From: an uncultured Chloroflexia bacterium
Lineage (GTDB): Bacteria > Chloroflexota > Anaerolineae > JAAYZQ01
DNA: 64,000 nt
NCBI GenBank assembly: GCA_963700285.1
Contig: CAVOXA010000006.1
Span: 96,001-160,000, forward strand
Reading direction: 5' to 3'
Positions 1-64,000 of the stretch are shown piece by piece. The position numbers and the translations under genes were made by a program. The notes beneath the pieces were generated by a model, which made no database searches, was not told the DNA's origin, and was given only the letters and a program-made list of their open reading frames with translations. Each line of letters begins with the position of its first letter. Positions within the stretch are counted from its first letter, which is position 1.

Positions 1-69
1 GCTGGCAACTGGAACCACTTGAATCAAAGTGTTCTGAAACGAAGGAGCAAATCACAAGGAGGTTGTCCC

Positions 70-627
70 GTGAACGTAATCAATCGACTACTTATTGTTC
101 TGCTGCTGCTGGCCATCATTCTTCTGGCAGCCATCATCGTCATCGCGCCGAAGCAAACTGTCGATCTGGGAAGCATGGCTTTCGACGGAATGGGAAGCTG
201 GATCGACCTGTGGCAGACCCCGAAATACTGGCCGCTCTTTGCCAGCGGCCGGGTCGTGATTGGCGGCGCGCTTGTGCTCTTGTGTCTCCTCCTCCTGTGG
301 TTGGAGCTGCGGAAGCCAAAAAAGAAAACCATCCGCGTCCAGCAGGTTGCCGGTGGAGATGCGAGTATCTCGGTCGAGTCCATCGGCCAGCGCCTGGCCT
401 ACAACCTCGACCAGTTGCCTGACGTCATCAAGGTCTCGCCCCGTATTACCGGCCGGTCTCGCGGGGTGGATGTGGAGTTGGTTCTGGAGACATCGCCCGA
501 TGTCGATGTCCCCATGAAGACGGAAGAGGTGCTTCAGGTCACTCGGGAGGTTGTTGAGGACCGCATGGGGCTCAAGCTGGGCAAGGTTGAGGTCAAGATC
601 AAACACGCGCCCTACCCCAAAGAGTAG
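70..627 (+). CDS. amaP: Alkaline-shock membrane anchor protein (AmaP-like, Asp23/Gls24-type C-terminal domain)
   Basis: GTG at 70 after AAGGAGG; two N-terminal TM segments, then 'G+V.IS..SI...L' and 'VPMKTEEVLQVTREVVEDRMGLKLGKVEVKI', typical of the Asp23-like fold. Confidence 0.65.
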   Translation: MNVINRLLIVLLLLAIILLAAIIVIAPKQTVDLGSMAFDGMGSWIDLWQTPKYWPLFASGRVVIGGALVLLCLLLLWLELRKPKKKTIRVQQVAGGDASISVESIGQRLAYNLDQLPDVIKVSPRITGRSRGVDVELVLETSPDVDVPMKTEEVLQVTREVVEDRMGLKLGKVEVKIKHAPYPKE

Positions 628-711
628 AGCGCGGCCACCTGGGACCTCGGGGGCTGTGAGGGGCACTGGGCTCTCACTCGGCTCCCGAGGTTGTGTGTCA
701 GGGTATCGCGG

Positions 712-1275
712 CTATTGGCGCGTCCCCTGGACGATGGCCTCACCTTCCAGGATCTCCAGCGCAGTGACATCGACGCCCAGTTGGAGTTCGTCGACAGTCT
801 GGCTGATACTCTGCGACAGCGTTTCCAGAGCACCGGCAGGAATGGGAACAGCGCCGGCTGTAACCTCCTCGATCTCGACGATGACCCTGCCGTCCTCGAC
901 GCGTGCCGAGGCAACCACGAAAAAATCAGACTCGATGGGTAGGACATTGACTACGCGGCCTGACCCATAGATCTTGCCTTTCGTGAACCAAACTTGAGGC
1001 TCGCTGACAGGAGGCTCATCGTACTCGGCCAGCTTTGCGGCCAGCAAGGAAGTGACTTCGGCATCGGTCACGCGCAGGATGAATTCCTGCCCGCGTGCCC
1101 CACGCAGATTCTGGCCAAGGCGGGACTCGAGTTGCCCAGCGGACTCGGTCGACACAACGATAGGATGTGGCGGCGTTGGCGCAGTCTTGGACAATAGGTC
1201 ACACGGACCACAGGCCAGGCTCAGTAACACCAGCATGGGTACCATCAGGCGAACCACTAGGGGCCGCTTTTGCAT
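712..1275 (-). CDS. Hypothetical lipoprotein (LmeA/DUF2993-like)
   Basis: Signal peptide with lipobox LSLAC; GGAGG RBS; beta-rich body. Confidence 0.55.
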   Translation of the reverse strand: MQKRPLVVRLMVPMLVLLSLACGPCDLLSKTAPTPPHPIVVSTESAGQLESRLGQNLRGARGQEFILRVTDAEVTSLLAAKLAEYDEPPVSEPQVWFTKGKIYGSGRVVNVLPIESDFFVVASARVEDGRVIVEIEEVTAGAVPIPAGALETLSQSISQTVDELQLGVDVTALEILEGEAIVQGTRQ

Positions 1276-1421
1276 CTCGATCTGACCTCCCGGGAACTCT
1301 CATGCCGGCCTCAGTCGCGATTTTGACAGCGTGACACTCGGACTGTTGGGCCAGCGACCAGCGATTGGGATCTGTACGTCCGATTGTAACACAATATCTG
1401 GAGACGAGCGAATCTTGCGCA

Positions 1422-2081
1422 ATGGAAGGTGAAACAAGCGCCCAGCACGATGCAGGCCAAAACTTGAGTACAAACGCGGCCCGCGGGCTTGATCAGCCTG
1501 GCGGCCAGCTTGCGACCAGGCAAGGCGACATGGACAGCGTCCCTCCCAAGCTGTCCTCTTTGCCCGTCAAAGCCATGGTTGAAAGCCTGCTTTTTGTGGC
1601 CGACGAACCGGTGCAACCGCACAAGCTCGCCACGATCTTGGACGTGGGTGTGGAAGAGGTGCAGGCTGCCCTGACAGAGCTGGCCCAAGAGTATGAGCAG
1701 CAGCGCGGAATCCGCCTGCAGTTCACCAGGGGCCGGGTCCAGATGGTCACTGCACCCGAGTCCACAGAGATCATACGCCGCTATCTGGGCCTGGAGCTTG
1801 ACGGCAGGTTGTCCCCTGCCGCACTGGAGACCCTGGCCATCGTCGCCTACCGGCAGCCGGTCACACGGGCGCAGGTCGAAGCGATCCGGGGCGTGAATGC
1901 CGATAGCGTGATACGGACCCTGATCAACCGGGGACTCATCGAGGAACTGGGGCGGTTGGACCAGGCGGGCAGGCCGATCATCTATGGCACGAGTTTCGAG
2001 TTCCTCCAGCAATTCGGGCTGGCCAGCCTGGAACAGTTGCCAGCTCTGGATGACTCGGGGGTTCTAGAGGCTGTGACATGA
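1422..2081 (+). CDS. scpB: SMC-Scp complex subunit ScpB
   Basis: Motifs ESLLFVADEPV, LSPAALETLAIVAYRQPVTRAQVEAIRGV, GRPIIYGTSFEFLQQFGLASL; start uncertain (1422 or 1530). Confidence 0.95.
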   Translation: MEGETSAQHDAGQNLSTNAARGLDQPGGQLATRQGDMDSVPPKLSSLPVKAMVESLLFVADEPVQPHKLATILDVGVEEVQAALTELAQEYEQQRGIRLQFTRGRVQMVTAPESTEIIRRYLGLELDGRLSPAALETLAIVAYRQPVTRAQVEAIRGVNADSVIRTLINRGLIEELGRLDQAGRPIIYGTSFEFLQQFGLASLEQLPALDDSGVLEAVT

Positions 2082-2169
2082 CCATTCCGCATACAGGCTC
2101 TGACCCCGCGCCCACCAGATCCCGGGCGCTCAGCGGAGAGATGGCGCATGCTCCAGCGGCAAGAGTCCC

Positions 2170-2301
2170 ATGAAAGCGCTGATTGACGCGTTCAGGCGTT
2201 TCTCCTGGCAGAAGAAGGTTGTGACGGCAGCCTTGGTCCTGCTTATCGTCCTAACCTGGCTGGCCGTCTGTCTTGTCCTAACCGGCGCCCTGGCCCCCTA
2301 G
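2170..2301 (+). CDS. Small single-pass membrane protein (43 aa), absent from the ORF track
   Basis: ATG 2170 to TAG 2301 reads MKALIDAFRRFSWQKKVVTAALVLLIVLTWLAVCLVLTGALAP: basic N-terminus plus hydrophobic helix. Confidence 0.5.
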   Translation: MKALIDAFRRFSWQKKVVTAALVLLIVLTWLAVCLVLTGALAP

Positions 2302-2304
2302 CCA

Positions 2305-2357
2305 AGAAAAAACGACCGGATCCCTCCCGGTCGCCCGACCGGAGCCTTCCCGGTCGT
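2305..2357 (-). terminator. Double hairpin, probable intrinsic terminator between convergent genes
   Basis: A-tract followed by CGACCGG..CCGGTCG stems twice (U-tract on the minus strand). Confidence 0.6.
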
Positions 2358-2404
2358 CCTTGCTCGGCGCGTTGTTTCCTCAGACCTGCTCACGGTCTAG
2401 TTGG

Positions 2405-2833
2405 CTAGCCCTTGTCAGCCTGCACCGGCTTGATGCCGTCGTATATGCGTAAACCGCCAATGGTCCGCAGGATCGTCGCTGCCGGCTTTCCCAACCGGGT
2501 TTCGAGATCCTTGGACGACAGTGGCTCGTTGCCATTGGCCAGAAATGTGCGAAACACAGCGGTCGACAAGGGCGTCGACTCGGTTATGTATTCCGGCTTC
2601 TTGCTGCAGCAGGTCCGCAGCGAATGCCACAGTCCATCTACACGGGTGACTTCGGCCGTCTCAGCATCGATCCAGTCTACAAGCTCGGCCGACTGATAGC
2701 TTTTGTAGCGGTCCTGACACTCTTCGCAGAGATGCGTTAGCAAGTGAACGCGAAAGTTGCGCTCAGTCTCTTCCCACCAATCAAAATCAATATGGAACTT
2801 GGTATCAACGGTCGGTCTTACCCACTTGGCCAT
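2405..2833 (-). CDS. Conserved hypothetical protein (Cys-containing, C-terminal HTH-like)
   Basis: 142-aa ORF, PTVDTKFHIDFDWW N-terminus, CxxC and CC, terminal LSSKDLETRLGKPAATILRTI. Confidence 0.75.
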   Translation of the reverse strand: MAKWVRPTVDTKFHIDFDWWEETERNFRVHLLTHLCEECQDRYKSYQSAELVDWIDAETAEVTRVDGLWHSLRTCCSKKPEYITESTPLSTAVFRTFLANGNEPLSSKDLETRLGKPAATILRTIGGLRIYDGIKPVQADKG

Positions 2834-2868
2834 AGGTGACTCTCACATTCGTTCTCGTCTCGTCAATA

Positions 2869-4473
2869 TTAGGGTATCAATGCCGGGTCGAAGGTCCAGT
2901 AGCCGCCGCCCATTGAAACGAACTCTGCCCGCTTGGACAAAAGCGCAAAAACGGGACCGGGCGCTACGCGCTTGAGCACATTCACAGCACTGTAGATGGT
3001 CTTGGCGTGTACCGTACCCTGGGGGCTGAGCTTGATGAGCGAGGGCATGATTTGGGTCATGATCTCCAACGGGCTGTCGCCCCGGGCCCTGGTCTCGGAC
3101 CAGATCTTGTCGATGGCAACCGGGTTGTCCTCGGCGATGGCCAGTCGCTCGTCAAAGTCGCAGGAGATGGGCAGCTTGCGCATCTGGAACAGAATCGCGT
3201 TGCCCTCTGCCCTGACCAGTGGGATCCATGTGGGCTGCAACCGCTGCCGCTCATAGTCCACGGTGATGACCCGGGGATCCCGGGTCCGTTCGAGCTTGAT
3301 GCGGGCGCCCACTGGAAGCTTGTTGTCTGAATACCACTTTTCGAGCCCGTAGACAAAGGATGCCGCATGGACGATCCAGCCCTGCATCTTGGCTCCAGTC
3401 TGGCCATCCAAGAGCACAATGGGAGTATGGTGGCGGGTCGCCTGCGGGAAAAGTGCCCGGGTCCGGAGGGTCAAAGGCAAGGTGCCACAGCGTCGATGGG
3501 GATATGTCAAGGCAATGGTCGTGTGGTAGATCCGCCGCCCTTCGCCCCACACCTCCCTGCCGCTACCCTCATCGTCGATATCCTGTTCAATCTCCAGGAG
3601 TTCGGGCGAGATATCATTGCGATTGTAAGCGACCCTGCTCAGAGCCAGCCTTGCAGGCGGCTCCACGACAGGATGGGGAATGAGGCGCCGCAGATACCAG
3701 ATGTCCCGGCCGCTATCGCCGATGTTATCAAAACGTTCGTCGCCTTCCAGGGCGTAATTCAGCGAGAGGATCTGCACGACCTCAGGAATCTCGGCAGGCA
3801 GGCCCAGGTCGGTGAGGAACTCGGCCGGCTGCATCGGCCTGCCTTGCACTTCGATCAAAGCCTCGGCAATGTGCAGGTGTCCGGTCTGAATGGATGCCAG
3901 CAGCTCTCGGAGGAACCAGTCCTCCTTGTACAGCACAAACTCTTTGTGCGCCGTCAGAACTTCTGCCATTTCATCTTTGACAATGTCCCCATAGGCATCA
4001 TACAGCTCGGCCAGTCCCTGAAGCTCGCCCGCTGCCAGCAAGTCCTCTTTGCCAGCCACCTGGTCCAGGGCATGCGGGCCTATGAGCCCAGATGCGAATT
4101 CGCGGGTCTCCACGCTCCCGCCAGCATCCTCGTGTAATTCCACTTGTATCACAGTGAAATCACCATATTCAGGGTTGCGGCCTGGACGGGAACCTTTTAC
4201 GGTTCCCCGGGCAAAGTCAAGCGCGGGAAAGATCAGCTCCTCGCCCTCCTGGTATTCTTCCCTAGGTCGATACAGCTGGCCTTCGCTCAGCCCGGCCCGG
4301 ATGCTCTCTTCCTCCTGGCGGCAGAGGCGCTCAATTTCCAGACGGGCCAACTCTTCTGAGGAAACCGGCCGCCCCAGATCCAGGATCTGATCATGTATCC
4401 GGCCCACGTCATTGGCGCCGAACTCGTATTCGTCTTCCCAGTAGGCTGCAGTCTGTGTTCTGCGTTGGATCAC
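2869..4473 (-). CDS. Conserved hypothetical protein (~534 aa)
   Basis: Long ORF; GTG at 4473 preceded by GAAGGAG; sigma70-like promoter just upstream. Confidence 0.75.
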   Translation of the reverse strand: MIQRRTQTAAYWEDEYEFGANDVGRIHDQILDLGRPVSSEELARLEIERLCRQEEESIRAGLSEGQLYRPREEYQEGEELIFPALDFARGTVKGSRPGRNPEYGDFTVIQVELHEDAGGSVETREFASGLIGPHALDQVAGKEDLLAAGELQGLAELYDAYGDIVKDEMAEVLTAHKEFVLYKEDWFLRELLASIQTGHLHIAEALIEVQGRPMQPAEFLTDLGLPAEIPEVVQILSLNYALEGDERFDNIGDSGRDIWYLRRLIPHPVVEPPARLALSRVAYNRNDISPELLEIEQDIDDEGSGREVWGEGRRIYHTTIALTYPHRRCGTLPLTLRTRALFPQATRHHTPIVLLDGQTGAKMQGWIVHAASFVYGLEKWYSDNKLPVGARIKLERTRDPRVITVDYERQRLQPTWIPLVRAEGNAILFQMRKLPISCDFDERLAIAEDNPVAIDKIWSETRARGDSPLEIMTQIMPSLIKLSPQGTVHAKTIYSAVNVLKRVAPGPVFALLSKRAEFVSMGGGYWTFDPALIP

Positions 4474-4528
4474 GGGGCTCTCCTTCTGAGGGCCGCCTTC
4501 CGGCATGGCCCATTCGCAAACGAGTGCT

Positions 4529-4557
4529 ATTATACCAGGTTTCACAGGCATTGACAA
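4529..4557 (-). promoter_or_regulatory. Sigma70-type promoter for 2869-4473
   Basis: Minus strand TTGTCA-17 bp-TATAAT with extended TG. Confidence 0.65.
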
Positions 4558-4582
4558 CTGGCTGTGCGCGCGCGGCAGTTCA

Positions 4583-4611
4583 TTGCTTTCCAGAGCGCCT
4601 TGTGGTATACT
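4583..4611 (+). promoter_or_regulatory. Sigma70-type promoter for the DUF350 gene (divergent)
   Basis: TTGCTT-17 bp-TATACT with extended TG. Confidence 0.55.
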
Positions 4612-4677
4612 GTGGCCAACATAGAAACGGTCGCTGGCAGCGACCGTTAGCAGCGGCGGCTGCTATGGGAGGCAACC

Positions 4678-5166
4678 TTGGGTCAATTACTCGTCAGCCT
4701 GTCTCAACTGGCGATAGCGCTCATCTTGAGCGCCATCTCCGCCTACCTGACTTTTTTCCTGTTCCAACTGTTCACCCGGGACCTCGATGAGTGGGAGGCC
4801 CTGCGCCAGGGGAATGCGGCGGTGGGCCTCGTCCTGGGGGCCATGCTGATCTCGGTGGCCATCGTCCTGCGACCGGCCATTGTCGTCGGTGCTTCCGTTT
4901 GGGATGTGGGCCGGGACTTTTTTTTCCGCGTCCTGCTGGCCCAGGCTCTGCAATTGGTGGTTGGCATGATCCTGGCCGTCATCACGCTGACAGTTGGGCT
5001 CTATTTGTTTTCCGCACTCACCAGAGGCATCGATGAGGTGGAAGAGCTCGGAAAGGGAAACCTGGCCATCGCCGGCCTGCTGGCCGGCGTCGTCATCGGT
5101 GTAGGCTTGATGGTAGCCCAGGCGGTGGGCCAGGTCATGGGCTGGGTTGCCTCGCTCGTATTCTGA
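4678..5166 (+). CDS. DUF350-family membrane protein
   Basis: Two repeats of D(E/L)..E.L..GN.A+(G/A); four TM helices; GGAGG RBS. Confidence 0.85.
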   Translation: MGQLLVSLSQLAIALILSAISAYLTFFLFQLFTRDLDEWEALRQGNAAVGLVLGAMLISVAIVLRPAIVVGASVWDVGRDFFFRVLLAQALQLVVGMILAVITLTVGLYLFSALTRGIDEVEELGKGNLAIAGLLAGVVIGVGLMVAQAVGQVMGWVASLVF

Positions 5167-5179
5167 CGGAGGATTCTCT

Positions 5180-5470
5180 GTGACAGAAGAACCCAAACTG
5201 GTTTGTGTTCAAAAATGCTACGGCATGGATGTCGCCCAGATCTTTAAGGCCAAGCTGGAGGTCATGGATATCCCGGCGCTGCTGGAATATGACAGCGCCG
5301 GCAAGCTCTTTGGCCTGACCATCGATGGTCTGGGTGAAGTGCGGGTGATGGTACCGGAATCCTACGCCGCCGAGGCCGGTGCGCTGCTGTCTGATGCAGA
5401 AATCCCAGATGCGGACGCAACGGAAGACTCTGGGACTACCCTCGACGAAGGCGCTGCTACAGGTTCATAG
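5180..5470 (+). CDS. DUF2007-like (PII-like) putative signalling protein
   Basis: GTG after GGAGG; AQIFKAKLE..DIPA..GLGEVRVMVPE..A.EA. Confidence 0.75.
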   Translation: MTEEPKLVCVQKCYGMDVAQIFKAKLEVMDIPALLEYDSAGKLFGLTIDGLGEVRVMVPESYAAEAGALLSDAEIPDADATEDSGTTLDEGAATGS

Positions 5471-5892
5471 GGCAACGCTTTTGGCACCGTCGAAGCGCGC
5501 TGAAGCGCGCACTACGAACGAAGGCGCTGCTACAGGTTCATAGGGCAACGCTTTTGGCGCCGTCGAAGCGCGCTGAAGCGCGCACTACGAACGAAGGCGC
5601 TGCTACAGGTTCATAGGGCAACGCTTTTGGCGCCGTCGAAGCGCGCTGAAGCGCGCACTACGAACGAAGGCGCTGCTACAGGTTCATAGGGTAACGCTTT
5701 TGGCACCGTCGAAGCGCGCTGAAGCGCGCACTACGAACCAAGGCGCTGCTACAGGTTCATAGGGCAACGCTTTTGGCACCGTCGAAGCGCGCTGAAGCGC
5801 GCACTACGAACGAAGGCGCTGCTACAGGTTCATAGGGCAACGCTTTTGGCACCGTCGAAGCGCGCTGAAGCGCGCACTACGAACCAAGGCGC
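5447..5892. repeat. Tandem array of six 73-bp units containing a GTAG-class REP palindrome
   Basis: Unit starts 5447, 5520, 5593, 5666, 5739, 5812 (partial unit at 5885); each holds GCGCGCTGAAGCGCGCACTACGAAC. Confidence 0.97.
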
Positions 5893-5894
5893 GT

Positions 5895-7238
5895 CTATGG
5901 CCGCGGGCCCAGGATCGCGTCGGCCGGCATGCCTGGCTTGAGCAGGTAGTCCGAGTTTGGCAATTGTACCTTTACCGCGAATACCATGTTCACTCGCTCT
6001 TTTTCCGTCTGCACGTTCTTTGGAGTGAATTCGGCCTGTTGGGCAATGTGCGAAACGGTTCCGGTGAACACCTGGCCGGGAAAAGAGTCGACGCTCACCT
6101 CCACCGCCTGCCCCAGGAACACCCGTCCCAACTCATCCTCGGGCACATAGATCGTCAGGTGGACCGGGTCCAGGTTGGCCACGGTCAGCAGCGTCGCCCC
6201 GGGCAGAGCGACCTCGGCCGCATGGGCGGAACGGCTTGTGATCAGCCCGTCTATCGGCGCGCGCAGGATCATTTTGGCGAGCTGGGCCTCCAGTGCTGAG
6301 ACGCCCGCCTGGGCCTGAACCACCAGGGCCTCTGCCACGGCCACGTCCTCCGGCGCGGGGCCGGCTTTCAGCTCGGCCACTCGAGCCTCTGCCACCTCTA
6401 CCCCCGACTCGGCGACCTGGGCGTTGGCCTCGGCCTGATCTACCAGGCTGGCGATGGCCAAGGGCTCATTCCTCAGCGCCCTGAGCGCCGCCAGCGTCTT
6501 TTCGGCGCCGGTCTTGTCGGCCTGGGCCACCTCCAGCCCCGCCTGCGCTGCCTGTACCTGAAAATCATAGACGCGGTACAGCCCTTTTTCCTCCATCGAG
6601 CCCTGGCCGTGGTAGGGGTATCTCATGGCCTCCGCCCTGGCGATCTCCGCCCGGGCCTGTTCGATCTGAGTCTCGGCCAGATCCACAGCGGCCCTGGCCT
6701 CCACGATCTGGGACTGGATCTCCTGGGGGTTATCGAGCAAGGTCCGGGCGTCCAGAACCGCCGAGCGGGCGGCGTCCCGTTCGGCCTCAGCCTGGAGCAG
6801 CATCGCCTCGGCTGCCAGGATCTGCGCGGGATGGACGCCAGCCTGGACATTGGCCAGGTTGGCCTGGGCCACTGCTACCGCCGCCCCAGCCTGGGCCAAC
6901 TGAGCCTGGAGCGAGCTGGTGTCCAATTCGACAAGCACCTCATGCTGTTCGACCGCGTCGCCTTCCTCGGCATCCAGGCGCACGATCCTGCCGCCAAACT
7001 CAGAGACAACGGCTACCTCGTCCCCCTCGATGCTGCCTGAGGCGATGAGGGCCTCGTCTTCCGCTGCCACAGCCTGCCCACCGATGGAGGCCACGAATGC
7101 CTCGGCCCGGCTGGCCTGCAAACCGCCGTCGATCAGGAACTGCGTAGCCTGCTCCGGCGCATTCTGCACCCACCACCAGCCCCCGGCTAAGGCTGCCACT
7201 ACAATGAGTATCGAAATGATAATGAGCCCACGTTTCAT
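5895..7238 (-). CDS. HlyD/efflux periplasmic adaptor (membrane fusion protein)
   Basis: N-terminal TM, lipoyl half-motifs, long coiled coil, AEFTPKNVQT..ERVNMVFAVKV, LKPGMPAD. Confidence 0.92.
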   Translation of the reverse strand: MKRGLIIISILIVVAALAGGWWWVQNAPEQATQFLIDGGLQASRAEAFVASIGGQAVAAEDEALIASGSIEGDEVAVVSEFGGRIVRLDAEEGDAVEQHEVLVELDTSSLQAQLAQAGAAVAVAQANLANVQAGVHPAQILAAEAMLLQAEAERDAARSAVLDARTLLDNPQEIQSQIVEARAAVDLAETQIEQARAEIARAEAMRYPYHGQGSMEEKGLYRVYDFQVQAAQAGLEVAQADKTGAEKTLAALRALRNEPLAIASLVDQAEANAQVAESGVEVAEARVAELKAGPAPEDVAVAEALVVQAQAGVSALEAQLAKMILRAPIDGLITSRSAHAAEVALPGATLLTVANLDPVHLTIYVPEDELGRVFLGQAVEVSVDSFPGQVFTGTVSHIAQQAEFTPKNVQTEKERVNMVFAVKVQLPNSDYLLKPGMPADAILGPRP

Positions 7239-7251
7239 GTTTTTCCCCTGC

Positions 7252-8652
7252 TCACTGCTCTGTCAGGATCACGGCATCGGCTGGCATACCCGGCTTGAGC
7301 GCGTGGTCGTCGTTTGGCAGTTTCACCTTTACGGCAAAAACCATGTTCACCCGCTCCTCACGGGTCTGCACGTTCTTGGGCGTAAACTCGGCCTGGCTGG
7401 CGATAAAGCCAACCGTACCCGGAAAGGTACGGTCCGGGTAGGCATCCACGGTGACCGAGACCGTCTGCCCAATCTGTACCAGGCCTACCTCGTCCTCTGG
7501 CACAAAGATGGTCAGCGTCATGTTTTCCAGGTCGGCCAGGGTCGCCAGAGGCGCCCCGGGGACAGCGAGTTCCCCGACGTGGGCAGGCATCTCCAGCACC
7601 AGGCCGGAGATGGGTGCTGGCAGCACCAGCTTTTCCACCTGCACCTCCAGCAGGTCCAGCGCGGCGCGCGCCACCTCGACCTGTGCACCAACGGCGGCGA
7701 TCTGCTCCGGCGTGGCCCCAATCTCCAAACCTTCAACCTGGGTCTCGGCCAATCGAACTCCCGAGGTGGCTATCTCGTACCAGGACTCGGCGGCATTTGC
7801 GGCGGCTTGCAGGGCCACCGGGTTGGCTCGCTGTCGCTGCAGTTCAGCCAGGTACTGCGCGGCGCCCTTTTGGGCCGCCTTGGCCTGGTCCAGCCCGGTC
7901 CAGGCCACCCAAGAGTCGTAGGTTGAGATGGCCTGCTGCTGTTCAGTCTTCAGCCTGACGTCGGCCGGCAGCTTGACGCGATACTCAGAGCCGCCTACGG
8001 GAATATTGAACGGCTCAAAATCCTCCACCATGCGAGCGGCCTGATCGGCCAGGTCACGGCCAGCCTGGGCCGAATTGGCCAGCGCCTCCACCTGCTTGGT
8101 GCGCAGGTTCAGGCTCGCGACGCGAGCCCGTGCCGCCGTAATGGCCAGATCCAGTTCCTGGGGATTGTCTCGCAAGCGTTGGGCATCCTCCCAGGCCACG
8201 AGGGCGGCCTGCTGGGCAGCCCGGGCCTGTTCCAACTGTGCCCGGGCGTGGGCCAGCGTCTCCTGGCGCACGCCAGCTTTCACCTGGGCCAGGGTTGCCG
8301 CCTTCACACCCAGATCCGCCTGGGCCATCTCAATCTGGGCCTGGAGCAACGCGTCATCCAGCTCCACCAGCGTGGCGCCCGCGGTAACCTCATCGCCTTC
8401 GCCGGCATAGAGGGCCACGATGCGCCCTGCTAGCTCGGTCGTCACCGAAGCCTCGTCGGCCTCCACGAAACCCGAGGCGACAATACCTGGCGGCTCTACT
8501 TCAGGCTCCAAACCCAGCTCTTGAACTGCGCCGTCCAATACTTCTCGAGCCTGGAGCAGTAGCGTGGGGTTTTCGTTGGCGTACCACCAACCTGCCGCCA
8601 CTGCAGCCGCCACTACGACACAGACAACCGCTATCACAATCGCACGTTTCAT
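7252..8652 (-). CDS. HlyD/efflux periplasmic adaptor (second paralog)
   Basis: Same architecture and near-identical C-terminal AEFTPKNVQTREERVNMVFAVKV motif. Confidence 0.92.
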   Translation of the reverse strand: MKRAIVIAVVCVVVAAAVAAGWWYANENPTLLLQAREVLDGAVQELGLEPEVEPPGIVASGFVEADEASVTTELAGRIVALYAGEGDEVTAGATLVELDDALLQAQIEMAQADLGVKAATLAQVKAGVRQETLAHARAQLEQARAAQQAALVAWEDAQRLRDNPQELDLAITAARARVASLNLRTKQVEALANSAQAGRDLADQAARMVEDFEPFNIPVGGSEYRVKLPADVRLKTEQQQAISTYDSWVAWTGLDQAKAAQKGAAQYLAELQRQRANPVALQAAANAAESWYEIATSGVRLAETQVEGLEIGATPEQIAAVGAQVEVARAALDLLEVQVEKLVLPAPISGLVLEMPAHVGELAVPGAPLATLADLENMTLTIFVPEDEVGLVQIGQTVSVTVDAYPDRTFPGTVGFIASQAEFTPKNVQTREERVNMVFAVKVKLPNDDHALKPGMPADAVILTEQ

Positions 8653-8674
8653 GAGCTACCCCTACACAAGAGAG

Positions 8675-9643
8675 TTACCCCTCATCTTTTGGCGCTCGGA
8701 CACTGGAGATAAAGACGTCCTCCAGCGACGGCACAATCGCATCCATCGTTCGCACACCTACTCCTGCCCGGGCCAGCAAGCCCTCGATCTTGGGCATAAG
8801 CGGCACCACGTCAGGGGCGACAGCGTGGATCAGCGCGCCATACAGCGCCACTTCTTCAAAGACGCCCATGTCCCGCAGCACCGGAAGGGCCAGGGCGGGG
8901 TCGCTGCAGTCGATCTCTAGCACCTGCCCCCGCATCCTGGTCTCCTTGATCTCTGCGGGCGAGCCTTGAGCCACAATGCGGCCATGCTGGATAAAAGCCA
9001 GATTCTGGCAGTGTTCGGCCTCGTCCATATAGTGTGTCGTGACCATGATGGTCGTACCTTCTCCGGCCAGTTCGTACAGCAGGTCCCAAAAGGCGCGGCG
9101 GGAGATCGGGTCCACGCCGGCGGTTGGCTCATCCAGAAAGAGCATCTCCGGCTCGTGAATGATGGCTGAGCCCAGGGCCAGGCGCTGCTTCCATCCTCCT
9201 GACAGGTTTCGCGCCAGCTCCCGCCCGCGCCCTTCGAGGCCGGCCATCTCTAGCACAAACTGCTTGCGAACCCGAAGTTGCCTGCGCCCCAGGCCGTAGG
9301 TCCGCCCATAGAAGTTCAGGTTCTCGTCCACAGTCAGGTCGTCATACAGGCTAAAGCGCTGTGACATGTAGCCGATGCGCTTTTTCACCTCGCTGACCTG
9401 CCTCACGATGTCATAGCCCAGCACTGTCGCCCCGCCCGTTGTCGGCTTTAGCAGGCCCAGGAGCATCCGGATCGTCGTCGTCTTGCCCGCACCGTTGGGG
9501 CCCAGGAAACCAAAGATGGCGCCCCGCTCGATGGTAAAGCTGACGCGGTCCACAGCGACAAAGTCGCCGAACTCTTTTGTCAGTTCGACGGCCTGCACGG
9601 CGTGATCGTTGGCCCTTGCTTGTCCATTATCGTTCTGTGCCAT
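8675..9643 (-). CDS. ABC-2 exporter ATP-binding protein (YbhF-like)
   Basis: [28 protein letters not shown]; probable ATG at 9643. Confidence 0.93.
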   Translation of the reverse strand: MAQNDNGQARANDHAVQAVELTKEFGDFVAVDRVSFTIERGAIFGFLGPNGAGKTTTIRMLLGLLKPTTGGATVLGYDIVRQVSEVKKRIGYMSQRFSLYDDLTVDENLNFYGRTYGLGRRQLRVRKQFVLEMAGLEGRGRELARNLSGGWKQRLALGSAIIHEPEMLFLDEPTAGVDPISRRAFWDLLYELAGEGTTIMVTTHYMDEAEHCQNLAFIQHGRIVAQGSPAEIKETRMRGQVLEIDCSDPALALPVLRDMGVFEEVALYGALIHAVAPDVVPLMPKIEGLLARAGVGVRTMDAIVPSLEDVFISSVRAPKDEG

Positions 9644-9702
9644 TGTGCATCGATCCTGGCGCCCATTGCCGGGCGCCGTCCGTTCTAACCAGGTACAAGC
9701 AC

Positions 9703-10725
9703 CTATTCCTGTGGCTCCTCTGGCTGCCCACCGTTGGGGGCAAGCACAGGTGCCAGATCGGGCGCATCCATCTCTTTGCGTACCAGCGAAATGAATGCCT
9801 CCTCCATCCGGGGCCTGGTCTGGCGAATGCCGATGACCCCGATGCCCTCCGCCTGGAGCGCGCCAAGCAATGGCTCCCGGCATTCGGCCGCGCTGTCCAC
9901 AAAGACGTGGAGCAGATCGCCGTAGGTCTGGACCTCCAGCACGCCATCTAGCTGACTGACCGCTTCCTCAGCCCGGCGCAGATCCAGAGTTCGTAGCTCC
10001 ATCAATTCGCCAGGTACCAGACTCTTGATCTGGGCCGGTGTGTCGCAGACAATGATCCTGCCCTCGTACATCAGGCCCACGCGCGAGCAGCGCTCCGCCT
10101 CATCCATGTAGGGCGTACTGACAAAGATGGTGATGCCCTGCAGGTGCAGGTCCGACAGAATGTCCCAGAATTCCCGGCGGCTCACCGGGTCCACGCCGGT
10201 GGTCGGCTCGTCCAGAAAGATCACCTCTGGCTCGTGAATGAGTGTGCAGGCCAGGGCCAGCTTTTTCTGCATACCACCGGACAGATGTGCCGCCCTTCTC
10301 TTTCGGAACTCGGTAAGATCTGCAAAGCGCAGCAAGCGTTCCTTGCGCTCCCGGCGCTCGCGGCCCCGTACCTGAAAGACATCGGCGAAAAAGTCCAGGT
10401 TCTCTGTCACCGACAGATCGCCGTAGAGGTTGAAGCGTTGGGCCATGTATCCAATGCGGCGCTTGATCTGCTCCGGTTCGGAGACTGTATCAAAGCCGGC
10501 CACCTTGGCCCAGCCCCCCGTGGGATCCATGATGGCGCACAACATGCGGATGGTGGTCGTTTTTCCGGCGCCATCAGGCCCGACCAGGCCAAAGATCTCG
10601 CCCCGCCTCACTGCCAGGCTTAACCCATCCACCGCCGTGACGCTCTTGAAGCGCCGGCTCAGATTGTCCATCTCGATGACCGGGTCGTCTATCGCCATTT
10701 CTGGTTCCACTGACAGGTTCTCCAT
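9703..10725 (-). CDS. ABC-2 exporter ATP-binding protein (YbhF-like)
   Basis: GPDGAGKTT, LSGGMQKK, FLDEPT, STPYMDEAE. Confidence 0.93.
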   Translation of the reverse strand: MENLSVEPEMAIDDPVIEMDNLSRRFKSVTAVDGLSLAVRRGEIFGLVGPDGAGKTTTIRMLCAIMDPTGGWAKVAGFDTVSEPEQIKRRIGYMAQRFNLYGDLSVTENLDFFADVFQVRGRERRERKERLLRFADLTEFRKRRAAHLSGGMQKKLALACTLIHEPEVIFLDEPTTGVDPVSRREFWDILSDLHLQGITIFVSTPYMDEAERCSRVGLMYEGRIIVCDTPAQIKSLVPGELMELRTLDLRRAEEAVSQLDGVLEVQTYGDLLHVFVDSAAECREPLLGALQAEGIGVIGIRQTRPRMEEAFISLVRKEMDAPDLAPVLAPNGGQPEEPQE

Positions 10726-10746
10726 TCGGCTATCGGCCCACAGCCC

Positions 10747-11883
10747 TCAAGGTGCCTCGATCTCTGCGGAAGCGAATATCCGGATGGGCGGCGACGCCAG
10801 GATCGCGCCTTCCGGGCACTGTTTCACGCAGGCCGTGCACTGCTCACAAGCTTCCGGATCCGCCACCCATGCCTTCTGGCGGCCGTCCAGATGGTACAAC
10901 TCAAAAACCGCCTTGGGACAGACCTCCACACAGGTCAGACAGCCTCTGCAAGCCGAACGATCCACCTGCAAGGCAAAATGCTCGTCCAGATCGTAGCCGA
11001 ACTTGGCCCAGATCTTGAGCACCCAGGGCCACTTGCGGCCCCAGAAGGCTACGGTGGAACCGGCGTACAGCGGGCTAGATCCGTCGAGGTCAAAACCCAG
11101 GATCAAAGCCACGGCCAGAATGGTCAGGCTCCAGCCCACGATACTTGCCGGCGTCCAGTTGCCAAGCAACAGCCCGTAGGCCGTGACGCCGGCAACGCCA
11201 ACAAGGCCCAGCAGCAACGTCTTGACCAGGCCCACCGCTCCCGGCACCAGGTGCATCACCGGTTCGTAGAAGACAAAAACGAGGAGCGTAAAACCCCATA
11301 TCACGGCCAGAACGCCGGGCAGCGAGCCCAGAGCAAAAATGGCCAGCGGGATAGCGGCCACGATGGACATGGGCGTGGCCCACATGACCGCCATCTCCAA
11401 CCTAGCGCCCAGGGGGTACCTGGCCTGGCGCATGGCCTCCGTTTTCTGATACCCGGCTGCCACATAGTCGGGGATATCCCGAGCGTAGGCCGGCCCAAAG
11501 CGGCACCGCCAGCCGGTCTCCTCCTCCACGCGCACCACGTCAATGCCCGGCGCCGAAAACTGGGGCAAGACCAGGGTCCTGTGCTCCACCTTCTCGGCGA
11601 TGCCGCTGGTCTTTAGGACTGACGTGACCGAATGGGCATTGAGCATGCCCCCACCGGAGGCGCACCAGACGTTGATGCCCTTGCTGGGCGCAACCAACAG
11701 ATAGCAGTCCAGCCCCTTGAGCGCCCGTGTGACACGGATGACCGTCAGCTCAAAATTGCAGGTGAGCAAGACGGGCGAGCCCGGTCCCGGCCGGCCAATG
11801 ACGCGCAGCCCGGTCTCGGTCGAAAACGGGAAGAAGCGGAACATGGTCTGAATGATCGTTTTGACAGCATCAGTTACTATCAC
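10747..11883 (-). CDS. HgcAB-like fusion protein (corrinoid-binding CdhD/HgcA domain + TM helices + 2[4Fe-4S] ferredoxin)
   Basis: SPVLLTCNFELT, cap helix GINVWCASGGG (11647-11673), LVLPQFSAPG, FGPAYARDIP, hydrophobic helices, CRGCLTCVEVCP and CEQCTACVKQCP; GTG 11883 after AAGGGAG. Confidence 0.9.
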   Translation of the reverse strand: MIVTDAVKTIIQTMFRFFPFSTETGLRVIGRPGPGSPVLLTCNFELTVIRVTRALKGLDCYLLVAPSKGINVWCASGGGMLNAHSVTSVLKTSGIAEKVEHRTLVLPQFSAPGIDVVRVEEETGWRCRFGPAYARDIPDYVAAGYQKTEAMRQARYPLGARLEMAVMWATPMSIVAAIPLAIFALGSLPGVLAVIWGFTLLVFVFYEPVMHLVPGAVGLVKTLLLGLVGVAGVTAYGLLLGNWTPASIVGWSLTILAVALILGFDLDGSSPLYAGSTVAFWGRKWPWVLKIWAKFGYDLDEHFALQVDRSACRGCLTCVEVCPKAVFELYHLDGRQKAWVADPEACEQCTACVKQCPEGAILASPPIRIFASAEIEAP

Positions 11884-12601
11884 TTTGACGGCTCCCTTCT
11901 GGACCGCCCCGGTCGTGCGCCCGCCCTGCCTCGATGGCGCCGGCGGGTTGGGCGGGGACGGCAACAACCAAGGTCAGCGTCCCACCCAGATACTGCCTGC
12001 GGTCCGTGATTTGAAAGCCAGATCCTGCCAGTCTCACCGCCAGGCCCGAGACCTGGCGCGTCGTATTCTGTGTCAGCACAAAGGCCAGGGCCGCAAAGGG
12101 CAGGCGCAAAAGAAAGCTCCCCACGCGTCCTGGAAATGAATCGGGCAACACCTCGTCCGCAATCATGAGGCACCCGCCGGGTCGCAGGATGCGACGGCAC
12201 TGGGCCAGCGTGTAGCCAATCTCGTCCCCTGAGAGTTCACTGAAGACCAGAGAGCTGACGACAGCGTCGAAACTGCCATCGGCAAAGGCAGTATCCAGAT
12301 CGACAGCGCCCATCTCTCGCAGGGACACAAGGTCCGCCAGGCCCGCTTCCCGCACGCGCCGGCTCGCCTGGGCCAGCATCGCCGGCGAGACGTCGATGCC
12401 AGTGACCTGGCATCCCTGCCTGGCCAATCGGAGGGCCAGAGAGCCCGTGCCGCAGCCCACGTCCAGCACCCGGTCACCTGGATCTAGGCGGGCTGCTATG
12501 TCGCTGTATACCCGCTCCAGCCTACCGGCCGTCAGCAGCCGCATCCCCCGGTCGTACCGGTACGGAGCCGTCTCTAGGACTCTCATGTACACGTAGGACA
12601 T
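11870..12601 (-). CDS. cpaM: Class I SAM-dependent methyltransferase, corrinoid protein-associated (CpaM-like)
   Basis: VLDVGCGTG motif I, FDAVVS, ILRPGG; N-terminal YMRVLETAPYRYDRGMRLLT; stop overlaps the HgcAB-like start; symbol recalled from memory, not searched. Confidence 0.8.
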   Translation of the reverse strand: MSYVYMRVLETAPYRYDRGMRLLTAGRLERVYSDIAARLDPGDRVLDVGCGTGSLALRLARQGCQVTGIDVSPAMLAQASRRVREAGLADLVSLREMGAVDLDTAFADGSFDAVVSSLVFSELSGDEIGYTLAQCRRILRPGGCLMIADEVLPDSFPGRVGSFLLRLPFAALAFVLTQNTTRQVSGLAVRLAGSGFQITDRRQYLGGTLTLVVAVPAQPAGAIEAGRAHDRGGPEGSRQSDSN

Positions 12602-12617
12602 CTCAGGAATGAATCTC

Positions 12618-13739
12618 CTAACCTAACCGCTTGCGAAACCGAGCCGCCGACAGGAGCAAGATCGCTACCCCAAAAACCATCATGGCTACCACCTGGGGAT
12701 ACAAGATCTCGAGTCCGACTCCTTTGAGAAATATACCCCGGATAACGACCAACATGTAGCGCAGTGGTACCACGTAGGCAAAGACCTGCAGCCAACCAGG
12801 CATGGCCTCAATGGGAAAGAAAAAGCCTGCCAGGAAGATGGCCGGAAGCATCGTGAGCCAGGTCAACAGCATCGCCTCCTGCTGCGTGTTGGCCACCGTC
12901 GAAATAAAGATGCCAATGCCCAAGGACGTCAGCAAAAAAAGAGCTGACAGACCCAGTAATAGCCCCAGGCTGCCGCGTATCGGCACCCCGAACCAATAGA
13001 CCCCCAGAGCCAGTACCTCCAGAACACCGATAAATGAGACCACAGCATAGGGCACGACCTTGCCTATGATCAGTTCCAGCGAACGAATGGGCGTCACGAT
13101 CAGTTGCTCGATGGTGCCATTCTCCCGTTCGCGGACGATAGCCTGCGCCGTAAAGAGTGCTGTCAGGAAATAGAGGATCATGCCAATGATACCCGGGATC
13201 ATGAAATTCGCACTCTTCATCTCCGGGTTGTACCAGACCCTGGGCCGGACCTGTACGCCGGGCATCGAGTCTGGCTCGATGCCCGTGGTTCGCTCCAGCA
13301 CCTCCATCGAGTAGGCCTGCCCCACCGCCTGCGAGGCGGAAAACACGGTGCTGGCCACACTGGGATCCGAGCCATCAATCACAAAAGCAATCTGGCTCTG
13401 GCCCCCGGCCGCCAGCTTCTCACCATAGCCCGCAGGGATGATCACGCCAGCCCGCACCTTGCCAGCGTCCACCAGGTAGGCCAGTTCGCGCTGTGACCCG
13501 GCGTCAGCGATCACATCAAAGTACTGTGAAGCCTTGTAGGCCTCGATGAGATCGCGGCTTGCCGCCGATTTGTCCTGATCCAGGACCGCCGTACGAAGCT
13601 GGGCGATGTCCGTGGTGGCGGCATAACCCATCAGAAGCAGTTGGATGATGGGCATCAGAAGCATCACGGCCAGGGTGCGCTTGTCGCGCACGATGTGCAA
13701 AAATTCTTTGCGCATGACGGACAGCGTCCGGACGATCAT
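12618..13739 (-). CDS. ABC-2 transporter permease (YbhS/YbhR-like)
   Basis: RKEFLHIVRD, VWYNPE, RERENGTIEQLIVTP, FFFPIEAMP. Confidence 0.92.
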   Translation of the reverse strand: MIVRTLSVMRKEFLHIVRDKRTLAVMLLMPIIQLLLMGYAATTDIAQLRTAVLDQDKSAASRDLIEAYKASQYFDVIADAGSQRELAYLVDAGKVRAGVIIPAGYGEKLAAGGQSQIAFVIDGSDPSVASTVFSASQAVGQAYSMEVLERTTGIEPDSMPGVQVRPRVWYNPEMKSANFMIPGIIGMILYFLTALFTAQAIVRERENGTIEQLIVTPIRSLELIIGKVVPYAVVSFIGVLEVLALGVYWFGVPIRGSLGLLLGLSALFLLTSLGIGIFISTVANTQQEAMLLTWLTMLPAIFLAGFFFPIEAMPGWLQVFAYVVPLRYMLVVIRGIFLKGVGLEILYPQVVAMMVFGVAILLLSAARFRKRLG

Positions 13740-13742
13740 GGT

Positions 13743-14378
13743 CTATTCCCCACTTCCGGGCCGCAGGCCGTCAAACAGCAGTGTTGCCTGGACCTCGGGC
13801 ACCTCGTGCCACCTCGACCGGAGCGGCTCGTCGTCGAGGATGCGCAGGAAGAGCAAACCGATAATCATCGCCTGCACGACACGTACCGTCAAAGGCACAT
13901 CGACCGGCCGGATGTGCCCCAGGTCGATCTGCGCCTGAAAATAGGGTTCCAGGAGCGACGAAATGCGCGAAACGTACTGCTGGTAGAACTGCTGGCGCAG
14001 CTCGGCGTTGACGAAAACCTCCGGCAGGACCGCCTGAAGCATTTCCTGCCCTTCCTGCATACGACCCATGCGCTCCCGGAGCGCAGCGGCAAAGAACGTT
14101 TTGACGTCACCATGCAGAGATTGCATCAACTCGCCAGGCAACCGCTCTAGCTCGGCGATGCGGGACATGATGACCACGAGCAGATGGAGCTTGTTGTCGA
14201 AATAGTTATAGATGGTGCCATCGGCCACGTCGGCCAGCTCGGCGATATCGCGGATGGTGGCCTGGTGAAAGCCCTTCTGGGCAAAAACCGCGGCTGCTGC
14301 GTCGAGGATCCGGGCCTCACGCTCGCGCTTTTGCCGGTCCCGCCGCGACAACGACTGATCCTCCGCTGGATTGCTCAT
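13743..14378 (-). CDS. TetR/AcrR family transcriptional regulator
   Basis: [38 protein letters not shown]; ATG 14378 after GGAGG. Confidence 0.93.
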
Positions 14379-14400
14379 AGGAATTGTCCTCCGGCGCTTT

Positions 14401-14464
14401 ATGAATGCTCGTTCAATATTGAATGAACATTCATTATTGTACCACACATCAGGCCGGATGTCAA
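14401..14464 (-). promoter_or_regulatory. Sigma70 promoter with tandem TetR-type operator
   Basis: Minus TTGACA(14459-64)-17-TACAAT(14436-41); palindrome TGAATGAACATTCA at 14420-14433 and related TGAATGCTCGTTCA at 14402-14415. Confidence 0.8.
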
Positions 14465-14523
14465 GGACAATGCAACAGCGCATGCAGCAGAAGCTGATTC
14501 TTAATGTACAATCGAGCAGCCTC

Positions 14524-15651
14524 CTATTCGAGGCGTCTCCGAAGAAAAAGGACCGTGATCACCATAATCACAAAGCCCAAGGCGGCCAGGCTGAGCAGTT
14601 CCCTCCAAAAAACCTCCACCCCTGCCCCCTTGAGCAGGATACCGCGCAAGATCAACAGCCAGTGCTTGATGGGCACAAAGTTGGCGGCGCCCCGCAGGAG
14701 CGGGGGCATGTTCTCCACGGGAAACGCATAGCCGGAAAAGATCATCTCGACCATGATCAGGGAAAAGGCCAGCATCAGCGCCTGGACCTGGGTTCTGGAC
14801 ACGGCAGAAATCATCAGCCCCCATACCATCTCGATGAGCAGGTAGAAAAAGGCAATGAGCAGCAACAAGGACCACGAGCCGCGCATCGGTATCTTGAAGA
14901 CAAAGACGACCATGGCCAGCATGACCAGAAAGTTCAGGTAGGACAGCATCAAAACCGGCAGCGCCTTGCCCAGGATCAGTTCCAGGCTGCGCAGTGGCGT
15001 GACCATAAGCTGCTCCAGTGTGCCCAGCTCCCGCTCGCGGGCGATGCCCAGGGAAGCCAGCATCAGCGCCACGCCGGCCAGCATGAAGCCCAATTCCGAC
15101 GGTACTTCATAGAGGGAGGTCTTGAGTTCCTCATTGAACCAGACGCGGACGTCCAGGCCGATGACCTCTCCCGCTCCCGCTGCCATCGGCCCCAGGCGCT
15201 CCAGCGCGATGTTCTGAGAATAGGTGGCGATGGCCCCCTCGGCGCTCATTTGCACGGCCCGCGCGGCGCTGGGGTCGGCGCCATCCAGGAGGACCTGGAT
15301 CTGGGCCGGTTTGTCGGCGCTGCGCAGCCGCTCTTCAAAGTCTGGCGGGATCAAGATGGCCACCAGGGCCGCCCCACCGTCGACCAAGGCCCGCGCCTCT
15401 TCCTCCCTCTGGACGTAGAAATCGGCGTCAATGGTCTCTGTGTTCTCCAACGCTTGAACCAGCTCCCGGCTGGAGGCCGAAAGGTCGCGGTCCACGACGG
15501 CTGCCGGGATATGCTCGATGTCGCCCGAAGTAGCCCAGGCCACCAGGGTCAACTCGGATATGGGCCCCAACAGCACGAACAACAGGATCAGCTTGTCCCG
15601 CCACAGATGGATCAGCTCTTTGACTGACAGGGTCCAAATGCGCGTTAGCAT
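14524..15651 (-). CDS. ABC-2 transporter permease
   Basis: [38 protein letters not shown]. Confidence 0.92.
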
Positions 15652-15653
15652 GG

Positions 15654-16793
15654 TCAGGTGATCTTTTTCTTAAAGAGCAGGATCGCCAGCCCCATAAAGA
15701 GAAGGCCCATGACCAGCAAGGCCAGGGCAAAGGGCCAGAGGGCATCGATGCCCTGGCCCTTGAGCATCAAGCCCCGGCCGATCATCACAAAGTGCGTGGT
15801 CGGTACCATATAGGCTTCCATCTTCATCAGCGGTTGCATGCTCGCCAGCGGGTAAAAGATGCCCGACAAAAAGAAACCCGGAAAAAAGAAGATCAGAAAG
15901 GCGCCCAGTTGCGCCGCCTGCTGGGTTTTGACAAAGACCGACAGGACCAGGGCGATGGCCAGCGACGCCAGTAAAAAGACGACGGCCAGCACCATGTACA
16001 GGGCAAAACTCCCCTTAAAGGGGGAGCTAAACCAATACACGGCCACGATGACGCATAGGACAATGGCCAGCGTTCCGCTGAGCATATAGGGCAGCAGCTT
16101 GCCCACCAGCAGCTCGGTACGACGGATAGGCGTGGCGATCAACTGCTCCATGGTGCCGTGCTCTTTCTCCTTGGTGAGCGCCATGGTGGTCGTGACCGCC
16201 GGCATGGCCATGACCATGGCGATCAACGCCGGCAAGAAGCCAATGACAGCCTTGAGCGTCGGGTTGTACCAGGTGCGCAGCCGCAGGTCCACGGGTGTGA
16301 GCAAAGCCTCGTCGACGGGCAGCCCTGCCTTTGCCGCCGCCTCGCTGACGATCTCCAGGGCGAACTGCTGCGTGTATCCGCCGATGTGCTGCAGGGCCGT
16401 GTTGGCCGTGAGCGGCTCCGTGCCTTCAACCAGAACCTGCAAGCTGGCTTCGCGTCCGGCATTCAGGTCGGCCCCAAAGCCGGGCGGGATGACGATGGCC
16501 GCCTTGGCCTCGCTGGTCATCAGCCAGTGTTCCAGGTCGTCATAGTCATCGGCCACATACTTGAGCAACACGTCGCCGGTGCCGCCCAGCCCAGCCAGAT
16601 AGCGCCGGGAGAGGATGGTTCCGTCCCGGTCCATGACCGCGACGGCCACGTTCTTGATATCCACCGTGAACGTGTAGGCCATGATGAGAAGCAGCAGCAC
16701 CGGCGAAATGGCCACCAGGATCAAGGTACCCCGGTCACGCATGATGTGGCGCGCCTCTTTGCGGATCACAGCCCAGGTTCGAAGCAGATTCAT
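15654..16793 (-). CDS. ABC-2 transporter permease
   Basis: RKEARHIMRD, TWYNP, KEKEHGTMEQLIATP. Confidence 0.92.
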   Translation of the reverse strand: MNLLRTWAVIRKEARHIMRDRGTLILVAISPVLLLLIMAYTFTVDIKNVAVAVMDRDGTILSRRYLAGLGGTGDVLLKYVADDYDDLEHWLMTSEAKAAIVIPPGFGADLNAGREASLQVLVEGTEPLTANTALQHIGGYTQQFALEIVSEAAAKAGLPVDEALLTPVDLRLRTWYNPTLKAVIGFLPALIAMVMAMPAVTTTMALTKEKEHGTMEQLIATPIRRTELLVGKLLPYMLSGTLAIVLCVIVAVYWFSSPFKGSFALYMVLAVVFLLASLAIALVLSVFVKTQQAAQLGAFLIFFFPGFFLSGIFYPLASMQPLMKMEAYMVPTTHFVMIGRGLMLKGQGIDALWPFALALLVMGLLFMGLAILLFKKKIT

Positions 16794-16800
16794 GGCATCC

Positions 16801-17070
16801 TTAGGACTTGATCTTGCGCATCACCCACAGGCTGATCAGACCCAGCGCAAAGGGATCGAGGGTAGAGCCGAGCACCTTGATCCAGCCGTCCTCGAAGCCA
16901 AGCGCCGGCATGAGATAGTTCCAGGTCAGAAACGACACTACAACCGTGACGACCGTGCAGACCAGGATGTCGCCCACGAGTCCATAGGGGCGCTTGCTCT
17001 TGAAGAGCATGGGCACCAGCCAACCGCCCAGAACGCCCAGCACCAAGGTCACCAGCAGGATGATCAGCAT
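16801..17070 (-). CDS. Small membrane protein (GlsB/YeaQ/YmgE-like)
   Basis: GVLGGWL, PYGLVGDILV, three hydrophobic helices; AGGAGGAG RBS. Confidence 0.7.
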   Translation of the reverse strand: MLIILLVTLVLGVLGGWLVPMLFKSKRPYGLVGDILVCTVVTVVVSFLTWNYLMPALGFEDGWIKVLGSTLDPFALGLISLWVMRKIKS

Positions 17071-17091
17071 CGTTCTCCTCCTATGTCTATC

Positions 17092-17715
17092 TTATGCTCT
17101 GGCCCCGGATTGGGCCAAGAGTCCCTGCAGCAGCGCATCGGTAAATGCCTGGCTGGCCCGGACCACGTCCAGGTCTGGCTTTAACATGGCATAGGCGGCC
17201 AAGCCGTCGTAGGCGGCCATGATGGCCCACACCACACCCTCCGCGTCGACCTGGCGAAACTCACCAGACCGGATGCCATCTTCAACCAGGCCGACAAAAA
17301 GGTCCTTGTACTCGGCGAGCAGATCCATCCACAGCGCAGCGGCTTCCTCGCGACGGGGGCTCGATGCCCAGAATTCGAGGAACATGGTAAAGAGGCGAGA
17401 TCCAGACTCGGCCAGGTCCTCCATGCTGGCGGCCAGGGCCCGCAGTTTGTCCGTGGCAGTTTCGCCCAGCTCGGTAACGGCCAGCGCGCTCTCTGCCAAT
17501 TCCTCCACAAAGGACAGGATGGCCGCCGAGATAAGCTCTTCCTTGCTCTCAAAGTACCAGTAGATGGTTCCCTGGCTGACTCCGGCCTGGGCCGCGACAT
17601 CGGACACGTTGGACGCGTAAAAGCCCTTCTCGCCGAACACGGCGAGGGCGGCATCCAGAATCTGCTTGCGGCGCTCTTCCCGCTGTTGCTCGCGTTTGGT
17701 CATGGATTCAGTCAT
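17092..17715 (-). CDS. TetR/AcrR family transcriptional regulator
   Basis: QILDAALAVFGEKGF...VSQGTIYWYFESKEEL. Confidence 0.93.
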   Translation of the reverse strand: MTESMTKREQQREERRKQILDAALAVFGEKGFYASNVSDVAAQAGVSQGTIYWYFESKEELISAAILSFVEELAESALAVTELGETATDKLRALAASMEDLAESGSRLFTMFLEFWASSPRREEAAALWMDLLAEYKDLFVGLVEDGIRSGEFRQVDAEGVVWAIMAAYDGLAAYAMLKPDLDVVRASQAFTDALLQGLLAQSGARA

Positions 17716-17741
17716 AGACGTCCCTCCGTGATTGGATCCAA

Positions 17742-17792
17742 ACTGACTGACTGGTCAATCAGTATTGTACCACGATCTTGTGCCGTTGTCAA
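17742..17792 (-). promoter_or_regulatory. Sigma70 promoter with TetR-type operator
   Basis: Minus TTGACA(17787-92)-17-TACAAT(17764-69); imperfect palindrome ACTGACTGACTGGTCAATCAGT at 17742-17763. Confidence 0.8.
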
Positions 17793-17858
17793 GTAGCTGG
17801 TATGCCTTGCGGCGTAGCGGTTTCGGTGGAAGTCAGGCTGAGAGGGGTGACCTAGAAC

Positions 17859-17893
17859 CAGACTTCGGAATTCTTCCGAGAATTCGGAAGTCG
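17859..17893. repeat. Short palindromic repeat (GACTTCxGAAGTC family)
   Basis: GACTTCGGAATTC...GAATTCGGAAGTC; relatives at 41240-41273 and 63831-63928. Confidence 0.5.
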
Positions 17894-17904
17894 TTCGGGG
17901 GCGA

Positions 17905-18669
17905 TCAGAGCCCTTGGGTGAGGATCAGCGCGAGCACCATGCAGGCGCAGGCCACCAGAAAAAGCAACAGCCCCAGCAGCAGCCAACTCGGCAGCAGCGC
18001 CCTGGCGGTGACCTCGCCGCGCAGGTCCTTGCGCTGCCTGGTCAGGGACTGAACCCGCAGCAGCAGGGGGTAGCTACGCTCGCCGCCAAGGTATGGGCGC
18101 TGGCGAGGCCAGGCCCGGAACTGGGCCGCGGCTTCCTGCCCAGGGGCCAAGGACAACGTCGGCGGCTGCGGCTGCTCAAAATCGAGTTCGTGATTCAGAC
18201 TCTGGCAGGTCAACGCAAAAACATCCTGCATATTCCCACGGTTCTGCACCGTCACCCGAAACGGCTGTCCTGCAGCCTGCCAGTCCGGGTACAAACGCGT
18301 TCCGAACTCGCAAAAGACTCCCACGGTCAGGACACAGTCCGCCGTCGCCGCCTGGCCGGGAGCGGCAGACTGGCTCTGCGCACGGATCGTGATGCTCCGC
18401 CGGCCAGCCTTGCTCGCAAAGTGGCGCGGCGGCTGGATGGTGAGGGAAGCCTCCCTCTGCTCCCCGGCCGGAACGACCACGAAAGGGGAAGGGGTTGAGA
18501 CCCAGCCCTCAGGCACACCCACCACCGAGAGGTTGTAGGCGTCATCAGCCGGGCCATTGTTGGCCACAATGGGTGCCAGGGTCGTACTGCCCCCCGGTTC
18601 CACCGTGTATTCGGTTGACACAAGGTGCAGGCCGATCCAGCCCGCCGGTGCTCTGCCAGCTTCCGCCAT
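17905..18669 (-). CDS. Hypothetical protein with Ig-like (COG1470/NEW3-like) domains and C-terminal TM anchor
   Basis: Two beta-sandwich-like repeats (V.PG...+.N.G...D.Y/F.L); hydrophobic C-terminus. Confidence 0.65.
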   Translation of the reverse strand: MAEAGRAPAGWIGLHLVSTEYTVEPGGSTTLAPIVANNGPADDAYNLSVVGVPEGWVSTPSPFVVVPAGEQREASLTIQPPRHFASKAGRRSITIRAQSQSAAPGQAATADCVLTVGVFCEFGTRLYPDWQAAGQPFRVTVQNRGNMQDVFALTCQSLNHELDFEQPQPPTLSLAPGQEAAAQFRAWPRQRPYLGGERSYPLLLRVQSLTRQRKDLRGEVTARALLPSWLLLGLLLFLVACACMVLALILTQGL

Positions 18670-18770
18670 TGTGATCCCCTCTTGCGTTGTTCGGCCATGC
18701 GGCCCCGCATCATTTTATCACAGAGCGCCAAGCCTGTCAGATTGGACCACTGCCCGTTCCACAGCAGCCC

Positions 18771-18907
18771 TGGATAGCCGCCTACGCGGGAACGACAAGT
18801 TGCGGGACGGCGTTGGCCTGTCATGCCCGCGCAGGCGGGAATCCATTCTCGCCAAGCCGGTGGATTCCCGCCTGCGCGGGAACGACAAGTTGCGGGACGG
18901 CGTCGGC
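18771..18907. repeat. Three CGTC/GTCA-class REP-like palindromes (GTCATxCCCGCGCAGGCGGGAATCCA)
   Basis: Copies at 18771-18796 (-), 18819-18845 (+), 18861-18886 (-); 47-bp direct duplication with 90-bp period. Confidence 0.8.
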
Positions 18908-18921
18908 GAGCACAAAAACTC

Positions 18922-18981
18922 TTGACACGGCGTGGCATTCATGGTATAATGACCCTCAGTCAGTTACTGACCGGTAGTTCG
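18922..18981 (+). promoter_or_regulatory. Consensus sigma70 promoter with downstream operator
   Basis: TTGACA(18922)-17-TATAAT(18945) with TG; palindrome GTCAGTTACTGAC at 18959-18971. Confidence 0.85.
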
Positions 18982-19009
18982 GTACCTGAGCGAAGGAGGG
19001 AGTGGAGGC

Positions 19010-19663
19010 GTGAGCACAGCGGAGCGACGAGCCCGTGACAAAGCTCGGCGCCGCCGGGAGATCCTTCAAGCCGCCCGGCTCGAGTTCTTTGAGCGCGGGT
19101 TTCACGATCCTACCGTGGACGACGTGGCGGCCCGGGCCCAGGTCAGCAAAGGCACCATCTACCTGTATTTTGTGAGCAAGGAGGAGATCCTTGCTCATTT
19201 GCTTTTGGAGGGCCTGGACCTGCTCCTGAACGACATGGAGGCCGCCCGCGAGCGCCAGCCTCCCCTGCCGCCCGAGCCCGCCCTGCGGTCCATGGCCGTC
19301 GCCTATCTGAGGTTCTGCCAGTCACATCCCAACTACTTCCGGCTTATCATGGCCTTTGATCGGGGACGATTCGAAGAATCGATCTCCGCCAAGCTGTACC
19401 AGCAGGTGCTGGATCAGAGCCTGCTGGGGCTCGAATTGGTGGCGCAGACCATCGAGGCCGGGTCGCTGTCCGGGACCTTCCGCACGGCCGATCCATGGCA
19501 GGCTGCCGGTTCCACTTGGGCCGCCCTGAACGGCGTCTTGGTCCTCATGGCCCACCCCTTGCGCCGGCAGCTGCTCAAGACCGATCTGGAAACCATGTTT
19601 CTGGCCACCCTGGACCTGGTGGTCACGGGGCTCAAGGCGGACCTTGGGGCGCCGTCAGGATAA
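19010..19663 (+). CDS. TetR family regulator of the beta-oxidation operon
   Basis: EILQAARLEFFERGF..VSKGTIYLYFVSKEEI. Confidence 0.93.
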   Translation: MSTAERRARDKARRRREILQAARLEFFERGFHDPTVDDVAARAQVSKGTIYLYFVSKEEILAHLLLEGLDLLLNDMEAARERQPPLPPEPALRSMAVAYLRFCQSHPNYFRLIMAFDRGRFEESISAKLYQQVLDQSLLGLELVAQTIEAGSLSGTFRTADPWQAAGSTWAALNGVLVLMAHPLRRQLLKTDLETMFLATLDLVVTGLKADLGAPSG

Positions 19664-19684
19664 TCTCAGCAAGGAGGAGGGTAC

Positions 19685-20884
19685 ATGGAAAAAGTTGTCA
19701 TCGTCGGAGGCGTGCGGACGCCCATCGGCAGCCATGGGGGAGCCTTTCGCACACTCACAGCACAACACCTGGCCAGCCTTGTATTTCGAGAAGTGGTCAA
19801 CCGCGTTGGCATCGACGCCAACATCCTGGACGACGTGATCCTGGGCTGCATCGGCCAGCAGAGCGACGCGCCCAACATTGGCCGGGTGGCGGGCTTGCTG
19901 GCCGGCATTCCGGTACACGTGCCCGGCTACACCGTACAGCGCAACTGCGTGTCAGGCATGGTGGCCATCACCTCCGCCTGCCAGGCCATCCAGGCCGGCG
20001 ACGGCCAGGCTTTCCTCTGCGGCGGCGTCGAAAGCATGAGCACCTCGCCCTACGTCGTGCGTGGGGCCCGCTGGGGGCTCAAGCTGCGCCACGACACTTT
20101 TGTCGACACCCTGTGGGAAGGGCTGACCGATCCGGTCTGCGGCCTGATGATGGGCGCCACGGCGGAGAACCTGGCCATGATGTACAACATCAGCCAGCAG
20201 GAGCAGGACAAGTTCGCCGTCATGAGCCACAAGAAGGCATTCCGCGCGACGCGCATGGGTCGTTTTCGCGACGAGATTGTACCGGTACGGGTGAGCAAAA
20301 AGGTAGCCGGCCAGGAAGTCGCCTACGAGGACATTGTCCAGGACGAGTGCATCAACCCCACGCTCAATGAGCGCAAGGCCGCCTTGTATCCCACCGTCTT
20401 TAAGAAAGGCGGCTCGGTGACGCCGGCTAACGCCTGCCCCATCAGCGATGGGGCTGCGGCAGTCGTCGTCATGACCGCCGGCCGGGCCGAGGCGTTGGGG
20501 CTGGAACCACTGGCCAGCATCCGAAGCTATGCCTATGCCGCCCTTCCGCCAGAGATCATGGGCCTGGGACCGGCGGTCTCGGTACCCAAGGCGCTGCAGA
20601 AGGCCGGCCTCAAACTGGAGGACATCGACCTCATCGAACTGAACGAGGCATTTGCCGCCCAGGCCATTGCGGTGGGCATGGAACTGGAGAGCCAGGGGTG
20701 GGATTGGAACAAGGTGAACGTCAACGGCGGCGCCATCGCCCTGGGGCACCCGGTGGGCTGCACCGGCGCGCGGATCATGGTCACCCTGCTCAACGAGATG
20801 ATCAAGCGGGACGTGGCCCTGGGCCTGATTGCAGCCTGCGTGGGCGGCGGCATGGGCGGTACCATCATCGTCGAGCGGACATAG
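19685..20884 (+). CDS. Acetyl-CoA C-acyltransferase (thiolase)
   Basis: NCVSG catalytic Cys, NEAFA, GGAIALGHP, CVGGGMG. Confidence 0.96.
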   Translation: MEKVVIVGGVRTPIGSHGGAFRTLTAQHLASLVFREVVNRVGIDANILDDVILGCIGQQSDAPNIGRVAGLLAGIPVHVPGYTVQRNCVSGMVAITSACQAIQAGDGQAFLCGGVESMSTSPYVVRGARWGLKLRHDTFVDTLWEGLTDPVCGLMMGATAENLAMMYNISQQEQDKFAVMSHKKAFRATRMGRFRDEIVPVRVSKKVAGQEVAYEDIVQDECINPTLNERKAALYPTVFKKGGSVTPANACPISDGAAAVVVMTAGRAEALGLEPLASIRSYAYAALPPEIMGLGPAVSVPKALQKAGLKLEDIDLIELNEAFAAQAIAVGMELESQGWDWNKVNVNGGAIALGHPVGCTGARIMVTLLNEMIKRDVALGLIAACVGGGMGGTIIVERT

Positions 20885-20894
20885 GGGGTGGGGG

Positions 20895-21155
20895 ATGGCA
20901 GACGTTGCAATGTGGCAGGACAAGCAGGTGCGAGCCGCCTTTGAAGCCAAGGCCCGGGCGCGCCTGGATGAGCTTCAGGGCGAAATAGAGGGCAAGGAAG
21001 GTATCGTGGCCATCGAGCCGGAGAGCGGCGACTTTGTTATCGGAGACACACTTTGCCAGGCAAACGCGGCCGCGTTTGTCCGCTACCCCGACACGTGGCT
21101 TTATTTCGCCCGGCTGGACAATACCGAGGCGGCCATCGCCCTGCCAACGTGGTAG
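20895..21155 (+). CDS. Small hypothetical protein (86 aa)
   Basis: ATG 20895; IVAIEPESGDFVIG...YPDTWLYFARL. Confidence 0.6.
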   Translation: MADVAMWQDKQVRAAFEAKARARLDELQGEIEGKEGIVAIEPESGDFVIGDTLCQANAAAFVRYPDTWLYFARLDNTEAAIALPTW

Positions 21156-21281
21156 ACGGGACTCGACGTGGCGTTTGGGTTGTACGCTGAATATCTGATC
21201 CCTTGGGAGCCAAGTGGGACGTGTTGCGTGTTGCGTACTTTGTTCAGGCTCACCTACTAGAAAGCAGATAGGGAGGACAGC

Positions 21282-22526
21282 ATGTGGATTTTCAAGGTAG
21301 GCGTGGTCGGCGCCGGGGCTATGGGCGGTGGGATCGGCCAGGTGGTCACCTACGCCGGGCTGCCTGTGGTGATCAAGGATATTGACCAGGGCCAGCTCGA
21401 CGTGGCCCGCAAGCACGTCGAGGGCATCTACCAGAGCCGTGTCGACAAGGGCAAAATGACCGCCGGCCAGGTCCAGGAAAAGCTGGACCTCGTCGAGTAT
21501 ACGCTGGATTACGATGACTTTGCCGACGTGGACATTGTCATCGAGGCCGTTCCCGAGGTGATGGAGATCAAACAGCGGGTGTTCCGAGAGCTAGACGGAA
21601 TCTGTCCGCCGGACACCATCTTTGCCTCCAACACCTCGGCCCTGTCCATCACCGAAATCGGCGCGGCCACCGGCCGCCCACAGCGGATGATCGGCATGCA
21701 CTTTTTCAACCCGGCCCACGTCATGAAACTCGTAGAGATCATCCCCGGGGCCGATACGGACCAGGACACCCTGGACACGGTAGAGCAGTTTGCCCAGGAA
21801 CTGCGCAAGATCCCCGTCATCGTCCAAGAATGCCCAGGATTCCTTGTGAACCGCCTGCTAATGCCCTACCTGAACGAGGCGGCCCTCACCGTGGAACAGG
21901 GCGCGGCCAGCGCCCAGGAGGTGGACGAAGCCATGGGGCGCGGCGGCTTTGGCTGGCCCATGGGCCCCTTTTTCCTGATGGACATGCTGGGCATCGACGT
22001 CTGCACCCACGTTGGCGAATACCTTTATTCCCAATACGGGGATCGGGTCGCGCCGGCCAAGCTCTTCCGCGAGTTGTTGACAGCGGGCCGTCTTGGTGAA
22101 AAATCGGGCGCAGGCTTTTATGTCTACTCCAGTCCCGACGCTGAGCCTCTGGAGGAGATCGTCCAACGCATGCAGGACACCGGCGAGGTCGAGACCGGTT
22201 CCGCCTACAGCCCGGAGCGCCTGATCATGCCCTTTCTCAACGAAGCAGCCCTCTGTGTGGAGGAAGAGATCGCCAACGTCAACGACATCGACATGGCTTG
22301 CATCGCCGGGCTTGGCATGCAGGTGGCTCAAGACGGCGAACTCGTGCGCATGGGCCCGCTGGAGTACATGGACGAGCTGGGCCTGGATGCCGTTCTGGAA
22401 AAGTTGGAGGAGCTGGAGGCGGAGCTGGGTTCGCGCTTCCACCCCGTCGACATCCTGATCCAGAAGGTGCGCGCCGGGCATCTGGGGAAAAAGACCGGGC
22501 TGGGGTTCAAGGAGTATAGTGTGTAG
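21282..22526 (+). CDS. 3-hydroxyacyl-CoA dehydrogenase with duplicated C-terminal domain
   Basis: GAGAMG, IEAVPE, SNTS, GMHFFNP, GFLVNR; second GP..D..GLD / LGKKTG.GF repeat. Confidence 0.95.
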   Translation: MWIFKVGVVGAGAMGGGIGQVVTYAGLPVVIKDIDQGQLDVARKHVEGIYQSRVDKGKMTAGQVQEKLDLVEYTLDYDDFADVDIVIEAVPEVMEIKQRVFRELDGICPPDTIFASNTSALSITEIGAATGRPQRMIGMHFFNPAHVMKLVEIIPGADTDQDTLDTVEQFAQELRKIPVIVQECPGFLVNRLLMPYLNEAALTVEQGAASAQEVDEAMGRGGFGWPMGPFFLMDMLGIDVCTHVGEYLYSQYGDRVAPAKLFRELLTAGRLGEKSGAGFYVYSSPDAEPLEEIVQRMQDTGEVETGSAYSPERLIMPFLNEAALCVEEEIANVNDIDMACIAGLGMQVAQDGELVRMGPLEYMDELGLDAVLEKLEELEAELGSRFHPVDILIQKVRAGHLGKKTGLGFKEYSV

Positions 22527-22604
22527 GTCGTGGTACGTGTATCGCAGCGCGCAACTCGTGGTACGTGGTGCGTGTTGCGTGGTGCGTCTGAAAAGGAGAG
22601 AAGC

Positions 22605-23390
22605 GTGAGCGACTACCAGAACGTCAAATGGAACATCGAGGGGCGTACCGGGATCATTACCATCGATCACCCGCCGGCCAATGCCCTGGACCGTCAGACC
22701 GTAGAAGAACTGTCGGCCCTGTTTTCCACAGCGATGGAGGAGGCCCAGGTCAAGGTGATCATTATCACCGGGGCGGGTCAGTTTTTTGGCGCCGGCGCCG
22801 ACATCAACGAGATTGTCGAGCTCAAGGCCTACGATCAGGCCTACGAAATCGTGCGCGAGGGGCAGGTGTTCTTCTCAAGGATCGAAAAGGCGCCCAAGCC
22901 CGTGATCGCTGCCATCAACGGCCGCTTTTGCCTGGGCGGCCTGAACGAACTGGCCATGGCCTGCCATCTCCGGCTGGCAGAGGACAGCGTGCAATTTGGC
23001 CAGCCGGAGATCAAGCTGGGCATCATGCCCGGCTTTGGGGGAACGCAGAGGCTGCCCCGCCTGGTGGGCAAGGGCAGGGCCCTGGAGATCCTGCTCGGCG
23101 GCGGCAATATCAAGGCCCAGGAAGCCTATCGTATCGGCCTGGTGAACAAGGTGGTTCCGGTTGGTACCGTGCTCCGGGAGGCCAAGCGCTGGGCCAAGGC
23201 TCTGTCCATGTGGGGCGGCGTGGCCATGGCCACCATCCTCCAGGCTGTGAATGAAGGGCTGGAGATGACACTGGACGAGGGGCTGGAGCGGGAGGCAGAG
23301 CTTTTTGCCGGCCTGACGGATACCGAGGACATGTACGAGGGCCTGGCCGCGTTCCTGGAAAAGCGCCGGCCCCAGTTTCAGGACAAGTAA
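22605..23390 (+). CDS. Enoyl-CoA hydratase (crotonase)
   Basis: FGAGADI, AAING..LGG.NELAMAC, FGQPEIKLGIMPGFGGTQRL; GTG after AAGGAG. Confidence 0.95.
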   Translation: MSDYQNVKWNIEGRTGIITIDHPPANALDRQTVEELSALFSTAMEEAQVKVIIITGAGQFFGAGADINEIVELKAYDQAYEIVREGQVFFSRIEKAPKPVIAAINGRFCLGGLNELAMACHLRLAEDSVQFGQPEIKLGIMPGFGGTQRLPRLVGKGRALEILLGGGNIKAQEAYRIGLVNKVVPVGTVLREAKRWAKALSMWGGVAMATILQAVNEGLEMTLDEGLEREAELFAGLTDTEDMYEGLAAFLEKRRPQFQDK

Positions 23391-23496
23391 CGGGCACAGG
23401 TAGGGGACTTGCAGGCTTGTTGCCGCCGGCCACGGGCTGGCTGCGAGCACCGAGGAAGCGGAGTCAGGGCGAGGGCTCCAGCGCAAGGAGGGACCC

Positions 23497-24645
23497 GTGG
23501 ATTTTACCTTGAACGAAGACCAACAGATGTTCCGCAAGATGTTTGTCGATTTTTGTACCAAGGAGATCCGGCCCCAGGGCGAGCAGATCGACCAGAGCGA
23601 GGAGCCGCCCCTCGACCTCCTAGACAAGGCCGTCGATCAGGGATTCTGGGCGGCCCTTGTCCCTGAAGAGCTGGACGGTGCGGGCCTCGACGTCTACACC
23701 TATATGCTCATGCTGGAAGAGCTGGCCCGGGCGGACCTATCCACGGCCATGATCCTCAGCGTACACAACAGCCTGGTGGTAAAGCCGCTTCTGGAACATG
23801 GCAGCGAGAGCCAGAAAGACTACTACCTGGAGGCGCTGGCCTTTGGCACAATGCTGGGCGCCTTTGCCCTGACCGAGCCGGGAGCGGGTTCGGACGCTTT
23901 GGCTATTCAGGCCACAGCCAGCCGGCAGAACGGCGACTATTCGCTGGACGGGACCAAGATCTGGGTCTGCAATGGCGCCCATGCCGGCCTCATCCTGCTC
24001 ATCGCCCGGGCCGAGGGCGGCGCGACTGCCTTTCTGCTCGAAGCGGGCATGCCCGGCCTGAAAATCGGCTATCGAGAGAAAACGCTGGGCTTGCGGGGCG
24101 TATCCTGCAACACCCTGTACCTGGACGCCGTGCGGGTGCCGGCTGCCAATCGCCTGGGCGAGGAGGGACAGGGCCTGACCATCGCCTGCCAGGCGCTGGA
24201 CCTGAGCCGGCTGGGCATGGCGGCCCTGGCGCTGGGCGCCTCGGAACGCGCCCTGGAGGAAGCCGTGCAGTTCTCCCTGGAGCACGTGCAATTCGGTGTA
24301 CCCATTGCCCAGAAGCAAGCGATCCAGAACTATGTCGCCGATGCCAAGGTCCAGATCGAGGCCCTGCGCTGCCTGGTGGCTCACACCGCCTGGCTGGCCC
24401 AGTCGGGACAGGCTTTCTCGGTCCAGGCGTCCATCGCCAAACTGTTTGGCTCTCGAACCGCCCGCGCCATCACCGACAGGATGCTCCAGGTTCACGGCGG
24501 CTACGGCTACATGAAAGAGTATGCCATCGAACGCTACTACCGCGACTGCCGCGCCCTGGAGATCGTAGAAGGCTCCAGCCAGATCCAGCAGTTCCTCATT
24601 GCCCGCGACCTGTACCGAGCCGAGGGGCTAGAGATCAAGCCCTAG
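23497..24645 (+). CDS. Acyl-CoA dehydrogenase
   Basis: AFALTEPGAGSD, GTKIWVCNG, QVHGGYGY, IVEGSSQIQ. Confidence 0.95.
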   Translation: MDFTLNEDQQMFRKMFVDFCTKEIRPQGEQIDQSEEPPLDLLDKAVDQGFWAALVPEELDGAGLDVYTYMLMLEELARADLSTAMILSVHNSLVVKPLLEHGSESQKDYYLEALAFGTMLGAFALTEPGAGSDALAIQATASRQNGDYSLDGTKIWVCNGAHAGLILLIARAEGGATAFLLEAGMPGLKIGYREKTLGLRGVSCNTLYLDAVRVPAANRLGEEGQGLTIACQALDLSRLGMAALALGASERALEEAVQFSLEHVQFGVPIAQKQAIQNYVADAKVQIEALRCLVAHTAWLAQSGQAFSVQASIAKLFGSRTARAITDRMLQVHGGYGYMKEYAIERYYRDCRALEIVEGSSQIQQFLIARDLYRAEGLEIKP

Positions 24646-24682
24646 AGCAAGCCAGCAGGCAGATTCAGAAGGAGCCGGGACC

Positions 24683-25849
24683 ATGGATTTCTCATTCCCG
24701 AAAGAGTACGAGCTTTTCCGCCGCATGGTGCGCCGCTTTGCGGAGAACGAGGTCAAGCCCCTGGCCAAGACAATCGACCGCGAGCACCGCGTACCCCACG
24801 AAACCATCGCCAAGGCCGCCAGCCTGGGCCTGATGGGCGTACCCTTTCCCCAGGAATACGGCGGCATGGGCGGAGGCGAGATCGGCTACTGCATCCTGGC
24901 CGAGGAACTGGGCCGCGCCTGCAGCAGCACAGCGACCGTCATCGGCGCCCACATCGGCATCGCCGCCATGGCCATCTACCTGGACGGTACCGAAGAACAG
25001 AAACAGCGCTACCTGGTACCGATGGCCCAGGGCACGGCCATCGGCGCTTTTGGACTCACCGAAGCGGAGGCCGGCTCCGATGCGGCGGCCATCAAGACTA
25101 CAGCCGTGCGCGATGGCGACCACTTTGTCCTCAACGGGGCCAAGGTATTCATCACCAACGGCGACATTGCCAGCGTCATCGTCATCATGGCCGTCACCGA
25201 CCCGGCGCTGGGCGCCTACGGCGGGATCACCGCCTTTATCGTCGACTGCGATGCGCCGGGGTACAGCATCGGCAGTCTGGAGAACAAGATGGGCATCCGG
25301 GGCAGCTCGACCGCCGAGTGCGTCCTGCAGGACGTGCGGGTGCCGGCGGGCAATGTGCTGGGCCAGTTTGGCGCCGGGTTCCTGACCTTTATGAAGTCAT
25401 TGGATATCGGGCGCGCGAGTCTGGGAGCGGCTGCCCTGGGAGGCGCCCAGGCCGCCCTGGAGGCCAGCATCCAGTGGGCAATGGCGCGTGAGCAGTTTGG
25501 GGCGCCCGTGGCCACCAGACAGTCGGTGCACTTTATGATCGCCGACATGGCCGCCGAGATCGAGGCCCTGCGCTCGCTCGTCTACCGTACCGCCTGGTTG
25601 ATCGACACGGGCCAGCCGCATGTCCTGGAAGCGGCGGCCTGCAAGCTCTTTGGATCCGAGGTCTCACACCGGGCCATTGACAGCGCCCTGCAGATCCACG
25701 GCGCGCTTGGCTACAGCCGCGATCACTGGATCGAGCTTGCCTGGCGCGACCAGCGCATTACCGAGATCTATGAGGGCACCAACGAGATCCAGCGGATCGT
25801 GATTGCCGCCAATCTGTTCCGGCCAGAAGGCCTGCGCATCCCTACATAA
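24683..25849 (+). CDS. Acyl-CoA dehydrogenase (second)
   Basis: AFGLTEAEAGSD, GAKVFITNG, KMGIRGS, IYEGTNEIQ. Confidence 0.95.
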   Translation: MDFSFPKEYELFRRMVRRFAENEVKPLAKTIDREHRVPHETIAKAASLGLMGVPFPQEYGGMGGGEIGYCILAEELGRACSSTATVIGAHIGIAAMAIYLDGTEEQKQRYLVPMAQGTAIGAFGLTEAEAGSDAAAIKTTAVRDGDHFVLNGAKVFITNGDIASVIVIMAVTDPALGAYGGITAFIVDCDAPGYSIGSLENKMGIRGSSTAECVLQDVRVPAGNVLGQFGAGFLTFMKSLDIGRASLGAAALGGAQAALEASIQWAMAREQFGAPVATRQSVHFMIADMAAEIEALRSLVYRTAWLIDTGQPHVLEAAACKLFGSEVSHRAIDSALQIHGALGYSRDHWIELAWRDQRITEIYEGTNEIQRIVIAANLFRPEGLRIPT

Positions 25850-25878
25850 CCAGCGCGAGTTCGAAGGAGGGCGGGCAT

Positions 25879-26682
25879 ATGAGAATCGTCGTTCCCATCA
25901 AACAGACCCTCGATCTCGGCGGGATCACCATCCGCCGCGACAAGGAACGCATCTTCATCAACCGTGAGGACTATATCATCGGCTCAGGCAGCAGCGCGGC
26001 GATAGAAGCGGCGCTGCGCATCAAGGACAAGCAGATGGGGGGAATTCAAGTCCTGGCCCTCAGCCTGGGCCCGGCTCGGATCGATGATGCCCTGCGCGAG
26101 GCCCTGGCCCTGGGCTGTGACGCTGCCTACCGCATAACCGACGAGGCTTTCCGGGAGGCGGACAGTTCAGCCACAGCGCGCATCCTGACCGCGGCCATAC
26201 AAGGGCTGGGCGGCGCAGACCTGATCGTTGCTGGCCGCGCATCGGGCGACACAGGTTCAGGCCAGCTCGGTCCGCGGCTGGCCGCAGCGCTGGGCTACAG
26301 CCAGGTGACGGATGTCTATGGCCTGCAGGTCGTGGAAAGCGAGATCCAGGCCATCAGACGCTGGCGTGGTCGTTTCGCCTCGGTGAGAAGCCCACTGCCG
26401 GCCGTGGTCACGGTGGCGCCGGAGGCGTTTCCCGCTCGCTATGCCCATGGCGCCCGCATCATGAACGCCTACCGCGAATGGGACGTTGCTATCTGGGATG
26501 CCCGCGATCTGGGCATGGACGACGCGGACCTGGAGCCGCTGCTGGTCGCCCGCGGCGAGAGCTACCCCCCACCGTTGGACACCGGGGAACAGTACCGTGG
26601 CGAGCCCGCAGCCATGGCGCAGGAAGTCGTCATGGCCTTGCGCTTGCAGCGGCTCTTCCAAGGAGCAGATCATGGACTTTAG
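25879..26682 (+). CDS. etfB: Electron transfer flavoprotein subunit beta (divergent)
   Basis: IVVPIKQ, REALALGCD, DLIVAGRASGDTGSGQLGP, LPAVVTV. Confidence 0.88.
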   Translation: MRIVVPIKQTLDLGGITIRRDKERIFINREDYIIGSGSSAAIEAALRIKDKQMGGIQVLALSLGPARIDDALREALALGCDAAYRITDEAFREADSSATARILTAAIQGLGGADLIVAGRASGDTGSGQLGPRLAAALGYSQVTDVYGLQVVESEIQAIRRWRGRFASVRSPLPAVVTVAPEAFPARYAHGARIMNAYREWDVAIWDARDLGMDDADLEPLLVARGESYPPPLDTGEQYRGEPAAMAQEVVMALRLQRLFQGADHGL

Positions 26683-27748
26683 CTATCTCGACGACTGGAC
26701 GGATGAGGAACCCGTCGCAGAGATCCAGGTTCTGGCCGAGGGCCATCGCCATATCTGGGTCCTGGCCGACGTAGAGGGGGGAGCCCTCCATCCCGCCGCA
26801 CTGGAAGCCATGGGCCAGGCGCGCGAATTGGCCGACCAGATCGGCGTCTATGTCTTTGGGCTGCTCCTGGGCGATGGCGTGGAAGCCCTGGGCGAGCCGC
26901 TTGTTCACAACGGCGCGGACAGGGTGCTCGTCGTCGACTGGCCGGAGCTGGCCCAGTACCAGCCAGGTACCTTTGCGCAGGTAGTGGCCATCCTGGTGGA
27001 GGAGCATCGCCCCGAGATCCTGCTGCTGCCCGCCACAGAGATGGGCAGCGACCTGGCGCCCAGGTTGGCCCAGCAACTGAGTACCGGCCTGATGAGCCAC
27101 TGCACGAAACTGGAGATGGACATGTCCGAGCGGCTGCTGCTGGGCACCTTTCCCGTTCTGGGAGGCGAGATGTACCACACGGTCGCCTGCCCCCAAGCCA
27201 GGCCCCAGATGGCCACCTTGCAGCCCGGCGCCTTTCCCCCGCCCTATCCGGACCCGTACCGTTCCGGCGATGTGCAGCGGGTGGACGTCGGTGCGGAGAC
27301 CTTTGCGGAAACACTCACCGGAAGTCTGACCTGGCTCTGCCTGGACGAGCCGTTCGACCTGCCGCCGACGCCTCTTTCCAAAGCCAACGTCGTCGTCGCC
27401 GCGGGGCGGGGCATGGGCGATGCCGGCGGCTTTGCCCTGGTGCAGCAACTGGCCGAGGCGCTGGGCGGCGCCGTCGCCGGCTCCCGGGGGGCCTTTGACG
27501 AGGGATGGATTGCTGAAGAGCAGATTGTGGGTGTGGGGGGCGCCTCCATTGCCCCCGACCTCTACGTAGCCTGTGGCCTGTCGGGCGACGTCTACCATAC
27601 CTTTGGCCTGCAGGGGACAAGGTTCGTCGTGGCCATCAACACCGACGAGAAGGCGCCCATCATGCAAAAGGCCAACCTGGCCGTGGTGGGCGATGCCCGG
27701 GAGGTGATCCCGGCCATGCTGGAGGCGCTGGGGCATTTCCGTTTGTAG
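26672..27748 (+). CDS. etfA: Electron transfer flavoprotein subunit alpha (divergent)
   Basis: DLAPRLA, RPQMAT, VVAAGRG, GSRGA, PDLYVACGLSG, VAINTD..API. Confidence 0.9.
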   Translation: MDFSYLDDWTDEEPVAEIQVLAEGHRHIWVLADVEGGALHPAALEAMGQARELADQIGVYVFGLLLGDGVEALGEPLVHNGADRVLVVDWPELAQYQPGTFAQVVAILVEEHRPEILLLPATEMGSDLAPRLAQQLSTGLMSHCTKLEMDMSERLLLGTFPVLGGEMYHTVACPQARPQMATLQPGAFPPPYPDPYRSGDVQRVDVGAETFAETLTGSLTWLCLDEPFDLPPTPLSKANVVVAAGRGMGDAGGFALVQQLAEALGGAVAGSRGAFDEGWIAEEQIVGVGGASIAPDLYVACGLSGDVYHTFGLQGTRFVVAINTDEKAPIMQKANLAVVGDAREVIPAMLEALGHFRL

Positions 27749-27888
27749 TGCGCACTTGGCGCTCTCTGGCGCTAAAGCGCCTACTACGAACCTGGCCGTC
27801 CTTGCCAAGGTCCCCCAGCGGTAGCCATTGATCGGCTATCACACCACAGCGCCTACTACGAACCTGGCCGTCCTTGCCAAGGTCCCCC
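27741..27888. repeat. Degenerate GTAG REP pair plus 41-bp direct duplication
   Basis: GTTTGTAGTGCGC...GGCGCTAAAGCGCCTACTACGAAC; AGCGCCTACTACGAACCTGGCCGTCCTTGCCAAGGTCCCCC at 27776 and 27848. Confidence 0.8.
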
Positions 27889-27902
27889 TGCTGTGCTATG
27901 AT
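27874..27902 (+). promoter_or_regulatory. Sigma70-type promoter for threonine dehydratase
   Basis: TTGCCA-17-TATGAT with extended TG. Confidence 0.6.
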
Positions 27903-27968
27903 TGGGTCGCAGCCAGGCGAGGAATGGCAGCAATCCTACCCACAAGGAACAAGGAAGTAGAGTCCGGA

Positions 27969-28958
27969 ATGACTCCACTCACCATGGCCAGCGTGCTGGC
28001 CGCCCAAAAGTTGATACAGCCCTATCTATGGCGAACGCCGCTGCTGCCCTCGGCTGCGCTGAGCAGCCTGTCCGGCACCGACGTACACCTCAAGCTGGAA
28101 TGCTGGCAGCGCACCGGCTCGTTCAAGGAACGCGGGGCGCTCTACAAGCTGGCTTCCTTGTTCCCCCAGGACCTGGCCCGCGGCGTAGTCACCGCTTCGG
28201 CCGGGAACCATGGCCTGGGCGTGGCCTACGCCTGCCAGTTGCTGGGCCTTCCTCCGGCGACGGTCTTTGTCCCCGAAACCGCTCCGGAGAGCAAGGTCAA
28301 TCGCCTAAGGACTTTCGACTGCGACCTGCGCCGCGCCGGAGCCGACTATGACACCTGCCATGCCATCGCCGATGCCTACGCGCAAGAGCAAGGCGCACTC
28401 TATCTCTCTGCCTACGATGATCCCGTGGTCATTGCGGGTCAGGGCACAGCCGGCCTGGAGCTGATCCAGGATCTGCCCGACGTGGATGCCATCCTGGTGC
28501 CCGTTGGGGGTGGAGGCCTGATCGCCGGGGTGGCCGTGGTCGCCAAGGCCGTGAATCCCAAGATCCGCGTCGTGGGCGTGCAGCCCGAAGCTTCCCCGGC
28601 CGCCTACCTGTCCTTGCGCGACGGAAGAGCCTACGAGACTTACGACGCCGGGCCCACCATCTGCGACGGCCTGGCCGGCGGCTTTGGCCGGGTTCCCTTT
28701 GAGCTTGCCGGCGACCTCATCGACGAGATCCTCGTCGTCCCCGAGGCTGATGTGCGCCGGGCGGTGGCCTGGCTCGTGGCCCAGGAGCAAATGGTCGTCG
28801 AGGGCGCAGGCGCCATCGCGGTGGCGCCCCTGCTTAGTGGCCAATTCCAGGCGCCGGGAGGACAGGTGGCCGCCGTGCTTTCCGGGCGGAATCTGGACAC
28901 AGAGGTCCTGCGCGAGATTCTGGAAGAGGCAAGCGCAGGAGAGGCTTCAAGCGGATGA
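27969..28958 (+). CDS. Threonine/serine dehydratase (PLP, no ACT domain)
   Basis: LKLECWQRTGSFKERG, ASAGNH, PVGGGGL, LSGRN. Confidence 0.92.
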   Translation: MTPLTMASVLAAQKLIQPYLWRTPLLPSAALSSLSGTDVHLKLECWQRTGSFKERGALYKLASLFPQDLARGVVTASAGNHGLGVAYACQLLGLPPATVFVPETAPESKVNRLRTFDCDLRRAGADYDTCHAIADAYAQEQGALYLSAYDDPVVIAGQGTAGLELIQDLPDVDAILVPVGGGGLIAGVAVVAKAVNPKIRVVGVQPEASPAAYLSLRDGRAYETYDAGPTICDGLAGGFGRVPFELAGDLIDEILVVPEADVRRAVAWLVAQEQMVVEGAGAIAVAPLLSGQFQAPGGQVAAVLSGRNLDTEVLREILEEASAGEASSG

Positions 28959-29779
28959 TCCGCACCATTCTCTTTGACCTGGATGATACCCTCTACCCGC
29001 CTGAAGCAGGCATCATGGGCGAGATACGGAAGAGGATCCTGAGCTTCACCATGACCCGGCTCAATCTGCCCGAGGCGGAGGCTGAGGCCCTGCGGCGCAG
29101 ATACTTTTTGGAGTATGGTACATCGATGCGTGGGCTGCAGCTCAACCACCAGATCGATCCCGACGACTTTTTGTACCATGTCCACGACATCCCCATCCAC
29201 GAGCACCTGAAACCCAATGCGGAACTCGACGCCATGCTGTCCACCATCGACCAGGACAAGGTAATCTTTACCAATGCGTCGCGCGAGCACGCCGAACGGG
29301 TCCTGGACGTGCTGGGGGTACGCCATCATTTTTCCCGCATCATTGACGTCCGGGACATGGACTATGAGAGCAAGCCCCAGCCATCCGCCTACCGGCGCAT
29401 CTGCGAGCTACTGGAGGTCCGGCCAGAAGAGTGCATGCTCGTCGAGGACAACATGCGCAACCTGCAACCGGCCAAAGCCCTGGGCATGACAACGGTTCTG
29501 GTCCTGGATGGCCAGTCGCCCCCTGACGAAACGGCGGACTATGCCCTGCGGCGAGTGGAGGAGATGGGAGCGTTGTTCACCGAGTTTGCCAGCCTCCGGC
29601 TTGGTCCGGAGGGGAGCGCTATAGGGCTTGATCTGGAGGCATCGGATCAGGCCCTGTTCTTTTGTGTGGTCAGCACACCAGGAAACAAGGAGGTTTTCAG
29701 ATGGTCGATCAGAGCAGGTTCGATGGCCAGTGGACCACAGACTGGCAAAAAGTACTCTCGACACGGGCAACCCGGATGA
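28955..29779 (+). CDS. HAD hydrolase, pyrimidine 5'-nucleotidase (SDT1-like); true 3' end may be near 29624
   Basis: FDLDDTLY, FTNA, KP, VEDN..NL.PAK.LGM; tail overlaps a terminator and the next gene. Confidence 0.88.
   Translation: MIRTILFDLDDTLYPPEAGIMGEIRKRILSFTMTRLNLPEAEAEALRRRYFLEYGTSMRGLQLNHQIDPDDFLYHVHDIPIHEHLKPNAELDAMLSTIDQDKVIFTNASREHAERVLDVLGVRHHFSRIIDVRDMDYESKPQPSAYRRICELLEVRPEECMLVEDNMRNLQPAKALGMTTVLVLDGQSPPDETADYALRRVEEMGALFTEFASLRLGPEGSAIGLDLEASDQALFFCVVSTPGNKEVFRWSIRAGSMASGPQTGKKYSRHGQPG
29623..29665 (+). terminator. Intrinsic terminator-like hairpin
   Basis: AGGGCTTGATC...GATCAGGCCCT followed by GTTCTTTT. Confidence 0.55.
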
Positions 29780-30942
29780 AGAGTTCTGCCATCCGCGAGC
29801 TGCTGAAGGTTACGATGATGCCCGACGTCATCTCCTTCGCCGGTGGCTTGCCCGCCCCCGAGGCGTTTCCCGTCCGGGACTTTCGCGACGCCTGCGAATG
29901 GGTCCTGGCTCACCATGCGCACCAAGCCCTTCAATATGGGCCCACCGAGGGCTACCCTCCCTTGAAGGACTATCTCATCGAGGCCATGGCCAAGTACGAG
30001 ATTCCAGCGGTACAGGGTAACATCCTGTTTACAAATGGCTCGCAGCAGGCACTGGATCTGCTGGGCCGAGCCTTCATCGAGGTGGGAGGCACGATCGTTA
30101 CCGGCCGCCCCACCTATTTGGGCGCCATCCAGGCCTGGGACGCCTATGGGCCGCGCTACGCTACGGTCCCGCTGGATGACCATGGCATGCGCATGGACAA
30201 GCTCGAAGAGACCTTGAGGGACAACCCGGGGGCCAAGTTCATCTATGTCATGCCGAATTTCCACAACCCGGCAGGAACCACCATGCCCCTGGAGCGGCGC
30301 CTACGTCTGGTAGAATTGGCCGCCGAGTATGGCGCTTTTATCGTCGAGGACGACCCTTACGGCGAGCTGCGTTATGAGGGCCAGGATGTCACGCCCATCT
30401 ATGCGCTGCACAAAGAGAATACCATCTATATGAGTACCTTCTCCAAGACCCTGGCGCCAGGCTTGCGATTGGGTTGGATTGTGGCGCCCGAGCGGGCCAT
30501 GACCAAGTTGATCCACGCCAAGCAGGGTATGGACCTTCATACCAGCAGTCTGATCCAGTACCTGGTCTATGATATCTGCCAGCGGGGCCTGTTGCGGGCC
30601 CACGTGCGCACGATACGCAAGCTTTACCGGGAGCGCCGGGACCTGATGCTGCAATGCATGGAGGAGCATCTTCCACCCGAAGCCAGATGGACGCGCCCGC
30701 AAGGCGGCCTGTTTCTTTGGGCGCGACTGCCGGACTATATGAACACGCAGGAACTGCTCAAGTTTGCCATTGAGGAGAAGGTCGCCTTTGTCCCTGGCTA
30801 CGCTTTCTATCCAGGCGGCGCCGACGGGCATTGCTGCATGCGTCTCAATTTCTCCAACGCCAGGCCAGAGATGATAGAAGAAGGAATCAAGAGGCTGGGG
30901 CGCGCGATTCGGCGGTACGCGGCCGTGGAGAGGGAAGGCTAG
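29701..30942 (+). CDS. PLP-dependent aminotransferase class I (LysN/Aro8-like)
   Basis: SAIRELLK, ISFAGGLP, EDDPYGEL, STFSKTLAPGLRLGW, MRLNFS. Confidence 0.93.
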   Translation: MVDQSRFDGQWTTDWQKVLSTRATRMKSSAIRELLKVTMMPDVISFAGGLPAPEAFPVRDFRDACEWVLAHHAHQALQYGPTEGYPPLKDYLIEAMAKYEIPAVQGNILFTNGSQQALDLLGRAFIEVGGTIVTGRPTYLGAIQAWDAYGPRYATVPLDDHGMRMDKLEETLRDNPGAKFIYVMPNFHNPAGTTMPLERRLRLVELAAEYGAFIVEDDPYGELRYEGQDVTPIYALHKENTIYMSTFSKTLAPGLRLGWIVAPERAMTKLIHAKQGMDLHTSSLIQYLVYDICQRGLLRAHVRTIRKLYRERRDLMLQCMEEHLPPEARWTRPQGGLFLWARLPDYMNTQELLKFAIEEKVAFVPGYAFYPGGADGHCCMRLNFSNARPEMIEEGIKRLGRAIRRYAAVEREG

Positions 30943-30955
30943 ACGACCAAAGCCC

Positions 30956-31031
30956 GAGCTACAGCGTGAGCCGCGCGGAAAGCGGCGAAACCCTGGCCAC
31001 GGGCTGGACCAAGCACCTGTGCGTTGACAGG
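30956..31031 (+). pseudogene. Orphan fragment of a YbgC/FadM-type acyl-CoA thioesterase
   Basis: Translates SYSVSRAESGETLATGWTKHLCVDR, resembling the 4HBT C-terminal strands; no start or N-terminal half. Confidence 0.5.
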
Positions 31032-31070
31032 TATTTCCTGGGGGTTACGTCAAGCATTCCCCAGACTCAC

Positions 31071-31099
31071 TTGACAAAAAGAAAACACTCCTGTATACT
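31071..31099 (+). promoter_or_regulatory. Sigma70 promoter for fadD
   Basis: TTGACA-17-TATACT. Confidence 0.75.
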
Positions 31100-31175
31100 G
31101 GTGCGTGGGCAGCCGCGCAGCACGTGCATCCGCCACGTTGCGGGCGAACCAGGTATTCACCGGAGGAGGAGAGCG

Positions 31176-32921
31176 ATGAAAAAGCCCTGGTTAAAAGAGT
31201 ACGATACTGGCGTGCCGGCCACCATCAATTACCCGGACGTGCCCCTCCAGCAGTTCCTGCTCGATACGGCCGCCAAACACCCGGACAAGACGGCAACGAT
31301 TTTCGGCGCCGTCGTGGAACCTCTCGGCAACGCGTTGATGGATACCGCCCTCTCCTACGCCCAACTCCTGGCTCTGACCCAGCAGTTTGCGGCGGCCCTG
31401 CAAGCGCTGGGCGTCGGCAAGGGCGACAGGGTGGCCGTTCACCTGCCCAACTGCCCCCAGTTCATCATCGCCTACTATGCCACGCTCATGACCGGCGGCA
31501 TCGTGGTGCCCTGCAACCCCCAGTACGTGGCCCGCGAGATCCGGCACCAGCTCGTCGATTCGGGGGCCAAGGTGGCCGTCACCCTGAGCCTGACCTATCC
31601 CCTGGTCAAGCAGGTGCGGGCCGACACCCAGTTGGAGCACGTCGTGGTCGCCAACATCAAGGAGTACTTTCCCGGGGCGCTCAAGTTCTTGTTTGGGGTC
31701 GCCAAGGAAAAGAAGGAGGGCCACTACCAGGACATCTCGGGCGACCCTGCGACCTACTGGTTCCAGGATCTGCTGGCCCAGGCACCGGCCCAACCAGAAC
31801 CGGTGGAGATTAACCCGGACGACACCGGCGTCCTGATGTACACCGGTGGTACGACGGGTGTTTCCAAGGGGGCCCAGCTCACCCACCGCAACCTGGTGGC
31901 CAACGCCATCCAGGCCCGGTGGTGGATGTTCGACTCCAAGGAGGGACAAGAGGTCATGATGACCGCCCTACCCCTCTACCACAGCTATGCCATGACCGTG
32001 TGCATGAACCATACCATCTATCTGGGCGGCAGCATGATCTTGATCCCGAATCCGCGGGTGATGGACCACGTCCTCAAATCGATCAACAAGCACAAACCCA
32101 CCCTCTATCCCGGTGTTCCGGCCATGTACGTGGCGGTTACCAACCATCCAGATGTGAGCAAGTACGATGTATCCTCCATCCGGGCCTGTCTCAGCGGCGC
32201 CGCCGGGCTGCCTCCCGAAGTGCAGGAAGCCTTCGAACGGCTCACGGGCGCCAAGCTGGTCGAGGGCTATGGCCTGAGCGAGGCGACTCCCGTCACCCAC
32301 TGCAACCCCATCTATGGCAAGCGCAAGGCGGGCAGTTGGATCGGCTTACCGTTCCCTGACACAGAGGCGGCCATCATGGACCTGGACACCGGGACACAGG
32401 AACTTGAAGCCGGCGAGATCGGGGAATTGTGCATCCGTGGCCCGCAAGTGATGAAGGGCTACTGGGGCATGCCCACCGAGACCGCCAACTCGCTGCTGGA
32501 TGGCTGGCTGCACACGGGCGATATCGCCCGCATGGACACCGACGGATTCTTTCAGATCGTCGATCGCAAGAAGGACATGATCCTTGGCTCGGGAGGCTTT
32601 AACATCTATCCCCGCGAGGTCGAGGACGTGCTCTACGAGCACCCCAAGGTCCTGGAGGCAGCCGTGGCTGGCGTTCCGGTCGCCGCGGAGCAGGGCGAAC
32701 GCGTTAAGGCCTACATCGTGCTCAAGCCCGGGGAAAGCGCCACTGAGGACGAGATCATTGCCTACTGCCGCGAGAATCTGGCTTACTACAAAGTGCCCAA
32801 ATTTGTCGAGTTCCGCGATGACCTGCCCAAGACGATGGTGGGCAAGATCCTGCGGCGCGTCCTGGTGGAGAATGAGGTAAAACAGGCCGAGCAGAGCGAT
32901 CCCGACCGACAAGATGCGTGA
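31176..32921 (+). CDS. fadD: Long-chain fatty acid-CoA ligase
   Basis: YTGGTTGVSKG, EGYGLSE, GWLHTGD, DRKKDMI, PKTMVGKILRR; ATG after GGAGGAGG. Confidence 0.93.
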   Translation: MKKPWLKEYDTGVPATINYPDVPLQQFLLDTAAKHPDKTATIFGAVVEPLGNALMDTALSYAQLLALTQQFAAALQALGVGKGDRVAVHLPNCPQFIIAYYATLMTGGIVVPCNPQYVAREIRHQLVDSGAKVAVTLSLTYPLVKQVRADTQLEHVVVANIKEYFPGALKFLFGVAKEKKEGHYQDISGDPATYWFQDLLAQAPAQPEPVEINPDDTGVLMYTGGTTGVSKGAQLTHRNLVANAIQARWWMFDSKEGQEVMMTALPLYHSYAMTVCMNHTIYLGGSMILIPNPRVMDHVLKSINKHKPTLYPGVPAMYVAVTNHPDVSKYDVSSIRACLSGAAGLPPEVQEAFERLTGAKLVEGYGLSEATPVTHCNPIYGKRKAGSWIGLPFPDTEAAIMDLDTGTQELEAGEIGELCIRGPQVMKGYWGMPTETANSLLDGWLHTGDIARMDTDGFFQIVDRKKDMILGSGGFNIYPREVEDVLYEHPKVLEAAVAGVPVAAEQGERVKAYIVLKPGESATEDEIIAYCRENLAYYKVPKFVEFRDDLPKTMVGKILRRVLVENEVKQAEQSDPDRQDA

Positions 32922-33048
32922 CAGGTTCTCTGCGATTGTACAGTCGGGAGGCTACTCTGTCTATCGGGACATGCGCGCAGAGCGAAATCTGGCAGAACCT
33001 GTCCGGTCTGGCCACGTTTAGGAATGCGTCAAGGTCAATTTTGGCAAT

Positions 33049-33077
33049 TTGACAAATTGCGCGCTCTCTTGTATAAT
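33049..33077 (+). promoter_or_regulatory. Consensus sigma70 promoter for the liv operon
   Basis: TTGACA-17-TATAAT. Confidence 0.85.
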
Positions 33078-33253
33078 CCAAGACTGTTCGCTGTCCAGAA
33101 CAATCAGATCCGTGTTCAGAATAGTCAGTGGTAAGACTCTGATCCAGGCTTGTTCATGTAGATTCAGAAGGAGGTATGCCTATAAACTTGGCCTTTCGAC
33201 GGTATGTTCCAAGATCGCAGAATACAAACAAAATTGAGGGAGGAGACTCAAAG

Positions 33254-34462
33254 ATGAAAAGGACATTTGCCATCCTTACCGTTCTGCTGCTGCTGAGCAC
33301 AGTGCTGGCAGCCTGCGACATCGGCGGATCAAAGTACGAGTGCACCGATCCCTTGGGCTGTGTCACCTACGCCAAGGACGAGCCGATCCGCATCGCCAGC
33401 TCGCTGGTCATTAGCGGGCCCAATACCGAACTGGGCATGGACTCCCAGCATGGCGTCGACATCGCCGGCGAATTCCGCGGCGAGGTTGCTCGGCCATACG
33501 GTCGAATTCCAGCACGAGGACGACCTCTGCAGCGCAGAGGGTGGGCAGACCTCGGCGCAAAAGATCGTTTCCGACCCCACCATCGTGGGCATGATCGGCA
33601 CAAGCTGCTCCGGCGCCGGCGTGCCTGCCGCCAAGATCATCTCTGACGCTGGCATGGTGATGATCTCACCATCCAACACATCCCCAGCCCTGACCGATCC
33701 GGCACAGCACCAGGCAGGGTACCTGCGCACGGCCCACAACGATACCGTGCAGGGTGCGGCCATGGCCAAGTTCGCCCTGGAGGAATTGGGTGTAACCAAA
33801 GCCGCCGCCATCCACGACGGCGACCCCTACACCGAGGGCCTGGCCACCGTGTTCGCCGACTCGTTCAAAGAGATGGGCGGCGAGATCGTAGCCTTTGAGG
33901 CCGTCGGCAAGGGCGACACCGACATGCGCCCCGCGCTCAAGAGCGTGGCCGAGGCCGGCCCGCCCGAGTTCATCTACTACCCCATCTTTATCGCCGAGGG
34001 TGCAGCCATCACCACCCAGGCCCGTGAAGTTGCCGGCCTGGAAGAACGCCATTCTCTCCGGTGCCGACGGCATCCAGTCGCCCTCCTTCCTGGAGGCCGC
34101 TGGAGAGGCCGTCCGAGGGCATGTACGTCTCCGGCCCGGACCTGAGCTTCTCCAACGCGCTGTACCAGGACTTTCTGGCCACGTACCAGGAGAACTATGG
34201 CACCGCGCCCACGGCCCCCTTCCACGCCCACGCCTTTGATGCCACCAACATGATCCTTGATGCCATCGAAAAGGTCGCCGTGGTCGAGGACAATGGCACG
34301 ATCCATATCCCGCGGCAGGCTCTGCGCGACGCCCTCTTTGCCACCTCAGGGATGGAAGGCATCACCGGCACCATCACCTGTGATGAGAACGGCGACTGCG
34401 CAGACCCCAAGATCGCGGTTAGCCAGGTCGAGAACGCCGAGTTTGTGAGGATTTGGCCCTAG
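33254..34462 (+). CDS. livK: Branched-chain amino acid ABC substrate-binding lipoprotein (frameshifted in this sequence)
   Basis: Lipobox LAAC; GTSCSGA, ISPSNTSPALT, LRTAHND..QG, HAFDA, GITGTITCDENGD over three frames. Confidence 0.88.
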
Positions 34463-34544
34463 CGCCTTGCGGTAACTGTGACGCAGGCGTCTCGCTAAAC
34501 AACTGTTAGACCCAGACGTCTCGCGGATCAACACAAACGGAATA

Positions 34545-34568
34545 GGCCCGGGGCGTACGCCCCGGGCC
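34545..34568. terminator. Perfect 24-bp palindrome after livK (terminator or mRNA stabiliser)
   Basis: GGCCCGGGGCGTACGCCCCGGGCC. Confidence 0.5.
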
Positions 34569-34599
34569 CATCGTCCGAAACCCCAGCCTGGAGAATGCT

Positions 34600-35675
34600 A
34601 TGCGAGCAACGCTTGAGGGACATCGACTGGATAGGCGCTCGTTCTGTGGGTCTTTAGGGCCGTCATCATCATCGCCATGATCTGGGGCGCGGCAGCCACC
34701 ATCCTCAGACAAGGAAAACCCCCTATCCCTGAACGAGTTCCTGGGTTATCTGGTGGACGGCATCTCACAGGGCAGCCTCTACGCCCTGATCGCCCTGGGC
34801 TACACCCTGGTCTACGGCGTCCTGTTCATGATCAACTTTGCCCATGGCGAGTTCTTTATGTCGGGAGCCATGACGGCGACCATCTTTGTGGCCATCCCCC
34901 TGAGCGAATCCGGCTTTCTGGACGCGTATCCCGTCCCGGGACTGCATCATCTGCGGTCTGGTGGCGGCGGTCATCTCGGTTGGCGTCGCCCTCCTGACGG
35001 AGCGTATCGCCTACCGGCCGCTGCGCAAGGCGCCCCGCCTCATCCCCCTGATCACGGCCATCGGCGCATCTTTCTTCTGGCAGTACTTTTTCCGGGGCCT
35101 GTATGGCGGTCAGATCGTGGCCTTTCCCCGAGATCGAGCCCCTGACCGGGTCTGGTCCAGGTTCTTTGGCATCGAGATCCTCAAGAAACAGATCGTCGTC
35201 ATCGGCGCCGCAGCCATCTTGCTGCTCGGCCTCAATTACTTTGTGTACCGTACCAAGACAGGCAAGTCCATGCGGGCTGTCGCCGAGGACAAGGACGTCG
35301 CCGCCCTGATGGGCATCGACGTCGATCGGGTGATCACCATCACCTTTGCCGTAGGCGCGGCCATGGCCGGGGCAGCCGGAGTCCTATACGGCCTGCTCTT
35401 TCGCCAGACGCACTTTTTCATGGGTTTTATCCCCGGGATCAAGGCCTTCACCGCCGCCGTTCTGGGCGGCATCGGCAGCGTACCTGGGGCGGCCCTGGGC
35501 GGCCTGCTCCTGGGCATCTTTGAGTCGGTGGGCCCGCGGCTCGTACTACAGGGCCTGGGCATCCCGGCCAGTCTACCAGCTCCGGGACGTCATCGCCTTC
35601 CTCATGCTGGTCCTGGTGCTCATCTTCCGGCCGCAGGGCATCCTGGGCGAGCGTCTGACCGAGAAGAAAGCGTGA
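34600..35675 (+). CDS. livH: Branched-chain amino acid ABC permease (frameshifted)
   Basis: YALIALGYTLVYGVL..INFAHGE, GKSMRAVAED, KAFTAAVLGGIGS, RPQGILGE. Confidence 0.88.
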
Positions 35676-35687
35676 GGAGGAGGAGCC

Positions 35688-37426
35688 ATGTTTGAATCCA
35701 CTCGTTTCGACTGGGGTCATCCCATCCGCTTCGGCCTCATCTCCGGCATCATCGCCCTGAGCCTCAGCGCCATCGGCATGGTCGAGGCCTTTGGCACCCG
35801 GGATCTGATCACCAACGTGCTGAGCCTGGGCTACGTGCTGCTCTTTGCAGCACCGGCCGGTGCCGGCTACCTCTCGGCCCAGGCCAATGAAGGCGGTCGC
35901 AAGTGGCAACTGGTTGCCGGTGGTCTCATCGCCGGGCTGATCTCCGCCATCCCCCTCATCGGCCTGATCATCCTGGCCAGCCAGGTGAACCTCCGCGAGC
36001 TGGGGCTGGTCAACATTTCCCCGGCTCTCATTGAGATGCTGACCTTCGACCTGGGCCTTGCCGCCGGCTCTCTGGTACTGGCCGTGTTGATGGGTCTGGT
36101 GGGCATGGCAGGCGCGGCGATAGAGATCATGCCCGGCCGCATCCGCCGCCCGGTCCTGATTGCCCTGCTGATGGTCTTTGCCGTGGGCATGTTCTCCGAG
36201 ATCGTCATCCGCGTCATGCGCAAGCTCGTTGGTGTTGGCTTTGCCAACCTCTTTTTCAGCGGCAAGGCACTCAAGCTTTGGTCCGCAATCGTCCTCTTTG
36301 TCCTGACCATCGTCTTTGTGATCTGGTGGGATGCGCGCAGTGCCAAAAGACAGAAACGAGTCAGCACACGCACCCCTGTTCAGCAGAAGCGGGCCCGAAC
36401 CATCGCCCTCGTTGGCGGTGTCATCCTAATGCTGGCCCTGCCGATCTTTATGGACCCCTATCTGGCCGAAGTGGTCGACCAGGTGGGCCTCTATGTCCTC
36501 ATGGGCCTGGGTCTGAACATCGTGGTCGGTTTTGCCGGCCTGCTGGACCTGGGCTACGTGGCCTTTTTCGCCATCGGCGCCTATACCATGGGCGTGCTCA
36601 CCTCCGACAGCGCCCTGGGCATCGGCGGCATGTCCTTTTGGGTGGCGCTGCCTCTCTGCGTCGGCGCGGCAGCAGTGGCCGGCCTCCTCCTGGGTGTCCC
36701 TGTATTGCGGATGCGCGGTGATTATCTGGCCATCGTGACGCTGGGCTTTGGCGAGATCATCCGTATCCTGGTTCTGTCCGACGTGGCCAAACCCGTGCTC
36801 GGCGGCGCCCAGGGCATCCTGCTGATCCCCAAACCCAAGCATCTGGGGATTTGAACTGGTGGGACCTAGCAGAGTTCTACTATCTCATTGTCGCTGGCTG
36901 TCTGCTGGCCGCCTTTGTGTCGTGGCGCCTGCGCGACGCGCGGCTCGGCCGCCAATGGATGGCCATGCGCGAGGACGAGGACGTGGCCGAGGCGGTGGGC
37001 ATCAAGCTGGTCAACACCAAGCTGCTGGCCTTTGCTATTGGCGCCGCCTTTTCCGGGCTGTCGGGCGCCATCTTTGCCACCCGCTTGAGCTCCATCTTTC
37101 CCCACAGCTTCAACCTGCTGGTCTCCATCAACGTGCTCTGTCTCATCATCGTCGGCGGCATGGGCAGCCTGCCCGGCGTGGTCGTAGGCGCCCTGGTGCT
37201 GGTGGGCATGCCCGAACTACTGCGCGAGTTCGCCGAGTACCGGCTCATGATCTATGGCGCGCTGCTCATCGTCATGATGCTCGTCCGCCCGGAAGGACTC
37301 TGGCCCTCGCCCGATCCGCAAGCGCGAGCTTCACGCCCACGAGGAGCACTCGAGGGACCTGGCATAGCTATCCGGCTGCCGGACGCTGATGTTCAGACCC
37401 AGCAACATCCCATCGTGAGGGTATGA
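35688..37426 (+). CDS. livM: Branched-chain amino acid ABC permease with N-terminal TM extension (frameshifted)
   Basis: GLNIVVGFAGLLDLGYVAFFAIGAY, RGDYLAIVTLGFGEI, AMREDEDVAEAVGI. Confidence 0.88.
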
Positions 37427-37429
37427 CAA

Positions 37430-38220
37430 ATGGCTGAGACTCCAAACTCGATCATCCTGGATGCCCAAAGTGTCACAAAGCGCTTCGGCGGCTTGACGGC
37501 GGTCAGCCAGTTCGACGTACGAACTGAACGAGGGTACGATTGCCAGCATCATCGGCCCCAACGGTGCGGGAAAGACGACCTTTTTCAACTGCGTCACCGG
37601 TTTCTACCAGCAATGACGAGGGGACCATCACTTTCAACGACCACGTGATCAACGGGCCGGTCGCCGGACCAGATCACGCGCACCGGCATTGCCCGCACCT
37701 ACCAGAACATCCGCCTCTTTTCCAACATGACGGCCATGGAGAACATCCTGGTGGGCATGGAACCACAGCTCAAGGCCGGGTGGCTGGGCGCCATCTTTGG
37801 TACACGGCGTACTCGAAAAGAGGAGGCCGAGGCGGTACAGGAAGCCGACAAGGTGCTCGATTTGTTGGCCTCCGGGGCCAGGGCGACCTCCTGGCCAAGA
37901 ACCTGCCCTACGGCGCCCAACGCCGGCTGGAGATCGGCCGGGCCCTGGCCGGAAAGCCCAAGCTGCTCTTGCTGGACGAGCCGACGGCGGGCATGAACCC
38001 CTCGGAGACAGTGGAGGTCATTGGCTTTATCCGCCATTTGCGCGACGAGCTGGGCATCACCATCCTGCTGATCGAGCATGATATGCGCGTGGTCATGAGT
38101 ATCTCGGAGCAGGTGACGGTCCTGGACTATGGTGAAAAGATCGCCGAAGGAACACCGGCCGAGATCCAAAGCAACCCGAGGGTGATCGAAGCCTATCTGG
38201 GAAGGGGGGCTGCGGACTAA
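37430..38220 (+). CDS. livG: Branched-chain amino acid ABC ATPase (frameshifted)
   Basis: [49 protein letters not shown]. Confidence 0.88.
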
Positions 38221-38221
38221 T

Positions 38222-38936
38222 ATGGCACTGCTCGAAGTCAACGACATCCACACCTATTATGGCGCCATCCACGCCCTAAAGGGCATCTCGATCCAGGTCG
38301 ACGAAGGCGAGATTGTGACCCTCATCGGCGCCAACGGCGCCGGCAAGAGTACCACGCTGAATACCATTTGCGGCATCCTGCGCCCGCGGCAAGGCAGCAT
38401 CTACCTGGAGGGCGAGGCCATCAACGAGCTGCGCGCCCACGAAATCGTCCTGCGCGGCGTGTCCCAGTCCCCAGAGGGTCGCCGGGTCTTTAGCCGGCTG
38501 ACGGTGACCGAGAATCTGGAGATGGGCGCCTTTGCCAGGAAGGATAAGGACGGCGTGAAGGCCAGTATGGAGCGGGTCTTTACGCTCTTTCCCCGGCTGA
38601 AGGAGCGGCACAAACAGGTGTCCGGTACCCTGTCTGGCGGCGAGCAGCAGATGCTGTCCATCGGCCGGGCCATAATGGCCAATCCGCGCCTGCTCCTCCT
38701 GGACGAACCCTCTATGGGGCTGGCGCCGATCCTGGTCGAGGCGATTTTCGACACCGTACGCGAGATCAACGAACAGGGCACCACCATCCTGCTCGTCGAG
38801 CAGAACGCGCTGATGGCTTTCTCGGTAGCACAGCCGGGGTTATGTCATGCAAACTGGAGAGATCGTCCTGCACGACACGGCCGAGGCGCTGCAGGAGAAC
38901 GAAATGGTGCGCAAGGCCTACCTGGGCGGAGAATAG
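38222..38936 (+). CDS. livF: Branched-chain amino acid ABC ATPase (frameshift near 3' end)
   Basis: GANGAGKST, PEGRRVF, LSGGEQQM, VEQNA; natural end VRKAYLGGE* at 38936. Confidence 0.9.
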
Positions 38937-38973
38937 GACTGGGGGCAGCCAGCCAGGACAACACGACAGAACA

Positions 38974-39005
38974 GGAGGCGGCTCTTGGAGCCGCCTCTCT
39001 CCTTT
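38974..39005 (+). terminator. Terminator-like hairpin after livF
   Basis: GAGGCGGCTC TTG GAGCCGCCTC then pyrimidine tract. Confidence 0.6.
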
Positions 39006-39015
39006 GCAGCCAACC

Positions 39016-40643
39016 GTTCATAGTGCGCGCTTCAGCGCGCTTTCTCTGCCCTGCCCCAAGACTCAAACCACGGCGCTGAAGCGCCGACTACCAACCGGGG
39101 CTACCCAAGCAACCTCCTGTTCGTAGTGCGCGCTTCAGCGCGCCTTCTCTGCCCAGCCCCAAGACTCAAACCACGGCGCTGAAGCGCCGACTACCAACCG
39201 GGGCTACCCAAGCAGCCAACCGTTCGTAGTGCGCGCTTCAGCGCGCCTTCTCTGCCCTGCCCCAAGACTCAAACCACGGCGCTGAAGCGCCGACTACCAA
39301 CCGGGGCTACCCAAGCAGCCTACCTGTTCGTAGTGCGCGCTTCAGCGCGCCTTCTCTGCCCTGCCCCAGGACTCAAACCACGGCGCTGAAGCGCCGACTA
39401 CCAACCGGGGCTACCCAAGCGGCCTCCTGTTCGTAGTGCGCGCTTCAGCGCGCTTTCTCTGCCCTGCCCCAAGACTCAAACCACGGCGCTGAAGCGCCGG
39501 CTACGAACCGGGGCTACCCAAGCAGCCTCCTGTTCGTAGTGCGCGCTTCAGCGCGCTTTCTCTGCCCAGCCCCAAGACTCAAACCACGGCGCTGAAGCGC
39601 CGACTACCAACCGGGGCTACCCAAGCGGCCTCCCGTTCGTAGTGCGCGCTTCAGCGCGCTTTCTCTGCCCTGCCCCAAGACTCAAACCACGGCGCTGAAG
39701 CGCCGACTACGAACCGGGGCTACCCAAGCGGCCAACCGTTCGTAGTGCGCGCTTCAGCGCGCCTTCTCTGCCCTGCCCCAAGACTCAAACCACGGCGCTG
39801 AAGCGCCGACTACGAACCGGGGCTACCCAAGCGGCCTCCTGTTCGTAGTGCGCGCTTCAGCGCGCTTTCTCTGCCCTGCCCCAAGACTCAAACCACGGCG
39901 CTGAAGCGCCGACTACGAACCGGGGCTACCCAAGCGGCCAACCGTTCGTAGTGCGCGCTTCAGCGCGCTTTCTCTGCCCTGCCCCAAGACTCAAACCACG
40001 GCGCTGAAGCGCCGACTACGAACCGGGGCTACCCAAGCGGCCTACCGTTCGTAGTGCGCGCTTCAGCGCGCCTTCTCTGCCCAGCCCCAAGACTCAAACC
40101 ACGGCGCTGAAGCGCCGACTACGAACCGGGGCTACCCAAGCGGCCAACCGTTCGTAGTGCGCGCTTCAGCGCGCCTTCTCTGCCCAGCCCCAAGACTCAA
40201 ACCACGGCGCTGAAGCGCCGGCTACGAACCGGGGCTACCCAAGCGGCCTCCTGTTCGTAGTGCGCGCTTCAGCGCGCTTTCTCTGCCCTGCCCCAAGACT
40301 CAAACCACGGCGCTGAAGCGCCGGCTACCAACCGGGGCTACCCAAGCGGCCAACCGTTCGTAGTGCGCGCTTCAGCGCGCTTTCTCTGCCCTGCCCCAAG
40401 ACTCAAACCACGGCGCTGAAGCGCCGGCTACGAACCGGGGCTACCCATGCGGCCAACCGTTCGTAGTGCGCGCTTCAGCGCGCCTTTCTCTGCCCTGCCC
40501 CAAGACTCAAACCACGGCGCTGAAGCGCCGGCTACGAACCGGGGCTACCCATGCGGCCAACCGTTCATAGTGCGCGCTTCAGCGCGCTTTCTCTGCCCTG
40601 CCCCAAGACTCAAACCACGGCGCTGAAGCGCCGACTACGAACC
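39016..40643. repeat. Tandem array of 16 x ~103-bp REPIN/BIME-like units (inverted GTAG REP pair per unit)
   Basis: Unit starts 39016, 39119, 39222, 39326, 39429, 39532, 39635, 39738, 39841, 39944, 40047, 40150, 40253, 40356, 40459, 40563; GTTCGTAGTGCGCGCTTCAGCGCGC ... GGCGCTGAAGCGCCGACTACGAAC. Confidence 0.98.
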
Positions 40644-41203
40644 TAGGGCCCTTCCTGCACAAGCCAGGGGTAGTTGGTGAAGGTAGTCGCTCGAAAGCCA
40701 TCTGCGCACTCATCCTCAATGACCTCCAGTGAGAGCCCTCCCCCATCCAGCGTCCACCTGTAGCTGCCGGTAACCTCCATACAATGCGGGTCGTTAAACA
40801 GATGGAGCCGGTCCCCGGAAACAGCAAAGGAGCCCAGGGACCGCCAGCCGCTCAGCGAACGCGTGGAGAATATCCGGTAGATGCCAGCGTCCAGGCGCAG
40901 CAACCACAAACCACCCTCGGCCGGGTAGGGCATGCAGCGCCGGCAAAACGGCCGGACTCCCTCTCGAGGGTCCAATTTGCCGTAGGTACCGTCCAAAACG
41001 GTCTCCCGATGGGGAGGCAAGGGGGTGGTATAGGGGTAGGGCCTCTGTTCCTGCAACCGCGCCCACAAGTCAGGCCAGGCCGGGGTGCCCTCCGGGGCAG
41101 GTGGTTGGGTGGGCGTAGCGTCCGGCGGCGAGCAGGCCGTCGCCAGGACAGCCAAACAAAAGAACACCACAATACGCTGGTACCAGCGCCCGCTTCGCAG
41201 CAC
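40643..41203 (-). CDS. Hypothetical lipoprotein with CxxC
   Basis: Lipobox LATAC; PFCRRCMPY; DPHC..DEC; GTG 41203 after GGAGG (alternative ATG 41215). Confidence 0.7.
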   Translation of the reverse strand: MLRSGRWYQRIVVFFCLAVLATACSPPDATPTQPPAPEGTPAWPDLWARLQEQRPYPYTTPLPPHRETVLDGTYGKLDPREGVRPFCRRCMPYPAEGGLWLLRLDAGIYRIFSTRSLSGWRSLGSFAVSGDRLHLFNDPHCMEVTGSYRWTLDGGGLSLEVIEDECADGFRATTFTNYPWLVQEGP

Positions 41204-41239
41204 GGGTACCTCCATCGTCAAGGGGTAGACGTGTGCACT

Positions 41240-41273
41240 AGACTTCCGAAGTCTAGCAAGACTTTGGAAGTCT
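41240..41273. repeat. Paired AGACTT.CGAAGTCT palindromes
   Basis: AGACTTCCGAAGTCT-AGCA-AGACTTTGGAAGTCT. Confidence 0.65.
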
Positions 41274-41281
41274 GGGCCTGT

Positions 41282-41713
41282 TCATAAACTGGCCCCATCG
41301 AGGACATCCATCAGGATGCCCGCCGCGTTGGCGACCAAAGGGGCGCAGGTGCCCGGGCCGCCAGGAGCTTCGATGGCCGCCCGCAGCGGGGCACACTGGG
41401 TGTTGCCCATCTCGGCCAGAAAACGCGTCCTGAACTCTTTGCAGAGCGCATAGGCATCGTCGTCATTGGCGTCGGGGTCCTGGCGGCCCAGCAGCCCGCC
41501 GATGGCCAGCACGCCGCCGCTCAAGGCCCCGCAGACCTCCTCCCGGGTACCCCCTATGCCGCCGCCGAGCCCGGTGGACAGCCTCAGAACCCTGGGATCC
41601 CAATCGTCCCACGTGTGCTCGCCCACGGCGAGCAAGACCGCCTCCGATCAGTGATAGCCTCTCTCGATCAGCGCTCCGGCCCTCGCGGCCACCAAATCCC
41701 GCGCGTTCGCCAT
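41282..41713 (-). CDS. C-GCAxxG-C-C family redox (seleno)protein, UGA22 read as Sec
   Basis: ATG 41713 after GGAGG; GYH-UGA-SEAV replaces G(Y/F)xCxEA; GLGGGIG..EVCGALSGG; TQC..L; TCAPLV; SECIS-like hairpin just 3' of the UGA. Confidence 0.85.
41616..41634 (-). promoter_or_regulatory. Putative bacterial SECIS element
   Basis: UGCUCGCC-GUG-GGCGAGCA stem-loop starting 13 nt after the UGA at 41648-41650; loop begins with GU. Confidence 0.6.
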
Positions 41714-41885
41714 TGACACGCCTCCATGCAAGTACAGTGATGCCGCTAGTATACCACCAAGCTTCCCAAAAGACCACCTCTGGAGCTGTGATGACAGAAA
41801 CAGGAATTCTCAAAGATTGACACCTTCCGTAGCGTCATGGTACAGTTGAGACAATCGTGGGCTAGTCCAATCTCGGCCGGAATCT

Positions 41886-41939
41886 TTAACCGATTATTAA
41901 CCGTTCTGTTACCTGGCTTATACCTTTAGGCAGTAGAAT
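41886..41939 (+). promoter_or_regulatory. 11-bp-period direct repeats (pho-box/OmpR-type) with downstream -10
   Basis: TTAACCG 41886, TTAACCG 41897, GTTACCT 41908, TATACCT 41919; TAGAAT at 41934. Confidence 0.4.
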
Positions 41940-42068
41940 GCCAGAGTGGGATATGCCGACCCCTACACATCAATGGGGCAGGTACAGGAGTGGGACAATC
42001 TGTCAAGAACGGCAATCGACCTATGATAGGCTCCATGCCACGATTTCACGGTTGGAGGCCCATCCAGA

Positions 42069-45000
42069 ATGAGTGACGATCGCTTCGATGTTGAGGTGAA
42101 TGCCGCTCGCGAGCGATTGGATTGGCTGTCGCAGCGTGTTGGCGACTTGCCAGCGTCCGAGCGGGCGCTGGCGGGAGAGATGTTGGAGGCCTTTGCAGTC
42201 AGCGTAGAGGGACTCCAGGCGGCAGGAGAGGTATTGCAGCAAAAGAACCAAGAGCTGCCGGACATGACCGAGGCCGTGCAGGCAAACTTGGAACGAATGC
42301 GCACCCTGCAGCAGATCAGCCAACAGAATCAATTTCTGCAGACCGTACTGGATTCCTTGGCGCACCCCTTCTACGTCATCAACGTTGCGGACTATACCGT
42401 AGAAGTGGCCAACAATGCAGCCCGCGCAGACCAATTGCAGGGGAAAGCTACCTGTTTTGCCCTGCTGCACGGACGCAGCCGGCCGTGCGAGACTGATAAT
42501 TATCCCTGCCCTCTCCAGGAGCTCCTGAACACGAAAGAGTCCACGGTAGTCGAACATGTGCATTTCGAAAAGGATGGCCACCACCAGTACGTCGAGATCC
42601 ATGCCTTTCCCATTGCCGACTCGGAAGGCAAAGTAACCAAGATGATCGAGTACACCCTGGACATCACCGAGCGCAAGGAAGCCGAGTTGGCTTTGCGCGA
42701 ATCAGAATCACGCTGGCGCTCACTGACCCAGACCTCACCCGACCACATTCTGATGCTGGACACAGACCTAACCGTCCGATTCGCAAACTATGCTTCGCCG
42801 GGTTTAACGATCGACGAACTCGTCGGCAAACCCCTTTACACCTTGGTAGATGAGTTCAGGCAGTCTGAAATCAAAGCCATTCTGGAAGAGGTGCTGCGGA
42901 CCGGAGTCCCGGCCCGCTATGAAACAGTCTATCCTTCCCCCGATGATGGTGACCTCCACTACGAGTCACACGTAGCTCGCCGGATACTCCCTGACACAGA
43001 CCAAGTCGTCGGCCTGACGCTCAGCGCCCGGGACATTACCGAGCGCAAGAGGACCGAGCAGGCGCTGCGCGATAGCGAGGCGAAACTGCGCGCGCTGTTC
43101 GAGATCCTGCCCATCGGGCTCTCCGTCCTGGATCATACCCGCAACATCAAACTCGCGAACCCGGCCCTGGCGGAAATCCTGCGGCTTTCTCACGATGAGG
43201 TGACGAACGGCGCGTATGAGATGCGTACCTACCTCCAGGCTGATGGTAGGGAGATGCAGCCCGGCGACTTTCCCAGCATTCGGGCCGTTCGTGAGCAGCG
43301 GCCTGTCCGCAACGTAGAGATCGGCATGGTGAAGGAGGATGGCGAGCAGATCTGGACCAGCGTCAGCGCCGCCCCGCTGCCCTTTGATGACTGGCGGGTC
43401 ATCGTCGCCACAGCGGATATCACCGGCCTGAAGAGAGCCGAAGTAGATCTGGAGCAGGCGCGCGACGAACTGGAACTGCGCGTCGACAGAACGAACAGCC
43501 GAGTTGCTGCAGCTCAACCAGGTGCTGCGGGCCGAGATTACCGAGCGCCAGCAGGTGGAGGCGGATCTGCGGAGAAGCGAGGAGCGCTTTCGCCAGCTTG
43601 CGGAGCACATCAGCCACGTCTTCTGGATCACCGACTTGGCCGACAATCGATTCTTGTACATCAGTCCCGCCTACGAGGATCTGTGGGCCCAGGCGCGACA
43701 GGCTGGCCTACGAGCAGCCCACCGCTTTTCTCGATGCCGGTGCATCCGGAGGACCGCCAGCGCATGGCGTCAATCCTGGAGATGGGCAGGTGGGAAGAAC
43801 AGATGGGCAGCTTCGGCTCGTGCGGCCTGACGGCTCGCTCGTCTGGGTGCGGGTTCGCGCCTTCCCTGTCCAGGACGAGCACGGCCGGACCTATCGAGTG
43901 GCCGGGATCGCGGAGGAGATCACTGAGCAGGTCCAGGCCGTCCAACTGCTGGAACAGCGCGTAGAAGAACGCACCCGCCAGCTTTCGACGCTGCTGCAGA
44001 TTGCGCAGCAGCATGACCCTGACTCTGGAGCTGGGTCCGCTGCTGGACATGATCCTCGACGGGCTCGATGACGTTGCTGCGTACGATTGCGCCATCATCT
44101 ATGAGCTGGAGAGCGAGGAGCTGGTTGCTCTGGCTCATCGCGGGATCGGCAGCATAGGGAACGCGAGGCACGGAGCTCATCCCACTGGCAGAGTCAGGCC
44201 GTGGCGCAGACGGATCGTTGCCGATCAGGGGCCGGTCCTGATCTCCGATATTCGCGGCCGGACGGACGATAGCCTGCTTGCTCCCCATGTCCGATTGGGC
44301 TTGCTGTGGAATGGCCGTCCCGCTTCGGCTTCGACAGAAGGTGGTGGGGTTATTGATCCTCTATTCGTCCCAGCCGCAGTCCTATTCGTGGCAGCAGACC
44401 GGGTTGCTGCTGGCCCTGGCCAACCAGGCGGCCGTCGGCATTGAGAATGCCCAGTTGTACGAGCGAACGCGCAGCCCTGGCCGCGGTAGAGGAACGACAG
44501 CGTCTGGCTCGCGACCTGCACGACGCGGTCAGCCAGACTCTCTTTTCGGCCAATATCATCGCCGAAGCGTTGCCCCGCCTTTGGGATCGGGATCCGGAAA
44601 GCGTGCGCAGGCGTCTGCCGCAATTGCACCACTTGACCTCTGGGGCGCTGGCCGAGATGCGCACCTTGCTGCTAGAGCTGCGGCCGAACGCGCCTGGTCG
44701 ATGTGAAACTGAGCGAGCTGCTGCAACAAGCCGTCGATGCCTTCTCCGGCCGGACTCGCAGACCGTCGTATCTCTGACGCTGTCAGGCCAGCGGCGCCTG
44801 CCGGCAGAGGTCCAGGTTGCCCTGTACCGCATTGCCCAGGAAGCATTGAACAACGTGGCCAAACACGCCAAGCGCCGCAGAGGTCGACGATTCATCTCCA
44901 GATGCGAGCCGGACCGGGTCGAACTGCGCGTCCGGGACGATGGACAGGGCTTTGATCCCGACTAGCGTCTCCTCCGCGTGCATGGGGCTCAATATCCTGC

Positions 45001-45095
45001 GCGAGCGAGCCAGAGGCAATCGGCGCGAACTGGAGGTCTCGAGCCGGCCGGGCGACGGCACCGAGATCGTGGTCGTCTGGACCGAGACGCCCTGA
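42069..45095 (+). CDS. Multi-PAS/GAF sensor histidine kinase, NarX-like HisKA_3 (frameshifted)
   Basis: Repeated PAS/PAC DITERK..E..LR.SE; EERQRLARDLHDAVSQ; YRIAQEALNNVAKHA; DDGQGFD. Confidence 0.88.
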
Positions 45096-45113
45096 AGGAG
45101 AAGGAAGAGATCG

Positions 45114-45785
45114 ATGTCACAACCAAACTCCCACGCGGGTGATGATCGTGGATGACCACGACATGGTACGCAGCGGATTGGCCGTCTTTATCGACACCTT
45201 TGACGACCTGGTTCTGGTTGGCGAAGCCTCGGACGGTGCCGAAGCGGTCCGACCTCTGCGCAGAGGTCCAACCGCACGTGATCCTCATGGACCTGTTGAT
45301 GCCCAGGATGGATGGCGTCGCCGCCACGCGCGCCATCCGCCAGGCCTCACCCGGATATCCAGGTCATTGCCCTCACCAGCTTTCAGCGACCGCGACCTGG
45401 TACAGGGCGCCCTGCAGGCGGGCGCGCTGGGGTACCTGCTCAAGACTGCTTCGATCGACGAACTCGCGGAGGCGATCCGCAACGCGCGCCGGGGCCGGCC
45501 CAGTCTCGCCCCCGAAGCGCTGCAGATCCTCGGTCAGCGCCACCAGCCAGCCACATCAGCCAGGACATGACCTGACCGATCGCGAGCGCGAGGTACTGGC
45601 CCTGATGGCAGAGGGCCTGAGCAATCCTGATATCGCCCGCGCGGCTGACGGTCGAACTGTCCACGGTCAAGACCCACGTCAGCAACATCTTGTCCAAACT
45701 GGAAGTCTCCAACCGCATGGAAGCCGCCGCCTTCGCCCGGGAGCACAAGCTAGTCAATGGGAGGAGCGCGGCCTCCTCCCATTGA
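45114..45785 (+). CDS. NarL/LuxR family response regulator (frameshifted)
   Basis: VDDHDMVRSGL, ILMDLLMPRMDG, LTDREREVL, TVKTHVSNILSKL. Confidence 0.88.
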
Positions 45786-45815
45786 CCGAGTCCAAAATCC
45801 ATCTACTGGCGGACG

Positions 45816-45854
45816 AAAAACCCCTCGGGTGCCCGATGCACCCGAGGGGTTTTT
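45816..45854. terminator. Bidirectional intrinsic terminator
   Basis: AAAAACCCCTCGGGTGC-CCGAT-GCACCCGAGGGGTTTTT. Confidence 0.75.
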
Positions 45855-46053
45855 GTTGTATTCTGAGGATGGCGTAATGCGCTACTCACGCGAATGCTGA
45901 GATCGGATGACGCCCAGAGACCGGTGCTGCTCTGCCAGGTGCTGCAACGCGATCCAGGTGGGGAGAGAATGCGCGGTCCAGGCCCCAATTCTGATGGAGA
46001 GAGCCGGTCTCAAGACCCCTGCCCGAAGCATTGGGCGGAGGAAAGAGGGGAAG

Positions 46054-46599
46054 ATGGTGGATCCGCGCATTCGGGTGATGATCGTCGACGACCACGAGAT
46101 GGTTCGCAATGGACTGAGCATCCTCATCGAGGCTTTCGATGACCTTGACCTGGTGGGTACGGCAACGAATGGACAGGAAGCGATCGAATTGTGTGACAGG
46201 ATCGAGACGGACGTCGTGCTGATGGACCTGGTCATGCCCAAGATGGACGGCATCACCGCCATCCGGATCCTTCGCCAGAGCCATCCGCAGATCCAGCTCG
46301 TGGCCTTGACAAGTTTTGGCGACGAGGAATTCCTGGAGGCAGTAATGAAAGCGGGCGCAGCCAGCTACGTACTCAAGAGCGCCCCAATAGACCAGGTTGC
46401 CAGGGCCATCCGCGCCGCCGCTCGCGCTTCGGCCCCCCTTCTGGATATGGTCCCGCAGGGGGCGGCCCCTGCCTCTGTCAGTCACAAGCCAGGCGGCGGC
46501 CAGTTCAATGAGCGCAGCAAAGTCCCACAGGTCCGAACGGGCATGGACCGGGGGAGATTTCCCACGCCTTCACTTGAGATCAGTTGGAGGCGAATCTGA
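46054..46599 (+). CDS. NarL-type receiver-domain protein, no recognisable HTH
   Basis: VDDHEMVRNGL, VLMDLVMPKMDG, LTSF, YVLK; C-terminus not LuxR-like. Confidence 0.8.
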   Translation: MVDPRIRVMIVDDHEMVRNGLSILIEAFDDLDLVGTATNGQEAIELCDRIETDVVLMDLVMPKMDGITAIRILRQSHPQIQLVALTSFGDEEFLEAVMKAGAASYVLKSAPIDQVARAIRAAARASAPLLDMVPQGAAPASVSHKPGGGQFNERSKVPQVRTGMDRGRFPTPSLEISWRRI

Positions 46600-46688
46600 C
46601 CTGGCCGGCAAAGAGGCCAGCGAATCTGTACGCGGCTGTACGATGATGGATCCTTTCAAGAGAAGAGAAGGAAAAAAGGAGAGATGCC

Positions 46689-49600
46689 ATGCTCACGCGC
46701 AAGTTGCTCGACCGATTACTCGTCGTCTTGATGCTCACTTCCCTGGTGCTGAGTGGCAGCGTGCCCGCGCTCGGGCAAGAGCCAGGCCAGGCATCTGGCA
46801 GCAAGAAGGAAATCAAACAATGGTACAAACAAAAGATGAAAAAGGAGAAGGAAAAGAAGGAGAAGCGGATCACGCCTGCTGACCGGCAGGCCGCGGCCGA
46901 GCGCGCCGCGGCCGGTGGCTTCACGCTTGAAGCGATGTTGGCAGCGGCACCCGCCCTGCCGGGCGAGACGCCCCGCTACTTCAGCCACCCCAACTATGCC
47001 AATAGTCCGCTGCCGGCGGTCACCGGGCACTGCTCCGTGACTACCGCTACGGCCTGTAGCGCCTATACGGACTGCCCGGCAGGCGAATCCTGCGTGGTTG
47101 ATGCCGTCTCCGGCGGCATCCGCAAGTTCGTGGACGGGCTGCCGGGCCTCAATGCCCCAAACAACCTCGGCCAGTACATCCCGGTCGCCGTCCCCGACAC
47201 GACCACCTACCCCGGCTCGGATTACTACGAGATCGCGGTCGTCCAGTACCGGGAGCAGATGCACTCGCGACCTGCCGGGCGACGGGGAACGCTGCTGCGC
47301 GGCTACGTGCAGCTCTCGACGAGCGCCTGCGCGCGCGGGAACCGTTCCAGCTGTCCAACGAGATGCTGGACGGGACATCGGTGCCCACGGGCTACAGCGG
47401 CGTGACCGCGCCCCACTACCTGGGGCCGACGATCGTCGCCACCAAGGACCGGCCCGTGCGCATCCTGTTCCGCAACCTGCTGCCCACGGGCCTGGACGGC
47501 AACCTGTTCATCCCGACCGACGTGACGGTCATGGGCTCGGGCATGGGGCCTGACGTTGGGCGGCATGATCGAGGACACGGCCGGCCAGGGATCCCATGTG
47601 CGGCCAGATCGATCCCGCCACCAGCCTAAAGCCGGTCGGCTGCTTCACCGAGAACCGCGCCACCCTGCACCTGCACGGCGGCATCTCGCCCTGGATCAGC
47701 GACGGCACGCCGCACCAGTGGATCACCCCGGCGGCGAGAGGCCGTACCCCGATGCCGCGGCCGGGGAGAACAAGGGCGTCAGCGTGGCCTACGTGCCCGA
47801 TATGTGGTTCGACGCGCAGCGGCGATACGATTGCCAGTTGCGCGGGCAGCACGACCTGCGCGTGGCCGGCGCCACGAACGATCCGGGCGACGGCGCGCAG
47901 ACCTACTACTACACCAACCAGCAGAGCGCCCGGCTGATGTTCTACCACGACCACGCCTGGGGCATCACCCGCCTGAACGTCTATGCCGGCGAGGCCGCGC
48001 CCTACGTCATCACCGACGACACCGAGCAGGCGCTGGTCGACCGCGGGGCTCATCCCCGGCCCTGCCGACACGATCCCGCTGGTCGTCCAGGACAAGACCT
48101 TTGTGCCGAGCGCCGAGCAGCTCGCCGTGTCAGGACTCGACCTGGGACTATAGCCGCTGGGGCGGCGAGGGCAACCTGTGGCTGCCGCACGTCTACTCGC
48201 CGGCGCAGAACCCGGGCGACGCTTCGGGCGTCAACCAGTTCGGCCGCTGGGCCTACGGGCCGTGGTTCTGGCCGCCTACCCAGAACATCCTCTACCGGGC
48301 CGCTCGCCAACCCGTACTATGACCCGAGCTGCGACCCTGACCACGCGATGGTGCGAGCCGCAGATGATGCCCGGCACGCCCTTCAACTCCATGGGCATGG
48401 AGGCCTTCAACGACACGCCGGTCGTCAACGGCACCGCCTACCCGACGATCACGCTGGAGCCCGAAGGCGTACCGCCTCCGCATCCTGAACGCGGCCAACG
48501 ACCGCTTCTTCAACCTCAGCTTCTATCAGGCCGTCGACGCCAACGGCATCCTGTGCGATGGCACCAACCACTCCGGCGCCGAGAGTCACCGGGGTGGCCT
48601 GCACCGAGGTCGCCCTGAATCCCGCCGAGGTGGCGGCAGCGCTGGACGACCCGCACCGGCGTCTTCCCGACCCCATTGGCCGGCACCGAGGGCCCGAGCT
48701 GGATCCAGATCGGCACCGAGGGCGGCTTCCTGCCGGCTCCGGTGGTCATCCCAGCCCAGCCGACCACCTGGGTCGACCGACCCGACCGTGTTCAACGCCG
48801 GCAACGTGGACCAGCACTCGCTGCTGCTCGGCCCGGCCGAGCGGGCGGACGTGATCGTCGACTTTTCCGCAGTACGCCGGCCAGACGCTGATCCTGTACA
48901 ACGACGCCCCGGCGGCCTTCCCGGCGCGCGACCCGCGCTACGACTACTACACCGGCAACGCCGACCTGACGGACACGGGCGGCGCGCCTCCGACGCTGCC
49001 CGGCTACGGCCCGAACACCCGGACCGTCATGCAGATCAAGGTGAGACGCGGCACCCAGCCCCTGCCTTCGACCTGGCCACCGCTCGAGGCAGCCTTCGCC
49101 CACCAACCCGATGGCTCGGGCGTCTTCGAGTCGGGGCAGCACCCGATCATCGTCGGGCAGGCCGCCTACAACTCGGCCTATGGCACCACCTTCGATCAGC
49201 GGCCGGCAATCCGGATGGGTTCGCGCGGATCACCGACTTTTCGATGACCTTCAAGACGCTGTCCGGCGCAGCAGATGATCGACTTCCCGTTCCAGCCCAA
49301 GGCGATCCAGGACGAGATGGGCGAGGCCTTCGACCGCGAGTACGGCCGCATGAGCGGCAACCTGGGCCTCGAGGTGCCGCTGACGGGCAGCCGGGGTCGC
49401 GCAGAACCTGATCCTGTACCCGTACTCGAACCCGGCCAGCGAGCTGATCGACGCGACCAATCTGCCGATGGCGCTGGATCCCGACGACCCGACCGTACAA
49501 GGTCCGCCGATCTCCGACGGCCAACGACGGGACGCAGATCTGGAAGATCACGCACAACGGCGTGGACACGCACCCCATCCACTTCCACCTGTACGACGTG

Positions 49601-51700
49601 CAGCTGATCAACCGGGTCGGCTGGGACGGGATCATCCGCCCGCCCGACGCCAACGAGCTCGGCTGGAAGGACACGGTGCGCATCAGCCCGCTGGAGGACA
49701 CCATCGTGGCCCTGCGGCCGGTCAGGCCGGTGCTGCCTTGGGACCTGCCCAACAGCGTCCGGCCGCTCAACCCGGCGATGCCGGAGGGCTCGACCGTGGC
49801 GTTCAACAGCACGGATGCGAACGCCAACCCGACCGCTGCCCATCATCGAACCAGATGACGAACTTTGGCTGGGAGTACGTCTGGCACTGCCACATCCTCA
49901 GCCACGAAGAGATGGACATGATGCGGCCCCAGATGGTGGCCGAGCCGCCGCCCGCGGTGACCGACCTGGCGGGGATGTGGGTGAATGACGGTAAAGGCTA
50001 CCAACGGGAATCGGCTGACTTGGACGGACAATTCGATACACGAGACCGGCTTTGACGGTCCGGAGAGGGCTATCTGCAAACGTGCGGACGGTCCCTGGAC
50101 GTGATGCCTTTGGCCACAGTGGGCGCCGACGTCAACGACATACACAGATACGAGCGCCAAAACAGCCGACCGACGTCTACTTCTATCAGGTATTCGCCAT
50201 CAACACGGTCGGCTTTACAGGCGTGCCCGGCTACAAGAACTTGACGGCGACGAGTGTAGGCTCCAACATCGTTGGGATGCCTGGAGGTGTGACTGCCAGC
50301 CGTTCCGGCGGCTCCGACCAACCTGACGGCGCGGTTCAGACTGGCCCCCAGGTCCGGCTGGATTGGACCGATAACGCCAACAACGAGACCAGCTTTGTCA
50401 TCCAACGGGCGGTCGGCGCGGGCGCGTTCTCCGTCCTGGCCTCAGTCGGTGCGAATACCACCACCTACACCGACCTGACCGTGGTGCCCGGCAACACCTA
50501 TAGCTACCGGGTGGCGGCCGTGAATGCGGGGGCCAGTCCGCCTACTCGAACACGGCGTCCGTGGCCGTTAACCCGGTTTCGACGGGCCCGAGCGGCCTGG
50601 TGGCAGCGATTCAGGCTGGACCCAAAGTCCGGCTGGATTGGACCGACAACTCCACCAACGAGACCAGCTTCCTCATCCACCGGGATGACAACGGGGGCGG
50701 CTTCTTCTTCCTTGCCTCAGTCGGTCCGAACATCACCACCTTCACCGACCTGACCGTGGCGCCCGGCAACACCTATACCTACCACGTGGCGGCCGTGAGC
50801 TCGGCGGGCCAGTCTGCCTGGTCGAACGATGCGACCGCGGATGTCTTGGTGCCGGCGGACCCGAGCACCCTGACCGCAACGCTTCAGGCCGGACCCCAGG
50901 TCCTGCTGGATTGGACCGATAACGCCACCAACGAGGATAGCTTTGTCATCCAACGGTCTGACAACGGGGGCGCCTTCGGCACCCTGGCCACTCTCGGTGC
51001 GAATGTCACCACCTACACCGACACGACCGTTGTGGTCGGCAATACCTACGACTACCAGGTGGCGGCCGTGAACGTGGTCGGCTCTTCGAACTATGCTGGA
51101 CCGGCGAACGTGGTCGTGACGGGTGCCCCGCCTGTGCCGGCCGACCCGAGCGGCCTGGGGACAACGGTTCAGGCTGGACCCCAGGTCCTGCTCAACTGGA
51201 CCGATAACGCCAACAACGAGGATAGCTTTGTCATCGAACGGGATAGCGGGGTCGGCTTCTCCGTCCTGACCTCGGTCGGTGCGAATGTCACCACCTACAC
51301 CGACACCTCCGTAGCGGCTGGCGGTAGCTACAACTACCGCGTAGCGGCCGTGAACCTGGGGGGTCAGTCCGGCTGGTCGAACGTGGCGAACGCGGTGGTA
51401 CCGGCGCCCCCGGGCGGCCCGGCCGCCCCGTCGAACGTGACCGCCCAACGCTCGAATCGCCGTGTCTGGATCCGCTGGACCGACAACGCCAACGATGAGA
51501 CCGGCTTTGTCATCCAGCGAGCCAACGATGCCGGCTTCACGGTCAACGTGGTGCCCTACAATGTGCCTGCCAACGACACGAGGTACAGGACGCCCGGCAA
51601 GCTGTCGAACGGCGTGTACTACTTTAGGATACAGGCGGTCAACGGCTCCGGTGCATCTGCATGGGTGACCTCCACGCCGCCCTCCATCACCATAGATTAA
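46689..51700 (+). CDS. Secreted multicopper oxidase (MofA/OmpB-like) with six C-terminal FN3 domains (heavily frameshifted)
   Basis: Signal peptide; HLHGG (~47668), FYHDH (~47940), HPIHFH (49571), WHCHILSHEEMDM (49882); six WTDN..NE..F repeats. Confidence 0.85.
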
Positions 51701-51711
51701 GCTCCACAGTC

Positions 51712-51750
51712 GCAGCGGGGGAGGGAGCCATCCCTCCCCCGCTGCATGTT
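51712..51750 (+). terminator. Terminator after the multicopper oxidase
   Basis: GCAGCGGGGGAGGGA..TCCCTCCCCCCGCTGC then ATGTTT. Confidence 0.65.
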
Positions 51751-51971
51751 TCAGACATGCATGCCACTCACTGTCATTCGCTCGGCGCCGCTGCCCCCGG
51801 GATAGAGCCACGAAGGATCACTCGCTTTTGAGAACAGAATCCCTGCTACTGCACTGTGGACGGACGCCCACAGAGTTCAAGATCCTACGGGTGCAAAGAC
51901 CCAGGGAGGCGTCTCTGATTGAGTCGCGATATGGGCAGACCTGACAGGTTCTTGGCTCATGGTTGCGTGAG

Positions 51972-52001
51972 TTGACTCTGATCTCTAATGTGAGGTATAA
52001 T
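51972..52001 (+). promoter_or_regulatory. Sigma70-type promoter
   Basis: TTGACT-18-TATAAT. Confidence 0.6.
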
Positions 52002-52073
52002 GAAATTCAGCCTAGTCAGCGATCTGTTTCGGAGAGGACACACAAATCCCCTCCATTCTTGGGCCCAGGAGGC

Positions 52074-53287
52074 ATGATGCTCTCCAGAATCCTGCGAATA
52101 GCGGCTCTATTGCTGTTTACGTCCGGCATCTCGTGCGGCTGCGCGGACTCGACAGTGCAGGCGCCGCTCCTCACGTCTCCGTCTGTGCCAGTCGCTGTTA
52201 CCCCGGCGCCGGACGCTACAGCGTCCGCAGGCACCGCCGCGACCGCGACTCCTACAGACGCAGCGGCGTCCACAAAGGTCGCTGCCGACGCGACTGCAAG
52301 TCCGACTTTCACGGACGCAGCGGCGTCGACCGACTCCGGTGCCTCTGAACTGACAACAATCGTCGTCTACAGCCAGCCGCCCAGCCCCGATGGTGGATTC
52401 CTTCATTCTTCCTTGCGCGACCCGGACGGCAGCGAAACCGACCAGTGGACCTGGGACAGTTTCGCCTTCGATAGGGCTCGGACCATCACCGAGTTGCGCT
52501 GGCAAGGAGGCTACGACCCTGACAGACGCGACTCCGGCGGTCCGGTGCGCGATTTCACGGTAGAGATCTATGCTTCCATCCCGTCCGGCATCGAACCGGA
52601 CATCACCAAGCCCCCTCTGGTGCACTATGAGGTGGAGGGCAACGCCGGCGAGACGCCGGCCGACGTGCTGGGCGGCGTGCAGACCTATGATTACCAGTTT
52701 GTCCTGCCGGCCCCCTTCGAGGCCGACGCCTGGACGCAGTACTGGATCCAGATCGAGGCGCTCCAATCCGGCGCGCCGGACTGGGGGCTGGCCAAAGGCA
52801 CCAGTGGCGACCTCCAGTATTTCCGCAGAATCCCAGGTCAGGGCTATAATTACTGGACGGCTCAAGGCGACGCGGCCTTCGAGATGCTGGGGCCGGGCCT
52901 TGAAGCTGACGCGCCTGTCCCTGAGGTCACGAAATCGCCGGAGGAGATCGCCGCGCTGGTGGAGGAGCTGCCACCGGTCGAGGAGATCCCCGTGAATGCA
53001 GAGGGCGTCCAGGAGATCGTCCTGGTCGTCTCGCGCAGCGGCTATACGCCGGGCCATTTCGCCGTCAAGGCCGGTGTCCCGGTCCGCCTGACCTTCCGGC
53101 AACTGGGCTATGTCCCTGGTGGCAACATCCTGCTCATCTACTGGGACTCGCAGGACAGAGATACCCCTGATCCTCACCTCGCCGGGGGACGCAGAGGTGA
53201 TCGAATTCACGCCGCACGGAGCCGGGCGATTACCGGTTCAGCTGCCCGCATGACTGGTACGAGGGTGTGATGACGGTGCAGGAATGA
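52074..53287 (+). CDS. Exported (lipo)protein: Thr/Ala linker, beta-sandwich domain, C-terminal cupredoxin-like domain (3' frameshift)
   Basis: Signal peptide with Cys; GYTP.HF.VKAGVPVRLTF; alternative frame gives IEFTP..PGDYRFSCPHDWYEGVMTVQE*. Confidence 0.75.
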
Positions 53288-53324
53288 CTTCCGGTTACAG
53301 CAAGCTTCTTTCCTGGAGGAAAAG

Positions 53325-53759
53325 ATGAAAACGGTTCTGGGTGTCGTCATGATCGTCCTGGCGTTGGTTATGGCCATCGCGCCGGTTTTCACCGATTGCG
53401 AGTCGCAGGGTAAGATGCTGACGACCGCTGACGGGAGGAGTGTATCCATGAAGTGCCACTGGGCGGGCATCGCCGAAGTCGCGGCGGCCATCCCCCTGGC
53501 CCTGGCAGGCATCTGGGCGCTGCGCAGCCGGCGCAAGGAAACGACGCGCTTTGCGGCCATTGTCGGCGTGGCGGCCGGAGCGACGGCCATCCTGTTGCCG
53601 ACCGCGCTGATCGGGACGTGCGGGAATCCCATGATGGTCTGCAACCTGATGATGCGGCCGATCCTGCTCGCGTCGGGCATCCTGGCAATTGCGGCCAGCA
53701 TCGCCCTGTTTGTCATTGCGCGGGAGCATGAGCTCCCGGCCGCCCCGGCTGCCGCATGA
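53325..53759 (+). CDS. DUF4418 family membrane protein
   Basis: P.FTDC...MKCHW..AE, LLPT.LIG.C....M.C. Confidence 0.85.
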   Translation: MKTVLGVVMIVLALVMAIAPVFTDCESQGKMLTTADGRSVSMKCHWAGIAEVAAAIPLALAGIWALRSRRKETTRFAAIVGVAAGATAILLPTALIGTCGNPMMVCNLMMRPILLASGILAIAASIALFVIAREHELPAAPAAA

Positions 53760-54954
53760 GCCTGCTGCGGCTTGCCTGGAGGAACATTGCCGGCAACGGG
53801 CTGCGCAGTTGGGTCGTGGCGCTCTGCGCCCTGGTGGTGGCTGCCTTTGCGTTGTTCGCGACGCTTCTCCTGCGCGGGACAGCCACCAGCCTGGAGCTGG
53901 CGGCAGACCGGTTGGGCGCCGATATCGTCGTGGTGCCGGAGGGCGCCCAGACCGAGATGGAAGGCGCGCTGCTGATGGGCGTCCCGGTCGCAGTTCTGGA
54001 TGCCGGCGGAGAATGTGGAGAAACTGGCGGCCATCCCCGGCGTCGAGGCCGTCTCCCCGCAGATCTACCTTGCCACGTTGGTGGACGCCTCGTGCTGTTC
54101 GGTCTCTGAGATGTTCATGGTCGCCTACGATCCCCAGACCGACTTTACGGTGCGGCCCTGGCTGGAGGAAAGGCACTCTCCGCCGGGTTGGGGCTCGGCG
54201 AGGTGATCGGCGGCGACTATATCTTTGCCACGGAAGGGCGAGGATGGCATCCTGGTGTACGGCGACCTGGTGAGGCTCAAGGGCAACCTCGAGCCGACCG
54301 GCACCGGGCTGGATCAGAGCCTCTTTTTCACCCTGGATACGGCGCGCGACATGGCCCGCGTCTCCGAGACCGAGGCGGAGGAGCCTCTGGTCATCCCGCC
54401 GGATCAGGTCTCGGCTGTTCTGCTCAAGACGAAACCAGGCGCGGATACCGAGCCGATCGCGGTGGAGATCTACCGGACCGTGCCAGGGGTCTATCCCATC
54501 CAGAGCGCCAGTCTGTTCCAGTCATCGCGCACGCAGTTGAAGAGCTTGCTCAACACGGTGGTGATCGTGATGGCATTGATCTGGCCGCTGGCCGTCGTGC
54601 TGATCGGCATGATCTACCTGATGGCCGCCAACGAGCGCCGCCGCGAACTCGGGGTGTTGCGGGCGCTCGGGCGCCACGCGCCGCTTTGTCGCCGAGTCGT
54701 TGCTGGTCGAGGCCAGCCTGCTGGCTCTCTGTGGCGCGTCGGTTGGGGTCTTTTTGGCGGTGCTGGCGATCTACCTCTTCAGAAGGTTGATCATGGTCTC
54801 GCTGGGCGTGCCCTTCCTCTTGCCGTCGCCGGGTTCGCTGGCGCTTCAGATCGGGATTGGGCTGCTGTTGGCCATGTTCAGCGTTTTCCTGGCCGCCCTG
54901 CTGCCGGCCATCAAGATCAGCCGGCAGGATCCGGCCATCGCCATGCGGGAGTAG
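53756..54954 (+). CDS. MacB/FtsX-type ABC permease (frameshifted)
   Basis: [57 protein letters not shown]. Confidence 0.85.
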
Positions 54955-54959
54955 CGGCC

Positions 54960-55664
54960 ATGATCAAGCTGGAAGACGTAACCAAGGTCTACGACCTGGG
55001 AAAAGGGAGTTCCGTCACCGCGGTGCGCGGGGTAAGCCTGGAGATCGGATCGGGCGAGTTTGCCGCCATCGTCGGTCGCTCGGGATCGGGCAAGACCACG
55101 CTCCTCAACCTGGCCGCCGGGTTGACCCGGCCGACGTCGGGCCGGGTGACGCTCGACGGCGTCGAGCTGTGGAAACTGACGCGACAAGCAGCAGTCACGC
55201 TTGCGGAGTCGAAAGATTGGGTTCGTCTTTCAGTTTCCAAGCCTGCTGCCGACGCTGACGGTGTACGAAAACGTGATCTTGCCTACCATCTTTGGGTCGG
55301 ACGGAGCACGGGCCGGATGCGCGCGAGCGGGCCGAAGCCATGCTGCACAAGGTCGGCCTGTCCGATAAGCTGACCGCCTATCCGCGCCAACTGTCGGCGG
55401 GCCAGCAGCAGCGCGTGGTCATCGCTCGATCGCTCATCAACCAACCCCAGTTGTTGCTGGCCGATGAGCCCACCAGCAATCTGGATGAGAAGACAGAGAT
55501 GGAGATCATGGGCTTGTTTCGTGATCTTCACGCCAGCCTGGGGCTGACGGTTGTGCTTGTCACGCACACGCGCCAGCTCATCTCGCCGGGGATGCGCTGC
55601 GATCGAAATGGCCGAGGGCCGGATCGTAGGTACGACCACGGCAGGGGCACAGGGAATCACATGA
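54960..55664 (+). CDS. LolD/MacB-type ABC ATPase (frameshifted)
   Basis: [31 protein letters not shown]; natural stop overlaps the next ATG (ATGA). Confidence 0.87.
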
Positions 55665-56419
55665 GATCACTTCGGATCTGGATCCTGGTAGTCACGACCT
55701 CCCTCCTCTGTGGAGGGGTGACTGCCGGCGCAGGGACTGAGCAGTCGATTCATGCAAACCGCAACGCTGTCTCCGCGCCGCCGCTCGTCATCCTCTACAG
55801 CCAGGCGCCCAGCCCATCCGGGGGGCTGCTGCAATCTTCCCTGCGCGACCCCGACGGCAGCGCCAGCGACCAATGGGCCTGGGATGGATTCACACTCGGC
55901 TCGACTCACGCTATCAGCGAAGTGCAGTGGCGCGGCGGCTATGACCCTGTCCGGCTCGGCTCTGGTGGCCCGGTGGCCGATTTCACGGTCTCAATTTACG
56001 CTTCCATCCCGTCCGGCATCCAACCGGACATCTCCCAGCCTCCCCTGGTCCACTACAAAGTAGGCGGCAACGCCAACGAGGCGCCGGTTGAGGTGCTGGG
56101 CGGCGTGCAGACCTACGACTACCGGTATGCCCTGCCAGCTCCCTTCCAGGCCGCCGCAGGGACCAAGTATTGGATCCAGATCGAAGCCTATCAGCCCGGC
56201 GCGCCCGACTGGGGGCTCGCGGCAGCCACCGGGGGGGATGGGCAGTATTTTCGAAGGCTTGAGGGTGATGGCTTCAACTACCAGATCGCCCGCGGCGACG
56301 CAGCTTTTGCGCTGGTAGGGACGGGCGCGGACGGCTATCGGCTGTACCTGCCAGGTGTGTCACGCACACATACCGCAAACGGTCCGGCGGTGAGCTTAAC
56401 CGGGCGGACGCGCAGGTGA
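55661..56419 (+). CDS. Secreted protein, paralog of the beta-sandwich domain of 52074-53287
   Basis: Signal peptide; SSLRDPDGS..DQW.WD.F, YASIPSGI.PDI..PPLVHY; tail YRLYLPGVSR. Confidence 0.75.
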   Translation: MRSLRIWILVVTTSLLCGGVTAGAGTEQSIHANRNAVSAPPLVILYSQAPSPSGGLLQSSLRDPDGSASDQWAWDGFTLGSTHAISEVQWRGGYDPVRLGSGGPVADFTVSIYASIPSGIQPDISQPPLVHYKVGGNANEAPVEVLGGVQTYDYRYALPAPFQAAAGTKYWIQIEAYQPGAPDWGLAAATGGDGQYFRRLEGDGFNYQIARGDAAFALVGTGADGYRLYLPGVSRTHTANGPAVSLTGRTRR

Positions 56420-56482
56420 GCGCCAGCGGTGCCCTCTAGCCAGGGCAATCAGGAACCCCTAAGGAAAGGAAGCCGATTGCGT

Positions 56483-56938
56483 ATGAAAGTCATAGGAGTC
56501 ATTCTGATCGCCCTGGCCCTGGTTATCGGCATTGTGCCCCAGTTCACCGACTGTCTGGCCCAGGGCAGCGCCATGAAGATGCCGAATGGCAATCTCGTGC
56601 CCATGCGTTGCCATTGGACGCGGCAGGCTGAGGTCGCGGTGGCACTGCCACTGGCGATCGTGGGCATTCTGGTGTTGCTCAGTCGCCGCAGGCAGACGCT
56701 ACGTGCCCTTTTGCTGGTCGGCATGGCTCTGGGCCTGGCCGCGATCCTGCTGCCCACCTACCTGATCGGGGTCTGCGCCAGCGACGACATGATCTGCAGC
56801 ATGCTCATGAAACCCACCCTACTGTTTGCCGGTGTGCTTACAGTGGCCACCTGCCTGGTCGGGGTGGTCTACTTGCGCGGCGAGGGTGACGATTACACCG
56901 AAACCGATCCGATCGTTGGCGAGGAGGCAGGCACATGA
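56483..56938 (+). CDS. DUF4418 family membrane protein (second paralog)
   Basis: PQFTDC...MRCHW..AE, LLPTYLIGVC...MIC. Confidence 0.85.
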   Translation: MKVIGVILIALALVIGIVPQFTDCLAQGSAMKMPNGNLVPMRCHWTRQAEVAVALPLAIVGILVLLSRRRQTLRALLLVGMALGLAAILLPTYLIGVCASDDMICSMLMKPTLLFAGVLTVATCLVGVVYLRGEGDDYTETDPIVGEEAGT

Positions 56939-57546
56939 GAAGAGACAACCAAATGGGCACTGGCTCTGCTGGGCCTGGCCTTTGCCGTCGGCTTTGGCCT
57001 GTGGGCCCAATCGCTCTTTGTCACGTCCGAGCTGGTACACTTTTCGGTCAACTTTCCCTCCGATGGCCGGGCGGAAACGATGTCGTGCTGCGATCTGGGC
57101 GGGCCCTGGGCACGAGATCGCGATCCCGAGTGGAATGATTATGCCGCCGGGGGGTGCTGGTCTACGGCGAGGAGGGCGCCGTCGTGATCGATGCCGGGCG
57201 GCAAGGGTTGTTGAAGCGCACCTTGCAGCCCAACTATCTGAGCATTTCCAGCCACTGGGTGAGGAACGTGGGCACCCAACCCTACCAGATCCGGCTGGAC
57301 ATGGACATGTGCGGCTGGGACCTGAAATGGGTGACCTTTGAGCGGGATTGGGACCCCGAGGCCAAGATGACTACCCGGTTCATCGATCCCGGGCAGAGCT
57401 TTAACATGGACTGGTTCTTTACCATCCCCACGAAACAACGGGACCAGGCAACTATCTGCGAGGGGCAGCTCGACGTCTATGACGCCGAGACCGACGACCT
57501 GCTGACCGAACTGCCGATCGTGATCGTCAACTCGAAAGCCAACTGA
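56935..57546 (+). CDS. Hypothetical exported protein (frameshifted)
   Basis: ATG overlapping the previous stop; C-terminal 130 aa open (57154-57546). Confidence 0.5.
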
Positions 57547-57563
57547 AACCCAGGAGAAGCGCC

Positions 57564-58466
57564 ATGTCCGTGTATCCCACCACCTACCGAACGCTGCGCC
57601 GCCATTGGTTCCATCGCTTTCTCTTCTTTCTGCTGGGGATCGTATTGCTGTATGCGCCCTTTGCCCTGTTCACGCGTCTCGTCCTGTGGCTGTCAGGCAG
57701 CCCCCTGCTGCCGGATGCGCACCGCATCTGTCTGCGCATGCCAATCCAATGGCTGGCCCAACCCTGGATGTACGGGACCATGATCCAGCAACCGGCCTAC
57801 TTGGTGGCCATCCTGGTCCTGCCCGGAATCGCCCTATTTGTTGGACCGGTGTTCTGTGGCTGGATGTGCCCGGCCGGCGGGATGACAGAATACCTGAGCC
57901 GGCTGGTTCCCCCGCGCTTTCAGATGGACCTGGGGGGCAAGGTCAACCCGGTTCCGATCCGCTACGGCTTTACGGTGGGCATGATGGTCGCCTCGTTCAT
58001 CGGCGGCAACGTCTGCTGCTCGTTCTGCAACTTTACCCACACCCAGAACATCATCAGCGCCGTGTTCGGCGACTTTACGGGGATCACCTACTGGGCCTCT
58101 TTCATGGTCATCAGCTTTGTGCTGTGGTTCGTTGTCCTGGGACTGTTTACCAAAGGCGGGCGCGGCTGGTGTAACCTTCTGTGTCCCGCCGGCGCGCTTC
58201 AGGGTCTGACCCATTCGCTGGGCCGCTGGCTGCGCCTGGGCCACTCGGTTCAGATCCAGCAGAACCAGTGCCGCGGCTGCAAGACCTGTGTCTCGACTTG
58301 CCCCACCTGGGCCATCTCGGTAAAAGAGGACAGGATGCAGATCAATTCCCACGCATGCAACGTCTGCATGGACTGCAGCAAGGTCTGCAGCCGTAATGCC
58401 ATCGCCTTCCGCCGGAACCGTGGTACCGCTAGTCAAGCCGCGTCAGAGCCAGTCCAGGCCAGCTAA
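57564..58466 (+). CDS. NapH/MauN-type membrane polyferredoxin (4Fe-4S binding protein)
   Basis: FCGWMCPAG, WCNLLCPAG, CRGCKTCVSTCP, CNVCMDCSKVC; extra CCSFC. Confidence 0.88.
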   Translation: MSVYPTTYRTLRRHWFHRFLFFLLGIVLLYAPFALFTRLVLWLSGSPLLPDAHRICLRMPIQWLAQPWMYGTMIQQPAYLVAILVLPGIALFVGPVFCGWMCPAGGMTEYLSRLVPPRFQMDLGGKVNPVPIRYGFTVGMMVASFIGGNVCCSFCNFTHTQNIISAVFGDFTGITYWASFMVISFVLWFVVLGLFTKGGRGWCNLLCPAGALQGLTHSLGRWLRLGHSVQIQQNQCRGCKTCVSTCPTWAISVKEDRMQINSHACNVCMDCSKVCSRNAIAFRRNRGTASQAASEPVQAS

Positions 58467-58503
58467 ACAAGCGCAGAGAACCTGGCCCATCAGGAGGTAT
58501 AAC

Positions 58504-58749
58504 ATGTTACGTAAACTGAGCGAGAAGCTGCGCAAGCTGAGCAACAGGCTCCATTCGTTCACCCTGGGGACGACGACTAGCCCTGTTCGCCGTGCTCTTG
58601 AGCCAGGCCGGCCAGAGCTGCGCCCTCACGGGCCAGTGAACGACTTGCGGAGCCTGCGTGCCCAGGCTGCTGCCCATCCTGGCCCTGCCACTCCTGGCGG
58701 ATGGCCTATTAACCGTGACCGGCAAGGTATTGAGCACCGTGACCGGTAG
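58504..58749 (+). CDS. Small hypothetical protein
   Basis: AGGAGG RBS, ATG 58504; basic amphipathic N-terminus. Confidence 0.35.
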   Translation: MLRKLSEKLRKLSNRLHSFTLGTTTSPVRRALEPGRPELRPHGPVNDLRSLRAQAAAHPGPATPGGWPINRDRQGIEHRDR

Positions 58750-58791
58750 AGAATAGAATTAGGACTAGATAGAGCAAATGGACCCCGTGCA

Positions 58792-59039
58792 TGTCGTTGC
58801 GAGTTTATCCATGGCGCGGGGCACCACTCTATGTCTCAGAACCTCGTTCCTCGGGAGGCCGTCATCCTGAGCGCCAGCGAAGGATCTCTTTTATGCATAG
58901 CCGAGATTCTTCACTTCGTTCAGAATGACGAACTATCGGCTCCTTGGTCGGAGCGGAGCGATGAAGCAATCCCCCCTTGTGCCAGGCAGTCGGTTTCTTA
59001 CGAGTACGTGGAGATTGCTTCGCTGCGCTCGCAATGACA
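58792..59039. repeat. Nested GTCA-class REP-like inverted repeats
   Basis: Inner pair GTCATCCTGAGCGCCAGCGAAGGATCTC (58861) / GAGATTCTTCACTTCGTTCAGAATGAC (58903); outer TGTCGTTGCGAG / GAGATTGCTTCGCTGCGCTCGCAATGACA. Confidence 0.75.
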
Positions 59040-59067
59040 GATCTGTCATTTCCGCCTTGAATAGGTA

Positions 59068-60061
59068 CTAGGTTCGGGGCAGTCGCAGCCCCAGGTCCAG
59101 CGACAACGCCCGGCGGTAGATCTCGGGCAGGATGGCCGCATATTCGCCCCAGATGCCCAAGGCCAGGTAGACGATCACCTCTTCCGCCGACTCGCGGCCC
59201 GCCTTTCGCCCGGCAACGATGTCGGGCCACTGGGCATACACGTCCTCGGGGCCAAACAGCCCCAGTTCGTCGAGCATGCCCAATTCCGGTATGCGGGGCC
59301 GGACGTAGCGCCAGTTGTCCACGACGACCTTGTCCGCTTCCGTGAGCACCTCCAGGGCGATCTCCTGGTAGGAGCCCATGCGACCGACAAAGGCGCCGGG
59401 CTTGAGCCAATCCCGCTCAACCAGGGGCTGGTCGCCGGTGGTCACGGTAAAGACAATGTCCGAAGCGCGAACAGCCCGCTCGCGTTCCGCCAGCGGCACA
59501 GCAGTCACCGGAATGCCCACCTCCGGAGCCAGCTCCTCAGCATAGGCCACCGCGGCAGCGGGAAGGATGTCGATGATGTAGGCCTGGCGCAGATCAAAGC
59601 GGTGGCAAAGGGCGCGCAGATGCATCCGGCCCAGCGTTCCCAGCGCCAAAGATGGTGACCACCTCGGCCCCCGGCAGCGCCAGATAGGCCGCCGTCACCG
59701 CGCTGGAGGCGCCCGTCTTGAGGGCGGTCACATAGCCGCCCTCCATGATGCAGGCCGGCAGTCCGGTCTCCGCGTCAAAGAGTAGCACCATGGAGGAGGT
59801 GGTCAGGGTTCCAAAGCGTTCAGGGTTGCCAGGAAAGTAGCTAAAGGTCTTGACAAAGGCCAGTTCTTCGCCCTGCATATAGCCGGAAAAGGGCTTGACG
59901 AAACCGGCCGGGGCGACGTCCATATAGAATTTGTCCCCAGCCACCCGGCCCGCGGCGTCGGCGCGGATCCCGATCTCGGCCAGATCCACCGTTTCGGCCA
60001 TGGTGAGGGTCTGCTGCACGTCCGATTCCGTCAGATAGAGAATCGATTCTGGTACCGGCAT
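59068..60061 (-). CDS. Ornithine cyclodeaminase/mu-crystallin family protein (one frameshift near 59640)
   Basis: LFDAETGLP..MEG.YVTALKTGA, IFGAG, SDIVFTVT, WLKPGA, GRESAEEVI. Confidence 0.87.
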
Positions 60062-60185
60062 GTCGTCTCCTCTTACGCTGAAGACCTGACAGGGCAGATG
60101 TGAAACAGCCGTGTCCGATCGGCAGCATGGTGCATTTATGTCACCTTCGGGCAGCGCAATTCTCGCAACCCAGGCCAGAAACCCG

Positions 60186-61517
60186 TCAGATCTGCAAGCT
60201 GGCGTCCGCGATGTCCAGGGCGCCATCGATCACGGCCAAACCTTCGGCAATCTGATCAGCATCGATGCACAGGGGCGGCACGGCAAAGATCCAGTTCCAC
60301 TTGACAAAGGTGTAGAGCCCCTTTTCGCAAAGATAGCGCGCGACCTCGGGCATGGGGCCGAGCTCAGAGGACTTGGCGTTCCAGGGGGCCAGCGGTTCGC
60401 GCGTCTCCCGGTCCTTGACCAGCTCCAGGATCCAAAAGAGCCCGATGCCCCGCACATCGCCGACACTGGGATGCCGTGCCTTGAGGTCGGCCAGCCCCTC
60501 AGCCATCACCGCGCCCATCCGCCGCGCATTCTCCAGCAGATTGTCTTCCTGGTAGACCTGGAGCGCAGCAATGCCTGCCGCGCAGGACATGGGGTGGCCA
60601 CTGTAGGTCAGCCCACCCCAGAAGACCTGGTCCTCAAAGTACCGGGCGATCTTGTCCGAGACGATGACGGCCCCCAGCGGCAGATAGCCCGAGGTGATGC
60701 CCTTGGCCGTGGTGATGATGTCGGGCACGACGCCCCAGTTGTCAACGGCGAACCACTGGCCGGTCCGCCCAAAGCCGCTCATCACCTCGTCGGCGATGAG
60801 CAGGATGCCATAGCGGTCGCAGAGATCGCGCAGGCGAGGCCAATAGTCGTCGGGCGGCACGATGATGCCGTTGGTGCCGGTCACTCCCTCGGCCAGGATG
60901 GCGGCCACGTTCTCTGGTCCTTCAAACTGTACCACCTGCTCGATGTGGCTGATGCACTCGCGGGCGCAGGTCTCTGGCTCCTGGCCAAAGACGCAGCGGT
61001 AGCAGTGGGGGTCAAAGACACGCACGATGCCGGGGATGCCCGGTTCGATGGGCAGGCGGCGCGGGTCACCGCTGGCACTCATGGCCCCGTAGGTCGCGCC
61101 GTGGTAGGAGCGATAGCGGGTGATGATCTTGTTGCGGCCGGTAGCCAGGCGGGCGATCTTGATGGCGTTTTCTGTGGCCTCCGCCCCGCCCAGCGTGAAA
61201 AAGGTCTTGTTCAGGTCACCGGGCGCGATCTCGGCCAGCATCATGCCCAGCTCGCCCCGAGGTTGCGTGGCGAAGGACGGCGCCACGTAGGTCAGTTTGT
61301 CGGCCTGCGCCTTGATGGCTTCCACCACCCTGGCATTGCCGTGGCCGATGTTGACGTTCATCAACTGGGCCGAAAAGTCCAGGTAGCGCTTGCCATCGGC
61401 ATCCCAGAGATAGACGCCCTCCGCCCGGTCAATGGGAATGGGGTTCACCGCCCCCTGGCTCGCCCAGGCAAAAAACGTGTATTCCCGGTTCATACAAATA
61501 ATCTCTGCGTTGTCCAT
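60186..61517 (-). CDS. Class III (omega-amino acid) aminotransferase
   Basis: GKRYLDF, GGAEATENA, SYHG, IADEVMSGFGRTG, AKGITSGY.PLG, GLTYSGHP. Confidence 0.95.
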   Translation of the reverse strand: MDNAEIICMNREYTFFAWASQGAVNPIPIDRAEGVYLWDADGKRYLDFSAQLMNVNIGHGNARVVEAIKAQADKLTYVAPSFATQPRGELGMMLAEIAPGDLNKTFFTLGGAEATENAIKIARLATGRNKIITRYRSYHGATYGAMSASGDPRRLPIEPGIPGIVRVFDPHCYRCVFGQEPETCARECISHIEQVVQFEGPENVAAILAEGVTGTNGIIVPPDDYWPRLRDLCDRYGILLIADEVMSGFGRTGQWFAVDNWGVVPDIITTAKGITSGYLPLGAVIVSDKIARYFEDQVFWGGLTYSGHPMSCAAGIAALQVYQEDNLLENARRMGAVMAEGLADLKARHPSVGDVRGIGLFWILELVKDRETREPLAPWNAKSSELGPMPEVARYLCEKGLYTFVKWNWIFAVPPLCIDADQIAEGLAVIDGALDIADASLQI

Positions 61518-61542
61518 TTGTAGCTCTCTTCTAACTCAGTAA

Positions 61543-61638
61543 GATCCTCCCGCGGGTTGCGTGCATTCGGCTTGGCACAAAATTGTGCGGGATCTGCCCA
61601 TAGCCACGCAGTTTCCACGGCAAACCCGCGGGAGGATC
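61543..61638. repeat. 16-bp perfect inverted repeat flanking 64 bp
   Basis: GATCCTCCCGCGGGTT ... AACCCGCGGGAGGATC. Confidence 0.7.
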
Positions 61639-61683
61639 GCTCCTTCATTTGTCAAGACCACTTGCTGCCGCCTGCCAGCCAGG

Positions 61684-62859
61684 TCACACTTTCCTGGTCA
61701 CCGAGACCTGGGTCGCGATGCCTCGCGCCTCCAGCTCGGCAAAGAAGGCATTGGGGTCTACGGACATCTCCGGCGGGAAGACGCCAGGGCCTGGTACGCG
61801 GCCGGCTGCCAGCCATTGGGCCACGATGGACGGACCCACGCCCGTAGGCAGCGAGCCAACCGGCGTCAGCGTGCCCAGCCGGTAGGTCACCTCTTGCCCA
61901 TCCTTTGTACCGGCTATCTCTGTGACGATTTCTTTGGTCCACCGAGTAGGATCCACAGCTTCCTGCAGGAAAGCATCCAGCGGCGGAACATAGTCGGCCA
62001 TGAGTTCCACCAGCAGCTCGCGCGGGTAGACCGGCGCACCCCGCAGTTGGACGGGTTCCGAACTGGCAAAACCCAGATCGGCCAGCAGCCGGACCTTGGC
62101 AAAGGCATCGGGGCTCATGCCCCAGTAGTTGATCTTGAAAAAGCACTCGCGCAGCCCCTTGTCAGCAAAAGAAATCGGCAGGGTGGCCACTTCCGAATGC
62201 AGCGAGAGGTGGCAGCGGAGCAGGCCAACCGGAGGCGTAAACCAGTAGTCCTCTTCGCCGGAGAGGGGCTCCTCCTCTACAAATTCGCCGCCGCGAAAGA
62301 CCATGGGCGGCATGATCAGCTCGTCGATGATGGTCGGGATGGCATAACCAAAGCGAATATCATCGCCCGGCGGAGGCAGGATACCATCGTAGATGCGGAT
62401 AGAATCCACCGTATCCAGGCGGTCGGCGGCATAGCGGGAGTGGACGTTGGGCACGCCCGGCGCGCTGCCCATGCCCAGCACCGCCGTCAGCCCCGCCGCA
62501 GCAAAGTCGTCGTGCAAGGCCAACTGCTTGCGGGTGTTGAAAAAGAGGCCGCCCATGTCCGTATAGTGCGTCCCGGCCTCCAGGCACGCTTGCATCACCT
62601 CCAGGTTGAAATAGTAGTGCACGGCGTTGAGCACGGCGTCCGCGCCACGCAGCACCGCGACCAGTCCATCCCGGTCAGTTACGTCAACTTCCTTGACCGA
62701 CACTTTGCCCCGTCCCACGGGCAGCAACGCCACCACCTTGTTTGCCAGCCCGGTATCGCGGTCGGCGATGATCACCTGCTCGACGCCATCACTGGCGGCC
62801 AGGTCCTTGACGGCGATGCGTCCCATCAGGCCCGCACCACCCAGCACGACGATCTTCAT
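61684..62859 (-). CDS. Saccharopine dehydrogenase-like oxidoreductase
   Basis: VLGGAGLMG, HYTDMGG, GMGSAPG, HSEVAT, PGVFPPE. Confidence 0.88.
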   Translation of the reverse strand: MKIVVLGGAGLMGRIAVKDLAASDGVEQVIIADRDTGLANKVVALLPVGRGKVSVKEVDVTDRDGLVAVLRGADAVLNAVHYYFNLEVMQACLEAGTHYTDMGGLFFNTRKQLALHDDFAAAGLTAVLGMGSAPGVPNVHSRYAADRLDTVDSIRIYDGILPPPGDDIRFGYAIPTIIDELIMPPMVFRGGEFVEEEPLSGEEDYWFTPPVGLLRCHLSLHSEVATLPISFADKGLRECFFKINYWGMSPDAFAKVRLLADLGFASSEPVQLRGAPVYPRELLVELMADYVPPLDAFLQEAVDPTRWTKEIVTEIAGTKDGQEVTYRLGTLTPVGSLPTGVGPSIVAQWLAAGRVPGPGVFPPEMSVDPNAFFAELEARGIATQVSVTRKV

Positions 62860-62897
62860 GAGTTGTTTCCTCCTTGTCTCATCTGTCTAGTGCTATT

Positions 62898-63809
62898 TCA
62901 CATCACTTTGTCCTGCAACACACCCCACACCTCATAGATCACCTTCAGCGCCGCAAACGAGGTGGCGTCCGATTGATCCAGGGGTGGCGATATCTCTACG
63001 ACGTCCATGGCCCGCACCGGCAGCTCCTGGGTGACGATGCGCATCAGCTCCAGCAGATCCCTCGTGCTGGGGCCGCCGCCTTCAGGGGTGCCGGTTCCGG
63101 GCGCGTAGGCTGGATCCAGACCATCGATGTCCAGCGTCACATAGACAGCCGGAACACCCCGCAGCCGCGCCACTACCTCTTTGGCAATGGCTTCGATGCC
63201 CCGGAGGTAGCACTGGCGGGCGGTATGGTAGGTCATGCCCGGGTACGCGGCCATCGACTCGCGGTCCTCCGGGCAGAAGCAGCGCACCCCGACAAAGACC
63301 ATGCGCCAGGGATCTGACCCGGCAAGTTCCAAGGCTCGCCGCTCCGAACAAGCGTGGGACCAAGGATTCCCATCATAAGTATCCCACAGGTCAAAGTGAG
63401 CGTCAAAATGCAGGATGCCAAAGGGTCCATCGACAACCCGGTCAAAGGCCCGCATCAGCGGGATGGTCACCGAGTGATCCCCGCCCAGGAACAGGGCAAG
63501 GGGGTGCTGCAGCGCCTCCACGGCTCGCTCTTCGACCATCGGCAGGTCCCGGGGCCAGGCCAGGTCGGACGGCACGTCGCCATAGTCCCGCACCCGTACC
63601 CGCAGTGGTTCTCCTTCTTCGGCGCTGGGCGCGAGCTGCAGCGTCAATTCGCGCAGCTTTGCAGGAGCTTGAGCCGCGCCAAGACGGTGCTGGGCTGCCC
63701 CATCGAATGGGATGCCCAGCACGCCGACCTCAGCGCCCGGATCCTCGCTGGCCAGCCCGCTCCACACGTCGTGGTGGTCATGAGCGACTGGTGCAGTCGC
63801 CTCTGTCAT
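62898..63809 (-). CDS. speB: Agmatinase/ureohydrolase
   Basis: GIPFD, GGDHS, DAHFD, DIDGLDP..APGTGTPE.GG, DVVE. Confidence 0.88.
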   Translation of the reverse strand: MTEATAPVAHDHHDVWSGLASEDPGAEVGVLGIPFDGAAQHRLGAAQAPAKLRELTLQLAPSAEEGEPLRVRVRDYGDVPSDLAWPRDLPMVEERAVEALQHPLALFLGGDHSVTIPLMRAFDRVVDGPFGILHFDAHFDLWDTYDGNPWSHACSERRALELAGSDPWRMVFVGVRCFCPEDRESMAAYPGMTYHTARQCYLRGIEAIAKEVVARLRGVPAVYVTLDIDGLDPAYAPGTGTPEGGGPSTRDLLELMRIVTQELPVRAMDVVEISPPLDQSDATSFAALKVIYEVWGVLQDKVM

Positions 63810-63830
63810 TTGTCCCCCCTTCGCGCAATC

Positions 63831-63928
63831 CAGACCTCGGAGGTGTGGTTTCGAGGTCAGGACCGCGACGATGCGCAGGCTCCAACCGGTGCAAGCAAAG
63901 CGCCTGCAACAGAGACCTCCGAGGTCTC
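63831..63928. repeat. AGACCTC.GAGGT palindromic repeats
   Basis: CAGACCTCGGAGGT at 63831 and GAGACCTCCGAGGTCTC at 63912. Confidence 0.5.
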
Positions 63929-63937
63929 GGGTTTCGC

Positions 63938-64000
63938 CTACAATTCTTCTACCTTCTCATGGATCTGGATCCCGCGCCGGGCCAGTTCCCGAAAAAAGAT
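63938..64000 (-). CDS. C-terminus of an upstream gene, probably a second saccharopine dehydrogenase-like paralog (partial)
   Basis: IFFRELARRGIQIHEKVEEL* resembles AFFAELEARGIATQ of 61684-62859. Confidence 0.55.
   Translation of the reverse strand: MFFRELARRGIQIHEKVEEL

What the first reader, a model, noticed from the sequence alone, without database searches (positions are those of the whole stretch)
39016..40643. 1.6-kb tandem amplification of a REPIN-like unit (16 x 103 bp) between convergent genes
Seen: each unit has two inverted GTAG-tailed hairpins (GTAGTGCGCGC-TTCA-GCGCGC on plus; GTAG(T/C)CGGCGC-TTCA-GCGCCG on minus), giving 32 hairpins in a row; unit termini GTTCGTAG/CTACGAAC can pair. 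Established: GTAG plus hairpin is the signature of REPs acted on by RAYT (TnpA-REP) HUH nucleases, and REP doublets form BIMEs/REPINs. Inference: an unusually long head-to-tail amplification, possibly from rolling-circle-like activity or unequal recombination, with possible roles as a nucleoid/gyrase site, termination barrier or structured RNA. No RAYT lies in the window.
Basis: partly seen in the sequence, partly recalled or inferred. Interest (0 to 1): 0.7.

Follow-up and report, generated by a model that had tools for sequence, protein, structure and literature searches.

The report
Long RAYT-linked tandem REP array
This is a real run of 16 head-to-tail copies of a paired DNA-hairpin repeat (a REP/BIME element) whose likely copying enzyme gene lies elsewhere in the genome; it is a known kind of bacterial repeat, unusual mainly because it and several sister arrays are much longer than at the same sites in a close relative.

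Summary
Confirmed: 16 units of 103 bp (39016-40643), each an inverted pair of GTAG-hairpins, between convergent livF and a lipoprotein-like gene. It is a BIME-2-like REP array. The REP family has 288 copies at 43 loci. An intact 197-aa RAYT on contig C22 is flanked on both sides by arrays of a one-pair variant of this REP; 42 of 48 homolog loci carry related hairpins, 0 of 36 distant RAYT loci carry the family. The same site in a same-genus genome holds 3 units. Other sites are expanded too (47 vs 2, 40 vs 3, 23 vs 5 REPs). Units are mosaics of recurrent variants that avoid the REP core (2/288 vs 51/705 columns). Best reading: RAYT-initiated local duplication plus recombination; the enzymology is inferred. 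Source reads were not found, so 16 is unverified. Tandem BIMEs with variable copy number are published, and this scan noted similar arrays in other genomes. New member of a known kind; only the length and genome-wide expansion stand out.

The parts
39006..40643 (.). Tandem array of 16 REP doublets (15 full 103-104-bp units plus an 80-bp doublet); BIME-2-like
39738..39762 (+). REP-A of unit 8 (example): GTTC, GTAG foot, T, 6-bp stem with TTCA loop
39763..39792 (.). 30-nt inner spacer of the doublet (unit 8); the 80-nt doublet is predicted to fold as one long hairpin, -22.5 kcal/mol as DNA
39793..39817 (-). REP-B of unit 8 (example): inverted partner, GTAG foot, 6-bp stem with TTCA loop
39818..39840 (.). 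23-nt linker between doublets (GTAG side); holds most of the recurrent variants
38222..38936 (+). livF-like ABC ATPase, last gene of a branched-chain amino-acid transporter cluster; the extra base near 38831 is likely an assembly error
38975..38997 (.). 10-bp GC-rich hairpin just before the array, terminator-like on the - strand; present in G001 too
40643..41221 (-). 192-aa lipoprotein-like ORF without NCBIfam hit; its stop codon lies directly before the last REP-B
5445..5892 (-). Second array of the same REP family in the window: 6.1 x 73 bp, one intact REP per unit; 2 REPs at the orthologous G001 site
27769..27791 (-). Single REP of the same family (TTTA loop variant)

Best explanation
The array is a BIME-2-like tandem cluster of REP doublets of a genome-wide REP family, and it likely grew in place from a short ancestral cluster through repeated duplications started by the RAYT encoded on contig C22, then was likely shuffled by recombination between units. 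Shown: the anatomy, the family, an intact HUH/Y1 RAYT gene flanked by this REP family, the 3-versus-16 difference between sister genomes, mosaic units, and conservation of the REP core inside arrays. Inferred from the E. coli TnpA-REP work (PMC3333891, PMC8266576): the RAYT binds the single-stranded GTAG-hairpin in trans, nicks nearby DNA, and host polymerase plus strand transfer add a unit. Inferred: unequal exchange or conversion then reassorts the variants. Any effect on transcription of the two convergent genes would be a side effect, not the cause of the length.
For: RAYT: NF047646 over its cut-off at C22:208259; 197-aa open frame with H85-Y86-H87 and Y145-x3-NP; matches E. coli TnpA-REP 4ER8 at E=1.2e-8; 6 REPs upstream and 44 downstream. 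Link to this REP: the strict family lies within 600 bp at 22 of 48 homolog loci and a stem or loop variant at 20 more, against 0 of 36 distant RAYT loci; the exact REP-A core flanks 7 homologs and REP-B flanks the G001 ortholog. In the family, 4 of the 5 genomes with 15 or more copies carry this RAYT (23 genomes). In-place growth: G001 has 3 diverged homologous units between the same genes. REP dependence: 25 of 32 long-period tandem arrays in the genome carry palindromes of families that flank Y1 genes; recurrent variants fall in REP cores at 2 of 288 columns versus 51 of 705 elsewhere, p=3e-6, over 11 arrays. Stepwise growth with recombination: 14 of 15 units distinct, neighbours more alike (Mantel r=0.52, p=1e-4), 25 of 36 site pairs fail the four-gamete test.
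Against: No cleavage or amplification was observed. The RAYT's own flanks use an A-TTCA-T closing pair, the window array C-TTCA-G. A second REP family is also expanded in this genome (139 vs 60 copies; 43 vs 4 beside its RAYT) although that RAYT is open in both genomes, which fits a host-wide or assembly-wide factor as well. G012 has 50 copies and no match to this RAYT (470 contigs). The neighbour gradient reached p<0.05 in only 2 of 10 arrays. At 11 of 24 orthologous sites G001 has more REPs than this genome, once 12 vs 0. Core conservation could also come from conversion among the 288 copies, and the anchor used favours intact REP-A.
Confidence: 0.62

Rival explanations
1. The RAYT only seeded the REP doublets. 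Length then changed through host processes alone (replication slippage at hairpins, unequal recombination), running higher in this lineage.
For: Mosaic units in most arrays are what recombination gives. Two REP families with different RAYTs are both expanded in G000 relative to G001. Hairpins promoting slippage is established knowledge (recalled).
Against: mutS1 and sbcD are open and over cut-off in both genomes. G001 has its own long array (104-bp period, about 25 units) at a RAYT locus missing from G000, so expansion tracks REP families and not simply the host. Variants avoid REP cores.
Confidence: 0.24
2. The copy number is inflated or scrambled by an error-prone assembly; the true locus has a few units as in G001.
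For: The assembly carries indel errors: 78 frame-shifting indels in 68 kb aligned to G001, and an independent contig lacks the extra base at 38831. No run holding the whole locus was found (best share 0.15). Strain mixing could create mosaic consensus units.
Against: 14 of 15 units differ by recurrent substitutions with a positional gradient. Short-read contigs from two other studies match array pieces of 57-133 nt with 0-1 differences, some crossing the unit junction. G001's assembly also keeps long arrays.
Confidence: 0.07
3. The length is selected for a host function at this site: a barrier to read-through between convergent genes, mRNA 3' protection, or a gyrase/nucleoid binding platform.
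For: The array sits between convergent genes, directly behind one stop codon. REP-A plus its T-rich tail scores as terminator-like in 10 units. E. coli REPs act as context-dependent terminators and stabilisers (bioRxiv 10.64898/2026.03.23.713779, abstract), and BIME-2 binds gyrase (PMC2817692 passage).
Against: The sister genome has 3 units here, and a separate hairpin precedes the array in both genomes. Similar expansions occur at many unrelated sites. The same preprint found no long-range REP-REP contacts (section titles only).
Confidence: 0.07

Closest known systems
E. coli BIME-2 / atypical BIMEs with TnpA-REP (YafM, PDB 4ER8) in a REPtron (PMC3333891)
   Same: Two REP types in inverted pairs, repeated in tandem; copies alike within a locus and different between loci; copy number varies at orthologous sites; the RAYT gene is flanked by arrays; HUH/Y1 enzyme (E=1.2e-8 to 4ER8).
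   Different: Unrelated REP sequence with a short perfect 6-bp stem and no bulge; different RAYT subclass; arrays reach 16-23 units; gyrase and IHF binding untested.
Pseudomonas fluorescens SBW25 REPINs and tandem REPIN clusters (PMC3116915, PMC3337134)
   Same: GTAG-outward doublets that fold into one long hairpin; ordered tandem clusters that include flanking DNA; clusters beside RAYT genes.
   Different: SBW25 clusters reach four or five REPINs and most REPs are lone doublets; here 196 of 288 REPs sit in six arrays of 19-44 REPs, and 25 of 43 loci are single by the strict pattern.
TnpA-Y1 subclass 2.8 (Quentin et al. 2018, PMC6006769)
   Same: HYH motif and proline-rich N-terminus, present in all 38 open homologs aligned; flanked by GTAG REPs.
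   Different: The paper's members were cyanobacterial, with relatives noted in other phyla, and have 'long canonical' REPs; these REPs are short. Placement on a tree was not tested.
Thermomicrobium roseum GTAG-23 repeats (Di Nocera et al. 2013, PMC3733652)
   Same: [quoted passage not shown]
   Different: The GTAG-23 sequence is in a figure I could not see, so identity with this family is untested.

Membership tests
REP / BIME (RAYT-associated) | 5' GTAG followed by a short palindrome | tested here: met
   30 of 32 hairpins carry GTAG, 2 carry ATAG; 6-bp stem with TTCA loop
REP / BIME (RAYT-associated) | High copy number across the genome | tested here: met
   288 copies at 43 loci, 0 in one shuffled genome
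REP / BIME (RAYT-associated) | Extragenic position | tested here: met
   This array lies between two stop codons and holds no long ORF; not checked for all 43 loci
REP / BIME (RAYT-associated) | A RAYT gene flanked by the same REP family | tested here: met
   C22 RAYT with 6 and 44 flanking REPs that differ from the window's REPs by one stem pair; exact window REPs flank homologs
REP / BIME (RAYT-associated) | RAYT with intact HuH and Y-x3-NP motifs | tested here: met
   H85-Y86-H87 and Y145-N149-P150, invariant in 38 of 38 open homologs; 3 of 41 with stops were left out
REP / BIME (RAYT-associated) | RAYT binds and cleaves the single-stranded REP | not testable with these tools
   Needs purified protein
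BIME-2-type array | REP and inverted REP alternating in tandem, uniform within a locus | tested here: met
   Strict +/- alternation; mean 95.4% identity between units
BIME-2-type array | Copy number varies at the same locus between relatives | tested here: met
   16 vs 3 units; 20 of 24 orthologous sites differ in REP count
E. coli BIME-2 in the strict sense | y and z2 REP sequences with a bulged stem | tested here: not met
   Short perfect stems; the bulge is described in PMC8266576 passages
E. coli BIME-2 in the strict sense | DNA gyrase binding and cleavage | not testable with these tools
   Needs an assay
REPIN (mobile doublet) | Doublet folds into one hairpin | tested here: met
   Predicted 21-pair hairpin, -22.5 kcal/mol
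REPIN (mobile doublet) | The doublet moves as a unit to new sites | tested here: inconclusive
   One clean 118-bp presence/absence difference among 6 sites aligned (L221); the direction of change is unknown
TnpA-Y1 subclass 2.8 | HYH motif and proline-rich N-terminal domain | tested here: met
TnpA-Y1 subclass 2.8 | Long canonical REPs | tested here: inconclusive
   REPs here look short; the paper's length definition was not read
TnpA-Y1 subclass 2.8 | Clusters with subclass 2.8 on a tree | not tested
   No reference sequences of the subclass were fetched
CRISPR array | Unique spacers between repeats | tested here: not met
   Units are alike over their whole length

The most novel reading that the evidence does not exclude
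In this lineage RAYT/REP systems act less as dispersers of doublets and more as local amplifiers that build kilobase satellite-like arrays (up to 23 units, several times the 4-5 reported for SBW25). Only units with an intact REP core are propagated, while spacer and linker variants are reshuffled. Such arrays would be common in uncultured phyla but hidden by short-read assembly, and this 2.8-type RAYT with its paired long and short orthologous loci would give a direct handle on how tandem REPIN clusters form.
Probability: 0.3. Interest if true: 0.5.

Novelty: new member of a known kind. Interest (0 to 1): 0.27.

Why it matters
How tandem REP clusters form is still open: models exist (PMC3333891, PMC2817692), but I saw no in-vivo demonstration in the passages read. 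This genome offers matched loci with 2-6 versus 23-47 REPs in two close relatives, an intact RAYT of a little-studied subclass, and a measurable signature (variation excluded from REP cores). That makes it a useful test case. It is not a new kind of element.

Tried and rejected
Pfam PF01797 missed the cognate RAYT: its 4 hits are flanked by other repeats; NF047646 found it. Source reads: no run held half of the locus; the contigs laid are fragments and give no copy number or expression. No RNA contig among those listed covered the array, which proves nothing. Rfam: three weak miRNA-precursor matches far below threshold, taken as chance. A dead RAYT in G001 as the reason for its short arrays: two +1 insertions in about 600 bp against a background of 1.15 indels per kb between the assemblies, so inconclusive. 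Loss of mismatch repair or SbcD: both present in both genomes; mutL and recA were not checked. A fixed 31-32-bp GTAG-to-GTAG distance as a geometric rule: 7 of 32 spacer clusters have it, but all 7 are seeded by G000 or G001 loci and other genomes use 10-18 or 44 and more, so descent explains it as well. A single rolling-circle burst: rejected by unit diversity. An insertion-site consensus: only 1 of 6 aligned sites was clean. CRISPR and coding repeat: no spacers, no long ORF.

Full report
Observation. The array is there as described. TRF reports period 103, 15.9 copies, 96% matches at 39009-40643, and 16 unit starts lie 103-104 bp apart. Each unit is REP-A (25 nt, + strand), a 30-nt spacer, REP-B (25 nt, - strand) and a 23-nt linker; the last unit ends after REP-B. 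The 32 hairpins alternate strictly. Units 1 and 16 have ATAG in REP-A, and 6 of 16 units have CTACCAAC at the doublet end. The 80-nt doublet is predicted to fold into one 21-pair hairpin. On the left is a livF-like gene followed by a separate 10-bp hairpin. On the right, the stop codon of a convergent lipoprotein-like ORF directly precedes the last REP. No Rfam family reaches its threshold.

The REP family. The exact 21-mer occurs 46 times, 32 outside this array. A relaxed pattern that lets the loop-closing pair covary (C-G, A-T, T-A) finds 288 copies at 43 loci and none in one base-shuffled genome. Twenty-five loci are single, and six loci with 19-44 REPs hold 196 copies. Two other arrays have more units than this one: 23.4 x 106 bp on C7 and 18.7 x 106 bp on C10. 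A stricter pattern is found in 8 of 23 genomes of the family, with 256 copies here and 64 in the same-genus G001. An exact 26-mer occurs in 62 stretches of species-representative genomes labelled Anaerolineae, Caldilineaceae, Chloroflexia/Chloroflexota, Thermoflexales, KSB1 and Bacteroidetes, so the host is likely a Chloroflexota (inference).

The enzyme. PF01797 gave four Y1 genes, none beside this REP. NF047646 gave a further hit over cut-off at C22:208259: an open 197-aa frame with 6 REPs upstream and 44 downstream. These flanking REPs close the loop with A-T, the window's with C-G. The protein matches E. coli TnpA-REP (4ER8, E=1.2e-8). In 38 open homologs (3 of 41 with stops left out) HYH and Y-x3-NP are invariant and the N-terminus is proline-rich, the marks given for subclass 2.8 (PMC6006769 passages); I did not test this on a tree. 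Of 48 homolog loci (36-80% identity), 22 have the strict REP family within 600 bp, 20 have a stem or loop variant, and 6 have neither; 0 of 36 distant RAYT loci carry the family. The exact REP-A core flanks 7 homologs and REP-B flanks the G001 ortholog. Four of five family genomes with 15 or more copies have this RAYT; G012 (470 contigs) does not show it, and G013 has it with a different stem. Of five further REP-bearing genomes, three gave a homolog; these may overlap the family set and are not added to it.

History of the locus. G001 has the same two genes with three diverged, homologous doublets between them. I fetched 37 regions around G001's 71 listed REPs; 24 of 39 REP groups had both flanks mapping to one site here. 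This genome has more REPs at 9 sites (47 vs 2, 40 vs 3, 32 vs 6, 23 vs 5, 8 vs 1, 6 vs 2, 6 vs 1, 3 vs 2, 2 vs 1), fewer at 11 (mostly 0 vs 1-2; once 0 vs 12; 6 vs 8 upstream of the RAYT) and the same at 4. Sites were chosen from G001's REPs, which favours G001, and three have one flank under 76% identity. The excess therefore comes from growth at shared sites, not from more sites.

Pattern inside the arrays. Fourteen of 15 full units differ, mean identity is 95.4%, neighbours are more alike (Mantel r=0.52, p=1e-4), and 25 of 36 informative site pairs show all four gametes. This fits stepwise growth with recombination and not one burst or an assembler's copy. Across 10 arrays mosaicism is common, but the gradient reached p<0.05 in only 2. 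Across 11 arrays recurrent variants fall in REP cores at 2 of 288 columns against 51 of 705 elsewhere (p=3e-6); the anchor allowed two mismatches and so slightly favours intact REP-A. Of 32 tandem arrays with period 40 or more, 3 or more copies and 85% or more matches, 25 carry palindromes of families that flank Y1 genes, 4 look coding and 3 are unassigned.

Results against a purely RAYT-specific reading. A second REP family is also expanded here: 139 vs 60 copies, and 43 vs 4 beside orthologous RAYTs that are open in both genomes. G001's copy of the cognate RAYT has two +1 insertions, but background indels between the assemblies run at 78 per 68 kb, so I cannot call it dead. On the other side, mutS1 and sbcD are intact in both, and G001 has its own array of about 25 units at a RAYT locus absent here.

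Artefact check. No public run held the whole locus. Short-read contigs from two studies match array pieces of 57-133 nt with 0-1 differences, some crossing from REP-B through the linker into the next REP-A. This supports the head-to-tail junction but not the number 16, and the source organism of those pieces is not established. One contig lacks the extra base at 38831, so the assembly does carry indel errors.

Comparison with print. I ran four literature searches. From passages only: E. coli BIME-2 occur as tandem copies, uniform within a locus and variable in number between strains, with TnpA-REP models for local amplification (PMC3333891); BIMEs in most RAYT hosts, a third of RAYT genes BIME-associated (PMC2817692); SBW25 clusters of up to four REPINs (PMC3116915) or five, with no mechanism established (PMC3337134); large tandem GTAG clusters, including in T. 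roseum (PMC3733652); recognition and CT cleavage by groups 2 and 3 (PMC8266576); REP persistence tied to an active RAYT (PMC3686654). For bioRxiv 10.64898/2026.03.23.713779 I saw the abstract and section titles. I found no description of this REP family or of arrays of 16-23 doublets in those passages, but I read no supplements or figures, where longer BIMEs may be listed. This scan has noted similar arrays in other genomes (unchecked notes) and nothing matching in this genome.

Verdict. A genuine, long BIME-2-like array of a RAYT-linked REP family. Membership in the REP/BIME-RAYT kind is well supported. The amplification mechanism is inferred: RAYT-started duplication plus recombination 0.62, host-only 0.24, assembly inflation 0.07, selected host function 0.07. 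New member of a known kind; interest 0.27.

Noticed in passing
L001 (G000:C22:117312-120656): A Y1 gene that NCBIfam calls IS200/IS605 transposase is flanked by a GTAG-hairpin array of 170/185-bp units with a repeating 170-185-185 order; its G001 ortholog (75% identity, L024) also has a long array. It looks like a REPtron built on an IS200-like enzyme.
   Followed up: partly
L002 (G000:C22:44743-47976): A RAYT flanked by 78-bp arrays of a palindrome without a directly adjacent GTAG foot; 139 copies at 34 loci genome-wide.
   Followed up: partly
L027 (G001:C4:763334-766585): A RAYT inside about 25 units of a 104-bp repeat; the whole locus is missing at the orthologous site in G000 (C22:74186-74258), which suggests gain or loss of an entire REPtron.
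   Followed up: partly
L003, L004, L032, L034: Four more RAYT-like genes in this genome, three with their own flanking palindromes seen here; L004 is frameshifted.
   Followed up: partly
G000:C22:208750-211120: A shortened 55-56-bp unit with one REP recurs three times in the array downstream of the cognate RAYT, at unit 3, 12 and 23.
   Followed up: no
window 39016 and 40563: The first and last units share an ATAG variant of REP-A that none of the 14 inner units has.
   Followed up: no
L037, L038 and related loci: The exact 26-nt REP occurs many times in records labelled KSB1 and Bacteroidetes; the KSB1-labelled genome has a 41% identical RAYT. This suggests transfer between phyla or binning errors.
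   Followed up: partly
window 41237-41280: Two adjacent short palindromes upstream of the lipoprotein-like gene, also in G001; they resemble in form the inverted repeats beside the L032 gene.
   Followed up: no
window 50305-51395: About four copies of a 273-285-bp repeat at 74-81% identity, likely a repeated protein domain.
   Followed up: no
window 33176-38936 and 42069-50160: Many genes are split by frameshifts (liv transporter, two-component genes, a large secreted protein), likely assembly indels.
   Followed up: partly
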